This document shows, piece by piece, positions 1 to 64,000 of a DNA stretch of 64,000 nucleotides; position 1 is the first letter of the stretch, and every line of letters starts with the position of its first letter. A program made the translations under genes and the position numbers. The notes below the pieces were generated by a model. It was given only the letters and a program-made list of their open reading frames with translations, made no database searches and was not told the DNA's origin. Where the stretch lies: positions 10,245 to 74,244 of the forward strand of contig JAVHQC010000017.1 in assembly GCA_036170915.1 (NCBI GenBank), in the 5' to 3' direction. The stretch is from Cyanobacteria bacterium auto_48_18. GTDB taxonomy: Bacteria > Cyanobacteriota > Vampirovibrionia > Obscuribacterales > Obscuribacteraceae.

Positions 1-2
1 GA

Positions 3-305
3 AATCCAATCATGGGACTCTTCCTGACAGAGGCAGCCATCGCCGCAGAACTAGTCCGATGGATTCCGCTTACCGATCAACGAGACCGCCTCAAAGAGAA
101 TCGGGACGATCTCGAAGATGCGAAACGAGACGTTGAAGCCAAACAACGAACTCGCGGCAATCCAGACCAGAAGGCTGCCGACGAGGAGATCATCGAGAAG
201 ATTGATGGCGCAATCGACGACAACAAAAACACACGCAAAGATGCGCGAAAAGAGCGAGAAATCGAAGAGAGAAAACGCGATCGCGATCTTGACTTTATGG
301 AGTAA
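3..305 (+). CDS. C-terminal fragment of a 5'-truncated protein, possibly a conjugative relaxase
   Basis: Frame is open to the window edge (aat cca atc atg...). Charged coiled-coil ending RKRDRDLDFME resembles relaxase tails, and it lies 6 bp upstream of virD4. Function is inferred from context only. Confidence 0.45.
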   Translation, partial: NPIMGLFLTEAAIAAELVRWIPLTDQRDRLKENRDDLEDAKRDVEAKQRTRGNPDQKAADEEIIEKIDGAIDDNKNTRKDARKEREIEERKRDRDLDFME

Positions 306-311
306 ACAAAT

Positions 312-2405
312 ATGCAAACAACAGCACAAGACATGGGCATCGTAGACTCTACGCCAAAAGAATTACCGGTACTCGCAGTTAATGTTCTGGATCGGCTTGG
401 ATACCAGGTTTCCAGAGCGAGCAAACAACTCGATCAAATACTCGCCGTAGAAAGACTAGACGAGCAGGTCGGAAGAGATTGGTGGAGACACGAGTATAGA
501 GTCGTTCTCCGGTGGTCAGAGACATCAAATGGAGGCTCACTGGTCGACGTTGAAATCTCAGAGAAGAAAGGAGGTGGTACACACGAAGACTGCCGAAGTC
601 GATGCAAACAAGTTATTGCAAAGCTGCAAGAAGACGCGCAACGCGCAAAGCGTGTTTCCGCAACCAAAGCGAAGTCCACCATCCATGGTGGCGCAACATG
701 GGGTGATGAAAACGAGATTCGCAAAGCCGGATACATCACGCATAAGCCTGAAGCCACTCGATTAATCATCGGTAAGACACAGAACAACGAGTACATCTCG
801 GTACCGGAGCTGGTGACAAATGCGCACGCGATTGTCTGCGGACGAACCGGCGTAGGCAAGTCTAGAGGCTTCTTCATCCCGAACCTTATGGAAAGACTCG
901 GAACCAACATGATCGTCACTGAAGCCACGCCCGGATACGAACCAGGCGAACTGTACACACTCACTTCGGGTTGGAGGAAACAAGCTGGTCACCGAATTTA
1001 TTCGTTCAACCCCGCCGATATGTCCTCCACCCGAATCAATCCGGTCGACCGAGTAAGAATGGCGCCGCAACTCGAAAAAGCCAAGGAAGCCGAAAAGCTC
1101 GCCGACTTGATCATCATGAACGGCAGCGGCGAGGAACAACGCGTCGACCCAACATGGGACCGCTCTGAAAAACAGCTCCTCGTGTCACTGATACTGCACG
1201 CAGCAGCAACTGATCCAGAGATGGGACATATCGGCGCAATCAGATGGCTGCTTCTTTCTGGAATCAATCGAGTCCGCGAAACGATGGCAAAGAGTAAGTC
1301 CGAGCTTGCGCAGATGGAGTTCGAAGGTTGGCTTGGATCGACATCCGAGAACTTCAGATTCGGTGTGCTCTCGGGGCTGATGACGAAACTCAATCCTTGG
1401 ATAACTGACCAGCTCGTAGCGCTAACGGAGAAGACAGACATCGACTTTGAAGAGCTAAGAAATCAGTTGTTCACCTTCTACATCGCGGTGCCGAGCCGCT
1501 CGCGCGATAGCAAGTTGATCGGCTCCCTCCTGGTGAACTTCCTCCTCGATTACTTGCTCGACACTAAGGCCACTATGAAGTATCCGACAGCGATGTTCCT
1601 CGATGAATTCACCAACTTCGGAAAGATCGCAAACATCGCCAACGTACTGTCAATCGTCAGAAAAGCGAAGATAAGTCTCGTGCTTGGATTTCAAAATTAC
1701 TTCCAGCTCGAACGAGTCTACTCACAGAAGGAGGCGCAAATAATCTTCGATCAACCTGCAACGCAGATTTACTTCAGGCAGAAGAACTTCCGCGAAGCCC
1801 GCGCCCTGAGCGAAGCACTCGGAAGAACAACAATCGAAGAAGTCACCGTAAATGATACCGGTCGAGTGCACGAATTCATTCAAGGTCGAGCACTCGCCAC
1901 ACCGGATGAATTGATTAATCTGACCGGCGAAGTTATCGCATTCACGAACGACACCTGGCCGCTCAAGCTCCCGCTCACCGCGCCATATGCATACGAACAT
2001 GCATTGGCATATCCACCGCCGGAACGCCCAGATCATGAAATTACCGAGCACGTTCGCCGACGCGGCAGAACCGCGGAGCAAAAGGAGTCGCAGCAACATC
2101 AGCAGCAAGAACCAACAAACAACACCACCGAAAATCCATCAGGCGGAAACACCAGAAACCGCAGAAACAAAGACCGCAACAACAGAAGTCGTGACGGTGG
2201 AAATTTTGATAGCAGAAACCGCAATGACGAAAATCGCGACAACCGAAATCGACGCAAGCGAGATTCCGCAAGCCGCGATCGCGATAATCGCAACTTCAAT
2301 TCAAGCGCGCGAGAAACTCATGAAGAGCGCTCGCACGAAGACCAATCCTCATATTCACAACCACTAGACAACTCACCGGAGGTCGACGACGTATGGCCAT
2401 CATAG
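312..2405 (+). CDS. virD4: Type IV secretion coupling protein (VirD4/TraG family), lacking an N-terminal TM anchor
   Basis: Walker A GRTGVGKS followed by FFIPNL; INP motif; Walker B FLDEFTNFG; QNYFQLERVY; GRALATPDEL; R/N/D-rich disordered C-tail. Confidence 0.9.
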   Translation: MQTTAQDMGIVDSTPKELPVLAVNVLDRLGYQVSRASKQLDQILAVERLDEQVGRDWWRHEYRVVLRWSETSNGGSLVDVEISEKKGGGTHEDCRSRCKQVIAKLQEDAQRAKRVSATKAKSTIHGGATWGDENEIRKAGYITHKPEATRLIIGKTQNNEYISVPELVTNAHAIVCGRTGVGKSRGFFIPNLMERLGTNMIVTEATPGYEPGELYTLTSGWRKQAGHRIYSFNPADMSSTRINPVDRVRMAPQLEKAKEAEKLADLIIMNGSGEEQRVDPTWDRSEKQLLVSLILHAAATDPEMGHIGAIRWLLLSGINRVRETMAKSKSELAQMEFEGWLGSTSENFRFGVLSGLMTKLNPWITDQLVALTEKTDIDFEELRNQLFTFYIAVPSRSRDSKLIGSLLVNFLLDYLLDTKATMKYPTAMFLDEFTNFGKIANIANVLSIVRKAKISLVLGFQNYFQLERVYSQKEAQIIFDQPATQIYFRQKNFREARALSEALGRTTIEEVTVNDTGRVHEFIQGRALATPDELINLTGEVIAFTNDTWPLKLPLTAPYAYEHALAYPPPERPDHEITEHVRRRGRTAEQKESQQHQQQEPTNNTTENPSGGNTRNRRNKDRNNRSRDGGNFDSRNRNDENRDNRNRRKRDSASRDRDNRNFNSSARETHEERSHEDQSSYSQPLDNSPEVDDVWPS

Positions 2406-2959
2406 CGATAGCAATAGGAATCTTTGTGTTCCTCCTCACCGGAGCCGTAACCAACGAACTCACTCACGATCCAGGAGCAGGCGTTTTGTCAGGACTCATA
2501 CTCGGCTTCCTGGCAGCGTCTCCACTCTTCAAGCTCGCCGCACAAGAACGATCAAGCTTCTTGCACCCGGCACCTCGCGAATACAACATCCCCGCCAAGC
2601 TCGCCTTCGCAAAAATCCGCGACTACCTCGCCGAAGTCTCCTATAACTACGGCGACAAATGGCACGTCGTCACTGCCGACACCCAGTCCGGCCGCATCAC
2701 CGCCAACCTGCGCTTCACGGACGAATTCACCCGCATCGAAGGCGACGCCCGCGGCAACATCCACACCCGAAAGGAGCGTTTGCAACGCTTCCTCGCGCTG
2801 GATGTTCATGTCCGACGAACCGAGGATGGGACAACGCTAGTACAACTAGACTTCTCTCCTAAAGTCGAAGGCATGACCTACTCGGCATGCGACTCAATCG
2901 TTTCTTCCGTGGGAAATCAGATAACCGCGATCCTCGGAGAAGCAATCTATACGAATTGA
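2393..2959 (+). CDS. Two-TM membrane protein whose soluble domain resembles the VirD4 N-terminal domain
   Basis: GGAGGT RBS at 2378-2383; overlaps the virD4 stop by 13 nt; two hydrophobic segments in the first ~45 aa. Confidence 0.8.
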   Translation: MAIIAIAIGIFVFLLTGAVTNELTHDPGAGVLSGLILGFLAASPLFKLAAQERSSFLHPAPREYNIPAKLAFAKIRDYLAEVSYNYGDKWHVVTADTQSGRITANLRFTDEFTRIEGDARGNIHTRKERLQRFLALDVHVRRTEDGTTLVQLDFSPKVEGMTYSACDSIVSSVGNQITAILGEAIYTN

Positions 2960-3171
2960 ATATCGAACTCGAAGCCCTTAGACTAGTAGAGACATCTACC
3001 GGACCAATCAACTTGAAACTTTTGAAGAGAGCATTCTTACGTTGAAGGTCACGCAGACGAGAGTCCGAACTGGTGCTCAGTGAGGGTTGGGCTGCCTGAA
3101 ACTTGACGTTCGGTCAGTGGAATAGGCATCGTGGCACGATTTCATTAAAGATTGGGGTTTCGAGTAAGTTT

Positions 3172-4839
3172 ATGTTTTCCGAAAAAAACTCATACGAGCC
3201 GGACGCTCTTCGGGATGCATACAAGGTTCTGCTTGGAACACTTGGTTTCCAGTCGATCGAGAGCCTTAATGAGGAGACCGCAGACTGGAAAGTTGATACC
3301 TTTGACAGCTCTTATCTAGTGAAAGTCCTAACGGATCACAACATACGTTCGCTATATCAAATCGTGCGAAATTTGCATTACAGGCAACTTGAGCTGGGAT
3401 TAAAAGGGAGCATTATTCTTTATCATCGAATAATCCCTAAACCAAAGTCAGAGTATTTTGTTGGAAATTTTCCTTTGAAAATTCTGGATGCGTGTGCGAT
3501 AGGTGCACATTTGGAAATTCTGCTTGCTTATTCGCAAAATTTAGAAGACGAAGGAGATTTTGTGTCCAGTGGACATTACGCATTGGAAGGAGACGATCTT
3601 CATAGATCTGCAACCATTTTTGTAGACTATTTGCCAGAGGGCCACTTGCGCTTCTCTGGGAATGCTACGTACGGAAATCTTCGCGGCTTTGGTCCCAACA
3701 TGGGATTTTTTGAGTTTGTAGCTGATGATCTGAAAGATCGAAATTCGAGATTATTCATCTTGGACGAGGACTGGAAAATTCCAGAACAGTCAGCAGCAAG
3801 CTATGGAAATACGGTAATCTTTGAATCTACGGCTTATTCCGATGAACCGTATCGAGCGATATTCACATTCAAGAAATTCGGCTTAGTGGTGGAGGAACGC
3901 AATTTTCAATATGCACCATTCGGACACAATGTGTCCTTGAGTGGATTTTACGAAAAGGCTATTTTTCCTAGCGCTACGCGAGAATACTCTGCTGTTTCCG
4001 ATGACGAGATTTTTAGCCTATCTTGGAACTTCAAAGGAGTCTTTCGATCAATCCAGGTGGGCGCATTAGAAATCAGATTATGGCTGAACCAGTTTGCGCC
4101 AGATGAGCGACGACCGATGTTCTATCTTCTTCAGCGCGTTCGATTCTTCAACAACTTAATGGTGCGAGAAGCCGTTGAATGGTTGCATTTAAACACTCTG
4201 AAATCACTTGAGATTCAAAGAAATGACACTGAGAGCGAAAAGAGTTTTCTAATTACGGCTTTTGGAAATCCAGCAAAGAGTGGGTCAACACTTGCAAGAA
4301 TCTATCGATCAACCAATCGATTAGTCCCGGCAAACGTTGCACACCTCGATGATATCAAAGAACAACTTGAGCAGAATACTGAGATCAAACATGTTGTTTG
4401 CGTTGAGGATGTAATTGGTTCGGGAGAGGACATGCTCAATTTTCTTAGAGCACTTGATCGAAAGTTTGGACTGCTCTTAGCCGAACGCAATATTTCGGTC
4501 ATCATTCAATCCATTTGCGCGCTCACTGACGGTGTGAAGAAAATTGAGAGTGAAGCAAACAATCTCAAATACAAATTTACGCTGAACTATTATGAGCTGA
4601 TGGACAAATGCTTCTCCCAAAAACCTGAGTATTGCAACATCGATGAAGATTGGGATGAGATCATGAGGATAGCTGAAAAATACGGACGGCGGCTTCGGCC
4701 AGACAAACCCCTAGGTTATGGCGATAGCCAAATGCTCGCTGTCTTTCACGACAATTGTCCGAACAACACACTACCGATTTTGTGGGCGCAGTCGAAAGAA
4801 ATTGAGTTTTATTGGCAGCCCTTATTTCCTCGGGAATGA
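3172..4839 (+). CDS. Multidomain conflict protein: degenerate REase-like N-terminus, beta-rich middle domain, C-terminal phosphoribosyltransferase-like (PRTase-CE-type) domain
   Basis: PRPP-loop-like VEDVIGSG, KSG motif, and C-terminal PLGYG...FHDNCPNNTLPILW signature. ATG at 3172 preferred over TTG 3103. Confidence 0.7.
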   Translation: MFSEKNSYEPDALRDAYKVLLGTLGFQSIESLNEETADWKVDTFDSSYLVKVLTDHNIRSLYQIVRNLHYRQLELGLKGSIILYHRIIPKPKSEYFVGNFPLKILDACAIGAHLEILLAYSQNLEDEGDFVSSGHYALEGDDLHRSATIFVDYLPEGHLRFSGNATYGNLRGFGPNMGFFEFVADDLKDRNSRLFILDEDWKIPEQSAASYGNTVIFESTAYSDEPYRAIFTFKKFGLVVEERNFQYAPFGHNVSLSGFYEKAIFPSATREYSAVSDDEIFSLSWNFKGVFRSIQVGALEIRLWLNQFAPDERRPMFYLLQRVRFFNNLMVREAVEWLHLNTLKSLEIQRNDTESEKSFLITAFGNPAKSGSTLARIYRSTNRLVPANVAHLDDIKEQLEQNTEIKHVVCVEDVIGSGEDMLNFLRALDRKFGLLLAERNISVIIQSICALTDGVKKIESEANNLKYKFTLNYYELMDKCFSQKPEYCNIDEDWDEIMRIAEKYGRRLRPDKPLGYGDSQMLAVFHDNCPNNTLPILWAQSKEIEFYWQPLFPRE

Positions 4840-4881
4840 TCAACCTGATACTACAAACGGAAATCCAATTCCATCGGATCT

Positions 4882-7800
4882 TTAGCTTACCTTGTGATAC
4901 TTTGAATCTCTATTGTCAAACGCCGGTCGTGTGCCCTCAAGGATATCCACGACCTTTTTGTTGATCAATGGTTCCTCAAGTGAGCCTGAACTGTACTCAA
5001 TATTGATATCGTTTGCCTTCTCCAAGTGAGCGTGTATCACCTGCTCTGCGTCGCAGACAACGGCCAGGTTAGGATTATGCGTCACAATTATGACTTGTCG
5101 CCGTTGCTTTGCTTCGGTTATTGCCGGCACCAGCGTTTCGAAGACCGTCTGGTTATCTAAGTTCTCTTCGGGTTGATCGATGACCAATGGGATGTCTGAC
5201 TGATCAATTAGCAGATAAAAAACAAGGAGAAGTAGCCCCCTTTCTCCTGGAGATAACTGCTCTATGTCCTTATTGCTCAGGCGAAGCTTATACTGCGGAA
5301 TCAAGTATTCCAATCCGTAAAGAAAATCGTATAGCTGTTCTAACGAAACACCTTTCTTCAATTGGGTTGCCGGATCCGTATTGAATGCACCATCATCGGT
5401 CAAGTTATTGAACATACGAGTCAGAAAATCTATGACGTCGTCGCGATCGTTCCAGTCGAACTCTTGAAGAATCTCCTGTAGCCTGCGTGGTCCGCCTTCG
5501 CCGTAGTAGAACCCACCCGTCCCTCGGGAAATGAAGTCAAAAAATTGCCGCTCGAAGTCTTCCATTTCAAGCGAGACCGCAAATGAGAGCCCTATTTTGT
5601 CCTTAAGGAGTGGATGCTGTTCGGCAAATTCGCGAACTGGACTGTAATACTGTTCGTAAACTTTCAAGATATCTTCCAGCTTCTCGTGTATTCCAAATAC
5701 AATCTTTTCTCTTTCCAATCGAAGTGCACTAATCATTTGAGGCACGGTGTCGAGCGCGGTTAACTGTGCTTGCAAATACCCGAGCGAACCATCCAGCTCT
5801 TCGGAGCCAATCAAATTATTGCGAGCTTCAGTCCATAGCCGCTTCTGCTCCAAATACTCTTGGTACAGCAAGACTGGCTCAGAAAGCTTTTCTTCCAGCT
5901 CGCCGATCTGGCTGTCAATCTGGGCAAGCTGCTTAGGAAATCCGCCATCTAATTCTGTAGAAAGAAGTCCATCCAGATGCGCTCGGTTCAATTTCAGCTG
6001 CTCGCGTACGGTTAAGATCTGCGTATCGTCGAGCCGGACTTGAAATACTGATGCGGCATCAACACCAAGTTCTTCAAGATCTTCGGACGAATCTCTTTCA
6101 ACTTCATCCACCATTGTCCGCAAGTTTGCAAGACGCTCAACAAGCCGATCGCAAATAGCTAGTTTCCTCACGACCTGATGAAGCTGCTCTTCCGCTTCCT
6201 CAATTTTGCTTACAACCTGCTGGCGCTGTAGTCGTTGTTGTTCCAACGCTGCCACAGTAATCTTGTCGACATTGTCAGCTGACGGTTCCTTGATTTCCGC
6301 CGGAACATTTTTCTCATGTACTTGCAATTCTTCTTTCTTCTGGTTTAACTGCGCTTCAATTCTCTTGCGGTGCTCGGGCAACAGTCTCTGTTCATTTTGA
6401 ACAATGTCCACGTTTACCTTCGATAACTTAGCTCTATCAACATTTATTGACTGTTGAATCTGTTCAGTTTTAAAACCAATGAGACCATCAAGTGAGCCTT
6501 GCCCAAGTTTTTCCGCCGATGGAACGTGCGAGTAGATTACTGACTTAAGCTCGCCCTCAAAGCTTGAAGTCCCTTTCGGATCATTGCAGATTTCTTCTAA
6601 GAAATTCTGTGGAACATACTTGACCAGTTCGACGGCTGATGGATCCGGATTTTTGTCCATCTCGGCGCGCGTTGAAACTCCGCTGAGCCAAATTAACGTG
6701 GTTTCAAAATGGACAGACAAATTGTCTTTGCCCTTCCTGCGAAACTTGTGCTCATTTAGAAAGGAGAAGCACCTTGATGCTTGCGTGTTGCCCGCAAGCG
6801 CAATGCAGTCTGCGAGAGCGCTTTTCCCGCTTCCTTTGTTTCCTATGATGGCAACCAACGCTGCATTCAGCGGCAGCCGTGCGGCAAACCATGTTTCCTT
6901 CAGCGTCGACAGCGACTTCTTTTCTATCACAATTTCTTGAATGTACTTCGTTGCGTTGTTCTTTACTCTCGCTACAGGTGGCGGGACAGACCCGATGAAA
7001 ACTCTTTGATCAAATTCCTTAAGAGCATGCTGCAACCCTTTAAATGTCGGATCAGCTTTCATCCACGTAAAACAGTTACCGATTCGATCTTTCTGTCCAG
7101 AGTTCTTGAGATGATGGGCATCACTGCAATCAACAAGATGATCGTTAACTTGCGCATTGGTCAGAACTTTCCGGTGCCTTGAATAATCCTTATGGTTATC
7201 CAAAGCACTGAATACAAGATCGACGGAGTTGATCAGGTCCTTTTTCGTTGCAGCAGCCTGAGCCGTCCAAGTCATTGCAGCCCACTCAGCCTTTCCCACC
7301 GCAGTAGCGAATTTCCCTTCGAAATATGGACTTTCCAAAACCTCTTCAACTACAGTCGGTGCAACACATAGATTATTGAAGCCGGTTATCAGTGCCGAAG
7401 GAAAGGTGGCTTGCACTCCCGGCGGACTCGAATCTATTACCTTTTGTCCAAAGTCGGTAAGACTTTGCCGGTCAACGACACCGTTCCATTGCCCATGGGC
7501 TATACCTGGAGCCAATTGATATTTAGGTCTAAGGGCCGCAAGAAACTGTGCATCAATCTGGTCAGCAGTGAGCTCATCGGAGAAAATTACATGGTAGTTA
7601 ATCCTGCTGAGATCACCATCGGCACCGGCAAATGTTGACAGTCGCAGTTCAATAACGGGCAGTACACAGGCAATATTCTTGAGGCGACCGTTCTGTCGCG
7701 CCGCAACCACCTTCCGGTAACCGTCCAGAAAGAGGTAATCGTTTATGCCTATCACCGCGAATTCCGGAGGCAGAGATTCAAGATCTGCGAGGAATTGCTC

Positions 7801-7914
7801 CCACTTATCGCCGCCCCCTGCTCCATAAGTTGTGTTGACCAGAGAATCAGGAGTATGAACATGTAGGTCCCATCTTCTCCATTCCGATCCACGAGGGTAT
7901 TTGGCATTGGTCAA
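4882..7914 (-). CDS. PHP-domain plus SMC-like ABC ATPase fusion (Ppl / TrlF-like), putative anti-phage protein
   Basis: PHP motifs WDLHVHTP, INDY, IELRL, YHVIF, DCSDAH; Walker A GNKGSGKS; long coiled coil; signature LSPGERG; Walker B VIDQPEENLD; H-loop VTHN. Likely TTG start at 7914 with GGAG upstream (ORF track starts at 7998). Confidence 0.85.
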   Translation of the reverse strand: MTNAKYPRGSEWRRWDLHVHTPDSLVNTTYGAGGGDKWEQFLADLESLPPEFAVIGINDYLFLDGYRKVVAARQNGRLKNIACVLPVIELRLSTFAGADGDLSRINYHVIFSDELTADQIDAQFLAALRPKYQLAPGIAHGQWNGVVDRQSLTDFGQKVIDSSPPGVQATFPSALITGFNNLCVAPTVVEEVLESPYFEGKFATAVGKAEWAAMTWTAQAAATKKDLINSVDLVFSALDNHKDYSRHRKVLTNAQVNDHLVDCSDAHHLKNSGQKDRIGNCFTWMKADPTFKGLQHALKEFDQRVFIGSVPPPVARVKNNATKYIQEIVIEKKSLSTLKETWFAARLPLNAALVAIIGNKGSGKSALADCIALAGNTQASRCFSFLNEHKFRRKGKDNLSVHFETTLIWLSGVSTRAEMDKNPDPSAVELVKYVPQNFLEEICNDPKGTSSFEGELKSVIYSHVPSAEKLGQGSLDGLIGFKTEQIQQSINVDRAKLSKVNVDIVQNEQRLLPEHRKRIEAQLNQKKEELQVHEKNVPAEIKEPSADNVDKITVAALEQQRLQRQQVVSKIEEAEEQLHQVVRKLAICDRLVERLANLRTMVDEVERDSSEDLEELGVDAASVFQVRLDDTQILTVREQLKLNRAHLDGLLSTELDGGFPKQLAQIDSQIGELEEKLSEPVLLYQEYLEQKRLWTEARNNLIGSEELDGSLGYLQAQLTALDTVPQMISALRLEREKIVFGIHEKLEDILKVYEQYYSPVREFAEQHPLLKDKIGLSFAVSLEMEDFERQFFDFISRGTGGFYYGEGGPRRLQEILQEFDWNDRDDVIDFLTRMFNNLTDDGAFNTDPATQLKKGVSLEQLYDFLYGLEYLIPQYKLRLSNKDIEQLSPGERGLLLLVFYLLIDQSDIPLVIDQPEENLDNQTVFETLVPAITEAKQRRQVIIVTHNPNLAVVCDAEQVIHAHLEKANDINIEYSSGSLEEPLINKKVVDILEGTRPAFDNRDSKYHKVS

Positions 7915-8007
7915 AGTCTGCGCGCTCCCGTAAACAAAGCAATTGTCGTATTTCTTTCGATCTCGGCTAAGTCCCAACTGAACTCTTGATGGCACCAACG
8001 AAGTTGT

Positions 8008-8613
8008 CTAAGGCTGCTTTTGCGCCGTCAAAATCCGCTCGACCAGCTTGTACACTGTGGTGCCAAAGGTGCGTGGCCAATCTACGCACGGTGGACTGTC
8101 TCGTGTCTTGGCCCGCTCTATCGCAGCGACAATGCGATCGTCAGTAAATTTGCGAACGTCGATCCCTTTTGAGTAGTTGGGCAAATGCCTTTCCAACTTT
8201 TCTGAACATTGACGAGAACCACCGATGGTTGTGTCCTCGAAGTGCAGAAGCAACCAGTACTCGAACTTCGGGTTGCTCAAAGCAAGTCCATACTGCGCGC
8301 TTTCTTGAGACCACGCAAACAAAGGAATTAGCTGTTCTTCGGTCCAATCGTCCTTGTCCACGACGAGCCAGGCTTCATCAGTCTTTCGCAATGCAGTTCT
8401 TCTAATTCTTGCTTTGAGCCGCTCCAATACTTGTGGCGGAGAGGTCGCTTCTTCACCCGGAATACATTCGACTCGTACTACTGCATTTCCTGCGTTGAGC
8501 ATCGCGAAATACTGAGGCTCTGTTTTAGAACCTTCTACTGCGACAAGAAACAGCTTGCGATATCTGCGCTCACCGAGAGGGCGGCTAAATGATCGTCTCT
8601 TCTTCAATGCCAT
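8008..8613 (-). CDS. rloB: RloB-family TOPRIM-fold protein (AbiLii-like)
   Basis: FLVAVEGSKTEPQYF (TOPRIM Glu), WLVVDKD (DxD), SNPKFEYWLLLHF, TTVYKLVE; its ATG overlaps the ATPase stop codon. Confidence 0.88.
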   Translation of the reverse strand: MALKKRRSFSRPLGERRYRKLFLVAVEGSKTEPQYFAMLNAGNAVVRVECIPGEEATSPPQVLERLKARIRRTALRKTDEAWLVVDKDDWTEEQLIPLFAWSQESAQYGLALSNPKFEYWLLLHFEDTTIGGSRQCSEKLERHLPNYSKGIDVRKFTDDRIVAAIERAKTRDSPPCVDWPRTFGTTVYKLVERILTAQKQP

Positions 8614-9950
8614 TAGACACCCTGCTTACACTCGTTCTCGTGCCAAGAATGCACGTTACGACCGTCAAAGAAAACGCGAGGAATTCCGCCCAAGCGCCCT
8701 TGTAAGTAGCTCTTGCGAATGTCCTTGTCATAACGAACATCCTTGAAGTCGCTGAACGATGTTAGGCTAGAGCCGCCCTTCTCGCTCCGCTCTGTTATCC
8801 ACATTTCGTCCCGCCGCAGCAAATCCTGATCCATGAGCAACACATCGTGAGTGGTGAACAACAATTGCGCCCTGGTTTCGGATTTGCAACTCGACAGATA
8901 TCCTTCCAGCAGATGACGAGTGAGCAAGGTGTGCAAGCTGCGATCGAGCTCATCGATAACATAGACCTTTTGCGATTTCTCGACACAAAGATCCAGAAAA
9001 ACCGGCAACAGATCTATTACGCGCCTCGATCCATCAGACTCAAACTCCATGCCGAACTTGACGCTTTCACCGACACTGTTGGAGTGAAACGTCACTAGCT
9101 TTTTTGCAAACAGTTCACCATCCTGGCGCGACAAGGCAATTGGATCCCGGAGCATGAGCAATGCTACGTCTCCATCCTTCAAATTCTCTTCAATATCTGC
9201 AATGAATTCCTTCGGCAATCGCAAGTCGTCGAGACTTATTGCTTCGAATTCGAGATTCGTAATTCCAGTATCTAAATGCGCTAGCGCATCTCTCATCGCA
9301 CAGAGCGTCGGGCTGCCATCCTCTAGAAATCGCTCAAATCGGCCGAAGCGAGAATCTGGTGCCACCAGCTGAAGGTGATTCTCGAACCAGTCGTACACAG
9401 CTCGAAAACGCTCTACCTTTTGAGAAATTGAGTTCGTCAAAAAGAGTTGATTGTCTCTAGTTCCGCGAAAGACGAATTGGAGAGCTTGATCTTTTTCGAG
9501 ACTCTTATCGAAAACGATCCTGGAGCCAATCCGCTCGTACAGCACTTTCTCGCTCGATGCCAGTACTTCGACAAGCTTTTCTTCTAAGACAGCTTTCCTC
9601 GTTACGGCAAAACTGAATGCATAAATCTTCTCCTCAACAAGAACTTCGAGAGAGAACCGCGCTGGCTCCGTTGCGCTTGTTGGATCAAGCAAAAAATTTT
9701 CTACTGGAATTGCCGAACTTGGATGAGTGCCGCGTACGACCAAGTTCTTGATAAAGCTCAACGCCTTGAACAGATTTGTCTTGCCCGACGCATTGCCGCC
9801 ATACACAACAGCCAACGGAAGGATTCTGGTTCTATATTTGTCGACTGCAGGAATTCTTTCCCCGTGCTGCTTTTCCTTACTAGCAACCAAAGACAACGAA
9901 GCTTCCGTTTGGAAGGACATCCAATTCTGCAAAGTGAAGCTTATTAACAT
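8613..9950 (-). CDS. rloA: RloA / AbiLi-like AAA_21 ABC-type ATPase
   Basis: MLISFTLQNWMSF start typical of the family; Walker A YGGNASGKTN; ESDGSRR signature; Walker B IDELDRSLH; QLLFTTHD; RRDEMW; YLQGRLGGIP. Start reassigned to ATG 9950. Confidence 0.88.
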   Translation of the reverse strand: MLISFTLQNWMSFQTEASLSLVASKEKQHGERIPAVDKYRTRILPLAVVYGGNASGKTNLFKALSFIKNLVVRGTHPSSAIPVENFLLDPTSATEPARFSLEVLVEEKIYAFSFAVTRKAVLEEKLVEVLASSEKVLYERIGSRIVFDKSLEKDQALQFVFRGTRDNQLFLTNSISQKVERFRAVYDWFENHLQLVAPDSRFGRFERFLEDGSPTLCAMRDALAHLDTGITNLEFEAISLDDLRLPKEFIADIEENLKDGDVALLMLRDPIALSRQDGELFAKKLVTFHSNSVGESVKFGMEFESDGSRRVIDLLPVFLDLCVEKSQKVYVIDELDRSLHTLLTRHLLEGYLSSCKSETRAQLLFTTHDVLLMDQDLLRRDEMWITERSEKGGSSLTSFSDFKDVRYDKDIRKSYLQGRLGGIPRVFFDGRNVHSWHENECKQGV

Positions 9951-10014
9951 ACGGGTCCCCTTGCCTCTTCCGAGGCATTTCCTCTTTGTGAGGGCGTTTT
10001 TGCCCCTTAGGATC

Positions 10015-10058
10015 CAATTGTAGCACAAGACGAGAAAAATGCTCGTCTTGTGTAAAAT
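10015..10058 (-). promoter_or_regulatory. Putative rloAB promoter with perfect 11-bp inverted repeat operator
   Basis: CACAAGACGAG (10024-10034) N7 CTCGTCTTGTG (10042-10052); on the minus strand it runs into an extended -10 TGcTACAAT about 70 bp upstream of the rloA ATG. Confidence 0.55.
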
Positions 10059-10138
10059 ATTCGCTTCGAGCTTTGTGTTCCAAGAGCATTTGGCAAGACC
10101 GACGCTCAAAACCGGTCCAGACATGTCTTGTTTGAGAA

Positions 10139-10277
10139 TCCCGACACTTTTCCCGACAATTTGTCGGGATTTGCGCCTCATTGAAGCCAAAAGCTTAAGT
10201 CCCGACACTTTCCCGACATTGTCGGCGGTTCTTGGCGGCACAATTTCCTGTTTGCGTCGATTTTCTCGCGCGAGAAA
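10139..10277. repeat. Cluster of TCCCGACA direct/inverted repeats plus a 16-bp palindrome
   Basis: CCCGACA at 10140, 10152, 10201 and 10212; inverted TGTCGG(G) at 10162 and 10220; block duplicated 61 bp apart; palindrome TTTCTCGCGCGAGAAA at 10262-10277. Confidence 0.85.
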
Positions 10278-10306
10278 TTGGGCACTTTCTGGAAAATGTA
10301 CAGGTG

Positions 10307-10900
10307 TCAATCGTAGGAACGTATCTCAGCAGTCGGCTGGGGTCCGGCTTCGATGATGGCAGCGATTGTTTCCAGTTCGACCGGTTCGAAGTTCCAGTTC
10401 TCGACGCTGACGTTGATCTGTCGTCCAGAGAGCTTCCACCGATTGTGAACGTGTCCATGAATCAACCAGCCTCCAGTGTCGACAGGACGCTGACCATAGT
10501 ACTTCTGCATTGGCTCCTTTTCTGCGCGATATGGAAAGTGGTGCAAGAGGACGATCTCTCCAGCAATCTCCATGTGTGTTTCGATCTGCACCGAATCGAA
10601 TCCGGCATCGATATAGGCCTGCAGCCATTTGTTTGGGCTGCCGATCTTCGGATGACAACGATCGTGGTTCCCTGCTATGAGAAGCTTCTTTCCGTTCAAT
10701 TGAGGCAAAATGTCTGCCACTAAATGTGGTTGCATCGCAAAGTCGCCCAGGTAATATACCGTGTCCTCCGGCGCTACAACTCCGTTCCACGAACCAATCA
10801 TGGAGGCGTTCATGTGAGCGACCGAGTTAAACGGGCGTTCAGTGTATTTGATGATGTTAGCGTGTCCGAAATGATGATCGGATGTAAACCAAATAGCCAT
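10307..10900 (-). CDS. Calcineurin-like metallophosphoesterase (phage-associated type)
   Basis: Motifs SDHHFGH, LGDF, AGNHD, HHFPY, HGHVH; ATG at 10900 with GAGGA RBS. Confidence 0.88.
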   Translation of the reverse strand: MAIWFTSDHHFGHANIIKYTERPFNSVAHMNASMIGSWNGVVAPEDTVYYLGDFAMQPHLVADILPQLNGKKLLIAGNHDRCHPKIGSPNKWLQAYIDAGFDSVQIETHMEIAGEIVLLHHFPYRAEKEPMQKYYGQRPVDTGGWLIHGHVHNRWKLSGRQINVSVENWNFEPVELETIAAIIEAGPQPTAEIRSYD

Positions 10901-11185
10901 TTCTCTTCCTCTCAGCCGCGCGCAGATACGCAGGTTCTCGGCAGCGTCATCGGCAAAGTTGGAATCGAAAAATTTAGTCCAGTCATAATACACGACGACG
11001 CTACTCTCTAGCCTCTATTGGCTGGCAGCGCTTTGACGGTCGTTAATATAATCAGATGAACTTTCATAAGCCGTATCATATCATGCACTTTGATAGCGCG
11101 CTGACAGCACTCCCGCGTTTTCTTGCTGGCACCGTATCTGGTGTCATTGTCTCGGGCTTCATTGCCATTATGCTTGGAGCGCCAT

Positions 11186-11381
11186 GGGTAAGGCGAAAGG
11201 GTAAGGCGTCGCTGAGCATCGCGAACCGCCGCGGGTTAGGCAGTGGGTTAGGCGAGAGGGCGCCGGAGGTTGTCGCCGCGTTCTTAATTTCGCGATCCAC
11301 AAACAATAGACAAATCTCGTTGATAGTGGTTCTTCACACTCAACCAAACTGATCGCATTTTCGCTAGGCAAAGCGTTAGGC
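11186..11381. repeat. Three phased pairs of GGGTWAGGC-like repeats, candidate integrase arm-type or RDF sites
   Basis: GGGTAAGGCG at 11186 and 11199; GGGTTAGGC at 11233 and 11245; GCTAGGC/GTTAGGC at 11363 and 11375; 12-13 bp period within each pair. Confidence 0.7.
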
Positions 11382-11404
11382 GCAGCGTTTTGCCCTACCC
11401 CAAT

Positions 11405-11435
11405 AAAAAACCGGCACCTCTTTCGAAACTGCCGG
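11405..11435 (-). terminator. Rho-independent terminator downstream of the tRNA
   Basis: Minus strand CCGGCA-gtttcgaaagagg-TGCCGG followed by TTTTTT. Confidence 0.7.
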
Positions 11436-11452
11436 CCCTTCAAGCTTTTAAT

Positions 11453-11529
<77 letters not shown>

Positions 11530-11650
11530 GAGCTATCTTACACTGAGATGATGAGATAATTCGACCTGCCGCCTTAGAATTCTCTTGGCTAGGCTCCGCT
11601 TGGCATTAGGCGGAATGAGTAAAACCCAGACCAGTACAGGAATCTAAGCA

Positions 11651-12124
11651 ATGAAGGCAGTGTTACAGAGAGCTTCACGTGCGAGCGTCGTTGTCGACGG
11701 CGCCGTAGTCAGCCAGTTTGAGTCAAGCAACGATAGAGCCTGCGGTTTGCTGATTTTGCTTGGTGTGGAATTAGGTGACAGTGAGGCAGACAGCATCTAT
11801 CTGGCCACGAAAGCTGCCGACCTGCGCATATTTGATGATCAAGACGGCAAAATGAACCTTGCTCTGGCAGAAGCCGGCAGTCAGGTGATAGTAGTTTCAC
11901 AATTCACATTGCTGGCCGACTGGAAGAAAGGCAGGCGTCCTGGCTTTCAACAGGCGGCTCCACCGGCTGAAGGCGAACGGCTCTATCTGCATTTCTGCGA
12001 GCAATTGCGGCAGAAGAATCTCACAGTGGGCACAGGAGTATTCGGCGCGCACATGGCTGTGAGCCTGGTTAATGATGGTCCGGTGACTATTTTGCTCGAA
12101 GCCCGCCAGGGTAAACCGGTCTAA
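11651..12124 (+). CDS. dtd: D-aminoacyl-tRNA deacylase
   Basis: MKAVLQR start; SQFTL, KGRRP and NDGPVT motifs. Confidence 0.97.
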   Translation: MKAVLQRASRASVVVDGAVVSQFESSNDRACGLLILLGVELGDSEADSIYLATKAADLRIFDDQDGKMNLALAEAGSQVIVVSQFTLLADWKKGRRPGFQQAAPPAEGERLYLHFCEQLRQKNLTVGTGVFGAHMAVSLVNDGPVTILLEARQGKPV

Positions 12125-12140
12125 GTATATTCGTCCCTGT

Positions 12141-12851
12141 TTAAACGCTTGAATGCAGTTTTTTGTCTGAAAGCACGGTGGCTAGTTTTTTGCGCAGTGC
12201 TTTCTGCACCAGGTCAACCGGGTCGTCAGCGGCGATGGTCTGAAATTTAAATTCGTCTGCCATGCGCTCGTATTCGAACAATATTTGCGATTGATAAAGT
12301 TTGAAAGATTGATACAGATCGGTAGACATGCCGATGTCTCGGCCTGATTCGTAAAAATCAAGGCCACCGCGGGTGGTGATGATGCGACGTAGCAATGGCT
12401 CCAGCGGCATTTGAAAATAAATCACTAAATCAGGATCTGGGGCGAATTTATAAAGCTCGCGCACCCAGTCGGCATCAGCTCCGCGCACTACGTCACGTGC
12501 TAAAGCGGTGTAAAAATAACGGTCGGCAATAACTATGTGGCCTGCTTTCAGGGCCGGAATAATGCCATTGTGCAGACGGTCAGCTAAATCAGTGGCATAG
12601 AGAAGAGAAAAAGTAATAGTGTTGAGAGCATTTTTCTCTTTAGCTTTATCAATCACTCGCGACATTAATAGTGACGATTTCCACTCACTGCGAGTGACAC
12701 CGTAGCCTTCCACGTTGAGCCAGTTCTGCAATAGTTCTGCCTGAGTAGAGCGGCCGACACCATCTGTTCCTTCCAGCACAATCAATTTGCCTGGATAATC
12801 GTGTTGCGGCTTTTTGCCGCTGATGACGCTGGTTTCGTTTCTCTCCATCAT
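12141..12851 (-). CDS. Thymidylate kinase-like protein, copy with atypical P-loop (GRST)
   Basis: LEGTDGVGRSTQ, ADRY motif; paralogous to the adjacent gene. Confidence 0.85.
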   Translation of the reverse strand: MMERNETSVISGKKPQHDYPGKLIVLEGTDGVGRSTQAELLQNWLNVEGYGVTRSEWKSSLLMSRVIDKAKEKNALNTITFSLLYATDLADRLHNGIIPALKAGHIVIADRYFYTALARDVVRGADADWVRELYKFAPDPDLVIYFQMPLEPLLRRIITTRGGLDFYESGRDIGMSTDLYQSFKLYQSQILFEYERMADEFKFQTIAADDPVDLVQKALRKKLATVLSDKKLHSSV

Positions 12852-12862
12852 TTATTTTGGCC

Positions 12863-13519
12863 TCAAACGTCCATCAATTTTGTTGCGATTTCTCTAAACA
12901 TCATTTGCTGTTCGTGAATAGGCTTGATGGCAGGCATAGTGTGGAAGCCGAATTCACCTACCATTTTGTCGTATTCTTGAATGATGCGAGATTGAAAAAT
13001 TTGAAACGATTCCATTGGGTCGGTCGATAGGCCTACATCCATTCCTGCCTCGTAGTAGCCTGGCATGCGACTATTGGCGATGCGCGCTAGCGAAATTTCC
13101 ACCGGCACCTGAAAGTAAAAAGCGCCGTCCGGGCGAATGGCAAATCCGTAAAGGCTGCGCACCCACTCACTGTCGACGCCGCGTGCAACGTCGCGCGCGA
13201 ATGCTGTGTAGCAGTAGCGATCGGCCAGAACAATGAGACCAGCTTTAAGCGCTGGGATAATAATATTTTCTAGTCTGTCGGCAAAATCGGTGGCGTGTAA
13301 GAGGCTAAAAGTGGCCGGAATCAATGAGTTAGAACGCTTAGCTTGTTTGATAGTTTTGGAGATTAGAACCGATGAATTCCATTCGGTAAAAATTACACTT
13401 TTGCCCCGGGCCTCAAGCCAGTTGCGCAAAAGGTCAAGTTGCGTTGATTTGCCGGAGCCGTCCACCCCTTCTACTACAAAGAGTTTGCCTGGAAATTCAT
13501 GGTGGTTGTGAAGGCGCAT
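12863..13519 (-). CDS. Thymidylate kinase-like protein
   Basis: VEGVDGSGKSTQ, ADRY motif. Confidence 0.85.
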   Translation of the reverse strand: MRLHNHHEFPGKLFVVEGVDGSGKSTQLDLLRNWLEARGKSVIFTEWNSSVLISKTIKQAKRSNSLIPATFSLLHATDFADRLENIIIPALKAGLIVLADRYCYTAFARDVARGVDSEWVRSLYGFAIRPDGAFYFQVPVEISLARIANSRMPGYYEAGMDVGLSTDPMESFQIFQSRIIQEYDKMVGEFGFHTMPAIKPIHEQQMMFREIATKLMDV

Positions 13520-13663
13520 GAAATTGCTCTTGCTGAGTGCTCACCAGTGCTTGCTGCGGTCACGCCTGCGTATGTGATCTATTTCACAGTGGCAGCGGCA
13601 ATCCTCGCTATTATATAGGCGCTTCTGCGTTTTTATCTGATTAGGAACTAGTTAGGATTCGCT

Positions 13664-15277
13664 ATGAAAAGTCGGCTCAATTTAAAATCAAATGCAATCT
13701 TTGGCTCAGCCAGAGCACGTGCCGCCATGTTGGCGCTTTCGTTGACGGTTGGAGTCAGCGGTCAAGTTAGCTGCGGGCAAGGCGCCTGGGCATTAAATCT
13801 GAAAATACCCACTTTTGGTCGCAAGTCCGAAAAGGCTGATGCCGCTAAGGCTGACACAGCCAAGGGTGACACAGCTAAGTCCGACACAGCGAAAACTGAC
13901 ACCGCCAAAACTGCTGCGGTAAAAGCCGCCCCGGCGGCCAAAACTGCTGCATCTCCTGCACCGGCGCCAGCTTCGGCTGCTACCCCTGCTCGCGGCAAAT
14001 TACATTTTGGTTTCGGTTTCGGCTTGGGTCGCAAAAAAGATGGCGCTGAAGCTGCACCTGAGCAGCCTGCCGCTGAAGCAAAAGTTACACCCACCGCCCC
14101 AAAATCTGATGCAAAAGCACAGCCCCAAGCTCAATCGCAACCCCAAGCTCAATCGCAACCCCAAGCTCAATCGCAACCCCAAGCTCAATCTGACGTAGAA
14201 GCCGACGAAACAACTGTGAAAGCTCCGCTGCCAGGTGGCGGCGCCGCCAGCGCTGAAGCCGCCCGCACCGAGCCGCCAGAGCCCATTGAGCGCGCTGATC
14301 GCCCTGCGCAAATAGATACCGCTGTTCCGGCCGCCGGCAGTAATCCTCTTCAACTTCCTAAGGCTGCAGCGCCTGATGCTGCTAGCGAAGTTTCAGAACC
14401 CGTAAAGGCAACAACAACAGCTCCACAGATGGCTCCTGATGAAGTCGACGAAGCCGAAGCTGCACCGGCCAAAGCTGAAAAGCCCAAAGCTAAAGCTCCC
14501 GCCAAGTCTGACGATGATCTTCAAGAATCAGCCAGTGCGGCTCCTGGCGAGCGAAAATTCAAATACACTCCGCGGCGCAAAGACGAAATCGATGATGCTG
14601 AAGAGATGGAAGAGAGCGAGTATCGAGATGAACAGGCGAAGAAAGCTAAAGAAGCGCAGTTGCGCGAACTGACAGCCCCGGCCATACCTGTACATTTGCG
14701 TGATCCTGAGCCACATTTGCAGCGGGCGCAAAGGCTGACCAAAATGGGTCGATTCAGCGAGGCTCTTAAAGAGATCAATATTGCCCTCGAATTGAAACCA
14801 ATGTATTGGGAAGCGCAGTATCAGGGCGCTCTGATTTATCAGGTTCAGGAGCGCAATAAAGAGGCTATTGAGCGCTACAAATATTTAGTCGACAGACGGC
14901 CTGACTACACTGAAGCCTACATCAATTTGGGTTCGGTGCTGAGTAAAGAAAACAGATATGTGGAAGCTGAAGAAGCTTATCGTAAGGCCATTGAGCTTTA
15001 CTTCAATTCGATGTCGGCTCACTATAACCTGGCTAATTTGCTGATCAAGCAGAATAAAACCAATGAAGCTTTGAAAGAGCTAAAAATTTGCGTCAAGTTA
15101 AAGCCTCAAAATGCCTGGGTGCATAATAACCTTGGTGTAATTTATCTCAAGCGCAATTATCTTGAGGAAGCCGAAGAAGAATTCACCAAAGCAAGCAATC
15201 TAGAGCCTGCCAACAAAGCATTCGCTTCTAATTTGCTGCTGGTTAAAAATAAAAGGCGCAAGCCGGTTCAAGCTTAG
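13664..15277 (+). CDS. Exported TPR-repeat protein with long Ala/Pro/Gln-rich N-terminal region
   Basis: Signal-like N-terminus; C-terminal TPRs (EAYINLG, AHYNLA, VHNNLG). Confidence 0.85.
   Translation: MKSRLNLKSNAIFGSARARAAMLALSLTVGVSGQVSCGQGAWALNLKIPTFGRKSEKADAAKADTAKGDTAKSDTAKTDTAKTAAVKAAPAAKTAASPAPAPASAATPARGKLHFGFGFGLGRKKDGAEAAPEQPAAEAKVTPTAPKSDAKAQPQAQSQPQAQSQPQAQSQPQAQSDVEADETTVKAPLPGGGAASAEAARTEPPEPIERADRPAQIDTAVPAAGSNPLQLPKAAAPDAASEVSEPVKATTTAPQMAPDEVDEAEAAPAKAEKPKAKAPAKSDDDLQESASAAPGERKFKYTPRRKDEIDDAEEMEESEYRDEQAKKAKEAQLRELTAPAIPVHLRDPEPHLQRAQRLTKMGRFSEALKEINIALELKPMYWEAQYQGALIYQVQERNKEAIERYKYLVDRRPDYTEAYINLGSVLSKENRYVEAEEAYRKAIELYFNSMSAHYNLANLLIKQNKTNEALKELKICVKLKPQNAWVHNNLGVIYLKRNYLEEAEEEFTKASNLEPANKAFASNLLLVKNKRRKPVQA
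14123..14190 (+). repeat. 18-bp tandem repeat (CCCCAAGCTCAATCGCAA x3.8) encoding QPQAQS
   Basis: Identical units start at 14123, 14141, 14159 and 14177. Confidence 0.95.
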
Positions 15278-15290
15278 AACGTCTCACGAT

Positions 15291-16205
15291 CTAGTTGATT
15301 TGCACGCCTAGATCGTTGGTCAATTGCACTTCCAGTTCTTGTCCGGGCGCGAGGCTAACATTGTCGCCTGAGCGGAAAATGGCAATCGCTGAGCCACCAA
15401 TGGCAGTGGCAATGGCTGGTGCTCCGAGTGTGGCAACGTTGGCAGCAATCAATGCACCTCGGGCGGTGCCGGTAGACGACATGCCGGTGACAGCTCGTAC
15501 GCCGCCTTCCACTCTGGTACCAAAATTGGTGCCGGGGTCTAGTTGGCCTTTCTGGTTGGTCAATCCCTTTTGAAATTCTAGAGCGGCGTCAAGCGGAATT
15601 ACTTCGCCTGCCGGAGTAACAATTTGCTCCAGACGCAGACCAATTTTTGCCGCGCGGCTGAGAAGTCTGGGTTTAGTTACTTCGAAGACCCTGCCTCTAA
15701 CCAGTGTGCCTTTAGCCAGCAACAAGCTGGTGCCGTAAAACAAATCGTCTTTGACGTGGGCTTCAAAAAGGTCGCCGGGGTTGCTGGCTTTAGCGTCGAC
15801 AAAAGTTTCAAGTACCAGCTTTAGCCTGGTTTGCACAGGCAGAGATGCCGAAGAGGCATCAGCGCGCAGTGCTGTGCCGGAACTGCCAGTGCTCGCATAA
15901 TCAGAGGGAGCGGCAATTCGTGTAGACGACGAGGAAGAGCGGCTGGGTGCCACTGCCGGGGTGTTGGACGGAAAATCAGGTACGTTTTTCGGGTCCATGG
16001 TCTCTATACGACTCATGGTCGCCGACGGCGCGTAGCGCGGTTGGGTAGAATCAGGCTTGGCAAAGGCGGGCATGGCGATTATGATCGTACAGGCAGTAAT
16101 CGCTGCCTGGCGGGCGGCAGTTCTGCGTAAACTCTGTAAACCCGGTAAAACCTGTGAATTTTGGCAATTTCTGTTCAAAACAAAGGCTCCTCTGCTGTTC
16201 TGCAC
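15291..16205 (-). CDS. Exported protein with a TrbI/VirB10-like C-terminal beta domain
   Basis: Signal peptide ending PAFA; LPVQTRLKLVL...GDLFEAHV...KGTLVRGRV...LAPGQELEVQL pattern. Start codon uncertain. Confidence 0.6.
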   Translation of the reverse strand: MQNSRGAFVLNRNCQNSQVLPGLQSLRRTAARQAAITACTIIIAMPAFAKPDSTQPRYAPSATMSRIETMDPKNVPDFPSNTPAVAPSRSSSSSTRIAAPSDYASTGSSGTALRADASSASLPVQTRLKLVLETFVDAKASNPGDLFEAHVKDDLFYGTSLLLAKGTLVRGRVFEVTKPRLLSRAAKIGLRLEQIVTPAGEVIPLDAALEFQKGLTNQKGQLDPGTNFGTRVEGGVRAVTGMSSTGTARGALIAANVATLGAPAIATAIGGSAIAIFRSGDNVSLAPGQELEVQLTNDLGVQIN

Positions 16206-16436
16206 ATTGTAAACGAATCTCTTGCGACCATGGTCAAAAGCTGGTTTGTATGGCCCCTTCTGTAAACAACGACGGTTTTGGGCACAAAAAGATTCGCGGC
16301 CGGCAACAGGCTTCCTAATTTATGCGTCTAAATAGGTAGGCCTCCTACAAAGATTACTGATAATTATCCGCCGAATGTGGCAAGAGATATACAGAGCATT
16401 AAATGGTAGAGACGATCAAAAACTTGGAGACTGCTC

Positions 16437-16985
16437 ATGGAACATAGCTCAGCCGCTTGCGATTGCTGCGACCGCAAGACCATGAATGCCCAAATACGTG
16501 AGACCCTCGTTGCTTGTGAGAACGAAGTTATTGATGTTGCAAGAAAAGTGGTTAAGAGTGCCTCTGATCCATTTTCAGGGGTGATTAAATTTTTGGAAGG
16601 CCGTCCGGAGAACAGTTCTCTGCACGGATATCACGTCAACCGAGTGTTGATGGAAACCTTTGGCTCACGAGACGAGATTCCGGGTTTGATTAGAGCCATT
16701 GCTTCACACGTTCGCGAAGTAATTCGCCAGTCAAACGTGATCAGCATTATTAATGAGCATCCCACAGCAGAGCGCTGGGGCAATTTCATTATTAAACAGA
16801 AAGAAAAAATTCGCTTTGAAGTTGGCCGCGAAAAAGACTGCCTGGTTTTGAAAAACATTGCCGGACTGGTAGGTATCGAGCATGGCATCGAATGCCCACT
16901 TGAAAAAATACTGGTGCAAAACGGCAAGTTAGTGGTCACTCTTAATATGGGTTTCCTTCATCCGCAGAAGGTGCTCGATCTCTAA
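16437..16985 (+). CDS. Hypothetical protein
   Basis: GGAG RBS; 182-aa ORF in operon with GDPD; no recognised motif. Confidence 0.7.
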   Translation: MEHSSAACDCCDRKTMNAQIRETLVACENEVIDVARKVVKSASDPFSGVIKFLEGRPENSSLHGYHVNRVLMETFGSRDEIPGLIRAIASHVREVIRQSNVISIINEHPTAERWGNFIIKQKEKIRFEVGREKDCLVLKNIAGLVGIEHGIECPLEKILVQNGKLVVTLNMGFLHPQKVLDL

Positions 16986-17727
16986 GCCTGAAGACGTAAA
17001 GGTTATCGCCCATCGGGGCGGGCGACTCTGGGCGCCTGAGAACACCATGGTCGCTTTTCAAAAAAGCCTCGAGCTTGGTGTAGATATCGAGCTTGATGTT
17101 CAGCGCTGTGCCAGTGGCGAACTTGTTGTCATTCACGATGAAGATCTCGCGCGCACCACCAATGGTGTCGGTCAGGTCTCTGATATTAACTATGATGAAA
17201 TCAATAGATTAAGTGCTGGTCTCTGGTTTGACAGCGATTTTAGCAATGAGAAAGTGCCGTTGCTGAGCGATTTGCTCAATCTGGTTGATGGTCAGGTCAC
17301 CCTCAATATTGAAGTTAAAAATGCGCCGGTGGCTTACGACGATATTGAAGAAGAGCTGCTGACAATGCTTTCAGATTATGGTCATAACGACAAAATAATT
17401 GTCAGCTCTTTCGATCACTACGTCATTCAACGGCTGCGCTCTATGGATGCTTCCCTGCAATTGGCTCTGCTCCTCGATGGCGTGCTCATTGACATGGCTC
17501 AGTATGCGCAAAATCTTGGTGTCAATTACTTTCACCCATGCCTCGGTTCATGTCGGGCAGATATTGTCAAAGAGGCTCAAGCCGCTGGTCTAAGAGTTAA
17601 TGTCTGGAATGCAAATGGACGACGTGCCTGGTCACAAGCTATAAGAATGGGTGTTGACGGCATTGTTACTGATGACCCTGCTGGTCTCATGGTCTTGCTT
17701 GGCCGCGCGGTCTTAGTAGAAGACTAG
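16978..17727 (+). CDS. Glycerophosphodiester phosphodiesterase (GDPD/UgpQ family), apparent ATC start
   Basis: In-frame extension upstream of ATG 17047 encodes SKPEDVKVIAHRGGRLWAPENT (catalytic HRG motif); IELDVQ, VIHD, NIEVK, SSFD, GVDGIVTD. Confidence 0.9.
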   Translation: MSKPEDVKVIAHRGGRLWAPENTMVAFQKSLELGVDIELDVQRCASGELVVIHDEDLARTTNGVGQVSDINYDEINRLSAGLWFDSDFSNEKVPLLSDLLNLVDGQVTLNIEVKNAPVAYDDIEEELLTMLSDYGHNDKIIVSSFDHYVIQRLRSMDASLQLALLLDGVLIDMAQYAQNLGVNYFHPCLGSCRADIVKEAQAAGLRVNVWNANGRRAWSQAIRMGVDGIVTDDPAGLMVLLGRAVLVED

Positions 17728-17779
17728 AGGAATAAAAGACTAGCGGAATAAGTCGATTAATTGGCATGAGCAAAAGCTC

Positions 17780-18529
17780 TCAGCGCGGCCTCGCCAGCTT
17801 ATCTAAACCCTTTTGCGCCAGTTGTTTCAGCCTTAGTGGTGCCAGTTTATCGTTCAGTACTTTTTGGTAATGCACCTCTGCTTCAGCGTTGCGGTGCAAC
17901 ATTACCGATGAAACGCCCATTAAGTATTGCAATTCAATGGCGGCTGGGTTGCGTGCATACATGCTCTGTAAGTGATTTAAAGCCGCCTCATATCTGCCTT
18001 CGCGAATATCAACGAGAGTTGTTCTAATGGGGCTGTCGGGCACCACTTTGAAAAAATTGGCTTCTCTAGAAGCGTTATTATTTTCGCTTTTATCGTTGCC
18101 GAACATGCTGCCAGGCCCATCATCTTCGCTGCGTCCGTCACCTTCATCTTTGGCGAGTTGTTGCGCTTTTTTCAAAGCCTCATCGGCGCCGGGGGTGTTG
18201 CCGATGGCGCCATTTGCTGGTGGTGCTGCCAGATTATTTATATTAGACAGATTGGGGTCGACTGGCGCCGCATCACTGATGGCGTCAGGCGTAGGTGTGG
18301 GAAGTGTGTTGAGGTTGGGAAAATCAGCCGCTCTTGAGGGGTTTGGATCATCAGTGCGACCCAGGCCCTCTAAGGGATTGCCACCACCAATGGCCTCAGG
18401 TCGCGGTGGCAAAATGCTCTGTGCCATGGCCGCTGGTGAAATTTGTGAATATTCCCCCAGGCAAACGCATACGCTCAAGCAGAGAAGAGCGGTTCGGGCG
18501 GTGGGTAAAGATGGCTTGCGTTTGATCAT
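17780..18529 (-). CDS. Exported Pro-rich protein with C-terminal TPR-like helices
   Basis: Signal peptide; YEAALNHL...YLMGV...AEAEVHYQKV. Confidence 0.7.
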   Translation of the reverse strand: MIKRKPSLPTARTALLCLSVCVCLGEYSQISPAAMAQSILPPRPEAIGGGNPLEGLGRTDDPNPSRAADFPNLNTLPTPTPDAISDAAPVDPNLSNINNLAAPPANGAIGNTPGADEALKKAQQLAKDEGDGRSEDDGPGSMFGNDKSENNNASREANFFKVVPDSPIRTTLVDIREGRYEAALNHLQSMYARNPAAIELQYLMGVSSVMLHRNAEAEVHYQKVLNDKLAPLRLKQLAQKGLDKLARPR

Positions 18530-18948
18530 CGCAAATTGCTGCGCACAATCTTTGAAATCCAGGGTAGTTCTAAATATTTGCCACGTAGTGACTGCACGAT
18601 ACCAGCGATGATCAAGATAGAGAAAGAGTAGCCGAGCATACGAATGGCAAAGGCCACAATGCCTAAAGCGCCCGTAGAGTTTTCTAACGCGGCAGGGCCA
18701 AAGAGTCCGATAATTCCACCCAACGTGCTTAAAAGCGTGCTACCGGTCCAGGTAATAAAGGCACAAAGCATGCCGGTGAGCAGAGCTTGGAGAAAATGAA
18801 AACGGAAAAACATCGCTTTATTGTCTCTGCCGTTGGCGATGATATAGATAAAACCCGCCAGACCGGCGGTCAGATAACAGAGGGCCGACATCACCTTGAC
18901 CATCAAATCTGAACTCTGTACTTTTTTCGGTGCGTATTTCGCAGGCAT
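18526..18948 (-). CDS. DUF4870 / Tic20-like membrane protein
   Basis: ALCYL...FRFHFLQA...GKYLELPWI pattern with 3-4 TM segments; GGAG RBS. Confidence 0.7.
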   Translation of the reverse strand: MPAKYAPKKVQSSDLMVKVMSALCYLTAGLAGFIYIIANGRDNKAMFFRFHFLQALLTGMLCAFITWTGSTLLSTLGGIIGLFGPAALENSTGALGIVAFAIRMLGYSFSILIIAGIVQSLRGKYLELPWISKIVRSNLR

Positions 18949-19062
18949 TTTATTGATTCGCTCCTTCGCTCACCTTTATTTTAGCGTTTTGCTGCCGCTT
19001 CGCCGCATTTACTAGCTAAAATCACCTATATTGATTGACCTGACAGATTCTGGGAACATTTA

Positions 19063-20733
19063 ATGGCAGGTATGTCTTCATCTGAGCAAATACAACAACG
19101 AATAATTGACTTGCTTTCGGCCTTTGAGCTGGAAGATGTAATGGAGCGCGTCGGTAATGCCGTGCTTGAAGTTTCAGGCGCTCAATCGGCTGCTATTTTG
19201 ATGTGGGATGCCGATTTAGAGACATTTGCCGACCGTGTCTATGTTGGCGATAAGCAGAAAGATTTACGCGCCCTGGCCGAAGCTTTTGTAGAAAAATACG
19301 ACGGCGATGATTTTGAAGCTGGTGATGTGGAGCTCAAAGTCGAAGATTTGCGCGAAGTCGAGGGTCTGACACTGCCTCCTTCGCTGTTGAAAAATCTTGG
19401 CGACGCCTATCTTTTGACGGCCGTTAACCAGGGTCAAAGACGTGCTTTTGTGCTTTTTGCCGGCAGCGAATTAAAAAGTGTGGACGCTCTGGAAGAGGAT
19501 ATTTCGCCTTATCCATTTTCTCTAGCTCTCGGTCGCGGCTGGGAGAGCAAAGAGTTGCAGCGTGAGAACGAACGCTTGCGCAGCCAGTACGAAGAAATTG
19601 AAGACAAAACCAGCAGCATGGAAGAGCAGACACGCAAGCTCATCCACGATATCACCGCTCGTGATGCCATTCGCATGAAGCACCTTGAGCGGGAGCGGCT
19701 TGTTTACTGGATTAGCAATGCTGTGCGTAGTTCTGTGCATATCAAAGAAGTGCTCGATACAACAGTAGAGAAAATCGGCGCCACATTTGGCGTCAGCAGA
19801 TGTCTTTTGCTGCGGCCGCATAACAGCCTCAATGAGCTTGATGTTTTTGAGTATACTCAGGCTAATGTTGCCCCTGTGAAAGATGTTTTTCACACAGATC
19901 TCGGGCGCGATTTTACCCTCAAAGCTTTGAGCAAAGAAACTCCTGAGAATATTGAAGACCCTGATTTTGACGAGCGCACCACTTATGATCGTGGTTTTCT
20001 CAAAGAGCTAAATCTGCGCAGCGGCTTAATTGTGCCGCTGGTGATGCGCGATCAAGTGCTCGGCGTTTTGTTTTTACAAGACACCACTGTCAGTCGCGAC
20101 TGGAGCATTGATGACATTTCACTGATTGGTTCACTGGCAGACAATCTCTCGGTAGCTATTGAAAATGCCGAGCTGCATCAAGAGAGAGAAATGCAAGCGG
20201 TGATGGACGGTCTCACTGGTGTCTTTAATCGTCGAGCATTTACCGAAGCCTTGCATAAAGAATTTGAGCGAGCTAAACGCTACGATCACACACTCTCGTT
20301 GATTATTGTTGACCTTGATTTTCTCAAAAAAATTAATGACAATTTCGGCCACATGGCAGGCGACGAAGCGATTCGTTCAATTGGCCAAATTTTGCGTCAA
20401 TCTTCGCGTTCCATCGACTTTTGCGCCAGATATGGCGGGGAAGAGTTTTGCTTACTTTTGCCTAACACTGAAATAGATATGGCTGAACAGCTTGCTGAGC
20501 GTCTCAGACGACTGATCAGTGAGATTACGGTGGAAGGCCACGGTAATATTTCGGCAAGCCTTGGAGTGGCCAGCTATCCGCTTCATTGTGATTCGGCTGA
20601 CGACCTTTTCCATAAAGCTGATGAGGCGCTGTATTGCGCCAAAGAAGGCGGGCGTAACTGCGTCAAAGTTTCTACGGCCAAGGGTTCAGGTCGCAAAGCG
20701 GGCGAGTCTGAAAGCACTGTCGACGTTCGCTAA
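19063..20733 (+). CDS. GAF-containing diguanylate cyclase
   Basis: GAF domain, DGLTGVFNRR, DLDFLKKINDNFGH, I-site RSID, intact RYGGEEF. Confidence 0.92.
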   Translation: MAGMSSSEQIQQRIIDLLSAFELEDVMERVGNAVLEVSGAQSAAILMWDADLETFADRVYVGDKQKDLRALAEAFVEKYDGDDFEAGDVELKVEDLREVEGLTLPPSLLKNLGDAYLLTAVNQGQRRAFVLFAGSELKSVDALEEDISPYPFSLALGRGWESKELQRENERLRSQYEEIEDKTSSMEEQTRKLIHDITARDAIRMKHLERERLVYWISNAVRSSVHIKEVLDTTVEKIGATFGVSRCLLLRPHNSLNELDVFEYTQANVAPVKDVFHTDLGRDFTLKALSKETPENIEDPDFDERTTYDRGFLKELNLRSGLIVPLVMRDQVLGVLFLQDTTVSRDWSIDDISLIGSLADNLSVAIENAELHQEREMQAVMDGLTGVFNRRAFTEALHKEFERAKRYDHTLSLIIVDLDFLKKINDNFGHMAGDEAIRSIGQILRQSSRSIDFCARYGGEEFCLLLPNTEIDMAEQLAERLRRLISEITVEGHGNISASLGVASYPLHCDSADDLFHKADEALYCAKEGGRNCVKVSTAKGSGRKAGESESTVDVR

Positions 20734-20835
20734 ATTTTTCACTTTTAGGGCCGGTTTTGGCAGGTTCGCTTTTTTCCTGGCAAGGTATAAGGTGAAGTAT
20801 GAGACTTTATTCGCTTAGTTAAGGGAGACTCCATC

Positions 20836-21360
20836 GTGAGCATCATTGATAACGTCATCAACACTGTTACTAAAGAGGTCAATAAAGTTCAATCCCGTGC
20901 CCAGGAGGGCATACAAGCCTTTAATTTAGCCAATCAAATTAAGGAGCTTGAACGCAAAAAGCATGCCAAGCTGGCCGAAATCGGCAAGTTGGTCTTTGAC
21001 AAGCATCAAAATAATAAAGATATCTCCGACGATTTGTTGAAAGAGCGCTGCAGTGAAATTTCAGCTGTAGATCACGAGATTTCAGTGTTGCAGTCAGAGC
21101 TTGATCAAATCAAGGTCAATCATGATCCTGATGCAACTCCTGCTCAGAAAGCTGAAGCAAAAGCCGGATACAGCGCTTCGCCTGGTTTTACATGCGAAAG
21201 TTGCGGCGCTCCTGCTAATCGTGAGCGAGCTTTCTGCCCAGCCTGCGGTTCATCGCTCAAGAATTCCGGCGAAGAGAAATCTAAAAGCAACGGTGATTCT
21301 GGCACTGAAGAGGTTGACGTAGAGCCTGAAGACGACCCTCCGCACACATCAACTGTTTAG
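20836..21360 (+). CDS. Coiled-coil plus zinc-ribbon protein
   Basis: AGGGAG RBS, GTG start; CESC...FCPACG. Confidence 0.8.
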   Translation: MSIIDNVINTVTKEVNKVQSRAQEGIQAFNLANQIKELERKKHAKLAEIGKLVFDKHQNNKDISDDLLKERCSEISAVDHEISVLQSELDQIKVNHDPDATPAQKAEAKAGYSASPGFTCESCGAPANRERAFCPACGSSLKNSGEEKSKSNGDSGTEEVDVEPEDDPPHTSTV

Positions 21361-21381
21361 GCTTTCAGGCATATGCCAATT

Positions 21382-21413
21382 AAAAAACTAGACTGATATC
21401 AGTCTAGTTTTTT
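21382..21413. terminator. Perfect 32-bp palindrome, bidirectional-type terminator
   Basis: AAAAAACTAGACTGAT-ATCAGTCTAGTTTTTT. Confidence 0.8.
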
Positions 21414-21577
21414 TTAGCCCTGCGTATCCCCTGCCTAAGCTATGTTTCAGCGCTTTTATAATGACATGTCAGGGGTACCTTTTAAGGGGTGCTTTCAGGG
21501 GTTCTCTGCCGGTGCTTGAAGGGTATATATTGCTACAGCGCTAGCTAAATTTGACCAACACTTTAAAGGGTGAAAAA

Positions 21578-22096
21578 GTGAGTAGCATTCTCAATCTGGC
21601 CCAATTTCAGCTTAGCGAAATGCCGCCAGGCTGGTTGGCTCAGCCCATTGACAGTACTCTTGGTAGCGAACGAGTGGTGCAGGAGTTCTATCTGCAAGCC
21701 GAACCTGAAGTGAAATTTCTCTATTTTTATCGCGGTCAGCCGCTCTCTAAAATCGTAGCTGATGATTTTGTCGACCTTCTATCGCTGGCACCTCATGCAC
21801 TTAGCGATGAAGAGTTCAGCAATATTGAAATGGTCGTGCGCGATGCCTCTGAGCCTGAGTTTTTTGAAATGCTCGATAAACACACTGAGAGTCTGGGTGG
21901 TCGCAACGCGCTGGTGATTGAAGGCATTTGGAAATTTTCAGACGTTCAAGACCTGGGAATATTTATTACAGGTAGCGATGCTCGAGTGATTGACGAGTTG
22001 CACTTTACCGCCCCAAAGCAGCTCTTCAAGCACTTCAAAGCCAATCTTCACGATATTCTTGCACTGGTGGAATGGAGGCAAGAAAGACATTTCTGA
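21578..22096 (+). CDS. Hypothetical protein, possibly PsbP/Mog1/DcrB-like fold
   Basis: PPGW, LGGRNALVIEG and ELHFTAP followed by a terminal helix; GTG start at 21578 chosen. Fold is a guess. Confidence 0.6.
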   Translation: MSSILNLAQFQLSEMPPGWLAQPIDSTLGSERVVQEFYLQAEPEVKFLYFYRGQPLSKIVADDFVDLLSLAPHALSDEEFSNIEMVVRDASEPEFFEMLDKHTESLGGRNALVIEGIWKFSDVQDLGIFITGSDARVIDELHFTAPKQLFKHFKANLHDILALVEWRQERHF

Positions 22097-22103
22097 GATT
22101 ACC

Positions 22104-23267
22104 GTGTCTATTGAAAACGAATCAAACGAAACACTTTTAGCTATGAAGCAAAGCTTCGACAGCTTGCTTATGGGATGCAGTCTTGCCGGTGTGCAATCAC
22201 CATCAGAGATCGAAGATCAGTTTTTGCAAGTGCAGGCCGAACTCGCCAGACGTGGTGTTAGCAGTCAGAGAGCAACATCCAGCTGGACCGACCTGCTCGG
22301 TCAGGAAATTGGCAATTATCGCCTTGACTACTTGATTGAAGAAGGCTTTTACTTTTATTTGTTTCACGCAGTAGAAATTGGCACGAATCTAGAATTTACA
22401 GTGAAGCTGGCTAAAGCCCGCCATGAATTTGGACCCCAAGCCGGCGCGCTTATAAATCCAACCAGGTTGCTTGGTATTACCCATGATGTCATTCGCGAGC
22501 TTGTACCAAAGGCTCAACTTTTACTTCGTTGCGAAGTCAATCGTCTGGCCTTACTTCATCCGCAGCTACCTGTGGTCAGCTGCGCTCAAGATCAGTTCTA
22601 TAGCACCACATTTAGTGCCGGTCGCACATTGCGCGATATTATCAAACACGATGTCGATTCCGGGCCGCAAGTATTGTCTGCGGCGGTTGATATTTGTACC
22701 GTGATGGCTGAATTGTCTGAGAATACAGCTTTTGTTCAGCACGGTAATCTCAAGCCTGAGAATATTCTGGTTACCAAAAATGGTTTGCTCTTCCGCGAAC
22801 TAGGTTACTTTGGTGCCATGGAAGTTGATGAAGGAGAATTAGAAGAAGGCCGAATTGAAGCTGAGGCCATCCTCACCACTCCCCAGTATTATCCGTGGCT
22901 CGATTGCGACGACATTACTGCTTTAGGCATCATTCTCTGGGAAACTTTTGTCGGTTTTAACCCATTTGCCGAGGGCGCGGCCAATGTCGCTTCTCCCGAG
23001 CAGACCAATTGGGCCAGTGATTCTCTCAGGGCCATGATCGAGATGGAGCTCGCTATGTCTAATCCGTATCTCACTCCATTATTGTCATTGCGCCGCCCTT
23101 CAGAGCTATTGCCCGATTTGTCGAGCGGTATGGAGGAATTGCTGTTGAAAACCCTGCGATTGCGCATCGGTACTGACGGCAAACTTCATGAAAGTGAGGG
23201 ATACGAGTCATTCTTGGCATTGCGGGAAGACCTCAGCCGTTTCTTAGAACTGACTAAGACTGACTAA
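22104..23267 (+). CDS. Hanks-type Ser/Thr kinase-fold protein with degenerate catalytic motifs
   Basis: IGNYRL, VKLAK, HGNLKPENILV, ELG in place of DFG, TPQY, DITALGIILWE, GFNPF; GTG 22104 is the likely start. Confidence 0.8.
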   Translation: MSIENESNETLLAMKQSFDSLLMGCSLAGVQSPSEIEDQFLQVQAELARRGVSSQRATSSWTDLLGQEIGNYRLDYLIEEGFYFYLFHAVEIGTNLEFTVKLAKARHEFGPQAGALINPTRLLGITHDVIRELVPKAQLLLRCEVNRLALLHPQLPVVSCAQDQFYSTTFSAGRTLRDIIKHDVDSGPQVLSAAVDICTVMAELSENTAFVQHGNLKPENILVTKNGLLFRELGYFGAMEVDEGELEEGRIEAEAILTTPQYYPWLDCDDITALGIILWETFVGFNPFAEGAANVASPEQTNWASDSLRAMIEMELAMSNPYLTPLLSLRRPSELLPDLSSGMEELLLKTLRLRIGTDGKLHESEGYESFLALREDLSRFLELTKTD

Positions 23268-23356
23268 TTGCTTAAATGAGCAATAATTGATTCAGCTAAT
23301 TGAACTTTTTACCCTGTTAGATCGTCTTCAATTAGACGAAGCAGATTCAGGAAGTC

Positions 23357-25204
23357 ATGAAGTCAGGTTTTCGTTCGGTTCTCTTAGCGCTCATATTGAG
23401 CTCAGGCCTTGCCGCCGCGGGTGAGAATGCTCTGGCGCAAAATTCGCAGAATAACGTTCTAACGCAAAAGCCTGATACTGGTCCTGATCCAATCGCTGAC
23501 CGCAAAGCCTTAGACAAGGGTGGTGTGGCTAACACCGGCCTTGAGCGCATAGCGCCGCCGATTTCTGAAATCCATGACAACTCACTGCCTTCGCAGGCTC
23601 CACTGACTCCAGCAACTAATTTAGGCGACGCACCAGCGCTACCAGATAGTCGGGCCAATGAAGCGACCTCTCGCTCTATGTTGCGCCCACCTGGCAATGC
23701 CAGCTTGGGTGACTTGTATCCGGTCAAGCCCGGGCCAAATTTTTCAGCCGAAAATACCGACATGAAATTGACCAGCACTGAGCTCGATAAAGCGCGCTCC
23801 ATTTCGCTGGGTCAAATCAATATGTCTGAGCTTTTGCCTATTGGTAAGGGCAAATTGCCGCCTATTAAACTTGAAGCTGCCTATAACGAGCAGCTTACCC
23901 TCAAGCAGGCTCTGCTTTATGCTTTGAGCAATAATTTGCCCATTCGCATTTCTCAAGCGGCTTATCAATCGCAGCGCTATCAGTTTTTCGGCTCAATGGC
24001 ACAGGCTCTACCTGATTTCACTTTGACATATCGCGGGCAGCGCACAGACACGCAGAACGGCGTAGGCACTCCCTTTTTCACCAATGCAGCTACTGTTCGC
24101 TATCCTGTTTTTCAGGGTGGTGGCATACTTTTTAATTCGCTGGCTAACTTGAGTCGCGCTAAAGCCGGCAAGAATGCTTATAAAGCCAGTATTAATGACA
24201 CCATGCTTAGTGTCTATCAGCGCTATAACGATCTTTTGCTCAATCATCTGCTCTTGCGCATTCGCATCAAGTCTGTAGAACTTTCCCGTGCTCAGGTGCA
24301 ACTTAATCAAGAGCTGAAAGATGCAGGAGTGGGCACAAATTTTGCCATCTATCAGTCGCGCACTCAGCTGGCTTTAGACAAGCAAGCCTTGCTGCAGCAG
24401 CAAGTTAATTTGCGTCAAGCGGCTCTGCAGCTTGCTCTTCTGCTAAACACTAATATCGCCATCAACTTCTTACCTGATCAAGATAGAGTAAGCGAAGCGC
24501 ATTTGTTTGGAGACGCCATCGATATCAATAAACTGACAGTGGCTGCCACTCGCTTTCGGCCAGAGCTAAAGCAATTCGAATATCTTCGCCGTGCTGCCGA
24601 CCGTAATATTCAAGTTGCCGCCGCTCCCCTCTATCCGACTTTTCAGTTTTTCACCACTCAGACTGTAACCAAGTCTGGTAGGTCCGGCGGTGCCGGCAAC
24701 AATTTAACAGGTTCCACCGTCATTATTCCTACTGGAGGTAATGGTGGCGGAATTGGAGTCAGCGGGGGCGGTGGGCGTTCGTTGAGTGCCGGTTTTGACC
24801 TCAGTTGGAATATAAATGGATTTGGTTTGCCAGATGTCGCCAATACTTTGTCTGCCCGCGCTCTGGCCCGCCAATCAATGCTGCAGCTCAATCAACAGGT
24901 AATTACAGTTTTGCAACAAGTACGCAGCTCTTATCTCAATATGCTCACTGCCGAAGCCCAGGTTGATGTGGCTGGCGAAGCGGTGGTGGCAGCCACAGAG
25001 CAATTGCGTCTGGCTAATTTGCGTTTGCGTTATGGTCAAGGCATCAACCTCGAATTGATTCAAGCCCAGCGCGAATATATCAACGCCCTTACCACACAAG
25101 CGCAGGCAATCATCAATTACAATGTTGCCCAGGCACAATTGTTGCGCGACACTGGTTTGATTTCCGTACCTACTCTTACCGCCGAAGTCAGGCCAAGTCT
25201 ATGA
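23357..25204 (+). CDS. TolC-family outer membrane efflux protein
   Basis: Signal peptide; LTLKQALLYALSNN; RPELKQ; LANLRLRYGQG...LELIQAQ. Confidence 0.88.
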   Translation: MKSGFRSVLLALILSSGLAAAGENALAQNSQNNVLTQKPDTGPDPIADRKALDKGGVANTGLERIAPPISEIHDNSLPSQAPLTPATNLGDAPALPDSRANEATSRSMLRPPGNASLGDLYPVKPGPNFSAENTDMKLTSTELDKARSISLGQINMSELLPIGKGKLPPIKLEAAYNEQLTLKQALLYALSNNLPIRISQAAYQSQRYQFFGSMAQALPDFTLTYRGQRTDTQNGVGTPFFTNAATVRYPVFQGGGILFNSLANLSRAKAGKNAYKASINDTMLSVYQRYNDLLLNHLLLRIRIKSVELSRAQVQLNQELKDAGVGTNFAIYQSRTQLALDKQALLQQQVNLRQAALQLALLLNTNIAINFLPDQDRVSEAHLFGDAIDINKLTVAATRFRPELKQFEYLRRAADRNIQVAAAPLYPTFQFFTTQTVTKSGRSGGAGNNLTGSTVIIPTGGNGGGIGVSGGGGRSLSAGFDLSWNINGFGLPDVANTLSARALARQSMLQLNQQVITVLQQVRSSYLNMLTAEAQVDVAGEAVVAATEQLRLANLRLRYGQGINLELIQAQREYINALTTQAQAIINYNVAQAQLLRDTGLISVPTLTAEVRPSL

Positions 25205-26742
25205 AAAGTTTAAATGAGAAAGCGACCACACCTGCGGGTATCGTGCGAATGAAAAAAGCCGGCAACAAAGTCTGGATAGCCGTTAGTTTGCTTGTGCTCA
25301 TCGCCCTGGCAGCGGCTGCCTATTTCTTTTTTGGCCAGAGCAAAGAAAGCAATGATTGGAAGAAAAATACAGTACTAGTTAAGCGTGGCAAGGCTGATAT
25401 GAAAGTTGTCGCCACCGGCATCATTCGCCCTGAACGTGAAGTAAAAATCAGCCCTAAACAAACCGGTCTTCTAAAACAATTACTGGTCAAGCAAGGCGAC
25501 AGAGTTAAAGCCGGCCAGCTCATTGCTCGCATGGATGACAGCAATTTGCTTGGTCAAGTAGAGTCGGCCAAAGGAGCATATCTTGCTTCGATGGATAATT
25601 ATCGCAAAATGAAATCAGGCAATCGACCTCAAGAAGTTGCTGCTTCCTTCTATCAAGAACAAAAAGCACGCCAGGGTGTAAGCAATGCCGAACGCAATAT
25701 CAATCGGCTAAAAGCCCAGATGGAGGCCATTCGCGCTACCCTCGCCCGCGACGAACAGTTTGCTGTTACCCAAGCTTTTCTTGCGAATAATGGTGCCATT
25801 TCAGATCAAGATCGCATTAACGCTGAAACTCAAGCTCGAGTTTCGCGCTCTAATTTAATGGCGGCAGAAAGCGAACTTTCGCAAGCCCATTCAGCCAAGG
25901 CTCAAAGCGAAACTGATTTGCAAACCATCAAACAGCAAAACAATATGATGAAAGTCGGCTTCAGGCAAGAAGATATTTCTGCAGCTCTGCACAGTGCCAG
26001 CCAGACTAAAGGCAGCTTGCAGCAAATCGAGAGTGTATTGCACGATACTCGCATTCTGGCTCCATTTGACGGCATCATTACGCAAAAATATGCCGATGCC
26101 GGGGCCATTGTTACTCCTACAACTTCATCATCCACCACTTCTGCCACATCAAGTTCAATCGTTGCTTTGGCCGGACGTTTAGAAATGGTGGCACAGGTTT
26201 CAGAAGCCAATATCACTAAAGTAAAAGTGGGGCAAGAAGTCGAAATTACAGCCACTGCCATTCCAGACAAAGTGTTCAAGGGTAAAGTTACCCAGATTGC
26301 TCCTGCTGCCATCGTCACTACCAATGTCACCACTTTTGAAGTACACGTTCAGTTGCTTGAGGGTGCCGAAGATGCCCTGCTGGCCGGCATGAACGTCAGC
26401 GCTACTTTTATAGTTGGCCATGACGATAACGCACTGACTATTCCGGCAATTTGCGTAGTTTCAAAAAGAGGGCAGGCTGGCGTTTATGTGCCTGACGCTA
26501 AAGGCGAACCTCAGTTCAAAGAAATTAAAACTGGCGCATCACTGGGCCGAGCGATTGTGGTGCTTTCTGGTTTGAAAGAAGGCGACGTGGTGCTCAAGGG
26601 CCTCAATAAAACACAGTTGAATGCTGAAGGCTATGGCTCTGGTGGAGGCCCTGGTGGCATGCCAGGGGGGCCTGGAGGCGGTGGCCGTGGTGGTCGTGGT
26701 GGCGCTGGTGGTGGCGCAGTGCCCCGTGGTTTCGGTCGTTAG
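25201..26742 (+). CDS. Periplasmic adaptor / membrane fusion protein (MacA-like)
   Basis: N-terminal TM; VKQGDRVKAGQLIA; ILAPFDGII; long coiled coil; Gly-rich tail. Confidence 0.9.
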   Translation: MKSLNEKATTPAGIVRMKKAGNKVWIAVSLLVLIALAAAAYFFFGQSKESNDWKKNTVLVKRGKADMKVVATGIIRPEREVKISPKQTGLLKQLLVKQGDRVKAGQLIARMDDSNLLGQVESAKGAYLASMDNYRKMKSGNRPQEVAASFYQEQKARQGVSNAERNINRLKAQMEAIRATLARDEQFAVTQAFLANNGAISDQDRINAETQARVSRSNLMAAESELSQAHSAKAQSETDLQTIKQQNNMMKVGFRQEDISAALHSASQTKGSLQQIESVLHDTRILAPFDGIITQKYADAGAIVTPTTSSSTTSATSSSIVALAGRLEMVAQVSEANITKVKVGQEVEITATAIPDKVFKGKVTQIAPAAIVTTNVTTFEVHVQLLEGAEDALLAGMNVSATFIVGHDDNALTIPAICVVSKRGQAGVYVPDAKGEPQFKEIKTGASLGRAIVVLSGLKEGDVVLKGLNKTQLNAEGYGSGGGPGGMPGGPGGGGRGGRGGAGGGAVPRGFGR

Positions 26743-26744
26743 GC

Positions 26745-27971
26745 ATGGGGCTGCGTGAATTATTTCTGATTGCCTGGCAAGGTATTTTAAGTAACCGGCT
26801 ACGCAGCGGACTGACCGTGCTTGGTATCGTTATTGGTATCGCTTCGGTGATTACGCTTATGGGCATCGGCGAAGGTGCCAAGCGTGAAGCTGAAAAACAA
26901 GTGCAAGCTTTAGGTGTCAACCTAATTTATATTCGGCCTGGTTCAGTGGGCGCTTCTGGTATTTCTATGGGTCAGGGAACGGCTCCTACACTGACTTATG
27001 AAGATGCATTGGCCATTAAAGAGAACTGTCAGGCGGCAGAAGATGTAGCAGCGCAATATACCGGAACTTTTCAGGTGCAGGCTGGTGAGAAAAATACTTC
27101 CACCACAGTGGTTGGTACTGACGCTTCTTTCCCTGATATTCGCAATTTTCACCCTGCCCAAGGTCGCTTTTTTACCCAGCAAGAAGCTAACGACAGCGCA
27201 AGAGTATGCGCTGTAGGTGATGGTGTGGTAGAAGATTTGTTCTCTGGTGAATCGGCTATCGGACGGCAAATTTTAATTAGAGGTGAACTGTTCACCATCA
27301 TTGGTGTGATGGAACACAAGGGTGCCAATGCTACAGGCGATCAGGACGATCAAATCTTTATACCGATACAAACCGGCTATTCCACTCTCTATGGTTTGAA
27401 TCTGGTCTCAGGACGCGCCGTTAAAAGTATTCTGGTACAGGCAAAATCAGGGGAAGATTTGCAGGCGCAGTTTCAAATTACAAACTTGTTGCGCTTACGT
27501 CACAACGTGCAATCACCTGATGGAGACGATTTTACTATTCGCACGCAAATGGATATTTTGCAAACAGCTCAATCAATTACTGGAGTGTTCGCACTTTTGC
27601 TTGGTGCCACCGCATCAATTTCTCTTCTTGTTGGTGGCATCGGCATTATGAATATCATGCTTGTTTCGGTGACAGAACGCACCAGAGAGATAGGTATTCG
27701 CAAAGCCATTGGTGCTAAGTATCGAGATATTTTGATGCAGTTTGTTATTGAAGCCATCACCCTATCGCTCACAGGCGGCGTTCTCGGTATTTTACTAGGG
27801 CTTGCTAGCGCTTACTGGATTGGCAGTCTCGGTCAGTGGACTACAGTAGTCACTTCTTCGTCAGTGATTATGTCGTTTCTCGTATCGCTGGCCATCGGTT
27901 TATTCTTTGGCATCTATCCCGCTCGCAAAGCTGCTTTGCTCGACCCCATTGTTGCTTTGAGGTCTGAGTAA
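26745..27971 (+). CDS. MacB-like ABC transporter permease
   Basis: RSGLTVLGIVIG; SLLVGGIGIMNIMLVSVTERTREIGIRKAIGA; YPARKAA.DPI.ALR. Confidence 0.93.
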   Translation: MGLRELFLIAWQGILSNRLRSGLTVLGIVIGIASVITLMGIGEGAKREAEKQVQALGVNLIYIRPGSVGASGISMGQGTAPTLTYEDALAIKENCQAAEDVAAQYTGTFQVQAGEKNTSTTVVGTDASFPDIRNFHPAQGRFFTQQEANDSARVCAVGDGVVEDLFSGESAIGRQILIRGELFTIIGVMEHKGANATGDQDDQIFIPIQTGYSTLYGLNLVSGRAVKSILVQAKSGEDLQAQFQITNLLRLRHNVQSPDGDDFTIRTQMDILQTAQSITGVFALLLGATASISLLVGGIGIMNIMLVSVTERTREIGIRKAIGAKYRDILMQFVIEAITLSLTGGVLGILLGLASAYWIGSLGQWTTVVTSSSVIMSFLVSLAIGLFFGIYPARKAALLDPIVALRSE

Positions 27972-28664
27972 ATGAGCAGTTTAATTGATTTAAACGCTGT
28001 TACCCGTGTCTATGAAATGGGCGGCGAAGCTCTGTACGCATTGAAAGGCCTGACTTTGCAAATTGATGCCGGCTCTTACGTGGCTATTATGGGCACTTCC
28101 GGATCTGGCAAATCAACCCTGATGAATATTGTCGGCTGTCTTGACAGGCCGACGTCGGGCTCATATTCGCTTGATGGGGTTGATATTTTAAGTTGTACTG
28201 ACGATCAGTTGGCCGACGTGCGCAACGCCAAAATTGGTTTTGTTTTCCAGCAGTTTAATTTGCTGCCCAGTATGTCTGCCATGGAAAATGTGATGTTGCC
28301 GATGGTCTACGCTGGTGTGCCACCAGTTGAGAGAGCCGAGCGTGCAGCTTCGGTACTGCAACAAGTTGGTTTGGGTGAACGGATGCACCACAGGCCCAAT
28401 CAGTTATCTGGTGGACAACAACAGCGTGTCTCAATTGCGCGCGCGCTTTCTAATCGCCCCAGCATTTTATTAGCCGACGAACCTACCGGTGCTTTAGACA
28501 GTCATACTGCTGCTGACACCATGCGTTTATTCAATGAACTGGTCAGTCGTGGTATCACCGTCATTGTCGTCACCCACGACCAGGACACCGCCAATCATGC
28601 TCGCCGCATCGTGCGCATGAAAGACGGCGAAATCGTGGACGATGCTCTTAATCTTGTTAGATAA
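27972..28664 (+). CDS. ABC transporter ATP-binding protein (MacB/LolD family)
   Basis: GTSGSGKST; LSGGQQQRV; ADEPTGALD; VTHD. Confidence 0.95.
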   Translation: MSSLIDLNAVTRVYEMGGEALYALKGLTLQIDAGSYVAIMGTSGSGKSTLMNIVGCLDRPTSGSYSLDGVDILSCTDDQLADVRNAKIGFVFQQFNLLPSMSAMENVMLPMVYAGVPPVERAERAASVLQQVGLGERMHHRPNQLSGGQQQRVSIARALSNRPSILLADEPTGALDSHTAADTMRLFNELVSRGITVIVVTHDQDTANHARRIVRMKDGEIVDDALNLVR

Positions 28665-28708
28665 TGCCCACAGCCGGGCAGGTGTAAAAGTAATCTTGCT
28701 GGTGCGCA

Positions 28709-30814
28709 ATGTCGAAGAAGCAAATCCTAATTTTGGGCGGTGGTTTTTCGGGGGTGAAATGCGCCCGGGCACTGCGAAAACAGCTGCACGTGGACGATTA
28801 TAATATCGTTCTTTTTAATCGCGAAAATCATATGGTTTTCCACCCTCTTCTAGCTGAAGTGGCAAGCGCTGCTGTGCAGCCCAAAGATGTAGGCGCACCG
28901 CTCAGGCAGCTTTTAGATCATGTGCAATGCCGCACTGAAGATGTGCTCAGCATTGATCTCGACAATAACCAGATTGAATACGAAGCACACGACGGCAAGC
29001 GTCAACAAATGAAGTATGACCAGCTGGTAATTGCCTGCGGTAATGGTGCCAATTTGGCCCTGGTACCAGGCATGGACGAACACGCTTTCGGCTTAAAAAC
29101 AATCGGTGATGCACTTGCGCTGCAAGCTCATGTAATGCAAAGGATGGAGAAAGCTGAAGTCTGCGACGACGATGAAAGAAGACGCTGGTATCTTTCATTT
29201 ATTGTTGTGGGTGGTGGTTTTAGCGGCGTGGAAGTGGCAGGAGAGGTTAATGACCTTCTGCGCAAGAGCTTGAAGTTTTTCCACAATATTAAGGCCGAAG
29301 ATATTAACGTCACCATGATTCATTCGCGCGATCAAATTTTGCCTGAAGTAAATGAATCATTGCGAGTACGGGCTCGAAAACAAATGGAAAAAGCAGGCGT
29401 CAACATACGCTTAAATTCACACGCCGCTCGAGCTACACCAGAAGGCATTGCTCTGCGTGATGGTACTTTAATGCCTGGCGGCACAGTAATTTGTACCATC
29501 GGTACAATTGTTTTGCCGCTGGTAGACCGACTCACGGTGCCGAAAAAACATGGACGCATAGCAGTAGAAGCAGACATGAAAGTGCCGGGGTATAAAAATG
29601 CCTGGGCAATTGGTGACTGTGCCGCCATCGTTAATGCCTTGGACAATACCCTTTGTCCAACAGTGGCTCAATTTGCCGAGCGACAAGGTGTGCAGGTAGC
29701 AAACAATATTGTGCGGGCGATTAAGGGGCGACCCACTGAGCCTTTTTCATTCAGAATGCAAGGTCAGCTTTGTTCTATTGGTGGTCGCAACGCCATTGCT
29801 GAAATATCAGGTCTGCATATTTCAGGTTTTCTTGGCTGGTTTTTGTGGCGCGGCATTTACTTAATGAAATTGCCGTCGATTTCGCAAAAAATCAAAGTGG
29901 GTTTAGAGTGGGGCTGCGATTTGATTTTCCCGCGCACCCTTGCCCATTTGCGCGCTGATCCGACCAGGCGCGTGTCTCGAGCTTACTATGCCGCCGGTGA
30001 TTATATTTTTGAACAGGGTGACGCAGCAGTAGACTTTTTCATGATTGAAGAAGGTGAAGTCGAAGTTTTGAAGAAGCGCGAGGACGAAACCCTTGATGTG
30101 CTTGCTGTGTTAGGCACCGGTGACTTTTTCGGCGAAGCTGCTTTGCTTGACAATCGCCCGCGCAACGCTACTGTCAGGGCGCGTACCGATGTTGAGGTGG
30201 TGGTGCTTGGACGCGGAGTGTTCACGCAAATATCAATGGCTTTAGCACCTTTGCGCGACGCTGTGGCTAAAGCTGTTAAAAGGCGTGGGTTACCGGCTAA
30301 AAGCTTAGATGAATATCGCGATGTGCTTGAAGCTATAACTCTAGAATCAGTTATCGACGCTTTGCCCGGCGCTCCGCTGCGACCCCAGAGTTCGGTGGAG
30401 GAAGCAATTGAGCGTATCAACAAGCACAGACTAGATTTCTGCTGCGTTGTTGACGGGGACGGGCTGCTCATTGGTCTGGTGACTCGCTCAGATTTACTGG
30501 CGGCCATTGAAGCTGCTACCTCCAGTCGGGCAAAGAACATTCCAGCTATGACAGTAAATGAAATAATGGTCAGAGATCCCATTGCTGTGACGATGGCTGA
30601 TTCAGCTCTGCTTGCCATGTTGACTATGCGTGAACATGGTTTGAAGCGCCTGCCCGTAATTGAAAGTCAAGAACGCCGCATTGCTACCGGTTATGTGCGC
30701 ATTGAGAATATTATGGACAGAGTTGTGCGCGGCATTGCCGCTGAGAAACTCGTAGGTTCAGCGCCCATGACTCGTGAGTTAGATTTTCCAAAATTTGAGT
30801 CACGCAAAGATTAA
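28709..30814 (+). CDS. Type II NAD(P)H dehydrogenase (NDH-2) fused to cyclic-nucleotide-binding and CBS domains
   Basis: Two GGGFSG motifs, AIGDCA, AQFAERQG; cNMP motif GDFFGEAALL..PRNATVRA; CBS pair (GLVTRSDL, VNEIMVRDP, KRLPV). Confidence 0.88.
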   Translation: MSKKQILILGGGFSGVKCARALRKQLHVDDYNIVLFNRENHMVFHPLLAEVASAAVQPKDVGAPLRQLLDHVQCRTEDVLSIDLDNNQIEYEAHDGKRQQMKYDQLVIACGNGANLALVPGMDEHAFGLKTIGDALALQAHVMQRMEKAEVCDDDERRRWYLSFIVVGGGFSGVEVAGEVNDLLRKSLKFFHNIKAEDINVTMIHSRDQILPEVNESLRVRARKQMEKAGVNIRLNSHAARATPEGIALRDGTLMPGGTVICTIGTIVLPLVDRLTVPKKHGRIAVEADMKVPGYKNAWAIGDCAAIVNALDNTLCPTVAQFAERQGVQVANNIVRAIKGRPTEPFSFRMQGQLCSIGGRNAIAEISGLHISGFLGWFLWRGIYLMKLPSISQKIKVGLEWGCDLIFPRTLAHLRADPTRRVSRAYYAAGDYIFEQGDAAVDFFMIEEGEVEVLKKREDETLDVLAVLGTGDFFGEAALLDNRPRNATVRARTDVEVVVLGRGVFTQISMALAPLRDAVAKAVKRRGLPAKSLDEYRDVLEAITLESVIDALPGAPLRPQSSVEEAIERINKHRLDFCCVVDGDGLLIGLVTRSDLLAAIEAATSSRAKNIPAMTVNEIMVRDPIAVTMADSALLAMLTMREHGLKRLPVIESQERRIATGYVRIENIMDRVVRGIAAEKLVGSAPMTRELDFPKFESRKD

Positions 30815-30894
30815 AGATTAAACCGGCTTGGGATCGATTTTCGCAACTAGAACGTATACGTTTTAGATCTTGAATACAGCCAGCAGCCGCTTTG

Positions 30895-30923
30895 AAAAAA
30901 GGCCCCGACCAGAGGTCGAGGCC
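30895..30923 (-). terminator. Rho-independent terminator after the M48 peptidase gene
   Basis: Minus strand GGCCTCGACC-tct-GGTCGGGGCC-TTTTTT. Confidence 0.75.
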
Positions 30924-30969
30924 CAATTAAGGCACTGAATGTAGTGCCGCGGGAACTACAAGTTACTGG

Positions 30970-31911
30970 CTAAATGCGCACATTTTTGCCGCAGTCAGGG
31001 CAGAAGAAGAATGAAGGGGCAATCTTACTTGCGCAATGCGGGCATGCGCGTAAATTGACTTCACTCTCTGAAGTAGGATAGCGGCCGGCCATAATTTCTT
31101 TAAAAGCTTTGGTTTCAGACCAGAGCTTAATTTCTTTGGCACGGTAAACCGGAATTGGATGAGAGCGGAACAGTTCTTGCAAAAGTTTATAGACTTTATT
31201 CAGTGTGCTGTAATCCATCTCTTCGTAGCTGTCGGCTTGTTTAAGAAACTCAGCACCGCTCATCTGTTCGAAAACAGTTTTCGAACCGGCAGACAGCTTC
31301 ATATGCACATTCAAACAGATGTTGACGTCTTGAGCCACCAGCAATTCTGCCCGATCGGCGGTCATTTCTGACTTACGGTACCAATCGAACAGGGCAATTT
31401 GCAAAGCGATACTGGCAAATCCACGAATAGGAATGATCATGTCAAACAGTCTAATCAGAATAATGGCAAGACTGCGGTAAAGCACGTGGCCAGCTTTAAC
31501 GTGACCCAGCTCGTGGCCCATGACGGCCATCAATTCTTGATCATCAAGCAAGTCAACAAGCCCTGATTGAATCACCACAAAGGGCCGCTCGACCCCGAAT
31601 GTATAAGCATTGACGATCGGGCTCGAGGCCAAGAACAAGTCGGGCTCATGCACATCGAGAATTTCGCAGGCTTCCTTGAAGAGCTTGTAAACGCGAGGGC
31701 ACTGTTTTGGGGTGATGTGCACCGAGCCGCCCAGGAGCTGCACGCGCATCATTTTTTCCACACCCAATTCCAACATCTTGCGAATCAGCTTGTCAATTCC
31801 AGGAATCTTTCTCAGCGCTTCCAGGGCTTGTCTGTCGGCGGGATGCTCAAAGGCGCTCGAGCATAGACGTGGGAACCTCCGACGGGTCGACGTTTCGGTA
31901 GCGCTCATCAA
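30970..31911 (-). CDS. M48 family metallopeptidase with C-terminal zinc ribbon
   Basis: FEHPADR; NAYTFG; HELGH; EMTADR; SHP; CPHC...FCPDCG. Confidence 0.9.
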   Translation of the reverse strand: MMSATETSTRRRFPRLCSSAFEHPADRQALEALRKIPGIDKLIRKMLELGVEKMMRVQLLGGSVHITPKQCPRVYKLFKEACEILDVHEPDLFLASSPIVNAYTFGVERPFVVIQSGLVDLLDDQELMAVMGHELGHVKAGHVLYRSLAIILIRLFDMIIPIRGFASIALQIALFDWYRKSEMTADRAELLVAQDVNICLNVHMKLSAGSKTVFEQMSGAEFLKQADSYEEMDYSTLNKVYKLLQELFRSHPIPVYRAKEIKLWSETKAFKEIMAGRYPTSESEVNLRACPHCASKIAPSFFFCPDCGKNVRI

Positions 31912-32019
31912 TTAAACCTCCAGGGGCTAAAAACTAGGACATTGGTCCTTGATAAAGAATCTACCCACTTTTATAGCGCGCCGCTGCAGATATTGCTTAA
32001 ATTGAAAATTTCTGACCGT

Positions 32020-33501
32020 TCAGGCGCTGACCGCGGGCAGCGTAAAAAGGAAGTTACTGCCCTCACCTGTTTTGCTTTCCACCCAGATTTCTCCGCCATG
32101 GAGGTTAATTATAGATTTACAGATAGTCAGGCCCAAACCCGAACCCACATGTCTGCCATGACCACCACTTCCATTCTGGTCTTCCACCTGTTGAAAACGC
32201 TCAAAAATAGCTTTTTGCATCTCCGGTGGAACGCCTTTACCCTGATCGCGCACTGAAACTTCAACCCAATCTTCGACTTGCTGTGCGCTCAGCGATATGG
32301 TGTCGCCCCGGCGTGAATAATTCACCGCATTTGATACCAGATTGAAAATAACTCTCGCGGCCAGATCTTTGTCTGCTAGTACATAAGCATCGCTGTCGGC
32401 AATTTTTAATTTGATGCCTGCTTCTGCCAACCAGACTGAGAGAGTTTCATTGACTTCCTCAAATAACTCATTGATGAAAAATTTCGACTGATCAACAGGC
32501 ATCATGCCTGATTTGATTTTTTCAATATCAAGCAAGTCATTTAGCAGTTGCATCACTCTTTTGCAATTCTTCTCAGCCAGCGGTGCCAGTTGGTTGCCTT
32601 TATCATTTAAAGTGCCCAGCTGCCTGGTGTTGAGCATATCCAGGCATCCTTGAATTACGGTCAGAGGTGACCGCATATCGTGGGTAATCATGTTGACGAT
32701 TTCTTGATGCTGATTTTCAGTTTCTAAAAGTTTCTCAGTCATCTGATGAAATGATTTGTCCAGTTCGGCCAGCTCATCGCCGCCGCCAATGGGCCGGTGC
32801 AGCGACTGCCTTTGCGAAAATAATCTGGTGTTGGCGGTCATTACTCTTAAACGGGAGGTGATGCCTTTTACAAGCAGGAAGGCAATTACCAGATTAAATA
32901 TGACATTGATAATCAAAGCTGCGGTAGACAATTGCAGCAGTTGGCGACGAATCAAGGCCTGTCGTTCTTGACTGTATTTCGAGACTTCTCTTTCGTGCCG
33001 CTCAACCAGTTTGAGCTCTTGAGAAATTACGGTTTTGAACATGGCTTTAAGTTTCGCGTAGTAGTCTCGATTAATTTGCAGCACCAGCCTTAAGTCGCCG
33101 GCTTCTATGGCAGCAACAGCTTTGTCGAGAATTTGAGTCGCTTTAGTGACGGTGGCATTAGACTGTTTGGCTACTGCATTTAGTTCTGGTTGATCAGCAG
33201 TAAGCTCGTCAAGCTCTTTGTAGTCGGCTTTTAGTTTGTTCACCGTGCCGTGATATGTTTTTTGCAAATAGCCGGTTTCGAGCCAACTGCTTTTGCTTGA
33301 TGCTCCCACGGTGATCCAGAGATCATACAAATCGCCGGTTAATCGGTTTATGCAATCTGAAATTGCATGGGCCTTGATCGCTCGCTGAGCGTCTTGCTCC
33401 GCCTCCTGCTGCAAATAGGCCACAGTACCGGCTAAACCAATCTCGAAGAGCAGCTGAAAACCTAACAACATTAACACTTTGGCGGTGAGTGATAATTTCA
33501 A
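32020..33501 (-). CDS. Membrane sensor histidine kinase (HAMP, HisKA, HATPase)
   Basis: Two TM segments; THDMRSPLT; NLVSNAV; DQGKG; GSGLGL. Confidence 0.93.
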   Translation of the reverse strand: MKLSLTAKVLMLLGFQLLFEIGLAGTVAYLQQEAEQDAQRAIKAHAISDCINRLTGDLYDLWITVGASSKSSWLETGYLQKTYHGTVNKLKADYKELDELTADQPELNAVAKQSNATVTKATQILDKAVAAIEAGDLRLVLQINRDYYAKLKAMFKTVISQELKLVERHEREVSKYSQERQALIRRQLLQLSTAALIINVIFNLVIAFLLVKGITSRLRVMTANTRLFSQRQSLHRPIGGGDELAELDKSFHQMTEKLLETENQHQEIVNMITHDMRSPLTVIQGCLDMLNTRQLGTLNDKGNQLAPLAEKNCKRVMQLLNDLLDIEKIKSGMMPVDQSKFFINELFEEVNETLSVWLAEAGIKLKIADSDAYVLADKDLAARVIFNLVSNAVNYSRRGDTISLSAQQVEDWVEVSVRDQGKGVPPEMQKAIFERFQQVEDQNGSGGHGRHVGSGLGLTICKSIINLHGGEIWVESKTGEGSNFLFTLPAVSA

Positions 33502-33596
33502 TCGATTTTCCTGGTGTGCATTTTGTCTTGCCTGGGTATTAAAGCAGCATTGCAGTTTGCATTATTGTAAGGGTTCTTTGCATATTGGAGTTTCGA

Positions 33597-34277
33597 TTGC
33601 CGAAGATTCTCTTGGTTGAAGATAACAAAGATTTGACGACATTGATTGGCGTATCTTTAAATCAAGACTACGCTATAGACGTTGTTCATAATGGTGGGGA
33701 AGGCCTTGAGTGTCTGCGCGCTGGTCGTTATGACGTGGTGATTTTAGATTGGGAATTGCCTGAGCTGTCGGGCCCGGAAATTTGTCGACAGTTCAGGGCT
33801 GCAGGAGGCACCACACCAATCTTGATGCTGACCGGAAAGTCTCAGATTGCCGAAAAAGAGAAAGGTCTTGATGCTGGTGCCGACGATTATTTGACTAAAC
33901 CTTTTGATATGAGAGAGCTTGCCGCTAGGCTCCGGGCTTTGACCAGGCGCTCATCGGCGGCGCCCAGTGCGACACTGACTTGTGGCAATTTACATTTGGA
34001 TCCAGTCAGACATTCTCTCAAAAGAGGTGATGAAGAGATTCATCTTCTGAAAAAAGATTTTGCCCTGCTTGAATTTCTCATGCGCTATCCTGATGAAATT
34101 TTTGGCACAGAAACTATTTTAGAGCGAGTTTGGTCTTACGATTCGGAAGTGACAGCCGATGCTGTGCGCACTTCGATCAAACGGATTAGAAAAGCGCTTG
34201 ATAAGAGTGATGATGAATCAGAATCTATCATCGAGAACGTTCGCCGAGTAGGTTATCGCTTGAGATTGTCGCGCTAG
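33597..34277 (+). CDS. OmpR/PhoB family response regulator
   Basis: KILLVED; LDWELP; GADDYLTKPF; RRVGYRL; GGAG RBS before TTG 33597. Confidence 0.93.
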   Translation: MPKILLVEDNKDLTTLIGVSLNQDYAIDVVHNGGEGLECLRAGRYDVVILDWELPELSGPEICRQFRAAGGTTPILMLTGKSQIAEKEKGLDAGADDYLTKPFDMRELAARLRALTRRSSAAPSATLTCGNLHLDPVRHSLKRGDEEIHLLKKDFALLEFLMRYPDEIFGTETILERVWSYDSEVTADAVRTSIKRIRKALDKSDDESESIIENVRRVGYRLRLSR

Positions 34278-34645
34278 GCCCGGGCAGTCACATCTGGAAA
34301 AATTTCCTTTAAAGGTAATTTTCTGAAAAAAAGAGCTGGCGCAGAAGACCTAATTTTTAAACCAGTGGAGTGCCTGGATCTTCAACGATGCCCCAAAAGG
34401 ACCGCAAAAGATATATGGTGTGAAGGCGCCTTCCCCAATGGTATGCACTCTAAAGCAGCTAGCGGTGCTGCTTTGGCCGATTGTGACATAATTGCCCCTT
34501 CAGCTTTACTTAACATTTTCTTGCCAGCTAGTTGGTCTTAGCCAATAATCAAATACTGCGCCAGGGTTTACGTCACTGACAGACCCTGTGCTGTATCTCG
34601 AGGCTGGCCGCTTTCGGCCTGCCGTTTTTTATTGGAAAAAGCGCT

Positions 34646-37600
34646 TTGTTTGAAAGCAATCATATAAACCCAGAAAGCGATGCTTGTGGAGTTGGCTTTG
34701 TCTATCGGCCAGTCAAAAGCAATCAAGCGGTCTCGGACGCGCTCGGCGCTCTTAATAGAATGGAGCACCGGGGCGCTTGCGGCGCTGACGGCATCACTGG
34801 TGATGGCGCCGGCATCCTGACTGAAATTCCCTGGCAACTTCTAGCCGCTGAAGACTTGCGCGCTAGTGCGCTGGGTATGATTTTTTTACCTCAGGCTGAT
34901 ACCGCTTTTTGTCGCCAGAACACCGAACGATTAGTGGAAGAGGAAGGTTTTTCCACTGTCTGCTGGCGCAAAGTTCCGGTAGATAGTAGCGCGCTCGGAC
35001 CACTAGGCCGAGCAACCTGTCCGGTAATTGAGCAACTCTTACTGGGGGCTCCAGGACATTGGACTACTGAAAAAATTGAGCAAAAACTCCTTTTTGCCAG
35101 AAAGAAAATTGCCAACTTTTTCTATGCTTTAGGTGAAAAATATTCCGACTATTATGTAGCCTCGCTTTCGAGCCGCACCGTTGTCTACAAAGGCATGGTG
35201 CGCTCTTATGATTTAGCCAGGTTTTATAGAGACCTGGCTAATGTCGCCTACACCAGCCAGTTTGCTGTCTATCACCGTCGCTTTAGCACTAATACAATGC
35301 CCAAGTGGCGTCTGGCTCAGCCCTTCCGTATGCTGGGGCATAACGGCGAAATCAATACACTGCTCGGCAATCGCAACTGGATGAAATGTCGTGAGATGGT
35401 ACTCGAGCTGGGTTCGCTGCCGCTGGTGAGCGCCAATACATCTGATTCAGGTAGTCTTGATAATGCCCTGGAGCTGCTGGTTAAACTGGGTCGTAGCCCT
35501 GAATCAGCCTTGATGCAACTAATACCCGACGCTGCAGGAGCCACTATAGCCGGTGCATTGAGAGCATCGGCGCAAGAGCAACAAGATTTGCAAATCGCTG
35601 GATTCTATCAATATTTCTCAGGCATTCAAGAGCCCTGGGACGGGCCGGCTTTAATAGTTTATAGCGATGGATTGACTGTAGGAGCCAAACTTGACCGCAA
35701 TGGTATGCGACCGGCTCGCTATACAAAGTTGAAAGATGGCAGCGTTTTTCTCAGCTCAGAGACCGGTGTGATTGATTTAGATGAACGCCAGGTGGTGCAG
35801 AAGGGCAGACTGGGTCCCGGTCAAATGCTCATGGTAGATATTAAGAGCGGCCAGGTGAGCGAAGACCGTGCCGTGAAAATCGATGTTGCTCGCGAACAGC
35901 CTTACGCTAAGTGGGTGGTCAGTGAGCGCCTTAATTTAGGACGCTCGTCTTTTGCCGACCAGATTAAGCTGGCTGACAGCGACTTGATTGGTCTGCAAAC
36001 AGCATATGGATACGGTAATGAAGACATTGTCCGCATCATTGTGGCCATGGCTGCCACTGGTCATGAGACAGTTTATTCTATGGGTGACGACACACCGCTG
36101 GCGGTGCTTTCCAGTCAGCCGCGATTACTTTACGATTATTTCAAACAGCGTTTTGCTCAGGTTACCAACCCACCTATTGATCATCTACGCGAAAAGCTGG
36201 TGATGTCACTGGATACTTATCTTGGTGCTCAGTGCGGCTGGCTCAAGCCGTCTTTCCATGGCGCCAGGTTGGTTCATTTGTCGAGCCCGATTTTAAATGA
36301 AGGCGAACTGAGGCAGTTGCAAGAGCTTGGTGCATTAAAGCAAGAAGTTGAGCCAGAAGTAGAAGATGAAGAAGAACTAGAACAAGAGCTAGAAGAAGAA
36401 CTAGAAGTAACATCTAATTTCGCCTCTCAAACAGTATCGCTTTTATTCAACCCACTTGAGGTAAATCTTGATAGCGCCCTCAGTCACGTGGTTGCAGCAA
36501 GCGTTCAAGCCGTAGAGAGCGGCAAAGCTCTTCTCATTCTCAGTGATCGGGGTGTTGATTCAGAGCGAGCAGCAATTCCAGCTCTTATGGCCGTGGGCGC
36601 CGTGCATCATGAGCTGATTCGTCGGGGCCTCAGGCTTAGCGCATCTTTGATAGTTGAGACCGGCCAGTGTTGGACCACTCATCAATTCGCCTGTCTTTTT
36701 GGTTTCGGTGCGCAAGCCGTGTGCCCTTACATGGCTCTTGAAATAGTGCGGCACTCTTGTGCTGATGCTGAAATCAAGAGTCTGGTTGAACTTTCTAACC
36801 ATGATGCTCAAGCTAATTTTATAGCCGCAGTTGAAGAAGGTCTGCAGAAAGTTCTATCTAAGATGGGCATTTCTTCTCTCACCAGTTATATTGGTGCACA
36901 AATTTTTGAATGCATTGGCCTAAGTGACAATGTAGTGAACCGGTGCTTTACCGATACACCTTCTAGAATCGGTGGTCTCGAAATTGAAGACATCGAAAAG
37001 GATGTTTTGGCTTTTCATCGCAAAGCTTTTCCGTTCACGCATAAGCGCCTGATTAATTACGGCATGATGAGCTCAAGACCTGACGGTGAGTATCATGGCA
37101 ATAATCCAAAAATTGTCAGAGCCTTGCACACTGCTCTTGGTATCAGCCAAAAAGTTGTCAGCGTGCAAGAGCGACAGGAAGAATTTAAACGCTATTCGGC
37201 TCTCGTGCGTGAAAGGCCACCACTGGCCCTGCGCGATATGCTGACATTTAAGTCAGATAGACCTCCTGTAGCTCTAGACGAAGTTGAACCGGCGGCTGAT
37301 ATTGTCAAACGCTTCTGTACTGGTGGTATGTCGCTTGGTGCGCTTTCTAAAGAAGCTCATGAAGTGCTGGCCATTGCCATGAACCGGCTTGGCGCAAAAT
37401 CTAATTCTGGAGAAGGGGGAGAGGATCCGCTCAGGTATTATCCCATTGAAGATGTCACCGCAGACGGTACCAGTGCCAGTTTCCCTGGTTTGCGCGGCCT
37501 TAAGAAAAACGACGATGCCGGCTCTGCTGTAAGGCAGGTGGCTTCAGCCAGGTTTGGTGTTACTCCCGAATATCTGGTCACTGCCAGACAACTGGAAATC

Positions 37601-39283
37601 AAAATTGCTCAAGGGGCTAAACCTGGTGAAGGCGGGCAACTCCCAGGCCACAAAGTCTCAGATTACATTGCCAAATTGCGCCGCGCCAAAGCTGGTGCAA
37701 GTTTAATTTCTCCACCGCCGCACCACGATATTTATTCTATTGAAGATTTGTCGCAGCTGATTTTTGATTTGCGCCAGGTCAGTCAGAAGGCCCTGATATC
37801 AGTCAAACTTGTAGCCGAAATCGGTATTGGGGCTGTGGCTGCCGGCGTCGCCAAAGCCAATGCCGATATCATTCAAGTATCAGGTAATGATGGTGGCACG
37901 GGTGCCTCTGCTTTGAGTTCCATCAAGCATGCTGGAGCTCCCTGGGAACTCGGTTTAACTGAAGTGCATCAATCTCTGCTCACTAACGATTTGCGCCACC
38001 GAGTGCTATTGAGAGTTGACGGCGGTTTGCGTTCTGGCTGGGAAGTAGTGATGGCGGCCATGATGGGCGCTAACGAATTTGGTTTTGGTTCTATTGCCTT
38101 GATTGCCGAAGGTTGCATCATGGCCCGTGTTTGTCACACCAATAATTGCCCTGTTGGTATCACCAGTCAAAAAGAAAAACTGCGCGAGAAGTTTACCGGC
38201 GTGCCGGATCAAATTGTGGAATTTTTCTTGTTCATTGCTGAAGAAGTACGCTATACCCTGGCTGAACTCGGTTATCGATCACTCCATGACGTGCTTGGGC
38301 GAACAGATTTATTGCAAAGCAAAAGCGAACTCAAACCCCATAAAGTAGAACGCGTCAATCTCAATTATTTGCTCAACACTCACAATAAAGATTTTTCGCA
38401 TACGAAAAATGCCGCATGGAAAAGCCCATCTTTAGAGCCTCATCGTGACCTTGAGAGCTTGACCGACTATATTTTGAGCGAAGATGCTGTGCAAGCTGCC
38501 ATAAAGACTCATGGCACAGTATCTCTTCGTTATACGATTAATAACACTGACAGAAGTGTCGGTGCACGACTGGGTGGTACCCTGGCCAAATTATATGGAG
38601 ATAATGGCTTCCGTGGCCATATTGATCTCAATTTTAGCGGCTCCGCCGGGCAAAGTTTTGGTGCCTTTATTGTTGACAATGTCCGATTAAGCCTCACCGG
38701 TGAAGCCAATGATTATGTAGGCAAAGGCATGAGCGGCGGCGAAATTGCCATAAAATTTGCAGCGCGCTCAAACTTAAAATCATGGCAGAATGTAATCGTT
38801 GGCAACACATGCCTTTATGGCGCTACAGGTGGTGCGCTCTTCTGTGCTGGTCAGGCTGGCGAAAGATTTGCTGTGCGCAACTCTGGTGCTGTGGCTGTGG
38901 TTGAAGGCAGCGGTGACCACTGCTGCGAATATATGACAGGTGGCGCTGTAGTAGTTTTAGGTCAGGTAGGTCGTAACTTTGGTGCCGGCATGACTGGTGG
39001 TCTGGCTTTTGTGCTTGATGCGAAGCAAGAGTTTAGCGAACAATATTGCGGTGAGCCAGACAAAAAATTGCAAAGAGTATCAGGCCCCGCCAGCGATTAT
39101 CTGCATGATTTAATCGAGCGCCATTATCTGGCTACAGGAAGTGTGCGAGCAAAGAGTATTTTGGATAACTTTGCTATTTACTTGCCACAGTTCTGGCAAA
39201 TAGTGCCGCAGGGTGAAGAAGACTATGCATACTCGTTTGAAGGCAGTGGTGGCATGGCTGCCTTGCAATTGAAGATCGGCTAA
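34646..39283 (+). CDS. gltB: Glutamate synthase, ferredoxin-dependent (GlsF/GltB) type
   Basis: DACGVGF (N-terminal Cys), EHRGA, HNGEINT, KSNSGEGGED, GAKPGEGGQLPG, CIMARVCHTNNCP (3Fe-4S), C-terminal GXGXG repeats; no adjacent gltD. Confidence 0.96.
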   Translation: MFESNHINPESDACGVGFVYRPVKSNQAVSDALGALNRMEHRGACGADGITGDGAGILTEIPWQLLAAEDLRASALGMIFLPQADTAFCRQNTERLVEEEGFSTVCWRKVPVDSSALGPLGRATCPVIEQLLLGAPGHWTTEKIEQKLLFARKKIANFFYALGEKYSDYYVASLSSRTVVYKGMVRSYDLARFYRDLANVAYTSQFAVYHRRFSTNTMPKWRLAQPFRMLGHNGEINTLLGNRNWMKCREMVLELGSLPLVSANTSDSGSLDNALELLVKLGRSPESALMQLIPDAAGATIAGALRASAQEQQDLQIAGFYQYFSGIQEPWDGPALIVYSDGLTVGAKLDRNGMRPARYTKLKDGSVFLSSETGVIDLDERQVVQKGRLGPGQMLMVDIKSGQVSEDRAVKIDVAREQPYAKWVVSERLNLGRSSFADQIKLADSDLIGLQTAYGYGNEDIVRIIVAMAATGHETVYSMGDDTPLAVLSSQPRLLYDYFKQRFAQVTNPPIDHLREKLVMSLDTYLGAQCGWLKPSFHGARLVHLSSPILNEGELRQLQELGALKQEVEPEVEDEEELEQELEEELEVTSNFASQTVSLLFNPLEVNLDSALSHVVAASVQAVESGKALLILSDRGVDSERAAIPALMAVGAVHHELIRRGLRLSASLIVETGQCWTTHQFACLFGFGAQAVCPYMALEIVRHSCADAEIKSLVELSNHDAQANFIAAVEEGLQKVLSKMGISSLTSYIGAQIFECIGLSDNVVNRCFTDTPSRIGGLEIEDIEKDVLAFHRKAFPFTHKRLINYGMMSSRPDGEYHGNNPKIVRALHTALGISQKVVSVQERQEEFKRYSALVRERPPLALRDMLTFKSDRPPVALDEVEPAADIVKRFCTGGMSLGALSKEAHEVLAIAMNRLGAKSNSGEGGEDPLRYYPIEDVTADGTSASFPGLRGLKKNDDAGSAVRQVASARFGVTPEYLVTARQLEIKIAQGAKPGEGGQLPGHKVSDYIAKLRRAKAGASLISPPPHHDIYSIEDLSQLIFDLRQVSQKALISVKLVAEIGIGAVAAGVAKANADIIQVSGNDGGTGASALSSIKHAGAPWELGLTEVHQSLLTNDLRHRVLLRVDGGLRSGWEVVMAAMMGANEFGFGSIALIAEGCIMARVCHTNNCPVGITSQKEKLREKFTGVPDQIVEFFLFIAEEVRYTLAELGYRSLHDVLGRTDLLQSKSELKPHKVERVNLNYLLNTHNKDFSHTKNAAWKSPSLEPHRDLESLTDYILSEDAVQAAIKTHGTVSLRYTINNTDRSVGARLGGTLAKLYGDNGFRGHIDLNFSGSAGQSFGAFIVDNVRLSLTGEANDYVGKGMSGGEIAIKFAARSNLKSWQNVIVGNTCLYGATGGALFCAGQAGERFAVRNSGAVAVVEGSGDHCCEYMTGGAVVVLGQVGRNFGAGMTGGLAFVLDAKQEFSEQYCGEPDKKLQRVSGPASDYLHDLIERHYLATGSVRAKSILDNFAIYLPQFWQIVPQGEEDYAYSFEGSGGMAALQLKIG

Positions 39284-39285
39284 AT

Positions 39286-40533
39286 ATGAATTTGAATATT
39301 AATCCTGGAGATACAGCCTGGGTCTTGATGTCTTCATCGCTGGTGATGCTCATGACTCCGGCTATAGGCTTGTTCTACGGAGGCATGGTGGAGCGCAAAA
39401 ATTTGCTCTCTTGCATCATGCTTGCTTTTGGCACTCTACTCATTGTCACCATCCAATGGGTGCTTTTTGGCTATTCACTATCATTTGGCAGTGACACTGC
39501 TCCTCTGATTGGTGACCTCCGCTGGTGTGGCTTAACCGGTATCGGCATAGCCGACACCACTGGCTATGCGCCGCAAATTCCACACCTGGCTTTCATGCTT
39601 TTTCAAATGAAATTTGCCATTATCACTCCGGCCATTATTGCTGGTGCGTTCGTTGAGCGAGTACGCTTCAAATCTTTCATGTTATTCACTTTGCTCTGGA
39701 CCACTCTTATTTATGATCCGGTTGCTCACTGGGTTTGGGGTGATGGTGGCTGGCTTAAAAAACTCGGTTCACTTGATTTTGCTGGTGGCACAGTTGTGCA
39801 CATTACTGCCGGCGTGGCCGCACTCGCTATGTGTATTGCCTTGCGAAGAAAAAAGCGGGCCGTTGATGGTCGCTTTCAGCCTGACAGCGTACCGTTAACC
39901 TTATTTGGCGCTGTGCTGCTCTGGTTTGGTTGGTTCGGCTTTAACGGCGGCAGCGCGCTGGGAGCCAATGCGGCGGCGGCGCAGGCACTGGTTACAACAA
40001 CTGTGGCAGCTGCGGCCGCTGCGCTCACCTGGATGGCAATCAGCGCCCGCGAAGGCAAGAACACCGCTGTTGGTGCTGCTACCGGGGCAGTGGTAGGGCT
40101 TGTGGCTATTACTCCGGCCTGCGGCTATGTCGATGTGGCCGCCGCTATGGTCATTGGTGCCATAGGCGCGGTGGTGGCATTTTTCTCAATCAAGCTTTCG
40201 GAAAAATTGAAAATCCAAGACTCTCTTGATGTCTGTGCTTGCCATGGTATGGCCGGCACCTGGGGCGCGCTGGCCACAGGAATTTTCGCCAGCAAAGCAA
40301 TTAATCCGGCCGGCGCTAACGGCTTGCTTCACGGTAGTACCGATCTATTCGTGGCCCAAGTAATATCTGTCTTAGCGGTTTGGATTTTTACTTTCGGCGG
40401 CACTTACGCGCTGGCCAAAATCATTGATCGTTTTATGCATTTCACTGCTAGTGAGTCTGAACAAGAACTTGGACTCGACCTGTTTCATCTGGCCGATGAG
40501 ACCACAGACCGGGAGCCGGTGCACTCTTACTGA
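39286..40533 (+). CDS. amtB: Ammonium transporter
   Basis: GDTAWVL; FQMKFAIITP; DFAGGTVVH; WFGWFGFNGGS; AITPACG; CHG. Confidence 0.96.
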   Translation: MNLNINPGDTAWVLMSSSLVMLMTPAIGLFYGGMVERKNLLSCIMLAFGTLLIVTIQWVLFGYSLSFGSDTAPLIGDLRWCGLTGIGIADTTGYAPQIPHLAFMLFQMKFAIITPAIIAGAFVERVRFKSFMLFTLLWTTLIYDPVAHWVWGDGGWLKKLGSLDFAGGTVVHITAGVAALAMCIALRRKKRAVDGRFQPDSVPLTLFGAVLLWFGWFGFNGGSALGANAAAAQALVTTTVAAAAAALTWMAISAREGKNTAVGAATGAVVGLVAITPACGYVDVAAAMVIGAIGAVVAFFSIKLSEKLKIQDSLDVCACHGMAGTWGALATGIFASKAINPAGANGLLHGSTDLFVAQVISVLAVWIFTFGGTYALAKIIDRFMHFTASESEQELGLDLFHLADETTDREPVHSY

Positions 40534-40579
40534 GCTGATACATAGTTGAAGTCGAGAATCTTCGTCGCTCATGCTCTGC

Positions 40580-41851
40580 CTAATTCACGGTTGCTGCAAC
40601 AACTTCCGTCTCACTGGGCAAAACCAAAGGCTTCTCGGCAAAGACTCCTTCCCACCGTGCCACCACCACTGATGCCAGGCAATTGCCCAGTACGTTGACT
40701 GATGTGCGCGCCATGTCCATGAGTGTGTCTACGCCTAAGATTAGTGCCACCCCTGCCAGGGGCAGATCGAATGTTGCTAGTGTGCCTGCCAAGATCACCA
40801 GTGAGGCTCTCGGTACAGCGGCCACACCTTTGCTGGTTAACATTAGAGTCAGCATCATCAATATTTGTTTTTCAATCGACATTTGCACACCCGCAGCCTG
40901 AGCCACAAACACTGCGGCCAGTGATAAATAGAGAGTGGTGCCGTCTAAATTAAATGTATAACCGAGGGGCAAAACAAAGCTGACGATGGGCCGCGGTACT
41001 CCCAGAGCTTCCATGTTTTGCAAAGCTTTCGGTAGGGCCGCTTCAGAACTGGTGGTTGAAAATGCAATTAAGAAAGGCTCTTTTACCGCAGCTGCAAAAC
41101 GTTTAAGCGGTACTTTTGCAATCAGTGCTACTGGTAAAAGTACACAGGTAATGAAAATAAATAGGGCAAGGTACAGCGTGCCAACCAGCTTACCGAGAGA
41201 GAAGAGCACCAATAATCCGTGTTTGCCAACGGTGCTGGCCATGGCACAGGCGACGCCAATGGGTGCTACTTTCATTACATAGCCTGTATATTTGAACATC
41301 ACTTCTGCCAGGCTCTGACAGAGATCAACTATTTGCGTCGCTCTAGCGGCTTTGACACCAAGGGCAAAAATGATTGTGAAAACTACAATCTGTAAAACGT
41401 CTCCGCGAGCCATAGAATCAATCACACTGGTGGGGAAAATATGAGTAATCAAATCTCCCACACTGGGTTTTTTCGCTAGCAGATCCTGGGCCTCGCCGCT
41501 ATTGAGCGCACTCAAATCAATGCCGGCACCTGGCTGACAAATATTAACCACTAGCAGACCAACAGCCAGAGCAAAGGTAGTAATTACTTCAAAATAAATC
41601 AAACATTTGAGACCGACTCGGCCCACTGAAAACGCACCGCTGGAGTTATCGAGGTCACCATGTCCGTGACCACCAGCGATACCAACAACTAAAGTGGAAA
41701 ACACCAGTGGAGCGATAATAGTTTTGATCAAATGTAAAAAGATATCTGCGCCGGGAGCCGATGCCATGCCGATGTGGGGCCATTGCCAGCCCACTAAGAT
41801 ACCCAGGGCCAGACCGATGAAAATCTGAGTGGTCAGGGCCGGTGCTTTCAT
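40580..41851 (-). CDS. Dicarboxylate/amino acid:cation symporter (DAACS, GltP/DctA family)
   Basis: FSTTSSEAALP; GYTFNLDGT; TSKGVAAVP; DMARTSVNVLGN. Confidence 0.93.
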   Translation of the reverse strand: MKAPALTTQIFIGLALGILVGWQWPHIGMASAPGADIFLHLIKTIIAPLVFSTLVVGIAGGHGHGDLDNSSGAFSVGRVGLKCLIYFEVITTFALAVGLLVVNICQPGAGIDLSALNSGEAQDLLAKKPSVGDLITHIFPTSVIDSMARGDVLQIVVFTIIFALGVKAARATQIVDLCQSLAEVMFKYTGYVMKVAPIGVACAMASTVGKHGLLVLFSLGKLVGTLYLALFIFITCVLLPVALIAKVPLKRFAAAVKEPFLIAFSTTSSEAALPKALQNMEALGVPRPIVSFVLPLGYTFNLDGTTLYLSLAAVFVAQAAGVQMSIEKQILMMLTLMLTSKGVAAVPRASLVILAGTLATFDLPLAGVALILGVDTLMDMARTSVNVLGNCLASVVVARWEGVFAEKPLVLPSETEVVAATVN

Positions 41852-41886
41852 TGACAAAAATCCTGTTTGCGAATTACTTGAGATGC

Positions 41887-44085
41887 CTAGCTGAGAGTCA
41901 AAATCTCCAGACCACGACCGCCTAATACTGCCAATTGATCTCTTATAGCTACTGAAGAAACTCCTTCAATAGCTGGAAGAGTGGCAATGATTTGTGGAGC
42001 GCTGGGTTTTTCAAAACTAATAATCGTGGCCACGTCTTTGCCGTCAAAACCGCGACCTACAGCCACTGCCCGCGTGCCCTGGCAGCCAAGGGCGAGACCA
42101 TCATGCGGTAAATCAATGGTGCCAAGTACATGCAAATCTTTGTCATTTCTTTTTAAAACCAAAAAGAATCCTTTTGAATTTTGATCAATAGCCGTGACTA
42201 AAATTGCTTCATCGGCAAAAGCAATATCGCGCACTGCCAGGTTTTCAAAATGTCTCATGCCAATTAATTCCATGCCGGCAGCATTGATTTCTTTGTCTCT
42301 GATTTCTTTTTCTTTGGCGTCTTTGCTTGCTGTTTTTGCACTGCTTGCGCTGTTGAAAGCGTTCACTACTGGCTTTACCACAGAATTAACCGCAGAGCTA
42401 ACGGCAGAATCTACTGGGCTGGCACTGCCGCTGCCACTAGCATTGCCTGTGCCTAATGGGCCGTATATAGCAATATCATTCAATCCACCCAGCATCAGCT
42501 GACCTTTAGAAGCCTGACAGCGGCTGTATATTCCAGGTACTTCAAATGGTTTCAATTGTTCCAATTTGTCTGTGAAAACTTTTAGCGGCTGAACCCGTGT
42601 GGTTTTGTCCAAAAATTTGATGGCGTAAGCGCGCATCTGTCCGATATCAAAACAAAGTTGGTTGGCTTGCAATTTAGAAGTGGTGACCACATTTTGCAGG
42701 CTGTCCATTTTGCGCAACGAGAGATCTTCTTTCGTTAAACATAAGACAAAACTACCGGCACCAACCATGGCTCTAATGGCCTGGGAGGGAGCGGCTGAAT
42801 TCATCATTATTGGGCGCTCCGGGCGGCCGACGTTATAGAGCTGCAAATCACTTCCGGCAAGCACCACCAGGTCTTTGTACACTGCTACACCAGCGGCCGC
42901 CAACTTTGGAATGCTGTATGAAGAAGTAATTGCCCAGGCACTGTCTTTGCCACGGGTGAGCAGTTGCACACCTGACCAGCCGGTGGCCACATAAGCAGAC
43001 ATGTCGCGCATTACAACAGAGCAATTTTTGCCGCCATCATTTTTGCCCACAGGCATCTTAATCACTTGTTCCACAGAGGCGTTGCGAGCACGATCCAGTA
43101 CTAGAGAGATTACCTGTCTATCGCCTCTGCTGCGGCCGACCACAAGAAAACGATCTTTTTGGGCTGCGGCCGATTCCACAGTGCTGACTTGATCTAGCGC
43201 CAGTTTCGACAATAACTTTGGTGCCACACCACCCATCAACAGCTGAGCCTGGCAAGCTTTTGTTTTGCCACTGCCATCGGTGCCTGCGATTAAAATCATT
43301 TCTTTAAAGCGAGCTATAACTCGATAATCGCCTTCAACAGTAATTGATTTTGTAATTTCAGGAGTGTCCGATGTGCTCAAATTGACAAAGTCAATTTGAG
43401 ATTTGGCGCCGCCGTTGGCCGACGTCAGAATAATCAGTTGCTTGTCGGCTATGTCAATGGCACGCACTGGCATTTGCGTTGACATACTCGAGATGAAAGT
43501 GGGTTCTTTAGCACCACGTTTGGCACTGTAAATTGAAACTAGATTCTCGCCACTGCTGGTGATACCGCTGACACAAATCAAATCGTTAGCGCTGCAGATG
43601 TTGCCCGCTTCGTTATAGCGACCGAGGCGAATGTCGCTCAATATTGACGGCGATTCAATGGGGGTGAGCGAGACTGATACCAGATTCACCACCGCTTCGT
43701 TCTGCTCGCCTTCTTTGTAGGTTAGGCCGTAAGCGGCATAGGGTGTAACGGCAAAATCTACCATTTTGTTGCCGAGGCCGGAGAGTTCGGCCACAACTTT
43801 AACGGGCGTTTTGAGCGAAACCGGTTTGCGCATGTCGACTACGGCCAGCCGGCCGAATTCGTCGGTAAAACAAATGTAGCCTTTATCGGCTAAGCCAACG
43901 TGATCAGGCACAATCGCCGGTGCCCATTCTTCACGTGAAAGAGTGTGCGGCCCGCGAATAGTAGGGCTGCGCGGAGTCTTTTTAGCGAAGGCGGGTAAAT
44001 CACCTAACTGGTCTATAAGTAGTAGGGTGCCGCAGGTCCACGACAATGATCCAAAAAGGAAGGAACGTCTAGATTGCATTGCCAA
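41887..44085 (-). CDS. Putative Tat-exported beta-propeller (LVIVD-like repeat) protein
   Basis: SRRSFL twin-arginine motif; repeated beta-strand units (AYVATGWSGVQLL, LAVLGGRGLEIL). Confidence 0.65.
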   Translation of the reverse strand: MAMQSRRSFLFGSLSWTCGTLLLIDQLGDLPAFAKKTPRSPTIRGPHTLSREEWAPAIVPDHVGLADKGYICFTDEFGRLAVVDMRKPVSLKTPVKVVAELSGLGNKMVDFAVTPYAAYGLTYKEGEQNEAVVNLVSVSLTPIESPSILSDIRLGRYNEAGNICSANDLICVSGITSSGENLVSIYSAKRGAKEPTFISSMSTQMPVRAIDIADKQLIILTSANGGAKSQIDFVNLSTSDTPEITKSITVEGDYRVIARFKEMILIAGTDGSGKTKACQAQLLMGGVAPKLLSKLALDQVSTVESAAAQKDRFLVVGRSRGDRQVISLVLDRARNASVEQVIKMPVGKNDGGKNCSVVMRDMSAYVATGWSGVQLLTRGKDSAWAITSSYSIPKLAAAGVAVYKDLVVLAGSDLQLYNVGRPERPIMMNSAAPSQAIRAMVGAGSFVLCLTKEDLSLRKMDSLQNVVTTSKLQANQLCFDIGQMRAYAIKFLDKTTRVQPLKVFTDKLEQLKPFEVPGIYSRCQASKGQLMLGGLNDIAIYGPLGTGNASGSGSASPVDSAVSSAVNSVVKPVVNAFNSASSAKTASKDAKEKEIRDKEINAAGMELIGMRHFENLAVRDIAFADEAILVTAIDQNSKGFFLVLKRNDKDLHVLGTIDLPHDGLALGCQGTRAVAVGRGFDGKDVATIISFEKPSAPQIIATLPAIEGVSSVAIRDQLAVLGGRGLEILTLS

Positions 44086-44131
44086 TTTGTTGTAGCGCTT
44101 TCTTTGAAGGATAAAAGTAAACGGTCACACT

Positions 44132-44392
44132 TTAGTGACTGAGTAGCATGTGGGCAAAATTGGCCACCACATTAAGTAGCATCCACAGCACAATCGGTGA
44201 AAGGTCCATGCCCCCAATGGGCGGCACCACTTTTTGAATGGGAGCCAAAATCGGGCGCATGACGTTGTTCAAGGTGACGAAAGGCTGTTGTTGCCAGTTG
44301 ATATTGGGAAACCAGGAGAGCAGGCACCAGACAAATAGTGACATACTGATCAGGCTGACAACGCCGTCTATAATTTGCAAAACTGGGTTCAT
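44132..44392 (-). CDS. yggT: YggT family membrane protein
   Basis: LLSWFPNINW...PILAPIQKVVPPIGGMDLSPIV; ATG 44392. Confidence 0.9.
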   Translation of the reverse strand: MNPVLQIIDGVVSLISMSLFVWCLLSWFPNINWQQQPFVTLNNVMRPILAPIQKVVPPIGGMDLSPIVLWMLLNVVANFAHMLLSH

Positions 44393-44464
44393 AACAACAC
44401 CGCGCAAAACTAGGGTATTAAGCGAAATTGTAGCATTTTTGATCAATAGTTACGTTGAGTTGAG

Positions 44465-45499
44465 TTGGTTGTGGTCACTAGAGAACAGGCACTAGTAAAG
44501 AAGATCAAAGAGTGGACCGGCAGCACGCAAATAGGCGATGACTGTGCCGTTCTGGAAGGCGGCATGCTGGTTAGCACCGACACCCTGGTGGAAGGCACGC
44601 ATTTTCGCCTAGATTGCATCGACTGGCGCCGTCTGGGTTGGCGCAGTTGCGCCGTCAATTTAAGCGATATCGCCGCCATGGCGGGCCGGCCGCGTTATTT
44701 GACCGTGGCTCTGACGCTGCCCCGAGCTGAAGCAGGCTCAGCAGCCGATCAGCAAATGCAGAGCAATTTAGAGCAGTTCTATGGCGGTTTCACAGCCTGC
44801 GCCAGCCTTTATCAGGCTCAAATTGTGGGCGGCGACCTGACTGTGGGCGAACATGTCATTGTGAACGTCACTGCTATCGGCGCCGGTCATGCAGCGGGCA
44901 CGCTTCGGCGCAGTGGTGCCAGGGTCGGTGACGTAGTAGTCGTCACTGGTGTTTTTGGCGCCAGTGCTGCCGGTTTGCAAATTTTGCTCAGTGAAAATAC
45001 TAGTGCGAAATCAAAATATAGTGAGCTGGTAACCGCCCATCTTGAGCCAAAACCAAGATTATGCGAATCATGGGCCCTGGTGCGAATCACCGGAGAACGC
45101 GGCGCACTGATGGATGCCAGTGATGGTCTGGCGGACGCCCTTTATCAAGTAGCCGAACAATCAAGTGTTGATTTTGATATAGACCTGAGCGCCATTCCTA
45201 TCAGTGGGGCTACGCTGGAATACGCAGCTAGCGTGGACAGAAGCGCTGATGCGATTGAATGGGCTCTTTATGGGGGCGAAGATTATGAGCTGGTGGCGAC
45301 GATGGCCGCAGATTTATGGGAAGCCCAGAGCCAGGCTGATTTTCCCTTTAAGAAGATTGGAGTTGTAGTTGAGAGGTCGGCGGCCTCCACCAATATTGAA
45401 GTAAATCAGCCTACCATCAGGCTATTAGAAAATGGCGCCGTGAGCAAAAGTAACTCTGGTGTAGTGGACTTAAACCATTGCTTTAAGCATTTCTGCTAG
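44465..45499 (+). CDS. thiL: Thiamine-phosphate kinase
   Basis: IGDDCAV; DTLVEGTHF; NLSDIAAM; GGD; MDASDGL; GGEDYEL. Confidence 0.95.
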   Translation: MVVVTREQALVKKIKEWTGSTQIGDDCAVLEGGMLVSTDTLVEGTHFRLDCIDWRRLGWRSCAVNLSDIAAMAGRPRYLTVALTLPRAEAGSAADQQMQSNLEQFYGGFTACASLYQAQIVGGDLTVGEHVIVNVTAIGAGHAAGTLRRSGARVGDVVVVTGVFGASAAGLQILLSENTSAKSKYSELVTAHLEPKPRLCESWALVRITGERGALMDASDGLADALYQVAEQSSVDFDIDLSAIPISGATLEYAASVDRSADAIEWALYGGEDYELVATMAADLWEAQSQADFPFKKIGVVVERSAASTNIEVNQPTIRLLENGAVSKSNSGVVDLNHCFKHFC

Positions 45500-45528
45500 A
45501 TTTGATACTCTAAAATTTTGCGAGATTA

Positions 45529-46434
45529 TTGATGGATTCACCAAACACAACTCTGGCCGACCCTAAAATTATTGACGGCAAAGATATTTCACAGGCAGTC
45601 AAGAGTGAGCTTGCTCTTGCCGTAGCTGAAGCGATCAAAGGCAAAACCCGCAAACCCGGGCTGGCGGTGGTGTTGGTGGGCGACAATCCGGCTTCAAAAG
45701 CCTATGTCAAAAGCAAAATAGCCGCCTGCAAGGCTGTAGGCATCGAAAGTTTTCTCATTGAGCTGCCTGCTGATACGGCACAAGCAGTGGTGGCCGAACA
45801 GGTCAAAGCCTTGAATCTTGACCAGAAGGTAGACGGCATACTTGTGCAATTGCCTCTGCCAAAACAAATTTCATCTGCTGCCATCCTGGCTTTGATTGAT
45901 CCTGCCAAAGATGTAGACGGCCTCTGCGCTGTTAATGCTGGTCTGCTTTTGCAAGGGGCGGATGGGCTATTTCCCTGCACTCCCCTTGGCGTGATGCGGC
46001 TTCTGGCTCACCACAAAGTGGCACTGTCGGGCAAGAATGCCGTGGTTGTTGGGCGCTCACACCTGGTGGGAAAACCACTGGCGATGATGCTTTTGCAAGA
46101 AAATGCCACTGTCACCATTTGCCACAGCAAAACTGCCAATCTGCCCGAAGTCTGTCGCCAGGCTGATGTGCTTGTAGCTGCGTGCGGCCAGGCGGAAATG
46201 GTCAAAGGCTCTTGGGTCAAGCCTGGGGCTGTGGTTATCGATGTAGGCATCAATCGAGTTGATAGCGCTGATGGAAAAGGCCGGCTGGTGGGCGACGTTG
46301 CTTACAGTGAAGCTTACGAACACGCCAGTTTAATTACACCAGTGCCGGGCGGCGTGGGCCCCATGACTGTGGCAATGCTTCTCAGTAATACCCTGAAGGC
46401 TTTCAACAGCCGTATGGGCGTCGAATCCAAATAG
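45529..46434 (+). CDS. folD: Bifunctional methylene-THF dehydrogenase/cyclohydrolase
   Basis: GILVQLPLP; KDVDG; PCTP; GRSHLVGKP; TPVPGGVGPMT. Confidence 0.97.
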   Translation: MMDSPNTTLADPKIIDGKDISQAVKSELALAVAEAIKGKTRKPGLAVVLVGDNPASKAYVKSKIAACKAVGIESFLIELPADTAQAVVAEQVKALNLDQKVDGILVQLPLPKQISSAAILALIDPAKDVDGLCAVNAGLLLQGADGLFPCTPLGVMRLLAHHKVALSGKNAVVVGRSHLVGKPLAMMLLQENATVTICHSKTANLPEVCRQADVLVAACGQAEMVKGSWVKPGAVVIDVGINRVDSADGKGRLVGDVAYSEAYEHASLITPVPGGVGPMTVAMLLSNTLKAFNSRMGVESK

Positions 46435-46436
46435 AA

Positions 46437-47048
46437 ATGACCAGCCTCTCTTCAGACGCGGGTGCACCGCTTTTAAAAATCACCACTCCGGTAAAAATGC
46501 TTGCCGCATTGGCTGCTTTTTGCATCATTGCTGCAGCGGTCTCGGGAGTTTGGGGCATTGTCATGATGCGTGATTTTTTTAAAAAATCTGTCAACCCGCA
46601 AGCCATGAGCGAGGTCAGCACCTATATCACCGGCAGCGCCGACCCATTGCCTGGTTTTACCAAAGTGATGGCCGCCAGCATAAACCCTGGTGCAGTGGTG
46701 TTCTTGCAGTCACCTGACCATACAGAAGTTCTCTTCTGGCGCTATCAGCGTTCTAGCGTGGTAGATCCTGATGAAGAACTTGAGCGGATGTACGATAACG
46801 GCATCTGGACACCAACAAAATGGGCCCATTTTCAATCTGCGGCCAAGGCCAGCAAAAAGGAAATTGACGGCCGCACAATTACCTACTGGCAGGGGCGGCT
46901 CAAAGATCAGGACGGAACGATTTATGAAGGGCTAATTGCCTGCCTGGCTGAAGGCAAAATGGTGCGCATTATTGAGGTAATTCAGCCTTCCGACCGTCCC
47001 TTTGATACCAATAAAGCGCTTGGTTGGCTGGCTCAGATTGGAAGATAG
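46437..47048 (+). CDS. Hypothetical membrane-anchored protein
   Basis: One N-terminal TM; directly follows folD. Confidence 0.7.
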   Translation: MTSLSSDAGAPLLKITTPVKMLAALAAFCIIAAAVSGVWGIVMMRDFFKKSVNPQAMSEVSTYITGSADPLPGFTKVMAASINPGAVVFLQSPDHTEVLFWRYQRSSVVDPDEELERMYDNGIWTPTKWAHFQSAAKASKKEIDGRTITYWQGRLKDQDGTIYEGLIACLAEGKMVRIIEVIQPSDRPFDTNKALGWLAQIGR

Positions 47049-47142
47049 GCAGCCAAGCGCTTATACTAAAACCAGATTGCCCACTTTTGAATTTTTCGAT
47101 TTTTTGCGATTTTATTGATTTTGTTTAGGAGATTTGCCGGAT

Positions 47143-47295
47143 ATGAGCGCAGAGACACACAGCGACCCTTCCAAAAACTGGTTGATCGCTTTCATGGTGG
47201 CATTTATGTGCACTGTGTTTGCCATTGGCGTATGGGCTATGATGAATTATCACGTCGATGCAGTTGAAGCACCTGCTGCCGCCGGCCACCACTAA
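47143..47295 (+). CDS. Small single-TM protein (50 aa), not in the ORF track
   Basis: AGGAG upstream; MSAETHSDPSKNWLIAFMVAFMCTVFAIGVWAMMNYHVDAVEAPAAAGHH*; stops 8 bp before cinA. Confidence 0.7.
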   Translation: MSAETHSDPSKNWLIAFMVAFMCTVFAIGVWAMMNYHVDAVEAPAAAGHH

Positions 47296-47303
47296 GGCAA
47301 ACC

Positions 47304-48689
47304 GTGAGTAGAGCAGAAGTCGTTTGCATCGGCACCGAGCTTCTGCTTGGTGATGTACTTGATACCAACTCGCAATTTTTGGCTCAGCAACTAGCATTGC
47401 TGGGCCTTGACTGCTTTTATAGGGTCACTGTCGGTGACAATCCTGAACGCATCAAAGCCTGCATGAAAGAGGCTCTGAGCCGCTCTGATGTGCTTATCAC
47501 TTCCGGCGGTCTTGGGCCTACAGCTGATGATTTAACCACTGAATGTCTGGCTCAGCTTTTTGGTGCCCCGTTAGAGACAGATCAAGAATTGCTCGCTTTT
47601 ATCACAGGCCTCTTTGCCGCTCGCGGTTTTGCCATGCCCGAGTCAAATAAAAAGCAAGCCTTGCGCCCGCATGGTGCCGATATTTTGCCCAATCCGGTGG
47701 GGTCTGCGCCTGGTGTTGTCTGGCGGCTCAGTGACGAAAATTTGGCTTACGCCGGCATTACCCCAGGCGATAAAGTAAAAACTGTTTTGACTTTTCCTGG
47801 TGTGCCATCAGAACTTAAAGCAATGTGGCAGGGCACTGCTTATGACTATCTGGCGAAGAATTATGCCGCCAGCACTATCTGGTCGCAAGAGTTAAAACAT
47901 TTTGGCATCGGTGAATCGGCTCTGGCAGAGATGTTTGCCCATTTGCTCGACCTGGCTAATCCAACTGTGGCACCATATGCCGGCCGCTGGGAATGTCGTT
48001 TGCGCGTTGCCGCCAAAGCTGAAACACAAGCAGCTGCCAGAGCTCTGGCGCAGCCTGTGATTGACGAAATCAAAAATAAAAGCGGAGTTAAATGCTACGG
48101 CGTCGATACTGAGACCCTGGAATCTACAGTTGGTGCTCTTCTGACAGAGAAGGGCCTCACTCTGGCAACAGCAGAATCATGCACAGGAGGCCTCGTAAGC
48201 GAAAGGCTGACTGATGTTGCCGGCAGCTCCAAATATATTATGCTCAACGCCGTCACTTACAGCGATCGCTCAAAGCAAGAATTGCTGGGAGTAGACGCCG
48301 CCCTGCTAAAAGAGTTTGGCGCGGTCAGCGCTCAGTGTGCCGAAGCTATGGCCCACGGAATGCGCAAATTATCGGGCTGCGATCTGGCCTTAAGTGTGAC
48401 CGGCATTGCCGGCCCGGACGGCGGCAATGATGAAAAACCAGTGGGAACGGTTTATATTGGTTTATCGGCCGCAGGCACTGCCGAAAGTGGTGGAGCTCCA
48501 CTTTATTTCGGCCGTACATTGAAGCTGGGAGCCCGTCTGCCACGTGCCGAAGTAAGATGGCGCACGGCCAATGAAGCACTAAATATGGTGCGGCTTTATT
48601 TGATCGATGCGGCCGAATTTGGTCGTGAAATCGCCGCTCAATCGAATCTTTCATCACAGGTGCCACAAGCCCTGCCCAAATACCTTTAG
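47304..48689 (+). CDS. cinA: Competence/damage-inducible protein CinA (molybdopterin-binding domain plus PncC NMN deamidase)
   Basis: IGTELLLG; VGDN; GGLGPTADDLT; PGVPSE; AESCTGG; TGIAGPDGG..KPVG. Confidence 0.95.
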   Translation: MSRAEVVCIGTELLLGDVLDTNSQFLAQQLALLGLDCFYRVTVGDNPERIKACMKEALSRSDVLITSGGLGPTADDLTTECLAQLFGAPLETDQELLAFITGLFAARGFAMPESNKKQALRPHGADILPNPVGSAPGVVWRLSDENLAYAGITPGDKVKTVLTFPGVPSELKAMWQGTAYDYLAKNYAASTIWSQELKHFGIGESALAEMFAHLLDLANPTVAPYAGRWECRLRVAAKAETQAAARALAQPVIDEIKNKSGVKCYGVDTETLESTVGALLTEKGLTLATAESCTGGLVSERLTDVAGSSKYIMLNAVTYSDRSKQELLGVDAALLKEFGAVSAQCAEAMAHGMRKLSGCDLALSVTGIAGPDGGNDEKPVGTVYIGLSAAGTAESGGAPLYFGRTLKLGARLPRAEVRWRTANEALNMVRLYLIDAAEFGREIAAQSNLSSQVPQALPKYL

Positions 48690-48858
48690 ATTAGAATCGA
48701 ATAGATTAATATTGAATAGAACTAATTCCTGGCCGGTTTTTAAACTAAGATTATCCCGGTAACAATCTGGGTAATATTGATGTTGGCAGGATTGTGACAC
48801 CGGAGACCTATTTTCTGTTTATCAGTCAGTTTGAATGTTTTATAAAACCTGAGTAAAT

Positions 48859-49572
48859 ATGGCGCAGCTTCCTAATCAACAACCCGACAGAACTTTTGTC
48901 AGAGACGGCATTTTTCACCGCAGTCTTTCTAATGTGCGAAACTCGGTTTTCACCGACGCCAGAAATAAAGAGGCAGGAGAAAATGGTCAGTCAACGCCTA
49001 AAGAAGATGTTTTCTCGCACATGCGCGACGATGACGAACATCTAATCAGCGAAGATGATCTCGAGCTGATTGCCTTTTTTGAGGGCCTTCCCGGCTGTTA
49101 TAACTTCCGTTATTTAATGCGGCGCCTGTCTCGTGAGCTTAAGCGCTCTAAGCGTTACAATCGCCCGACCACGGTAGTAATCGTCGGCATTGATGGTTTT
49201 GAGAACGTAGAGCCTAATTACGGTGAGCTGGCCGGTGATACTGTGGTCTTTTCTGTAATTCAATTTTTGCTCGATGGCATCAGGTCTGATGTGGACATGG
49301 CCGCGCGTTTATCTGACGACCGTTACATTCTGGTTTTGCCCGAGACGCCAGGGCGTGGTGCCGCCATTCTCTGCGATCGTCTGCGCAAAAAATTCGAATC
49401 GGTGGAGCTGAAGCATAATTGGCACCGCATTCCGGTGACACTCAGTTTTGGCATTGGTTATTATCCAATCCACGGCGAAGATCCACGCGAGTTAATTGCC
49501 CGTGCCGACTTGGCCTGCGAATTTGTGCAGCAGCGCGGCGGCAATGGTTTCGCCTACGCCCCTGAAGGCTAA
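48859..49572 (+). CDS. Degenerate GGDEF-domain protein
   Basis: RELKRSKRY; GELAGD; active-site position reads SDDRY; VTLSFG. Confidence 0.85.
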   Translation: MAQLPNQQPDRTFVRDGIFHRSLSNVRNSVFTDARNKEAGENGQSTPKEDVFSHMRDDDEHLISEDDLELIAFFEGLPGCYNFRYLMRRLSRELKRSKRYNRPTTVVIVGIDGFENVEPNYGELAGDTVVFSVIQFLLDGIRSDVDMAARLSDDRYILVLPETPGRGAAILCDRLRKKFESVELKHNWHRIPVTLSFGIGYYPIHGEDPRELIARADLACEFVQQRGGNGFAYAPEG

Positions 49573-49579
49573 AGAGCAA

Positions 49580-50572
49580 TCAAACTTTTTGCTTTAGGGT
49601 TTGTTCAATGTTTGCTAGAGTCTTAGCGAATAATTCTGGCCGCGCATCCGCCACGGTGAGAAATTCGAGCAAGCTATTGAGATCGGCTAATCGCGACAGT
49701 TGTCGCCAATTTTCTGGTAATTTCGCGTCGTCTTTTGCAGCATTCTGGTAAGCGGCAATAAAAGCCGTGCTCATGCCCGGATATTTTTCTTCGTTGCGCA
49801 AAAAATTTCCCACGTCAAATAGTGCAGTGCCTGCGTGAGCGAATTCCCAATCAAGAACGGCGCTGACGCACCATCTGTCTCTATTTTCAGTAACCAGAAT
49901 ATTGAGAGCATTAAAGTCGCCATGTACTAATGACGCTTCTTGGCCGGCCAAATATCGATTTAAATGTGGAGCCGCTGCATCAACATATTCACTTAAATGC
50001 TCGTGTAAAGCAGCTCCCAGTCGCTCTTTCACTAGCGAATTAGTCAGGCATGTGCGTAAATATGCTGAGGCGTCGTCTGCAAATGTTTGCTCGATTTTCA
50101 AGTCGGCGGCAAAAAATCCAGCTCTGGCAAACTTATAAGAGCCAATGGCCGCAAGCGTTTCCCCCACCGCTGCCATGACGTCAGTTAAATAGGCCTTTGA
50201 TTTGAGATATTTGCCACCATCAAGAAGTTGTTGCAGAAGAATGCCTTCGCACCACTTCAAAATCGCGTAAGGTCTGGCATTGTCATCACTAGTAGTGCCC
50301 ACGTGCAATACATCGGCTACAGGAACAGTGGCTGCCACTAGGTTGATTACGTCTTCTTCGACTTTATTGCGGTCACTTTCTGTCGGCCCTTGCTGCCCGT
50401 ACAGGCGCAGTAAGATGTTTTTACCGTTGTCGAGAGTGACTTTGTAATTGCTGTTGATGGCACCGTGAGTCATTAGTTCAAAGTCGACTACGGTGCTTGT
50501 CATAGCAGGCCTAATGAGACTTTTAATCTGCTCGAGATCCAGTTCGATTATTGGGCAACGGCGTTGAGTCAC
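49580..50572 (-). CDS. Aminoglycoside phosphotransferase (APH)-family kinase
   Basis: GAINSNY; LVHGDFNALNIL; LDWEFA; DVGNFLR. Confidence 0.88.
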   Translation of the reverse strand: MTQRRCPIIELDLEQIKSLIRPAMTSTVVDFELMTHGAINSNYKVTLDNGKNILLRLYGQQGPTESDRNKVEEDVINLVAATVPVADVLHVGTTSDDNARPYAILKWCEGILLQQLLDGGKYLKSKAYLTDVMAAVGETLAAIGSYKFARAGFFAADLKIEQTFADDASAYLRTCLTNSLVKERLGAALHEHLSEYVDAAAPHLNRYLAGQEASLVHGDFNALNILVTENRDRWCVSAVLDWEFAHAGTALFDVGNFLRNEEKYPGMSTAFIAAYQNAAKDDAKLPENWRQLSRLADLNSLLEFLTVADARPELFAKTLANIEQTLKQKV

Positions 50573-50608
50573 TTAACTTCCTTAGTTGAGCGCTCAATTT
50601 TACCTCGC

Positions 50609-51394
50609 CTAGTACTTAAGGCGTGGGTCACCTTCAACAATAGTGAAGCTGGGCAGGTTATCTGTTTGCTTAGCGATCACTTCAAAGGCCGGGTTTTTAG
50701 TGGCACCACCATAAGCTGCTTTTTCTTTAGCAGTTAAGGCTTCCGTGCGCATCATCTGGTAGCTCCACTCGGTGGGCTTGGCTAGTTCTGCAGCCTTCTG
50801 GTCTCTGATGACAAAGCTATCTGTGGGCTTAATGGGCTCGATGTATGGTTTTGTTTTTACCAGGTCACCGCCCACGTTGCGCGCCTCTTCCTTACTCACT
50901 TCTTTGAGCAGAGCCTGAAAATCTTCAGGTTTCATGCTCTTGCCGGCCTGGCGCAATTCTTCTGCAGCTGCATGTGTGTCACCGTTATCCATACGGCGAG
51001 CGATATGGATCGCCTGGTTTTTCATTTCGCTTACAGCTTCGATTTTTTTCATGCCGGGCTCTGTTTGCGCAACATACAGGGGTGCTGCGTGCCAGACTGA
51101 ATCTCCCAGCGGACGATCTTTAGTGGTCAACTGCACATAAAACTGATTAGCCAGTTTTGGATTCTCGCGTATAGCCGCAGTTGATGCAGAGGCTACTTGC
51201 AGGTCTGCGCCTTCACCTTTGGTCTCACCGTTTCTTATAGCTACAATCAATTGACGCTTTTCGTCTGCGGTCATAGTGGTAGAAGCAAATTCTTTTCTCA
51301 GCATTTCAGCTGCTTTTTGCGCGTGGTCATCGCCTGATTGATCCATCTCTTTGACGATTTCGCGGGCTTTTTGTTCGATGTCGTTATTTTTCAT
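50609..51394 (-). CDS. Hypothetical protein with an internal duplication
   Basis: Two ~60-aa units (A..I...MD.GD.H..AAE.LR...M.......E....G.DL); ATG 51394. Confidence 0.7.
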   Translation of the reverse strand: MKNNDIEQKAREIVKEMDQSGDDHAQKAAEMLRKEFASTTMTADEKRQLIVAIRNGETKGEGADLQVASASTAAIRENPKLANQFYVQLTTKDRPLGDSVWHAAPLYVAQTEPGMKKIEAVSEMKNQAIHIARRMDNGDTHAAAEELRQAGKSMKPEDFQALLKEVSKEEARNVGGDLVKTKPYIEPIKPTDSFVIRDQKAAELAKPTEWSYQMMRTEALTAKEKAAYGGATKNPAFEVIAKQTDNLPSFTIVEGDPRLKY

Positions 51395-51515
51395 TTCTTG
51401 GCCGCCTTGGTGGGGGAATGGGTTTGTGACTTTGAGATTACGGCGGCAAAATAACATCCACATGACATTTGTGAGATTTCTCAAATGTCGGCTTGAGTTT
51501 CCCCATGGCTGGCCA

Positions 51516-51545
51516 TTGACGATTACTAGCCGACTCGTCTATTAT
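51516..51545 (+). promoter_or_regulatory. Sigma70-type promoter of the TetR gene with an imperfect palindromic operator in the spacer
   Basis: TTGACG-N18-TATTAT; TAGCCGACTCGTCTA resembles TAGAC..GTCTA NemR-type boxes. Confidence 0.55.
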
Positions 51546-51575
51546 AGAACTACACACAATGCTGGGAGAGTGCTA

Positions 51576-52175
51576 ATGGCCAGGCAAACAGGTACGAAAG
51601 AAGTGACGAAGACGGCTTTACTAGAAGCCGGCACACGCATCATGTTGACGAAAGGCTACAACAACACCGGCATTCAAGAAGTGCTCGAGGCCACAGGGGT
51701 GCCCAAAGGCTCGTTCTACTACTATTTTGACAGCAAGGAAGATTTTGCTCTGCAAATCATTGACCATTTTGATTCTACTTATGCTGAAACTCTCAAGCAT
51801 TTCCTTGATGATAAAAAACTCAATGCCCTTGAGCGTCTCAAGGCTTATTGCAATGAGGGCCGTAAGGCTCTAAAAGAAAATCAGTGCCGCAATGGTTGTT
51901 TAATAGGCAACCTTTCGCAGGAAATGTCTGATCAATCAGAAGTGCTCAGAGCCAAGCTTGAAGAAGTATTGACCCGCTGGCGCAATCGTTTCGCTTCAGT
52001 AATTAAAGAAGGTCAGGAAAGCAAATTGATAAGCAATCAATTTGATCATGTGGTGATGGCTGAATTCTTCCAGAGCGGTTGGCATGGCGCCATTTTGCGC
52101 GCTAAGACCACAAAGACCACTGTGCCTCTAGATTCATTTATGACTTTGATGTTCGACAAAGTGATGAAACCGTAA
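51576..52175 (+). CDS. TetR family regulator (NemR/AcuR-like)
   Basis: KGYNNTGIQEVL..GVPKGSFYYYFDSKEDF; GCLIGNLSQEMSD; GGAG RBS before ATG 51576. Confidence 0.9.
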   Translation: MARQTGTKEVTKTALLEAGTRIMLTKGYNNTGIQEVLEATGVPKGSFYYYFDSKEDFALQIIDHFDSTYAETLKHFLDDKKLNALERLKAYCNEGRKALKENQCRNGCLIGNLSQEMSDQSEVLRAKLEEVLTRWRNRFASVIKEGQESKLISNQFDHVVMAEFFQSGWHGAILRAKTTKTTVPLDSFMTLMFDKVMKP

Positions 52176-52193
52176 GCACGGTCAGCTCTTAAT

Positions 52194-53282
52194 TTAAACA
52201 ATCAGCATGGCGTCGCCATAACTATAAAAGCGATATTTCTCGGCAATCGCTTCTTTATATGCGCGCATAATCAAGTCTCGCCCAGCAAGTGCCGCAACCA
52301 GCACCAGCAAGCTCGAGCGACTGAGATGGAAATTAGTAATCATGCCGTCGGCCACCGCAAATTTGTGACCAGGTTGAATGTAGAGGGCGGTTTTTTGATC
52401 GTCTGCGGTTTGTACAAAACCACTGGCTCCGGCAGTTTCAATGGTGCGCAGACTTGTGGTACCAACAGCTATCACTCGCCGCCCCTCTTTTTTTGCCGAG
52501 TTAATTGCATCAGCTGCCTTTTGCGAAACAGTGTAAGACTCTTCTTCTATGGTGTGAGTGTGCAGGTCTTCTTCGATTGGCTTAAACGTTCCAGCCCCCA
52601 CGTGCAAAGTAACTGTTGTCAGTTCAATACCGGCCGCTTCCAGGGCTGATAGTACAGCGGGCGTGAAGTGCAGGCCGGCGGTAGGTGCTGCAACCGCCCC
52701 TGGTGCCTGAGCAAACACAGTTTGATATTGAAAGAGGTCTTCCTGGCGATGCGTCGGTTTATCTTCGCGATAGTCTCTGCTGATATATGGCGGCAGCGGC
52801 GCGAAACCTACCCGACTGAGCAAATTGTAGACATTTTCAGGCGGGCCTAAATCTACCAGTAATCTTTTAAAGCCGTCGGCACCTATGACAATGTCTTTGA
52901 CTGTGATTATGCTGGGTTCGCTGCCATCTTCGCTTGCCACCAAAAGCTCTTGCCCCGGTTTAAGACGCTTAATCGGCGTCACCATGGCTTCCCAGATAGA
53001 GACATTGCGACTTTGAGGCTTCAATAATAAAAGCTTGACTGTGCCGCCTGATTTGCGTGTAGCAATCAGGCGTGAGGGCAAAACTTTGGTGTCATTGACC
53101 ACCAACAAATCACCTTTTTGCAAAAGCTCAGGCAACTGGAAAAACTGCTTGTGAGCCAGTTCACCGCTGTGCCTGTTTACCACCAGCAGCCTTGACTGGT
53201 CTTTATTTTCCAGGGGCTTCTGCGCGATTAGAGCCGGGTCTAAATCGTATTCGAAGTCATGAATGGTAAGTGTCTCGGCCAC
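52194..53282 (-). CDS. queA: S-adenosylmethionine:tRNA ribosyltransferase-isomerase
   Basis: LIAQ; NDTKV; PLPPYI; YQTVFA; AAPTAGLHF; LHVGAGTF; TNFH; YRFYSYGDAM. Confidence 0.97.
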   Translation of the reverse strand: MAETLTIHDFEYDLDPALIAQKPLENKDQSRLLVVNRHSGELAHKQFFQLPELLQKGDLLVVNDTKVLPSRLIATRKSGGTVKLLLLKPQSRNVSIWEAMVTPIKRLKPGQELLVASEDGSEPSIITVKDIVIGADGFKRLLVDLGPPENVYNLLSRVGFAPLPPYISRDYREDKPTHRQEDLFQYQTVFAQAPGAVAAPTAGLHFTPAVLSALEAAGIELTTVTLHVGAGTFKPIEEDLHTHTIEEESYTVSQKAADAINSAKKEGRRVIAVGTTSLRTIETAGASGFVQTADDQKTALYIQPGHKFAVADGMITNFHLSRSSLLVLVAALAGRDLIMRAYKEAIAEKYRFYSYGDAMLIV

Positions 53283-53354
53283 GGAAATCTCTTTCTATAA
53301 GCTCTTATCTTGATTGCTTAGTATAGTCTGCTCTGGTCGGCTATAGTCTTTACC

Positions 53355-54524
53355 ATGAGTTTGAAAGAAACAGTCTTAGCAATTGGCGGCGAGCTTGGCT
53401 TTCATCAGGTGCAAATCGGTTCAATCGCGCCGATGACTCAGGCCGCAGACCATTATCAGCAGTGGCTTGATAACGGTTACGCTGCCGACATGGAATATTT
53501 GAAACGGGATCCGGCGCGACGCAGCGACCCGGCTAAAACGTTCGAGCCGGCAAAAAGCGTAATTATAGTTTCGGTGAGTTACTACAGTGTGCCGCCGCCG
53601 CCGCCCCCGGGCAGTTACGGCCGCGTGGCCCGCTACGCCGTGGGCCAAGATTATCACACCGTAATTCGCAAGAAGCTCGGCGATTTTTGTGCACTGCTTG
53701 AAAAAGAAGCGGGCAGGCCCATTGCCGCCAGGTCCGTAACCGATGACGCCGCCCTTTACGAACAGGCGCTGGCCAGCCGCCACGGTCTTGGTTTTGTGGG
53801 CAAAAATTCGCTCGTAATCGGCCCGAAATTGTCAGGTTCGTACAATTTTATTGCTGAATTATTTGTCGATTTAGATCTTGAACCTGATCTTGAATATCAA
53901 GGCACTTGTGGTAATTGTGTGCGTTGTATTGCCGCCTGTCCAACTAATGCTATAAAAGACAGTGCCATAAAAGACGTTGCCATCACTGCTGGTGCCGCAC
54001 AGATGGTTGATGCTAATTTGTGCATTTCTTATTTGACCATTGAGAATAAAGGTGGAATTCCGTTCGCACTGCGAAGTCAGATGGGCGATTGGGTTTATGG
54101 CTGCGATATCTGCCAGGAAGTTTGCCCTTATAACAGTAAGTCGCCACCTGCCCCCTGGCCTGAATTTGCCCCTGCCAGTGGTGCCGGACACCATCTAAAT
54201 TTGCCTCAACTTTTGCAAATCGATAGCAATGAAAAGTTTGTCAAACGATTTCAGAAATCGCCTCTGCGGCGACCGAAAAGACGTGGGCTTTTGCGTAATG
54301 CACTTGTGGTTATGGGCAATCAGTTAAAACAAGAACATTCTTGCAGCAGCGAAATAATCGATGCCATAGATAAGTTTGCCAAAGTCGAAGTCGATCAAAT
54401 GTTGCTGGAGCACAGTGTATGGGCCTTAGCCCAAAGCCCCTCTAATTCTGCAAAAATAGTGATGGCCGATATCATCGCTAGGCTTGCAGTTGAAACTCGA
54501 GCGCAAGTGGAAGTTTATGTCTGA
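53355..54524 (+). CDS. queG: Epoxyqueuosine reductase
   Basis: ARYAVGQDYH; CGNCVRCIAACPT; CISYLTIE; GCDICQEVCP. Confidence 0.95.
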   Translation: MSLKETVLAIGGELGFHQVQIGSIAPMTQAADHYQQWLDNGYAADMEYLKRDPARRSDPAKTFEPAKSVIIVSVSYYSVPPPPPPGSYGRVARYAVGQDYHTVIRKKLGDFCALLEKEAGRPIAARSVTDDAALYEQALASRHGLGFVGKNSLVIGPKLSGSYNFIAELFVDLDLEPDLEYQGTCGNCVRCIAACPTNAIKDSAIKDVAITAGAAQMVDANLCISYLTIENKGGIPFALRSQMGDWVYGCDICQEVCPYNSKSPPAPWPEFAPASGAGHHLNLPQLLQIDSNEKFVKRFQKSPLRRPKRRGLLRNALVVMGNQLKQEHSCSSEIIDAIDKFAKVEVDQMLLEHSVWALAQSPSNSAKIVMADIIARLAVETRAQVEVYV

Positions 54525-55785
54525 AGAAAAACCTGAGCATAAATCTAAGGCTGAGATCTCGAAAGCTGAGAGTTCAGCCGCCGCCGTGCCCTTTACCGTT
54601 GTGGTGCTTGGCTTGGCCAGTTTGCTTACCGATGTCTCCACTGAGATGATCCACGCGGTATTGCCAAACTTTATGTCTACTGTTCTCAAAATTAGTTTTG
54701 TACAAATTGGTTTTATTGAAGGGTTGGCCGAAACAATTGCATCAGTGCTCAAGATTTTTTCTGGTGCCTGGAGTGATCGCATCGGCAAACGCAAAGGTCT
54801 GCTCTTGCTTGGTTATGGCTTGTCTGCCCTGGTTAAACCACTTTTTTTGCTGGCCAATTCGGCGTCTGTGGTGCTCATCGCCAGAGGGGCAGACCGGGTG
54901 GGCAAGGGCATTCGCGGCGCTCCTCGAGACGCTCTGGTGGCAGACATTACAACCAGCGCCAATCGCGGACGCGCTTATGGTTTGCGTCAGTCGCTCGACA
55001 CTGTTGGTGCTGTGATTGGCCCGCTCGTTGCACTGCTGGTGATGTGGTACACCAGCAATAATTATCAAATTGCCTTCGCTTTAGCGATCATTCCAGCTGT
55101 GCTGGTGCTCTTTCTTCTTTATTTTGGCGTCAAAGAACCAGAGCACACCAGACCTTTAAGCCCGGACAAAATTTTTGATTTTAAGACTTTTAAAAAAGTA
55201 AAAGGGGAGATGCCGCCTGAATTTTTTGGTCTGGTGGCAGTAGTATTGCTTTTCAGTCTGGCTAATTCTTCAGACGCATTTCTCATTCTCAGGGCCAAAG
55301 ATTGCGGCCTGCCCATTGCACTTTGTCCGCTGGTGCTCGTGGTGATTAATGTTAGCTACGCTCTGTGTGCCTATCCTGCCGGAATTATTTCAGACAGAAT
55401 CGGTCACGGCCCCATGTTGTGTATTGCTTTTTTACTCTATGCTGCCACGTATCTCGGATTTGCACTGTTAGGTAATGTGTCTGGGTCTGCTTCTGCCTTG
55501 ATAATGCTTGTGTTGTGCTTGGTCTACGGTTTGTATCTGGGATTGTCTCAAGGGGTGCTAGCGGCTCTGGTCTCGCATTTAACTCCTGCTCATTTGCGCG
55601 GCACTGCCTTTGGCATCATGAATTTTGCTGTTGGGCTAGCTCTTTTGCCTGCCAGTTTATTGACCGGCTATCTCTATGAGCACAGTGGAGCCTTTTGCGC
55701 TTTTACTACTTGTGCCGCACTGGCCCTGCTGGCCGCAATCTGTTTAGCTTTTCAATTGCCTGCACTGTGTAAAATAAGGCAATGA
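54517..55785 (+). CDS. MFS transporter
   Basis: DVSTEMI; GAWSDRIGKRK; DRVGKGIRGAPRDAL; ~12 TM; ATG 54517. Confidence 0.9.
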   Translation: MSEEKPEHKSKAEISKAESSAAAVPFTVVVLGLASLLTDVSTEMIHAVLPNFMSTVLKISFVQIGFIEGLAETIASVLKIFSGAWSDRIGKRKGLLLLGYGLSALVKPLFLLANSASVVLIARGADRVGKGIRGAPRDALVADITTSANRGRAYGLRQSLDTVGAVIGPLVALLVMWYTSNNYQIAFALAIIPAVLVLFLLYFGVKEPEHTRPLSPDKIFDFKTFKKVKGEMPPEFFGLVAVVLLFSLANSSDAFLILRAKDCGLPIALCPLVLVVINVSYALCAYPAGIISDRIGHGPMLCIAFLLYAATYLGFALLGNVSGSASALIMLVLCLVYGLYLGLSQGVLAALVSHLTPAHLRGTAFGIMNFAVGLALLPASLLTGYLYEHSGAFCAFTTCAALALLAAICLAFQLPALCKIRQ

Positions 55786-55860
55786 GAAATGAGGCAATGA
55801 TTGAGCGGAGGATAACTCGGCTCGGCTTAAAACTAGATTTGAGGTTAACAAGGGAAAATA

Positions 55861-56355
55861 ATGACAAACACAGTAGAAAAAATTCCAGCCGGGTTTTCAA
55901 CAGTGACACCACATCTGGTGATTAAGAGCGCAGCCAAAGCCATTGATTTTTACAAAAAAGCTTTTGGCGCTGAAGAAATTAATCGCATGCCTATGCCAGA
56001 CGGACGCCTTATGCACGCCTGTTTGAAGATCGGCAATTCTTTGCTTATGCTATGCGATGAATTTCCTGAACACGATGGCGGAAATTCAGCCAGCCCTGCA
56101 ACTATTGGCAAATCGCACGCCACAATGCATTTGTATGTAGAAGATGCAGACGCATCCTATAAGCGCGCCGTTGATGCTGGTGCCACAGCTACCATGCCAC
56201 CACAAGACATGTTCTGGGGCGACCGTTACGGTCAGGTGGTTGATCCGTTTGGTCAACCCTGGGCCATTGCCACCCACGTTGAAGATCTCACACCCGAAGA
56301 GATGATGAAAAAGATGCAAGCAGGTTGCGCCCCAGCTCAAGCCGCAGCCAAATAG
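55861..56355 (+). CDS. VOC / glyoxalase (PhnB-like) protein
   Basis: TPHL...AIDFYKKAFGA; MHACLKIG; DMFWGDRYG..DPFG. Confidence 0.9.
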   Translation: MTNTVEKIPAGFSTVTPHLVIKSAAKAIDFYKKAFGAEEINRMPMPDGRLMHACLKIGNSLLMLCDEFPEHDGGNSASPATIGKSHATMHLYVEDADASYKRAVDAGATATMPPQDMFWGDRYGQVVDPFGQPWAIATHVEDLTPEEMMKKMQAGCAPAQAAAK

Positions 56356-56400
56356 CACAATGTTGCACTCAGCTTGTGCCGGGCTTGCTAGAATACGCCA

Positions 56401-56775
56401 ATGACACATTTTTTGGTATTTCTGGGCGCCGGCATAGGCGGAGTGTTGCGTTTTCTCACTGCCACTGCTGTGCAGAAAGCCTGCAATGGTTGGGTTTTTC
56501 CCCTGGGCACCTTTGTCGTCAATATATCTGGTTGCCTGCTGATCGGATTTCTCGCACAGCTGGCCGAAAGTAAATCGATTATTGCCCCTGAGTATCGCGC
56601 TTTCTTTTTGATTGGCATACTAGGTGGTTACACTACTTTTTCAACTTTTGGCTATGAAACCATGCAGTTGATTAAAAGCGGCGAGTTTCTTTATGCTGCC
56701 AGCAATTCTGTACTGCAAGTGGTGCTTGGTCTCTTTTTTGTCTGGTTAGGAATGATTTTGGCACGCCTTATCTAG
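56401..56775 (+). CDS. crcB: Fluoride efflux channel Fluc/CrcB
   Basis: GAGIGGVLR; FPLGTFVVN; GILGGYTTFSTF. Confidence 0.95.
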   Translation: MTHFLVFLGAGIGGVLRFLTATAVQKACNGWVFPLGTFVVNISGCLLIGFLAQLAESKSIIAPEYRAFFLIGILGGYTTFSTFGYETMQLIKSGEFLYAASNSVLQVVLGLFFVWLGMILARLI

Positions 56776-56783
56776 GAGTAAAT

Positions 56784-57113
56784 ATGAAACTTAGCCAGGG
56801 CACAATGCTCAAAATTTATATCGGTGAAGGTGATAAACACGGCAACCGACCATTATATGAATGGCTGGTGCAAGAAGCTAAAAAAGCCGGCATCGCAGGC
56901 GCTACTGTATGGCGAGGCTTAGAAGGTTTTGGCGCTCATAACACGGTGCATAGCAACAAAATTTTGGACATTTCCACCAATCTGCCCATAGTGGTGGAAT
57001 TCATTGATACCAGGGAGAAAATCGAAGCTTTCATGCCTTTTTTAGATGAAAATCTAACTGAAGGTCTGGCCGTGCTGGTTGACTGTGATTTGCGCTGGTA
57101 TCGCAAAAGCTGA
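56784..57113 (+). CDS. DUF190 (PII-like) protein, usual crcB partner
   Basis: LKIYIGEGD; GIAGATVWRGLEGFG; LPIVVEFID; AGGAG RBS. Confidence 0.9.
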   Translation: MKLSQGTMLKIYIGEGDKHGNRPLYEWLVQEAKKAGIAGATVWRGLEGFGAHNTVHSNKILDISTNLPIVVEFIDTREKIEAFMPFLDENLTEGLAVLVDCDLRWYRKS

Positions 57114-57213
57114 TTTTCTATTTGACGGGCAGCAAGTTGCGTCAACTGAAGCGTGCACGTTTCAGTTGGCGAACACTAGACCATACCCGTTTAAGTTTTC
57201 AGAACTCAACCAG

Positions 57214-58044
57214 TCAGCGCTTCCGCACGGCTTCTAAAACCTTGTCAATTTGCAGCGTCAGTTCAGGCTTATCAGCTTTAGTCTGCTCGCATATTTCTAC
57301 TATTTGCGCATACTTTTTGCCATTAGCTACCAGCGACCATTGAGCAGCACCGGCCGTGACAATGCGATTGACGTCAGGTTTGTCTTTGGCCAGAACCGGC
57401 AGCGCTTCGCAAATGCGCGCCACATAATTTTTGTTGCCGGTAATAAAATAACTGGTCCACAGCATGTCGAGCACACCCGGATTCAGCCCCATGTTAATGA
57501 TTGGCGTTGTTTTTTTACCAGTGGCAGTGAGCTCTTGTGGTCTATTACTTTCAGGAAATTGCTGCGCCAGTTTGTTTGCTGCTGCTCTTGCATCATCAGT
57601 GTCAGCCGACCACAATGCTTTCCAGATAAGCACTTTGTGAGCCAATTTCAGAGTTGAAAGTTCATCCAGCCAGCCACTAATTTTTTCAGGGTGTTGAGCG
57701 AACTGTCGACTGGCAATGGCAAAAAGAATAGGCTCTTGCTCTTTATTGTCGAAGTCTCCCTTCTTCTCGCCAAAAAGCAGTGCCTGAGCAGTAAGTTCAG
57801 GCTGGGGATGGTCGAAATACATCAGTAACCACTGATCAAAATCTTTGCGCGAATCGATTTTTTTAAGCGCTTTGTATGTTTTGACGCCTGCCTCAGCAGA
57901 CCAAGCAGGCGCTGAACCAGGCAAAGCATTCGCAGCGGCACCAATGACCGAAAGCGAAAATAGCAAGACAGGCAATTTGTTCATGGCTAATAAAAGAAAG
58001 TTATTTCTTCTCGCTGTCGTCTTTTGCTGAATCGCCTTCGGCAT
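57214..58044 (-). CDS. Hypothetical exported helical protein
   Basis: Signal peptide from MNKLPV (true start probably 57984); LDMLW..YF.TG motif. Confidence 0.65.
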   Translation of the reverse strand: MPKAIQQKTTARRNNFLLLAMNKLPVLLFSLSVIGAAANALPGSAPAWSAEAGVKTYKALKKIDSRKDFDQWLLMYFDHPQPELTAQALLFGEKKGDFDNKEQEPILFAIASRQFAQHPEKISGWLDELSTLKLAHKVLIWKALWSADTDDARAAANKLAQQFPESNRPQELTATGKKTTPIINMGLNPGVLDMLWTSYFITGNKNYVARICEALPVLAKDKPDVNRIVTAGAAQWSLVANGKKYAQIVEICEQTKADKPELTLQIDKVLEAVRKR

Positions 58045-58321
58045 CTGTGTGATGCTGATACATTTCAGTTAAAGCCTTGATAATCACTTGATCAGTTTTG
58101 TGTTGCATATCGAGTGCTTGCAATAATTCCTGACCGGTCATCAGGCCTCGGGCCAGAATCAGCTTACCGAGCGGCTCACCAGAGGTGTCTTGCTCTTTAA
58201 TCAGCTCTTCCAGTTGGGTCAGTGAAATTTTGCCGCGCTTTAATAGCACTTCTCCAAGCTTTTCAGGCCTGGTCAAAAGCTCCCATTTTTGTTCTTCAGT
58301 TAGCGGTTCTTGATGTGTCAT
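58001..58321 (-). CDS. Stand-alone MshEN-like domain protein
   Basis: Tandem motif KLGEVLLKRGKIS..QL..LI.EQ....PLGKLILARGLMT..ELLQAL..Q. Confidence 0.7.
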   Translation of the reverse strand: MTHQEPLTEEQKWELLTRPEKLGEVLLKRGKISLTQLEELIKEQDTSGEPLGKLILARGLMTGQELLQALDMQHKTDQVIIKALTEMYQHHTDAEGDSAKDDSEKK

Positions 58322-58332
58322 TTTTATTTGCC

Positions 58333-59346
58333 TCAAGCCGCTTTGGTGCGGAGTTGCTGTTTTCGATCACGCCACCACACAAGCAAACAACTGGCGTTGA
58401 AGATAGATGAATAAGTGCCGGAAATAATACCGATTAACATGGCAAGTACAAAATCGCGCGTGGTAGTGCCGCCTAGTAAATACAATGCGAGCAAAGTAAT
58501 TACCACTGTTAAAGACGTGTAGATAGAACGAGCAAGAGTCTGATTGACACTGTCGTTAGCCACGTCACCAAAAGATTTTTTATACTCTTCTTTAGTGACC
58601 GGATTAATTGCTTTGCTGCCCACAAATTTAGCGTTTTCGCGCACTCGATCAAACACCACAATCGTGTCATGCACTGAAAAACCAATTACGGTGAGCACTG
58701 CCGAAATAAACAGGCTGTCTACTTCAGTGCCCCACACAAGACCAAGCAGGGCAAAAATGCCGCAGAGCACAAGTACGTCGTGCACAAGAGCGGCAATGGC
58801 ACAGACGGCATAATCAAATTTAAATCGATAGCTGATGTAACCAACCATACAAGCAAAAGTGAAAAGCAGCGCCAGTAGCCCATTGCTGAGCAGTTCAGGT
58901 CCAATGGTGGCTGTGACTTTGTCAACTGAAATAGCTTTAAATGGTCCGAGATCAGCGAGCAATTTAGAGTCTAATTTGGCTTTATCCGCTTCACTGTCTA
59001 TTGCTTTGGTGCGCATCACCACGGCTTCTTTGCCGCCAATATATGTTTGCTGCACTTGCGAACCGACAAAACCAGATTCGGCTAAAACTTTGTGCACCGA
59101 TTCTAACGTCGTGGGTTTTTCAAATTGATACTGCAAAATTGAGCCACCGGTAAAATCGATGCCTGGTTTAAGAGGGGCGCCAAATTTATAGCAACAGGCA
59201 ACAATTCCGAAAATACCGGGAATGGTGAGCAGCAGCGATATGGCAAAACAAAGAGTGCGATATTTAACTATGTCTACAACGTTTTTTGCCACGTGCGGTT
59301 TGTTGCTCAAACCAGAGCTAGAGCTAGAACTAGATGAAGAAGTCAT
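58333..59346 (-). CDS. secF: Protein translocase subunit SecF
   Basis: GIDFTGG; ALVHD; GFSVHDTIVVFDRVRE; QTLARS; GTYSSIF. Confidence 0.96.
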   Translation of the reverse strand: MTSSSSSSSSSGLSNKPHVAKNVVDIVKYRTLCFAISLLLTIPGIFGIVACCYKFGAPLKPGIDFTGGSILQYQFEKPTTLESVHKVLAESGFVGSQVQQTYIGGKEAVVMRTKAIDSEADKAKLDSKLLADLGPFKAISVDKVTATIGPELLSNGLLALLFTFACMVGYISYRFKFDYAVCAIAALVHDVLVLCGIFALLGLVWGTEVDSLFISAVLTVIGFSVHDTIVVFDRVRENAKFVGSKAINPVTKEEYKKSFGDVANDSVNQTLARSIYTSLTVVITLLALYLLGGTTTRDFVLAMLIGIISGTYSSIFNASCLLVWWRDRKQQLRTKAA

Positions 59347-60908
59347 ACGGCCTCCTTGGTCATCACTTTAGTACTTTTCTTTTTCTCGGTTTTATGACCA
59401 AACAAGCCAACGCTCGATGGCACCAGGTGCAGCATGGTGCGAGTGGCGGTGATGGCGGTAAACATTGAAACTGCCACACCAATTGCCAGAGTAACGGCGA
59501 AGCCCTTAACTAAAGAGGTACCGAACAACATCAGTACGGCGCAAGCAATAAGGCTGTTGACGTTACTGTCGAAAATCGATGACATCGCTCGTGAGAAGCC
59601 GTTTTCAACGCCTACCCAGAGATTTTTACCGTTATTCAACTCTTCTTTAGTGCGTTCAAAAATAAGAATGTTGGCGTCAACCGCCATCCCGATTGAAAGA
59701 ATAAATCCGGCGATACCAGCCAGCGTTAATGTCACAGGAATGGTTTTGAAAATGGCCAGGGTAGCCAGTGTATAGAGAATCAATGCCATGTCTGCGATCA
59801 ATCCTGGTACACCGTAAATCACCACCATGAAAATCATCACGGCGGCAATTCCAACCACTCCAGCAATCATACTTTTGTGAATTGAATCTTGACCGAGTGT
59901 GGCACCAACTGTACGCTCTTCTAGGATTTCAATGGGCACAGGCAGGGCACCAGCGTTTAGTTTGAGTGCCAGGTCTACTGCTTGATCGCGACTGAAGCTG
60001 CCGGTAATTTGACCGCGACCGCCGGTAATTGGTTCGTTAACGCGCACACCTGAATAGTGCTCAATGGGAACAGGCTTACCGTGTGCGTCTCTGTCAGTCG
60101 GTTGGCCATCAAGGAAAATGCCAATATATTTCCCCGCCAAACGTGTTGTCAGTTCGCCGAATTTTTTAGCTCCGGCATCTTTAAATTCAAAATCTACCTG
60201 CCAGGTTCCACCGGCTGTTGGTGAGGCTTGAGCGCGTTTGAAGTCAGCGCCGGTTAAGTCTACATTTTTCCAGTTCACCAGCCCTTCTGAAGTAAAGTCA
60301 AGTTCTTTAAATTCAAGCAAGGCTGTGGTGCCAATTCTGTCTTTGGCTTGTTGCGGATCTTTAATGCCGGGCAATTCCACAATTAAGCGGTCTTTGCCTG
60401 AGCGCTGCACCAGAGTCTCAGACACGCCTAAGCTGTTGATGCGGTTATTAATGACGGTCATGACGCCGTCCATTACTTGTGGCGTAATTTCAGGCACCTG
60501 GGGTGGTGCTGGAATTGCTCTCAGTAGGAGTTGACTGCCACCGCGCAAATCAAGACCGAGTTTTAAATTGGTGAACAGTGCGTAGCCTCTTGATTTGGCC
60601 AGCACCTGAATATTGTTGCCCATGCCGATGTGGTCATATTCGTTTTTGACTGCATCTTCTTTCTGGTAATTGTTCATTTTGTCCCAGCCGGGCAATTTCT
60701 CAACCCGCTTGAACACTTCTACTTGCAGATCGTTGCCGGTTAAATTGGCAAGGCGTTGCCATTCGCTAATTGTGGTGACCGGCTCAACTTGAAAAAGACT
60801 GACCAACGACCAGATCAAGACCGCGATTACCGCAAACGGTTTCCAGTCTTTAAATAAACCTCTGGAACCACTTTTAGAAGACGCGCCCTTTTGCCCGAAT
60901 ATACTCAT
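59343..60908 (-). CDS. secD: Protein translocase subunit SecD
   Basis: LGLDLRGG; RINSLGVSE; GALPVP; VGATLG; GMAVDANILIFER; VKGFAVTL. Confidence 0.96.
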   Translation of the reverse strand: MSIFGQKGASSKSGSRGLFKDWKPFAVIAVLIWSLVSLFQVEPVTTISEWQRLANLTGNDLQVEVFKRVEKLPGWDKMNNYQKEDAVKNEYDHIGMGNNIQVLAKSRGYALFTNLKLGLDLRGGSQLLLRAIPAPPQVPEITPQVMDGVMTVINNRINSLGVSETLVQRSGKDRLIVELPGIKDPQQAKDRIGTTALLEFKELDFTSEGLVNWKNVDLTGADFKRAQASPTAGGTWQVDFEFKDAGAKKFGELTTRLAGKYIGIFLDGQPTDRDAHGKPVPIEHYSGVRVNEPITGGRGQITGSFSRDQAVDLALKLNAGALPVPIEILEERTVGATLGQDSIHKSMIAGVVGIAAVMIFMVVIYGVPGLIADMALILYTLATLAIFKTIPVTLTLAGIAGFILSIGMAVDANILIFERTKEELNNGKNLWVGVENGFSRAMSSIFDSNVNSLIACAVLMLFGTSLVKGFAVTLAIGVAVSMFTAITATRTMLHLVPSSVGLFGHKTEKKKSTKVMTKEAV

Positions 60909-61077
60909 AGTTTAAAAATTTCAGCCTAAGAAAGAACTTGCAGTGCCACACAATCAATATCAGTGTGATCAGAAGGTCAAATTCTAGCGTATATGAGTGC
61001 TTTGAAGCCGAGCTTTAGCAGCGGCATGAAGCTGGTAGAGGCTTCAAAACGCTGAAATTTCTTCTTATTTTGGCAAT

Positions 61078-61776
61078 TTATGCCGTGATAACCTGATCGC
61101 CGCCTTTTTCCACAGCCAGTTCCAGCGCCTGAATGGTGCGGGCAAGCAATTCATCATGCTCGCGGGCGTGGGTTGGAAATGCTGCCAGACCTACGCTGGT
61201 AGTCACTTTCAAATTGTGCCAGTTGTGAGTGACGCCGTGCGTGGCAACTCGGCTGCGAATGCGCTCAGCCACAATGGCTGCGCCTGAAGCATTGGTTTCA
61301 GGCAAAATAATGGCAAATTCTTCTGAGCTGTAACGAGCAGGGATGTCAACGTCGCGAATGGCACCGCGTACAACTCCGCCAATCACTTTCAAAACCGCGT
61401 CTGAAGTGAGGGCGCCGTACGAGCGCTGAATATCTCTAAATCCATCCACTGCCACCATGCAAAGTGACACCGGCCGCTTGTAGCGCTTGGCTCTTTTCAA
61501 TTCGTCTTTCACTTCTTTGATGAATGTGCGCGAATTATAGAGTTCCGTCAGGGTGTCAAGCAGAGCCAACTTTTCAATTTCTTCGCCATTAGCGTTAGAA
61601 AGATTTGTTTGCGTGGCGGTGAGCAAGGAGCGCTGCTCAAGCTCTTTGACGCGATCAATGACCTGGTTGTCCATGTAGGCTCTGGTGCCGGCCAAGGTTG
61701 CTCGTTGCGGATTGTCGAGCACGCGGCAGAACATACAGGTTCGTCCGCTACATATGTGATCAGTGCGTCCTGACAT
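61078..61776 (-). CDS. Degenerate GGDEF-domain protein with intact I-site
   Basis: DTLTELYN; RDVD-IPARY-SSEEF; N-terminal HxCxxxxCxxC. Confidence 0.85.
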   Translation of the reverse strand: MSGRTDHICSGRTCMFCRVLDNPQRATLAGTRAYMDNQVIDRVKELEQRSLLTATQTNLSNANGEEIEKLALLDTLTELYNSRTFIKEVKDELKRAKRYKRPVSLCMVAVDGFRDIQRSYGALTSDAVLKVIGGVVRGAIRDVDIPARYSSEEFAIILPETNASGAAIVAERIRSRVATHGVTHNWHNLKVTTSVGLAAFPTHAREHDELLARTIQALELAVEKGGDQVITA

Positions 61777-61831
61777 TTAAGTAGACCCTTCTATAACTCA
61801 AAATCAGTATAGATTAATCTCTCTGGTTACA

Positions 61832-63202
61832 CTAGCTGCAAGCTAACACTTTGCCTGCTCGAACCACAAATTTGCCGTCGATAAGCAAATCACTGGCTGG
61901 TGGTGCCGCATAAATGAGAGCGTGGGCCAGGGCTTCGTTCAGATTATCCTGGTCACCTTTAAAGGCGGTCTTTTCAATTGGGAAAATGGCCAGGTCGGCC
62001 GCTTTGCCAACAGTTAAAGAACCGGTACTGTTTGAGAGATTGACGGCCTCGGCGGCGCGAGTGGTTATCAAACTCAGAGCTTCGGCGGCACTAATTTGAT
62101 CAAGCCAGGCCCCTGCTTCTTTAAGCAAACTTAAATCGCTGCACGAAGCCAGGCTGTCGGTGCCCAGACCAAATTTGATTTGATGATGATTAAAGGCGGC
62201 CATATTAGCCTGGCCGGTCAAAAGTCGTTTGTTGCTGCGCCGGCAGATGGCGGCCCGGGCGCCGGCTGTAGCCAAAATAGTAAAATCGGGTTCAGTCAGT
62301 TGCACGCAGTGCGCGGCGATTAGATTTTCGCTTAATAAGTCAAACTCCGCCAGGTGAGCGGCGGCGGTACGCCCTTGCCCTGACCACGACCTTTTTATTT
62401 GCTCAAGCAAATCATCAGTGCTCTTTGCCCCAGGCGGCATCACCTGGCGCAAATATTGATCGACAATCTCGCTATGATTCTCCAGCCAGTCACATTCTTC
62501 CTTCGATTCGGCCAGATGTGCCGTGAGCAGCAAGTTTTTTGCGCGAGCCCACTGGTCGGCCTTTTTCCACAGGGCCGGTGAAACAGTATAAGGAGCGTGT
62601 GGGGCAATAGTGATACTTAAACGTTTGGCTTCCAGTGCATCGCTCAGTGCACCGCTGGCGGTGCCCATTAAAGAATGGTAACGTTCGCTCCACAAAGTAA
62701 AAATGTTCTCTGCCGCACTTTCGTCTAAACCAAATAATTCCAGCCCCACCAGGCCTTTTAACCCTACTTGCGCCAGCGCCTCAGCGGCCAGACCCGTATA
62801 TGAACTGTCAACTACATATGATGTGCCGGCCAGGGCACAGGCTTGCGCTCCGGCTAGAGCCGAAGTCTCGAATTGTGCTTTTGTCCAGGAGCGGCTGTTG
62901 CCAACCAGTTGCGCCATCCATGTAAACAAAGGCAAGCCCTCGTCTATGGCTTGCGCTTGCGAATAATCGAGGTGGGTGTGAAGATTGAAGAGTCCTGGGG
63001 TGATCACTGAAGATTCGAGATCAACTACTTGTGAATCTCGAAGGTTGGCTTTGACTATTCGGTCGTCAGCTTCCTGTTCATTCAGTACCGCGGCAATCAG
63101 GCCGTTTTCTATAAGCACCCCGCCGCGGGCCAGTGCCAGCCCGGTGGCCGTCCAGAGCCAGTCTGCGCGAATCAGCAGTGGCGATGATGTACTATATTTC
63201 AT
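61832..63202 (-). CDS. Amidohydrolase family protein (MTA/SAH-deaminase-like)
   Basis: PGLFNLHTHL; APHAPYTV; HLAES; AAHCV; LGTDS; GKAADL. Confidence 0.9.
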   Translation of the reverse strand: MKYSTSSPLLIRADWLWTATGLALARGGVLIENGLIAAVLNEQEADDRIVKANLRDSQVVDLESSVITPGLFNLHTHLDYSQAQAIDEGLPLFTWMAQLVGNSRSWTKAQFETSALAGAQACALAGTSYVVDSSYTGLAAEALAQVGLKGLVGLELFGLDESAAENIFTLWSERYHSLMGTASGALSDALEAKRLSITIAPHAPYTVSPALWKKADQWARAKNLLLTAHLAESKEECDWLENHSEIVDQYLRQVMPPGAKSTDDLLEQIKRSWSGQGRTAAAHLAEFDLLSENLIAAHCVQLTEPDFTILATAGARAAICRRSNKRLLTGQANMAAFNHHQIKFGLGTDSLASCSDLSLLKEAGAWLDQISAAEALSLITTRAAEAVNLSNSTGSLTVGKAADLAIFPIEKTAFKGDQDNLNEALAHALIYAAPPASDLLIDGKFVVRAGKVLACS

Positions 63203-63223
63203 CTTTCATAAGCATAATCAAAC

Positions 63224-63769
63224 ATGAAAATTTCTGTGGACGAGTTGAAAGAAACGCCTCAACGTCGGGAGCTCATTGCCTTCAACGAAAATTTGCCCAT
63301 TCCTGAGGCGGTCAAACCGGCTGTGGGCGAACTGGTGCTGGCGATGGCCGCTGGTGGCGTCAAGCTTACCGGTAATGTCAAAAGTTTGCTCAAGCTTAAC
63401 TGCCAATCGTGTCTGCGGCCCTATTTCCATGTTTTGAATGTTGACATCGACGAATATTTCGTGCCCCACCGCAATGCCCTTGCCGATTTCGAAATGGGGG
63501 CACCTCGAGACAAAGAACTGCTTAAAGATGATTTCTATGATGAAATTCCTGAAGACGGTTTTATTGACATCAGCGACATTGTGTATCAAGCTGTAACGCT
63601 AGCTTCTCCAGTTTTTAGTCGATGCGGTGATGAGTGCCCTGGCCCTCAAATGCCCGAAGGCTCTCACGGTAGCGGCGTTTCGGGGGCAGGCTCCGAGAGT
63701 GCCTACGGTGAGAAACCAATCGACCCTCGTTGGAAGAACCTAAAGACTCTCTTTCCTAATCAGGAATAG
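63224..63769 (+). CDS. yceD: YceD / DUF177 family protein
   Basis: CQSCL; IDISD; IDPRWKNLK; located upstream of rpmF. Confidence 0.9.
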   Translation: MKISVDELKETPQRRELIAFNENLPIPEAVKPAVGELVLAMAAGGVKLTGNVKSLLKLNCQSCLRPYFHVLNVDIDEYFVPHRNALADFEMGAPRDKELLKDDFYDEIPEDGFIDISDIVYQAVTLASPVFSRCGDECPGPQMPEGSHGSGVSGAGSESAYGEKPIDPRWKNLKTLFPNQE

Positions 63770-63821
63770 AGGCTTTTTAGTAGATAATAATTAGTCCGGA
63801 ATATGGAGGATCGATACAGCA

Positions 63822-64000
63822 ATGGCTGTTCCGAAGAAGAAGACATCCCACCAGAAGCAGCATCAACGCAGAGCTCACTGGAAAGCAGAAGCACAAGAAA
63901 TTGGTACCTGCGCCAATTGCGCCGCTCCTAAGCGCAGTCATACTGCTTGCGGCGGTTGCGGATATTATGGTGGTAGAAGAGCTAGGCTCAAAGACGCTGT
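63822..64000 (+). CDS. rpmF: 50S ribosomal protein L32 (truncated at window end)
   Basis: GGAGG RBS; MAVPKKKTSHQKQHQRRAHWK...CANC...HTACGGCGYY (zinc-binding form). Confidence 0.96.
   Translation, partial: MAVPKKKTSHQKQHQRRAHWKAEAQEIGTCANCAAPKRSHTACGGCGYYGGRRARLKDA

Follow-up and report, generated by a model that had tools for sequence, protein, structure and literature searches.

We describe a two-gene module in which a VirD4-family coupling protein without a membrane anchor is accompanied by a small membrane protein, here called the partner, whose soluble domain is predicted to have the same fold as the N-terminal domain of the coupling protein. The module is real, conserved and lineage-specific, and on balance we favour the reading that its two products form a two-piece coupling protein by direct pairing of these domains, with the partner acting as a tether in trans. 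An anchorless coupling protein with a membrane partner is already known; the matched same-fold domain pair and the element family carrying it appear to be new, in that we found neither described in the main texts of open-licence papers. Passages of PMC7434980 and PMC13037476 leave it an open question how coupling proteins lacking a transmembrane domain (TMD-less) arrive at the membrane and assemble there. The proposed link consists of two small, soluble, well-folded domains, making it accessible to straightforward binding assays and structural studies. The mobile elements marked by the module are abundant, being present in 75 of the 104 genomes of one family and without a description that we could find in open-licence papers, and the module points to a near-universal VirB4-like system of the host as a possible helper.

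Background

Canonical VirD4/TraG/TrwB coupling proteins combine N-terminal transmembrane (TM) helices with an ATPase core. According to sections of PMC7434980, a subfamily has no TM domain and some of its members pair with small membrane proteins, as in TraJ/TraI of plasmid pIP501, where TraI "likely" anchors TraJ (PMC13037476, in its part on these proteins). The oligomerization of TMD-less coupling proteins (T4CPs) is described there as open (PMC7434980), and auxiliary coupling subunits are treated in general terms in parts of PMC12857230. Integrative mobilizable elements are characterized in a definition in PMC7434980 by a relaxase and a coupling protein and no VirB4 (see also PMC9585547). 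In this work we analyze the window, a 64,000-nucleotide stretch of DNA, together with related loci and genomes, following up an earlier note which proposed that an anchorless VirD4 and its neighbour carry homologous domains that heterodimerize, so that the small protein supplies the membrane anchor.

The transfer module

On sequence and gene context, positions 312-2959 of the window are assigned to the transfer module of a predicted integrative mobilizable element, comprising mobC, a MOB_P-like relaxase, VirD4 and the partner (Table 1). Upstream on the same contig lie the relaxase and the mobC-like gene, together with a membrane ORF of 87 aa and a small gene of the HTH type. The relaxase matches Pfam Relaxase (E 3e-9) and, below their own cut-offs, the MobP1-3 models; it adjoins VirD4 in the window, and its cluster is present in 52 of 60 loci. 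With a predicted T4SS-DNA_transf/TrwB-type core, Walker A (GRTGVGKS, aa 177-184) and Walker B (DE, aa 431-432) motifs read from the sequence and a relaxase neighbour, VirD4 has the features of the coupling-protein family. Both reading frames stand as the earlier note gave them, overlapping by 13 nt, an overlap that recurs in 25 of the 54 genome loci showing a partner; in 12 loci a TPR gene family lies between the two genes. The window partner is a short form, many relatives being 223-226 aa long with a third, C-terminal hydrophobic helix.

Table 1. Features of the module, its element and related loci. Plain positions refer to the window; other positions carry the prefix of their locus (L) or of a contig (C) of the window's own genome (G000).
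Feature	Position	Strand	Remarks
MOB_P-like relaxase, 3′ end	3..305	+	428 aa; start upstream of window (L001:9263-10549)
VirD4-family type IV coupling protein	312..2405	+	697 aa; anchorless
VirD4 N-terminal soluble domain (N-domain)	312..656	+	aa 1-115; reduced helix-grip fold β-α-β-β-β-β-α (model)
VirD4 ATPase core	699..1970	+	aa 130-553; Pfam T4SS-DNA_transf, E 9e-50, over cut-off
VirD4 C-terminal tail	2064..2405	+	polar, low-complexity; length differs among relatives
Partner protein	2393..2959	+	188 aa; two hydrophobic helices form an N-terminal hairpin ahead of soluble domain
Partner soluble domain	2555..2947	+	aa 55-185; reduced helix-grip fold (model), longer β3-β4 hairpin than N-domain
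Defence-like cargo	3103-10993		also a phosphoesterase-like ORF without PADLOC match
PRTase-CE protein	3103-4839	+	cargo between transfer module and tRNA
Ppl-like PHP-ATPase	4882-7998	-	cargo
AbiLii/RloB-like protein	8008-8613	-	cargo
AbiLi-like ATPase	8613-10310	-	cargo
tRNA-Met	11453-11529	-	likely integration site
Repeated 3′ part of tRNA-Met	11447-11499		53 bp; exact copy at G000:C18:13796-13848
Integrase-like ORF and neighbours	G000:C18:12285-13848		beside the repeat
Small hydrophobic ORF	L001:8291-8554		87 aa; upstream of mobC
Candidate oriT motif	L001:8706-8721		between small membrane ORF and mobC
mobC-like gene	L001:8829-9266		upstream of relaxase, outside window
J-domain membrane protein	L025:13143-14291		follows partner
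VirD4 copy without N-domain	L003:10088-11683		same place as L205
Two soluble proteins flanking VirD4	L198:2909-9293; L203:2699-9081		610-740 aa
Tandem partner-like genes	G000:C29:256764-258680		chromosomal
VirB4-like clusters	G000:C1:2652-18165; G000:C33:182377-196388		chromosomal

A coupling protein without an anchor and its membrane partner

Hydropathy agrees with the earlier note that VirD4 has no hydrophobic segment, its best 19-aa Kyte-Doolittle window reaching 1.37, and that two such segments are present in the partner (window values 2.72 at aa 1 and 1.82 at aa 31). When windows of at least 1.6 within the first 200 residues were counted as N-terminal TM segments, none was found in 128 distinct N-domain VirD4s or in a set of 120 homologues. 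Among 20 additional regions with other coupling-protein matches, 18 belonged to the N-domain VirD4 clade and two held TM-anchored VirD4s (L211 and L212), which are canonical, sit in full VirB operons and have neither N-domain nor partner. Hydropathy and the structural model together put a predicted helix-grip domain, soluble in character, at the position of the membrane anchor of canonical VirD4; in the partner the same-fold domain is modeled as following a membrane hairpin of two helices. The basic residues that come after the second of these suggest that this domain is cytoplasmic.

VirD4 shares with canonical VirD4/TraG/TrwB proteins the ATPase core, the Walker motifs, an HG-A-W motif before the core and an acidic or polar tail, but a 115-aa soluble domain stands in place of their N-terminal TM helices. 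By hydropathy it has none of the two or more such helices of the canonical type and resembles TMD-less T4CPs in having no TM domain at all, with a small membrane protein gene alongside as in the TraJ/TraI type. In pIP501, too, a TM-less VirD4-like ATPase has beside it a small membrane protein that is proposed to anchor it (passages of PMC7434980 and PMC13037476). However, the plasmid pIP501 is self-transmissible and encodes a channel of its own, and those passages describe no matched same-fold domain pair; the comparison with TraI and TraJ is one of described features. In TraG-J pairs, as presented in a section of PMC7434980, the coupling protein likewise depends on a neighbouring membrane protein of ~200 aa, but it retains membrane segments itself and its TraJ-like partner can have as many as five TM helices, whereas here VirD4 has zero TM helices, and is not itself a membrane protein, and the partner has two or three helices plus a soluble domain. 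By these testable features the pair falls into the TMD-less group and would function in the manner of TraJ/TraI, being neither canonical VirD4-type nor TraG-J. The earlier note knew of no described system with two homologous domains that heterodimerize; the general arrangement of TM-less coupling protein and small membrane partner, which it gave as known, is on record in part of PMC7434980, and what seems new is the domain pair.

Most partners retain the hydrophobic hairpin. In two homologues (L106 and L168) the helices are rich in Lys and none is hydrophobic, and two others (L093 and L162) have a single helix behind a different large domain. Because of the homologues without a hydrophobic helix, and of partner-like genes found away from VirD4, anchoring cannot account for everything. 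It is worth weighing, unlikely as we judge it, that the domains bind but that the partner serves chiefly to adapt or regulate the coupling complex, by attaching that complex to the helper channel or by governing how it is assembled, with tethering as a secondary role. A constant domain attached to a membrane part that varies from two or three helices to one or to a non-hydrophobic stretch would suit such a function, and auxiliary coupling-complex subunits are a recognized theme (PMC12857230, in part), but the hairpin kept by most partners and the want of an own anchor in every VirD4 of the clade argue for tethering.

In one place (L003/L205) a VirD4 copy has lost its N-domain and the partner is kept, probably in a decayed element, and in L198 and L203 the two soluble proteins that flank VirD4 are related to each other.

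Similarity of the two soluble domains

The earlier note based homology of the domains on a 31-aa ungapped match with 11 identities, a shared Cys and an upstream match (ASKQLDQILA/ADTQSGRITA). The 31-aa match is present and, as a single pair, weak: its score was reached by 11 of 5000 shuffles, and BLASTP of the two domains against each other returned nothing significant. Profile alignments recover the upstream match and keep the register over the last strand, but insert a gap before the final helix. They also pair partner Cys166 with VirD4 Cys98 instead of Cys94, a shift of four residues, and because Cys166 is not conserved in distant partners the shared Cys does not count as evidence at the level of the family.

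AlphaFold models of the partner domain (pLDDT 90.5) and of the N-domain (pLDDT 90.6) were compared through the order of their secondary-structure elements and the structural matches common to both, rather than by direct superposition. Element order is identical, strand-helix-four strands-helix (helix-grip), and 1vjh, BamC and KA1 domains stand near the top of both match lists. The partner model matches 1vjh (Z 12.5, rmsd 3.1, 109 aligned), KA1 5iri (Z 10.8) and BamC 2laf (Z 10.6); the N-domain matches BamC 2laf (Z 11.6, rmsd 3.8, 105 aligned), 1vjh (Z 11.5, rmsd 2.4, 104 aligned) and KA1 5wi2 (Z 10.5). These references, namely the BamC N-domain (2laf/2yh6), KA1 (5wi2/5iri) and At1g24000 (1vjh), share the reduced helix-grip fold at Z 10-12.5, but show no sequence match, and the fold gives no function. 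The helix-grip fold is moreover widespread, with 58-61 chains at Z of at least 8 per model, and likeness of fold is therefore by itself no proof of ancestry. KA1 domains bind lipids; KA1-like lipid binding by the N-domain is unlikely because of its median net charge of -2, KA1 domains being basic.

The best profile-profile match, obtained with 60 paired loci, covers 76 colinear columns at a probability of 40% (E 3e-4). Shallow alignments gave probabilities of 0.4% and 3.3%, and the deepest gave 11% with a score of 21.5, above the maximum of 15.3 among 60 column shuffles and the 11.5 of the reversed profile. We rely on the 76-column match because another alignment, at 39.7%, had its strands out of register and was set aside. 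HMMs of the two domains did not detect each other, a profile run against a single short partner gave no match, and searches of Pfam, NCBIfam, PADLOC and PDB sequences yielded no family for either domain. The ESM Atlas offered no usable match for the N-domain and, for the partner, unnamed clusters only, including an Actinomycetota cluster at 0.88. A response regulator match to the N-domain HMM (E 0.0016) was dropped as fragmentary. The claim of homologous domains is thus borne out as to the same modeled fold and a weak profile similarity, with common ancestry likely but unproven; we think it probable that the two domains share ancestry and arose by duplication.

Conservation and distribution of the gene pair

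Gene-neighbourhood and genome surveys showed the strong co-occurrence of the two genes that the earlier note expected. Of 59 genome loci, 54 have the partner after VirD4; four of the other five are cut and one has a broken gene. Adding 80 metagenome loci produced a partly redundant set of 138 loci with the ATPase core, 14 of them with too little downstream DNA; in the 124 evaluable loci the partner lies within 1.5 kb in 115, further off in three and is missing in six. An iterated profile found remote partners in four of these six (L093, L106, L162 and L168; leave-out E 2e-10 to 2e-3), and none in L107 and L159, both with little upstream DNA. The 18 extra regions of the N-domain clade comprise seven with a partner, two (L198 and L203) where it lies 7-8 kb off on the other strand, six on short or cut contigs, two (L199 and L202) with no partner in the region DNA and one (L195) with a match only at E 0.2.

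A search of 401 genomes of the class detected the N-domain in 75 genomes and the partner domain in 72. All of these belong to the window's own family, and the remaining 297 genomes yielded neither domain. The 104 family genomes, whose kin are not independent and many of which are incomplete, divide into 68 with both domains, seven with the N-domain only, four with the partner only and 25 with neither. Titled relatives are mostly Obscuribacterales or Melainabacteria. Searched against 1.84 billion representatives, the N-domain profile gave 35 matches, with no partner among them and no TM segment ahead of the domain in the 23 inspected, and the partner had no match at E 0.01 among 72,556 plasmid records. 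A fused partner-VirD4 was absent from 14 longer matches (all 233-269 aa; 8000 candidates scored), which is weak evidence, and a 1213-aa ORF of L054 was rejected as a fusion, consisting of a VirD4 fragment joined to unrelated sequence. Partner-like genes also occur with no VirD4 nearby, on contig C29 of the window's own genome and as single genes in L217 and L219, and because such membrane proteins exist we regard the partner domain as a module of the host lineage. The C29 site encodes three tandem membrane proteins with the partner-like domain (best E 1e-4).

The gene neighbourhood also bears on whether the anchor might be another membrane gene, either the 87-aa ORF upstream of mobC or a J-domain protein, with the shared fold a coincidence. 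Families of small membrane ORFs in 23 and 18 of the 60 loci, a J-domain protein in 44, and the unproven homology of the two domains leave room for this reading, which we nonetheless hold to be very improbable: the J-domain gene that comes after the partner in relatives does not adjoin it in the window, and several distant loci with a partner showed no small ORF of at least 85 aa. The 87-aa ORF has no Pfam or NCBIfam family. The J-domain membrane protein comes after the partner in those 44 loci, L025 and its relatives among them, and in L167 a J-domain protein is fused with a partner domain into one 436-aa ORF.

Proposed pairing of the domains

Complex prediction for the two domains gave scores of 0.52, 0.43 and 0.29 in three runs, the best of three controls scoring 0.01; the median of 0.43 lies in a band that the tool rates as more often wrong than right unless the pairing is likely beforehand. 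Contacts agreed between runs to at least 96% and partner pLDDT was at least 83, and the run at 0.29 fell under the tool's mark. That mark is reached by 116 of 157 solved pairs and 2 of 215 mismatched pairs, with only 18 solved pairs and both mismatches at 0.60 or under. The heterodimer of the earlier note thus obtains a weak pass over the controls.

Divergence of the partner tracks that of the N-domain. With the relaxase and four ATPase segments as controls and one locus left out for a broken gene, partner and N-domain distances correlate over 53 loci (partial Spearman 0.43, permutation p 0.001), although the loci are not independent and similar evolutionary rates could inflate the signal. Partial correlations of the partner with the ATPase segments and relaxase range from -0.05 to 0.19, and relaxase distances show no preference for the N-domain (0.17). 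The N-domain is the part of VirD4 furthest from the partner gene, yet the one best tracked by it. Co-divergence is 0.44 in the 38 closer loci and -0.02 in the 15 distant ones.

Specific tracking over the greatest distance, the weak pass in complex prediction and an N-domain charge at odds with that of lipid-binding KA1 domains make it quite unlikely that the two domains do not bind, each contacting a third component instead, be it a host channel subunit or itself. The N-domain would then dock VirD4 directly and the partner would do a separate job such as entry exclusion, a task performed by small membrane proteins; such a division would be compatible with the stand-alone partner-like genes and the variable gene position, and mobile-element linkage alone would yield co-occurrence. 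In the two-piece coupling protein that we favour, the N-domain and the partner's soluble domain would most likely bind directly, the bound partner would hold the VirD4 ATPase at the inner membrane in trans, and the two proteins together would work as a single coupling protein. The earlier note named dissimilar domains, a TM segment in VirD4 and genes that do not co-occur as findings that would tell against it; we found structural and weak profile similarity, no such segment, and co-occurrence.

The predicted mobilizable element and its candidate helper

The tRNA-Met beyond the cargo also lies downstream in four close relatives. Its repeated 3′ part on contig C18 stands beside an integrase-like ORF, and this region is probably the other end of the element; it also holds type I restriction-modification-like genes, an HTH gene and a J-domain-like gene by the repeat. 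This suggests a single integrative element, 35 kb or longer, that is split over contigs C17 and C18 with the join unassembled. The conserved intergenic motif upstream of mobC, beside an inverted repeat and exact in 13 of 220 loci, is a candidate oriT and may resemble MOB_P nick sites.

Neither VirB4 nor any other channel gene turned up in the 45 gene clusters most common in the 60 loci, or in the assembled parts of the window element, the gap between its contigs lying outside view. Like other integrative mobilizable elements it has a relaxase, a coupling protein and probable tRNA-end integration, with channel genes not seen, but it is restricted to one Vampirovibrionia family and has what would be a two-piece coupling protein. 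Because no VirB4 of its own was seen, it would have to rely on a channel from elsewhere in the cell, and the chromosomal VirB4-like system of the host is a plausible source. Classical VirB4 (PF03135) occurs in 3 of the 104 family genomes, and the conclusion that the family has no VirB4 was overturned by the VirB4-like P-loop family PF19044, found in 103 of them, mostly twice.

A further-reaching idea, which we regard as doubtful, is that a duplicated helix-grip pair replaces the anchor and plugs motors into the host machine in an element-specific manner. Minimal elements would, family-wide, plug a DNA motor into a host chromosomal type IV secretion-like machine, and element-specific pairs would stop co-resident elements, up to six or more of them, from cross-using motors.

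Vampirovibrio has a different, T-type system (PMC4451040, in part). In the window's own genome, two chromosomal clusters, on C1 and C33, encode VirB4-like ATPases (936 and 941 aa) and may serve the element as helper. Both contain very large membrane proteins and small VirB3-like ORFs, labeled by size, hydropathy and position, and the C33 cluster adds a 1020-aa hydrophobic VirD4-like gene and, upstream, four near-identical tandem genes.
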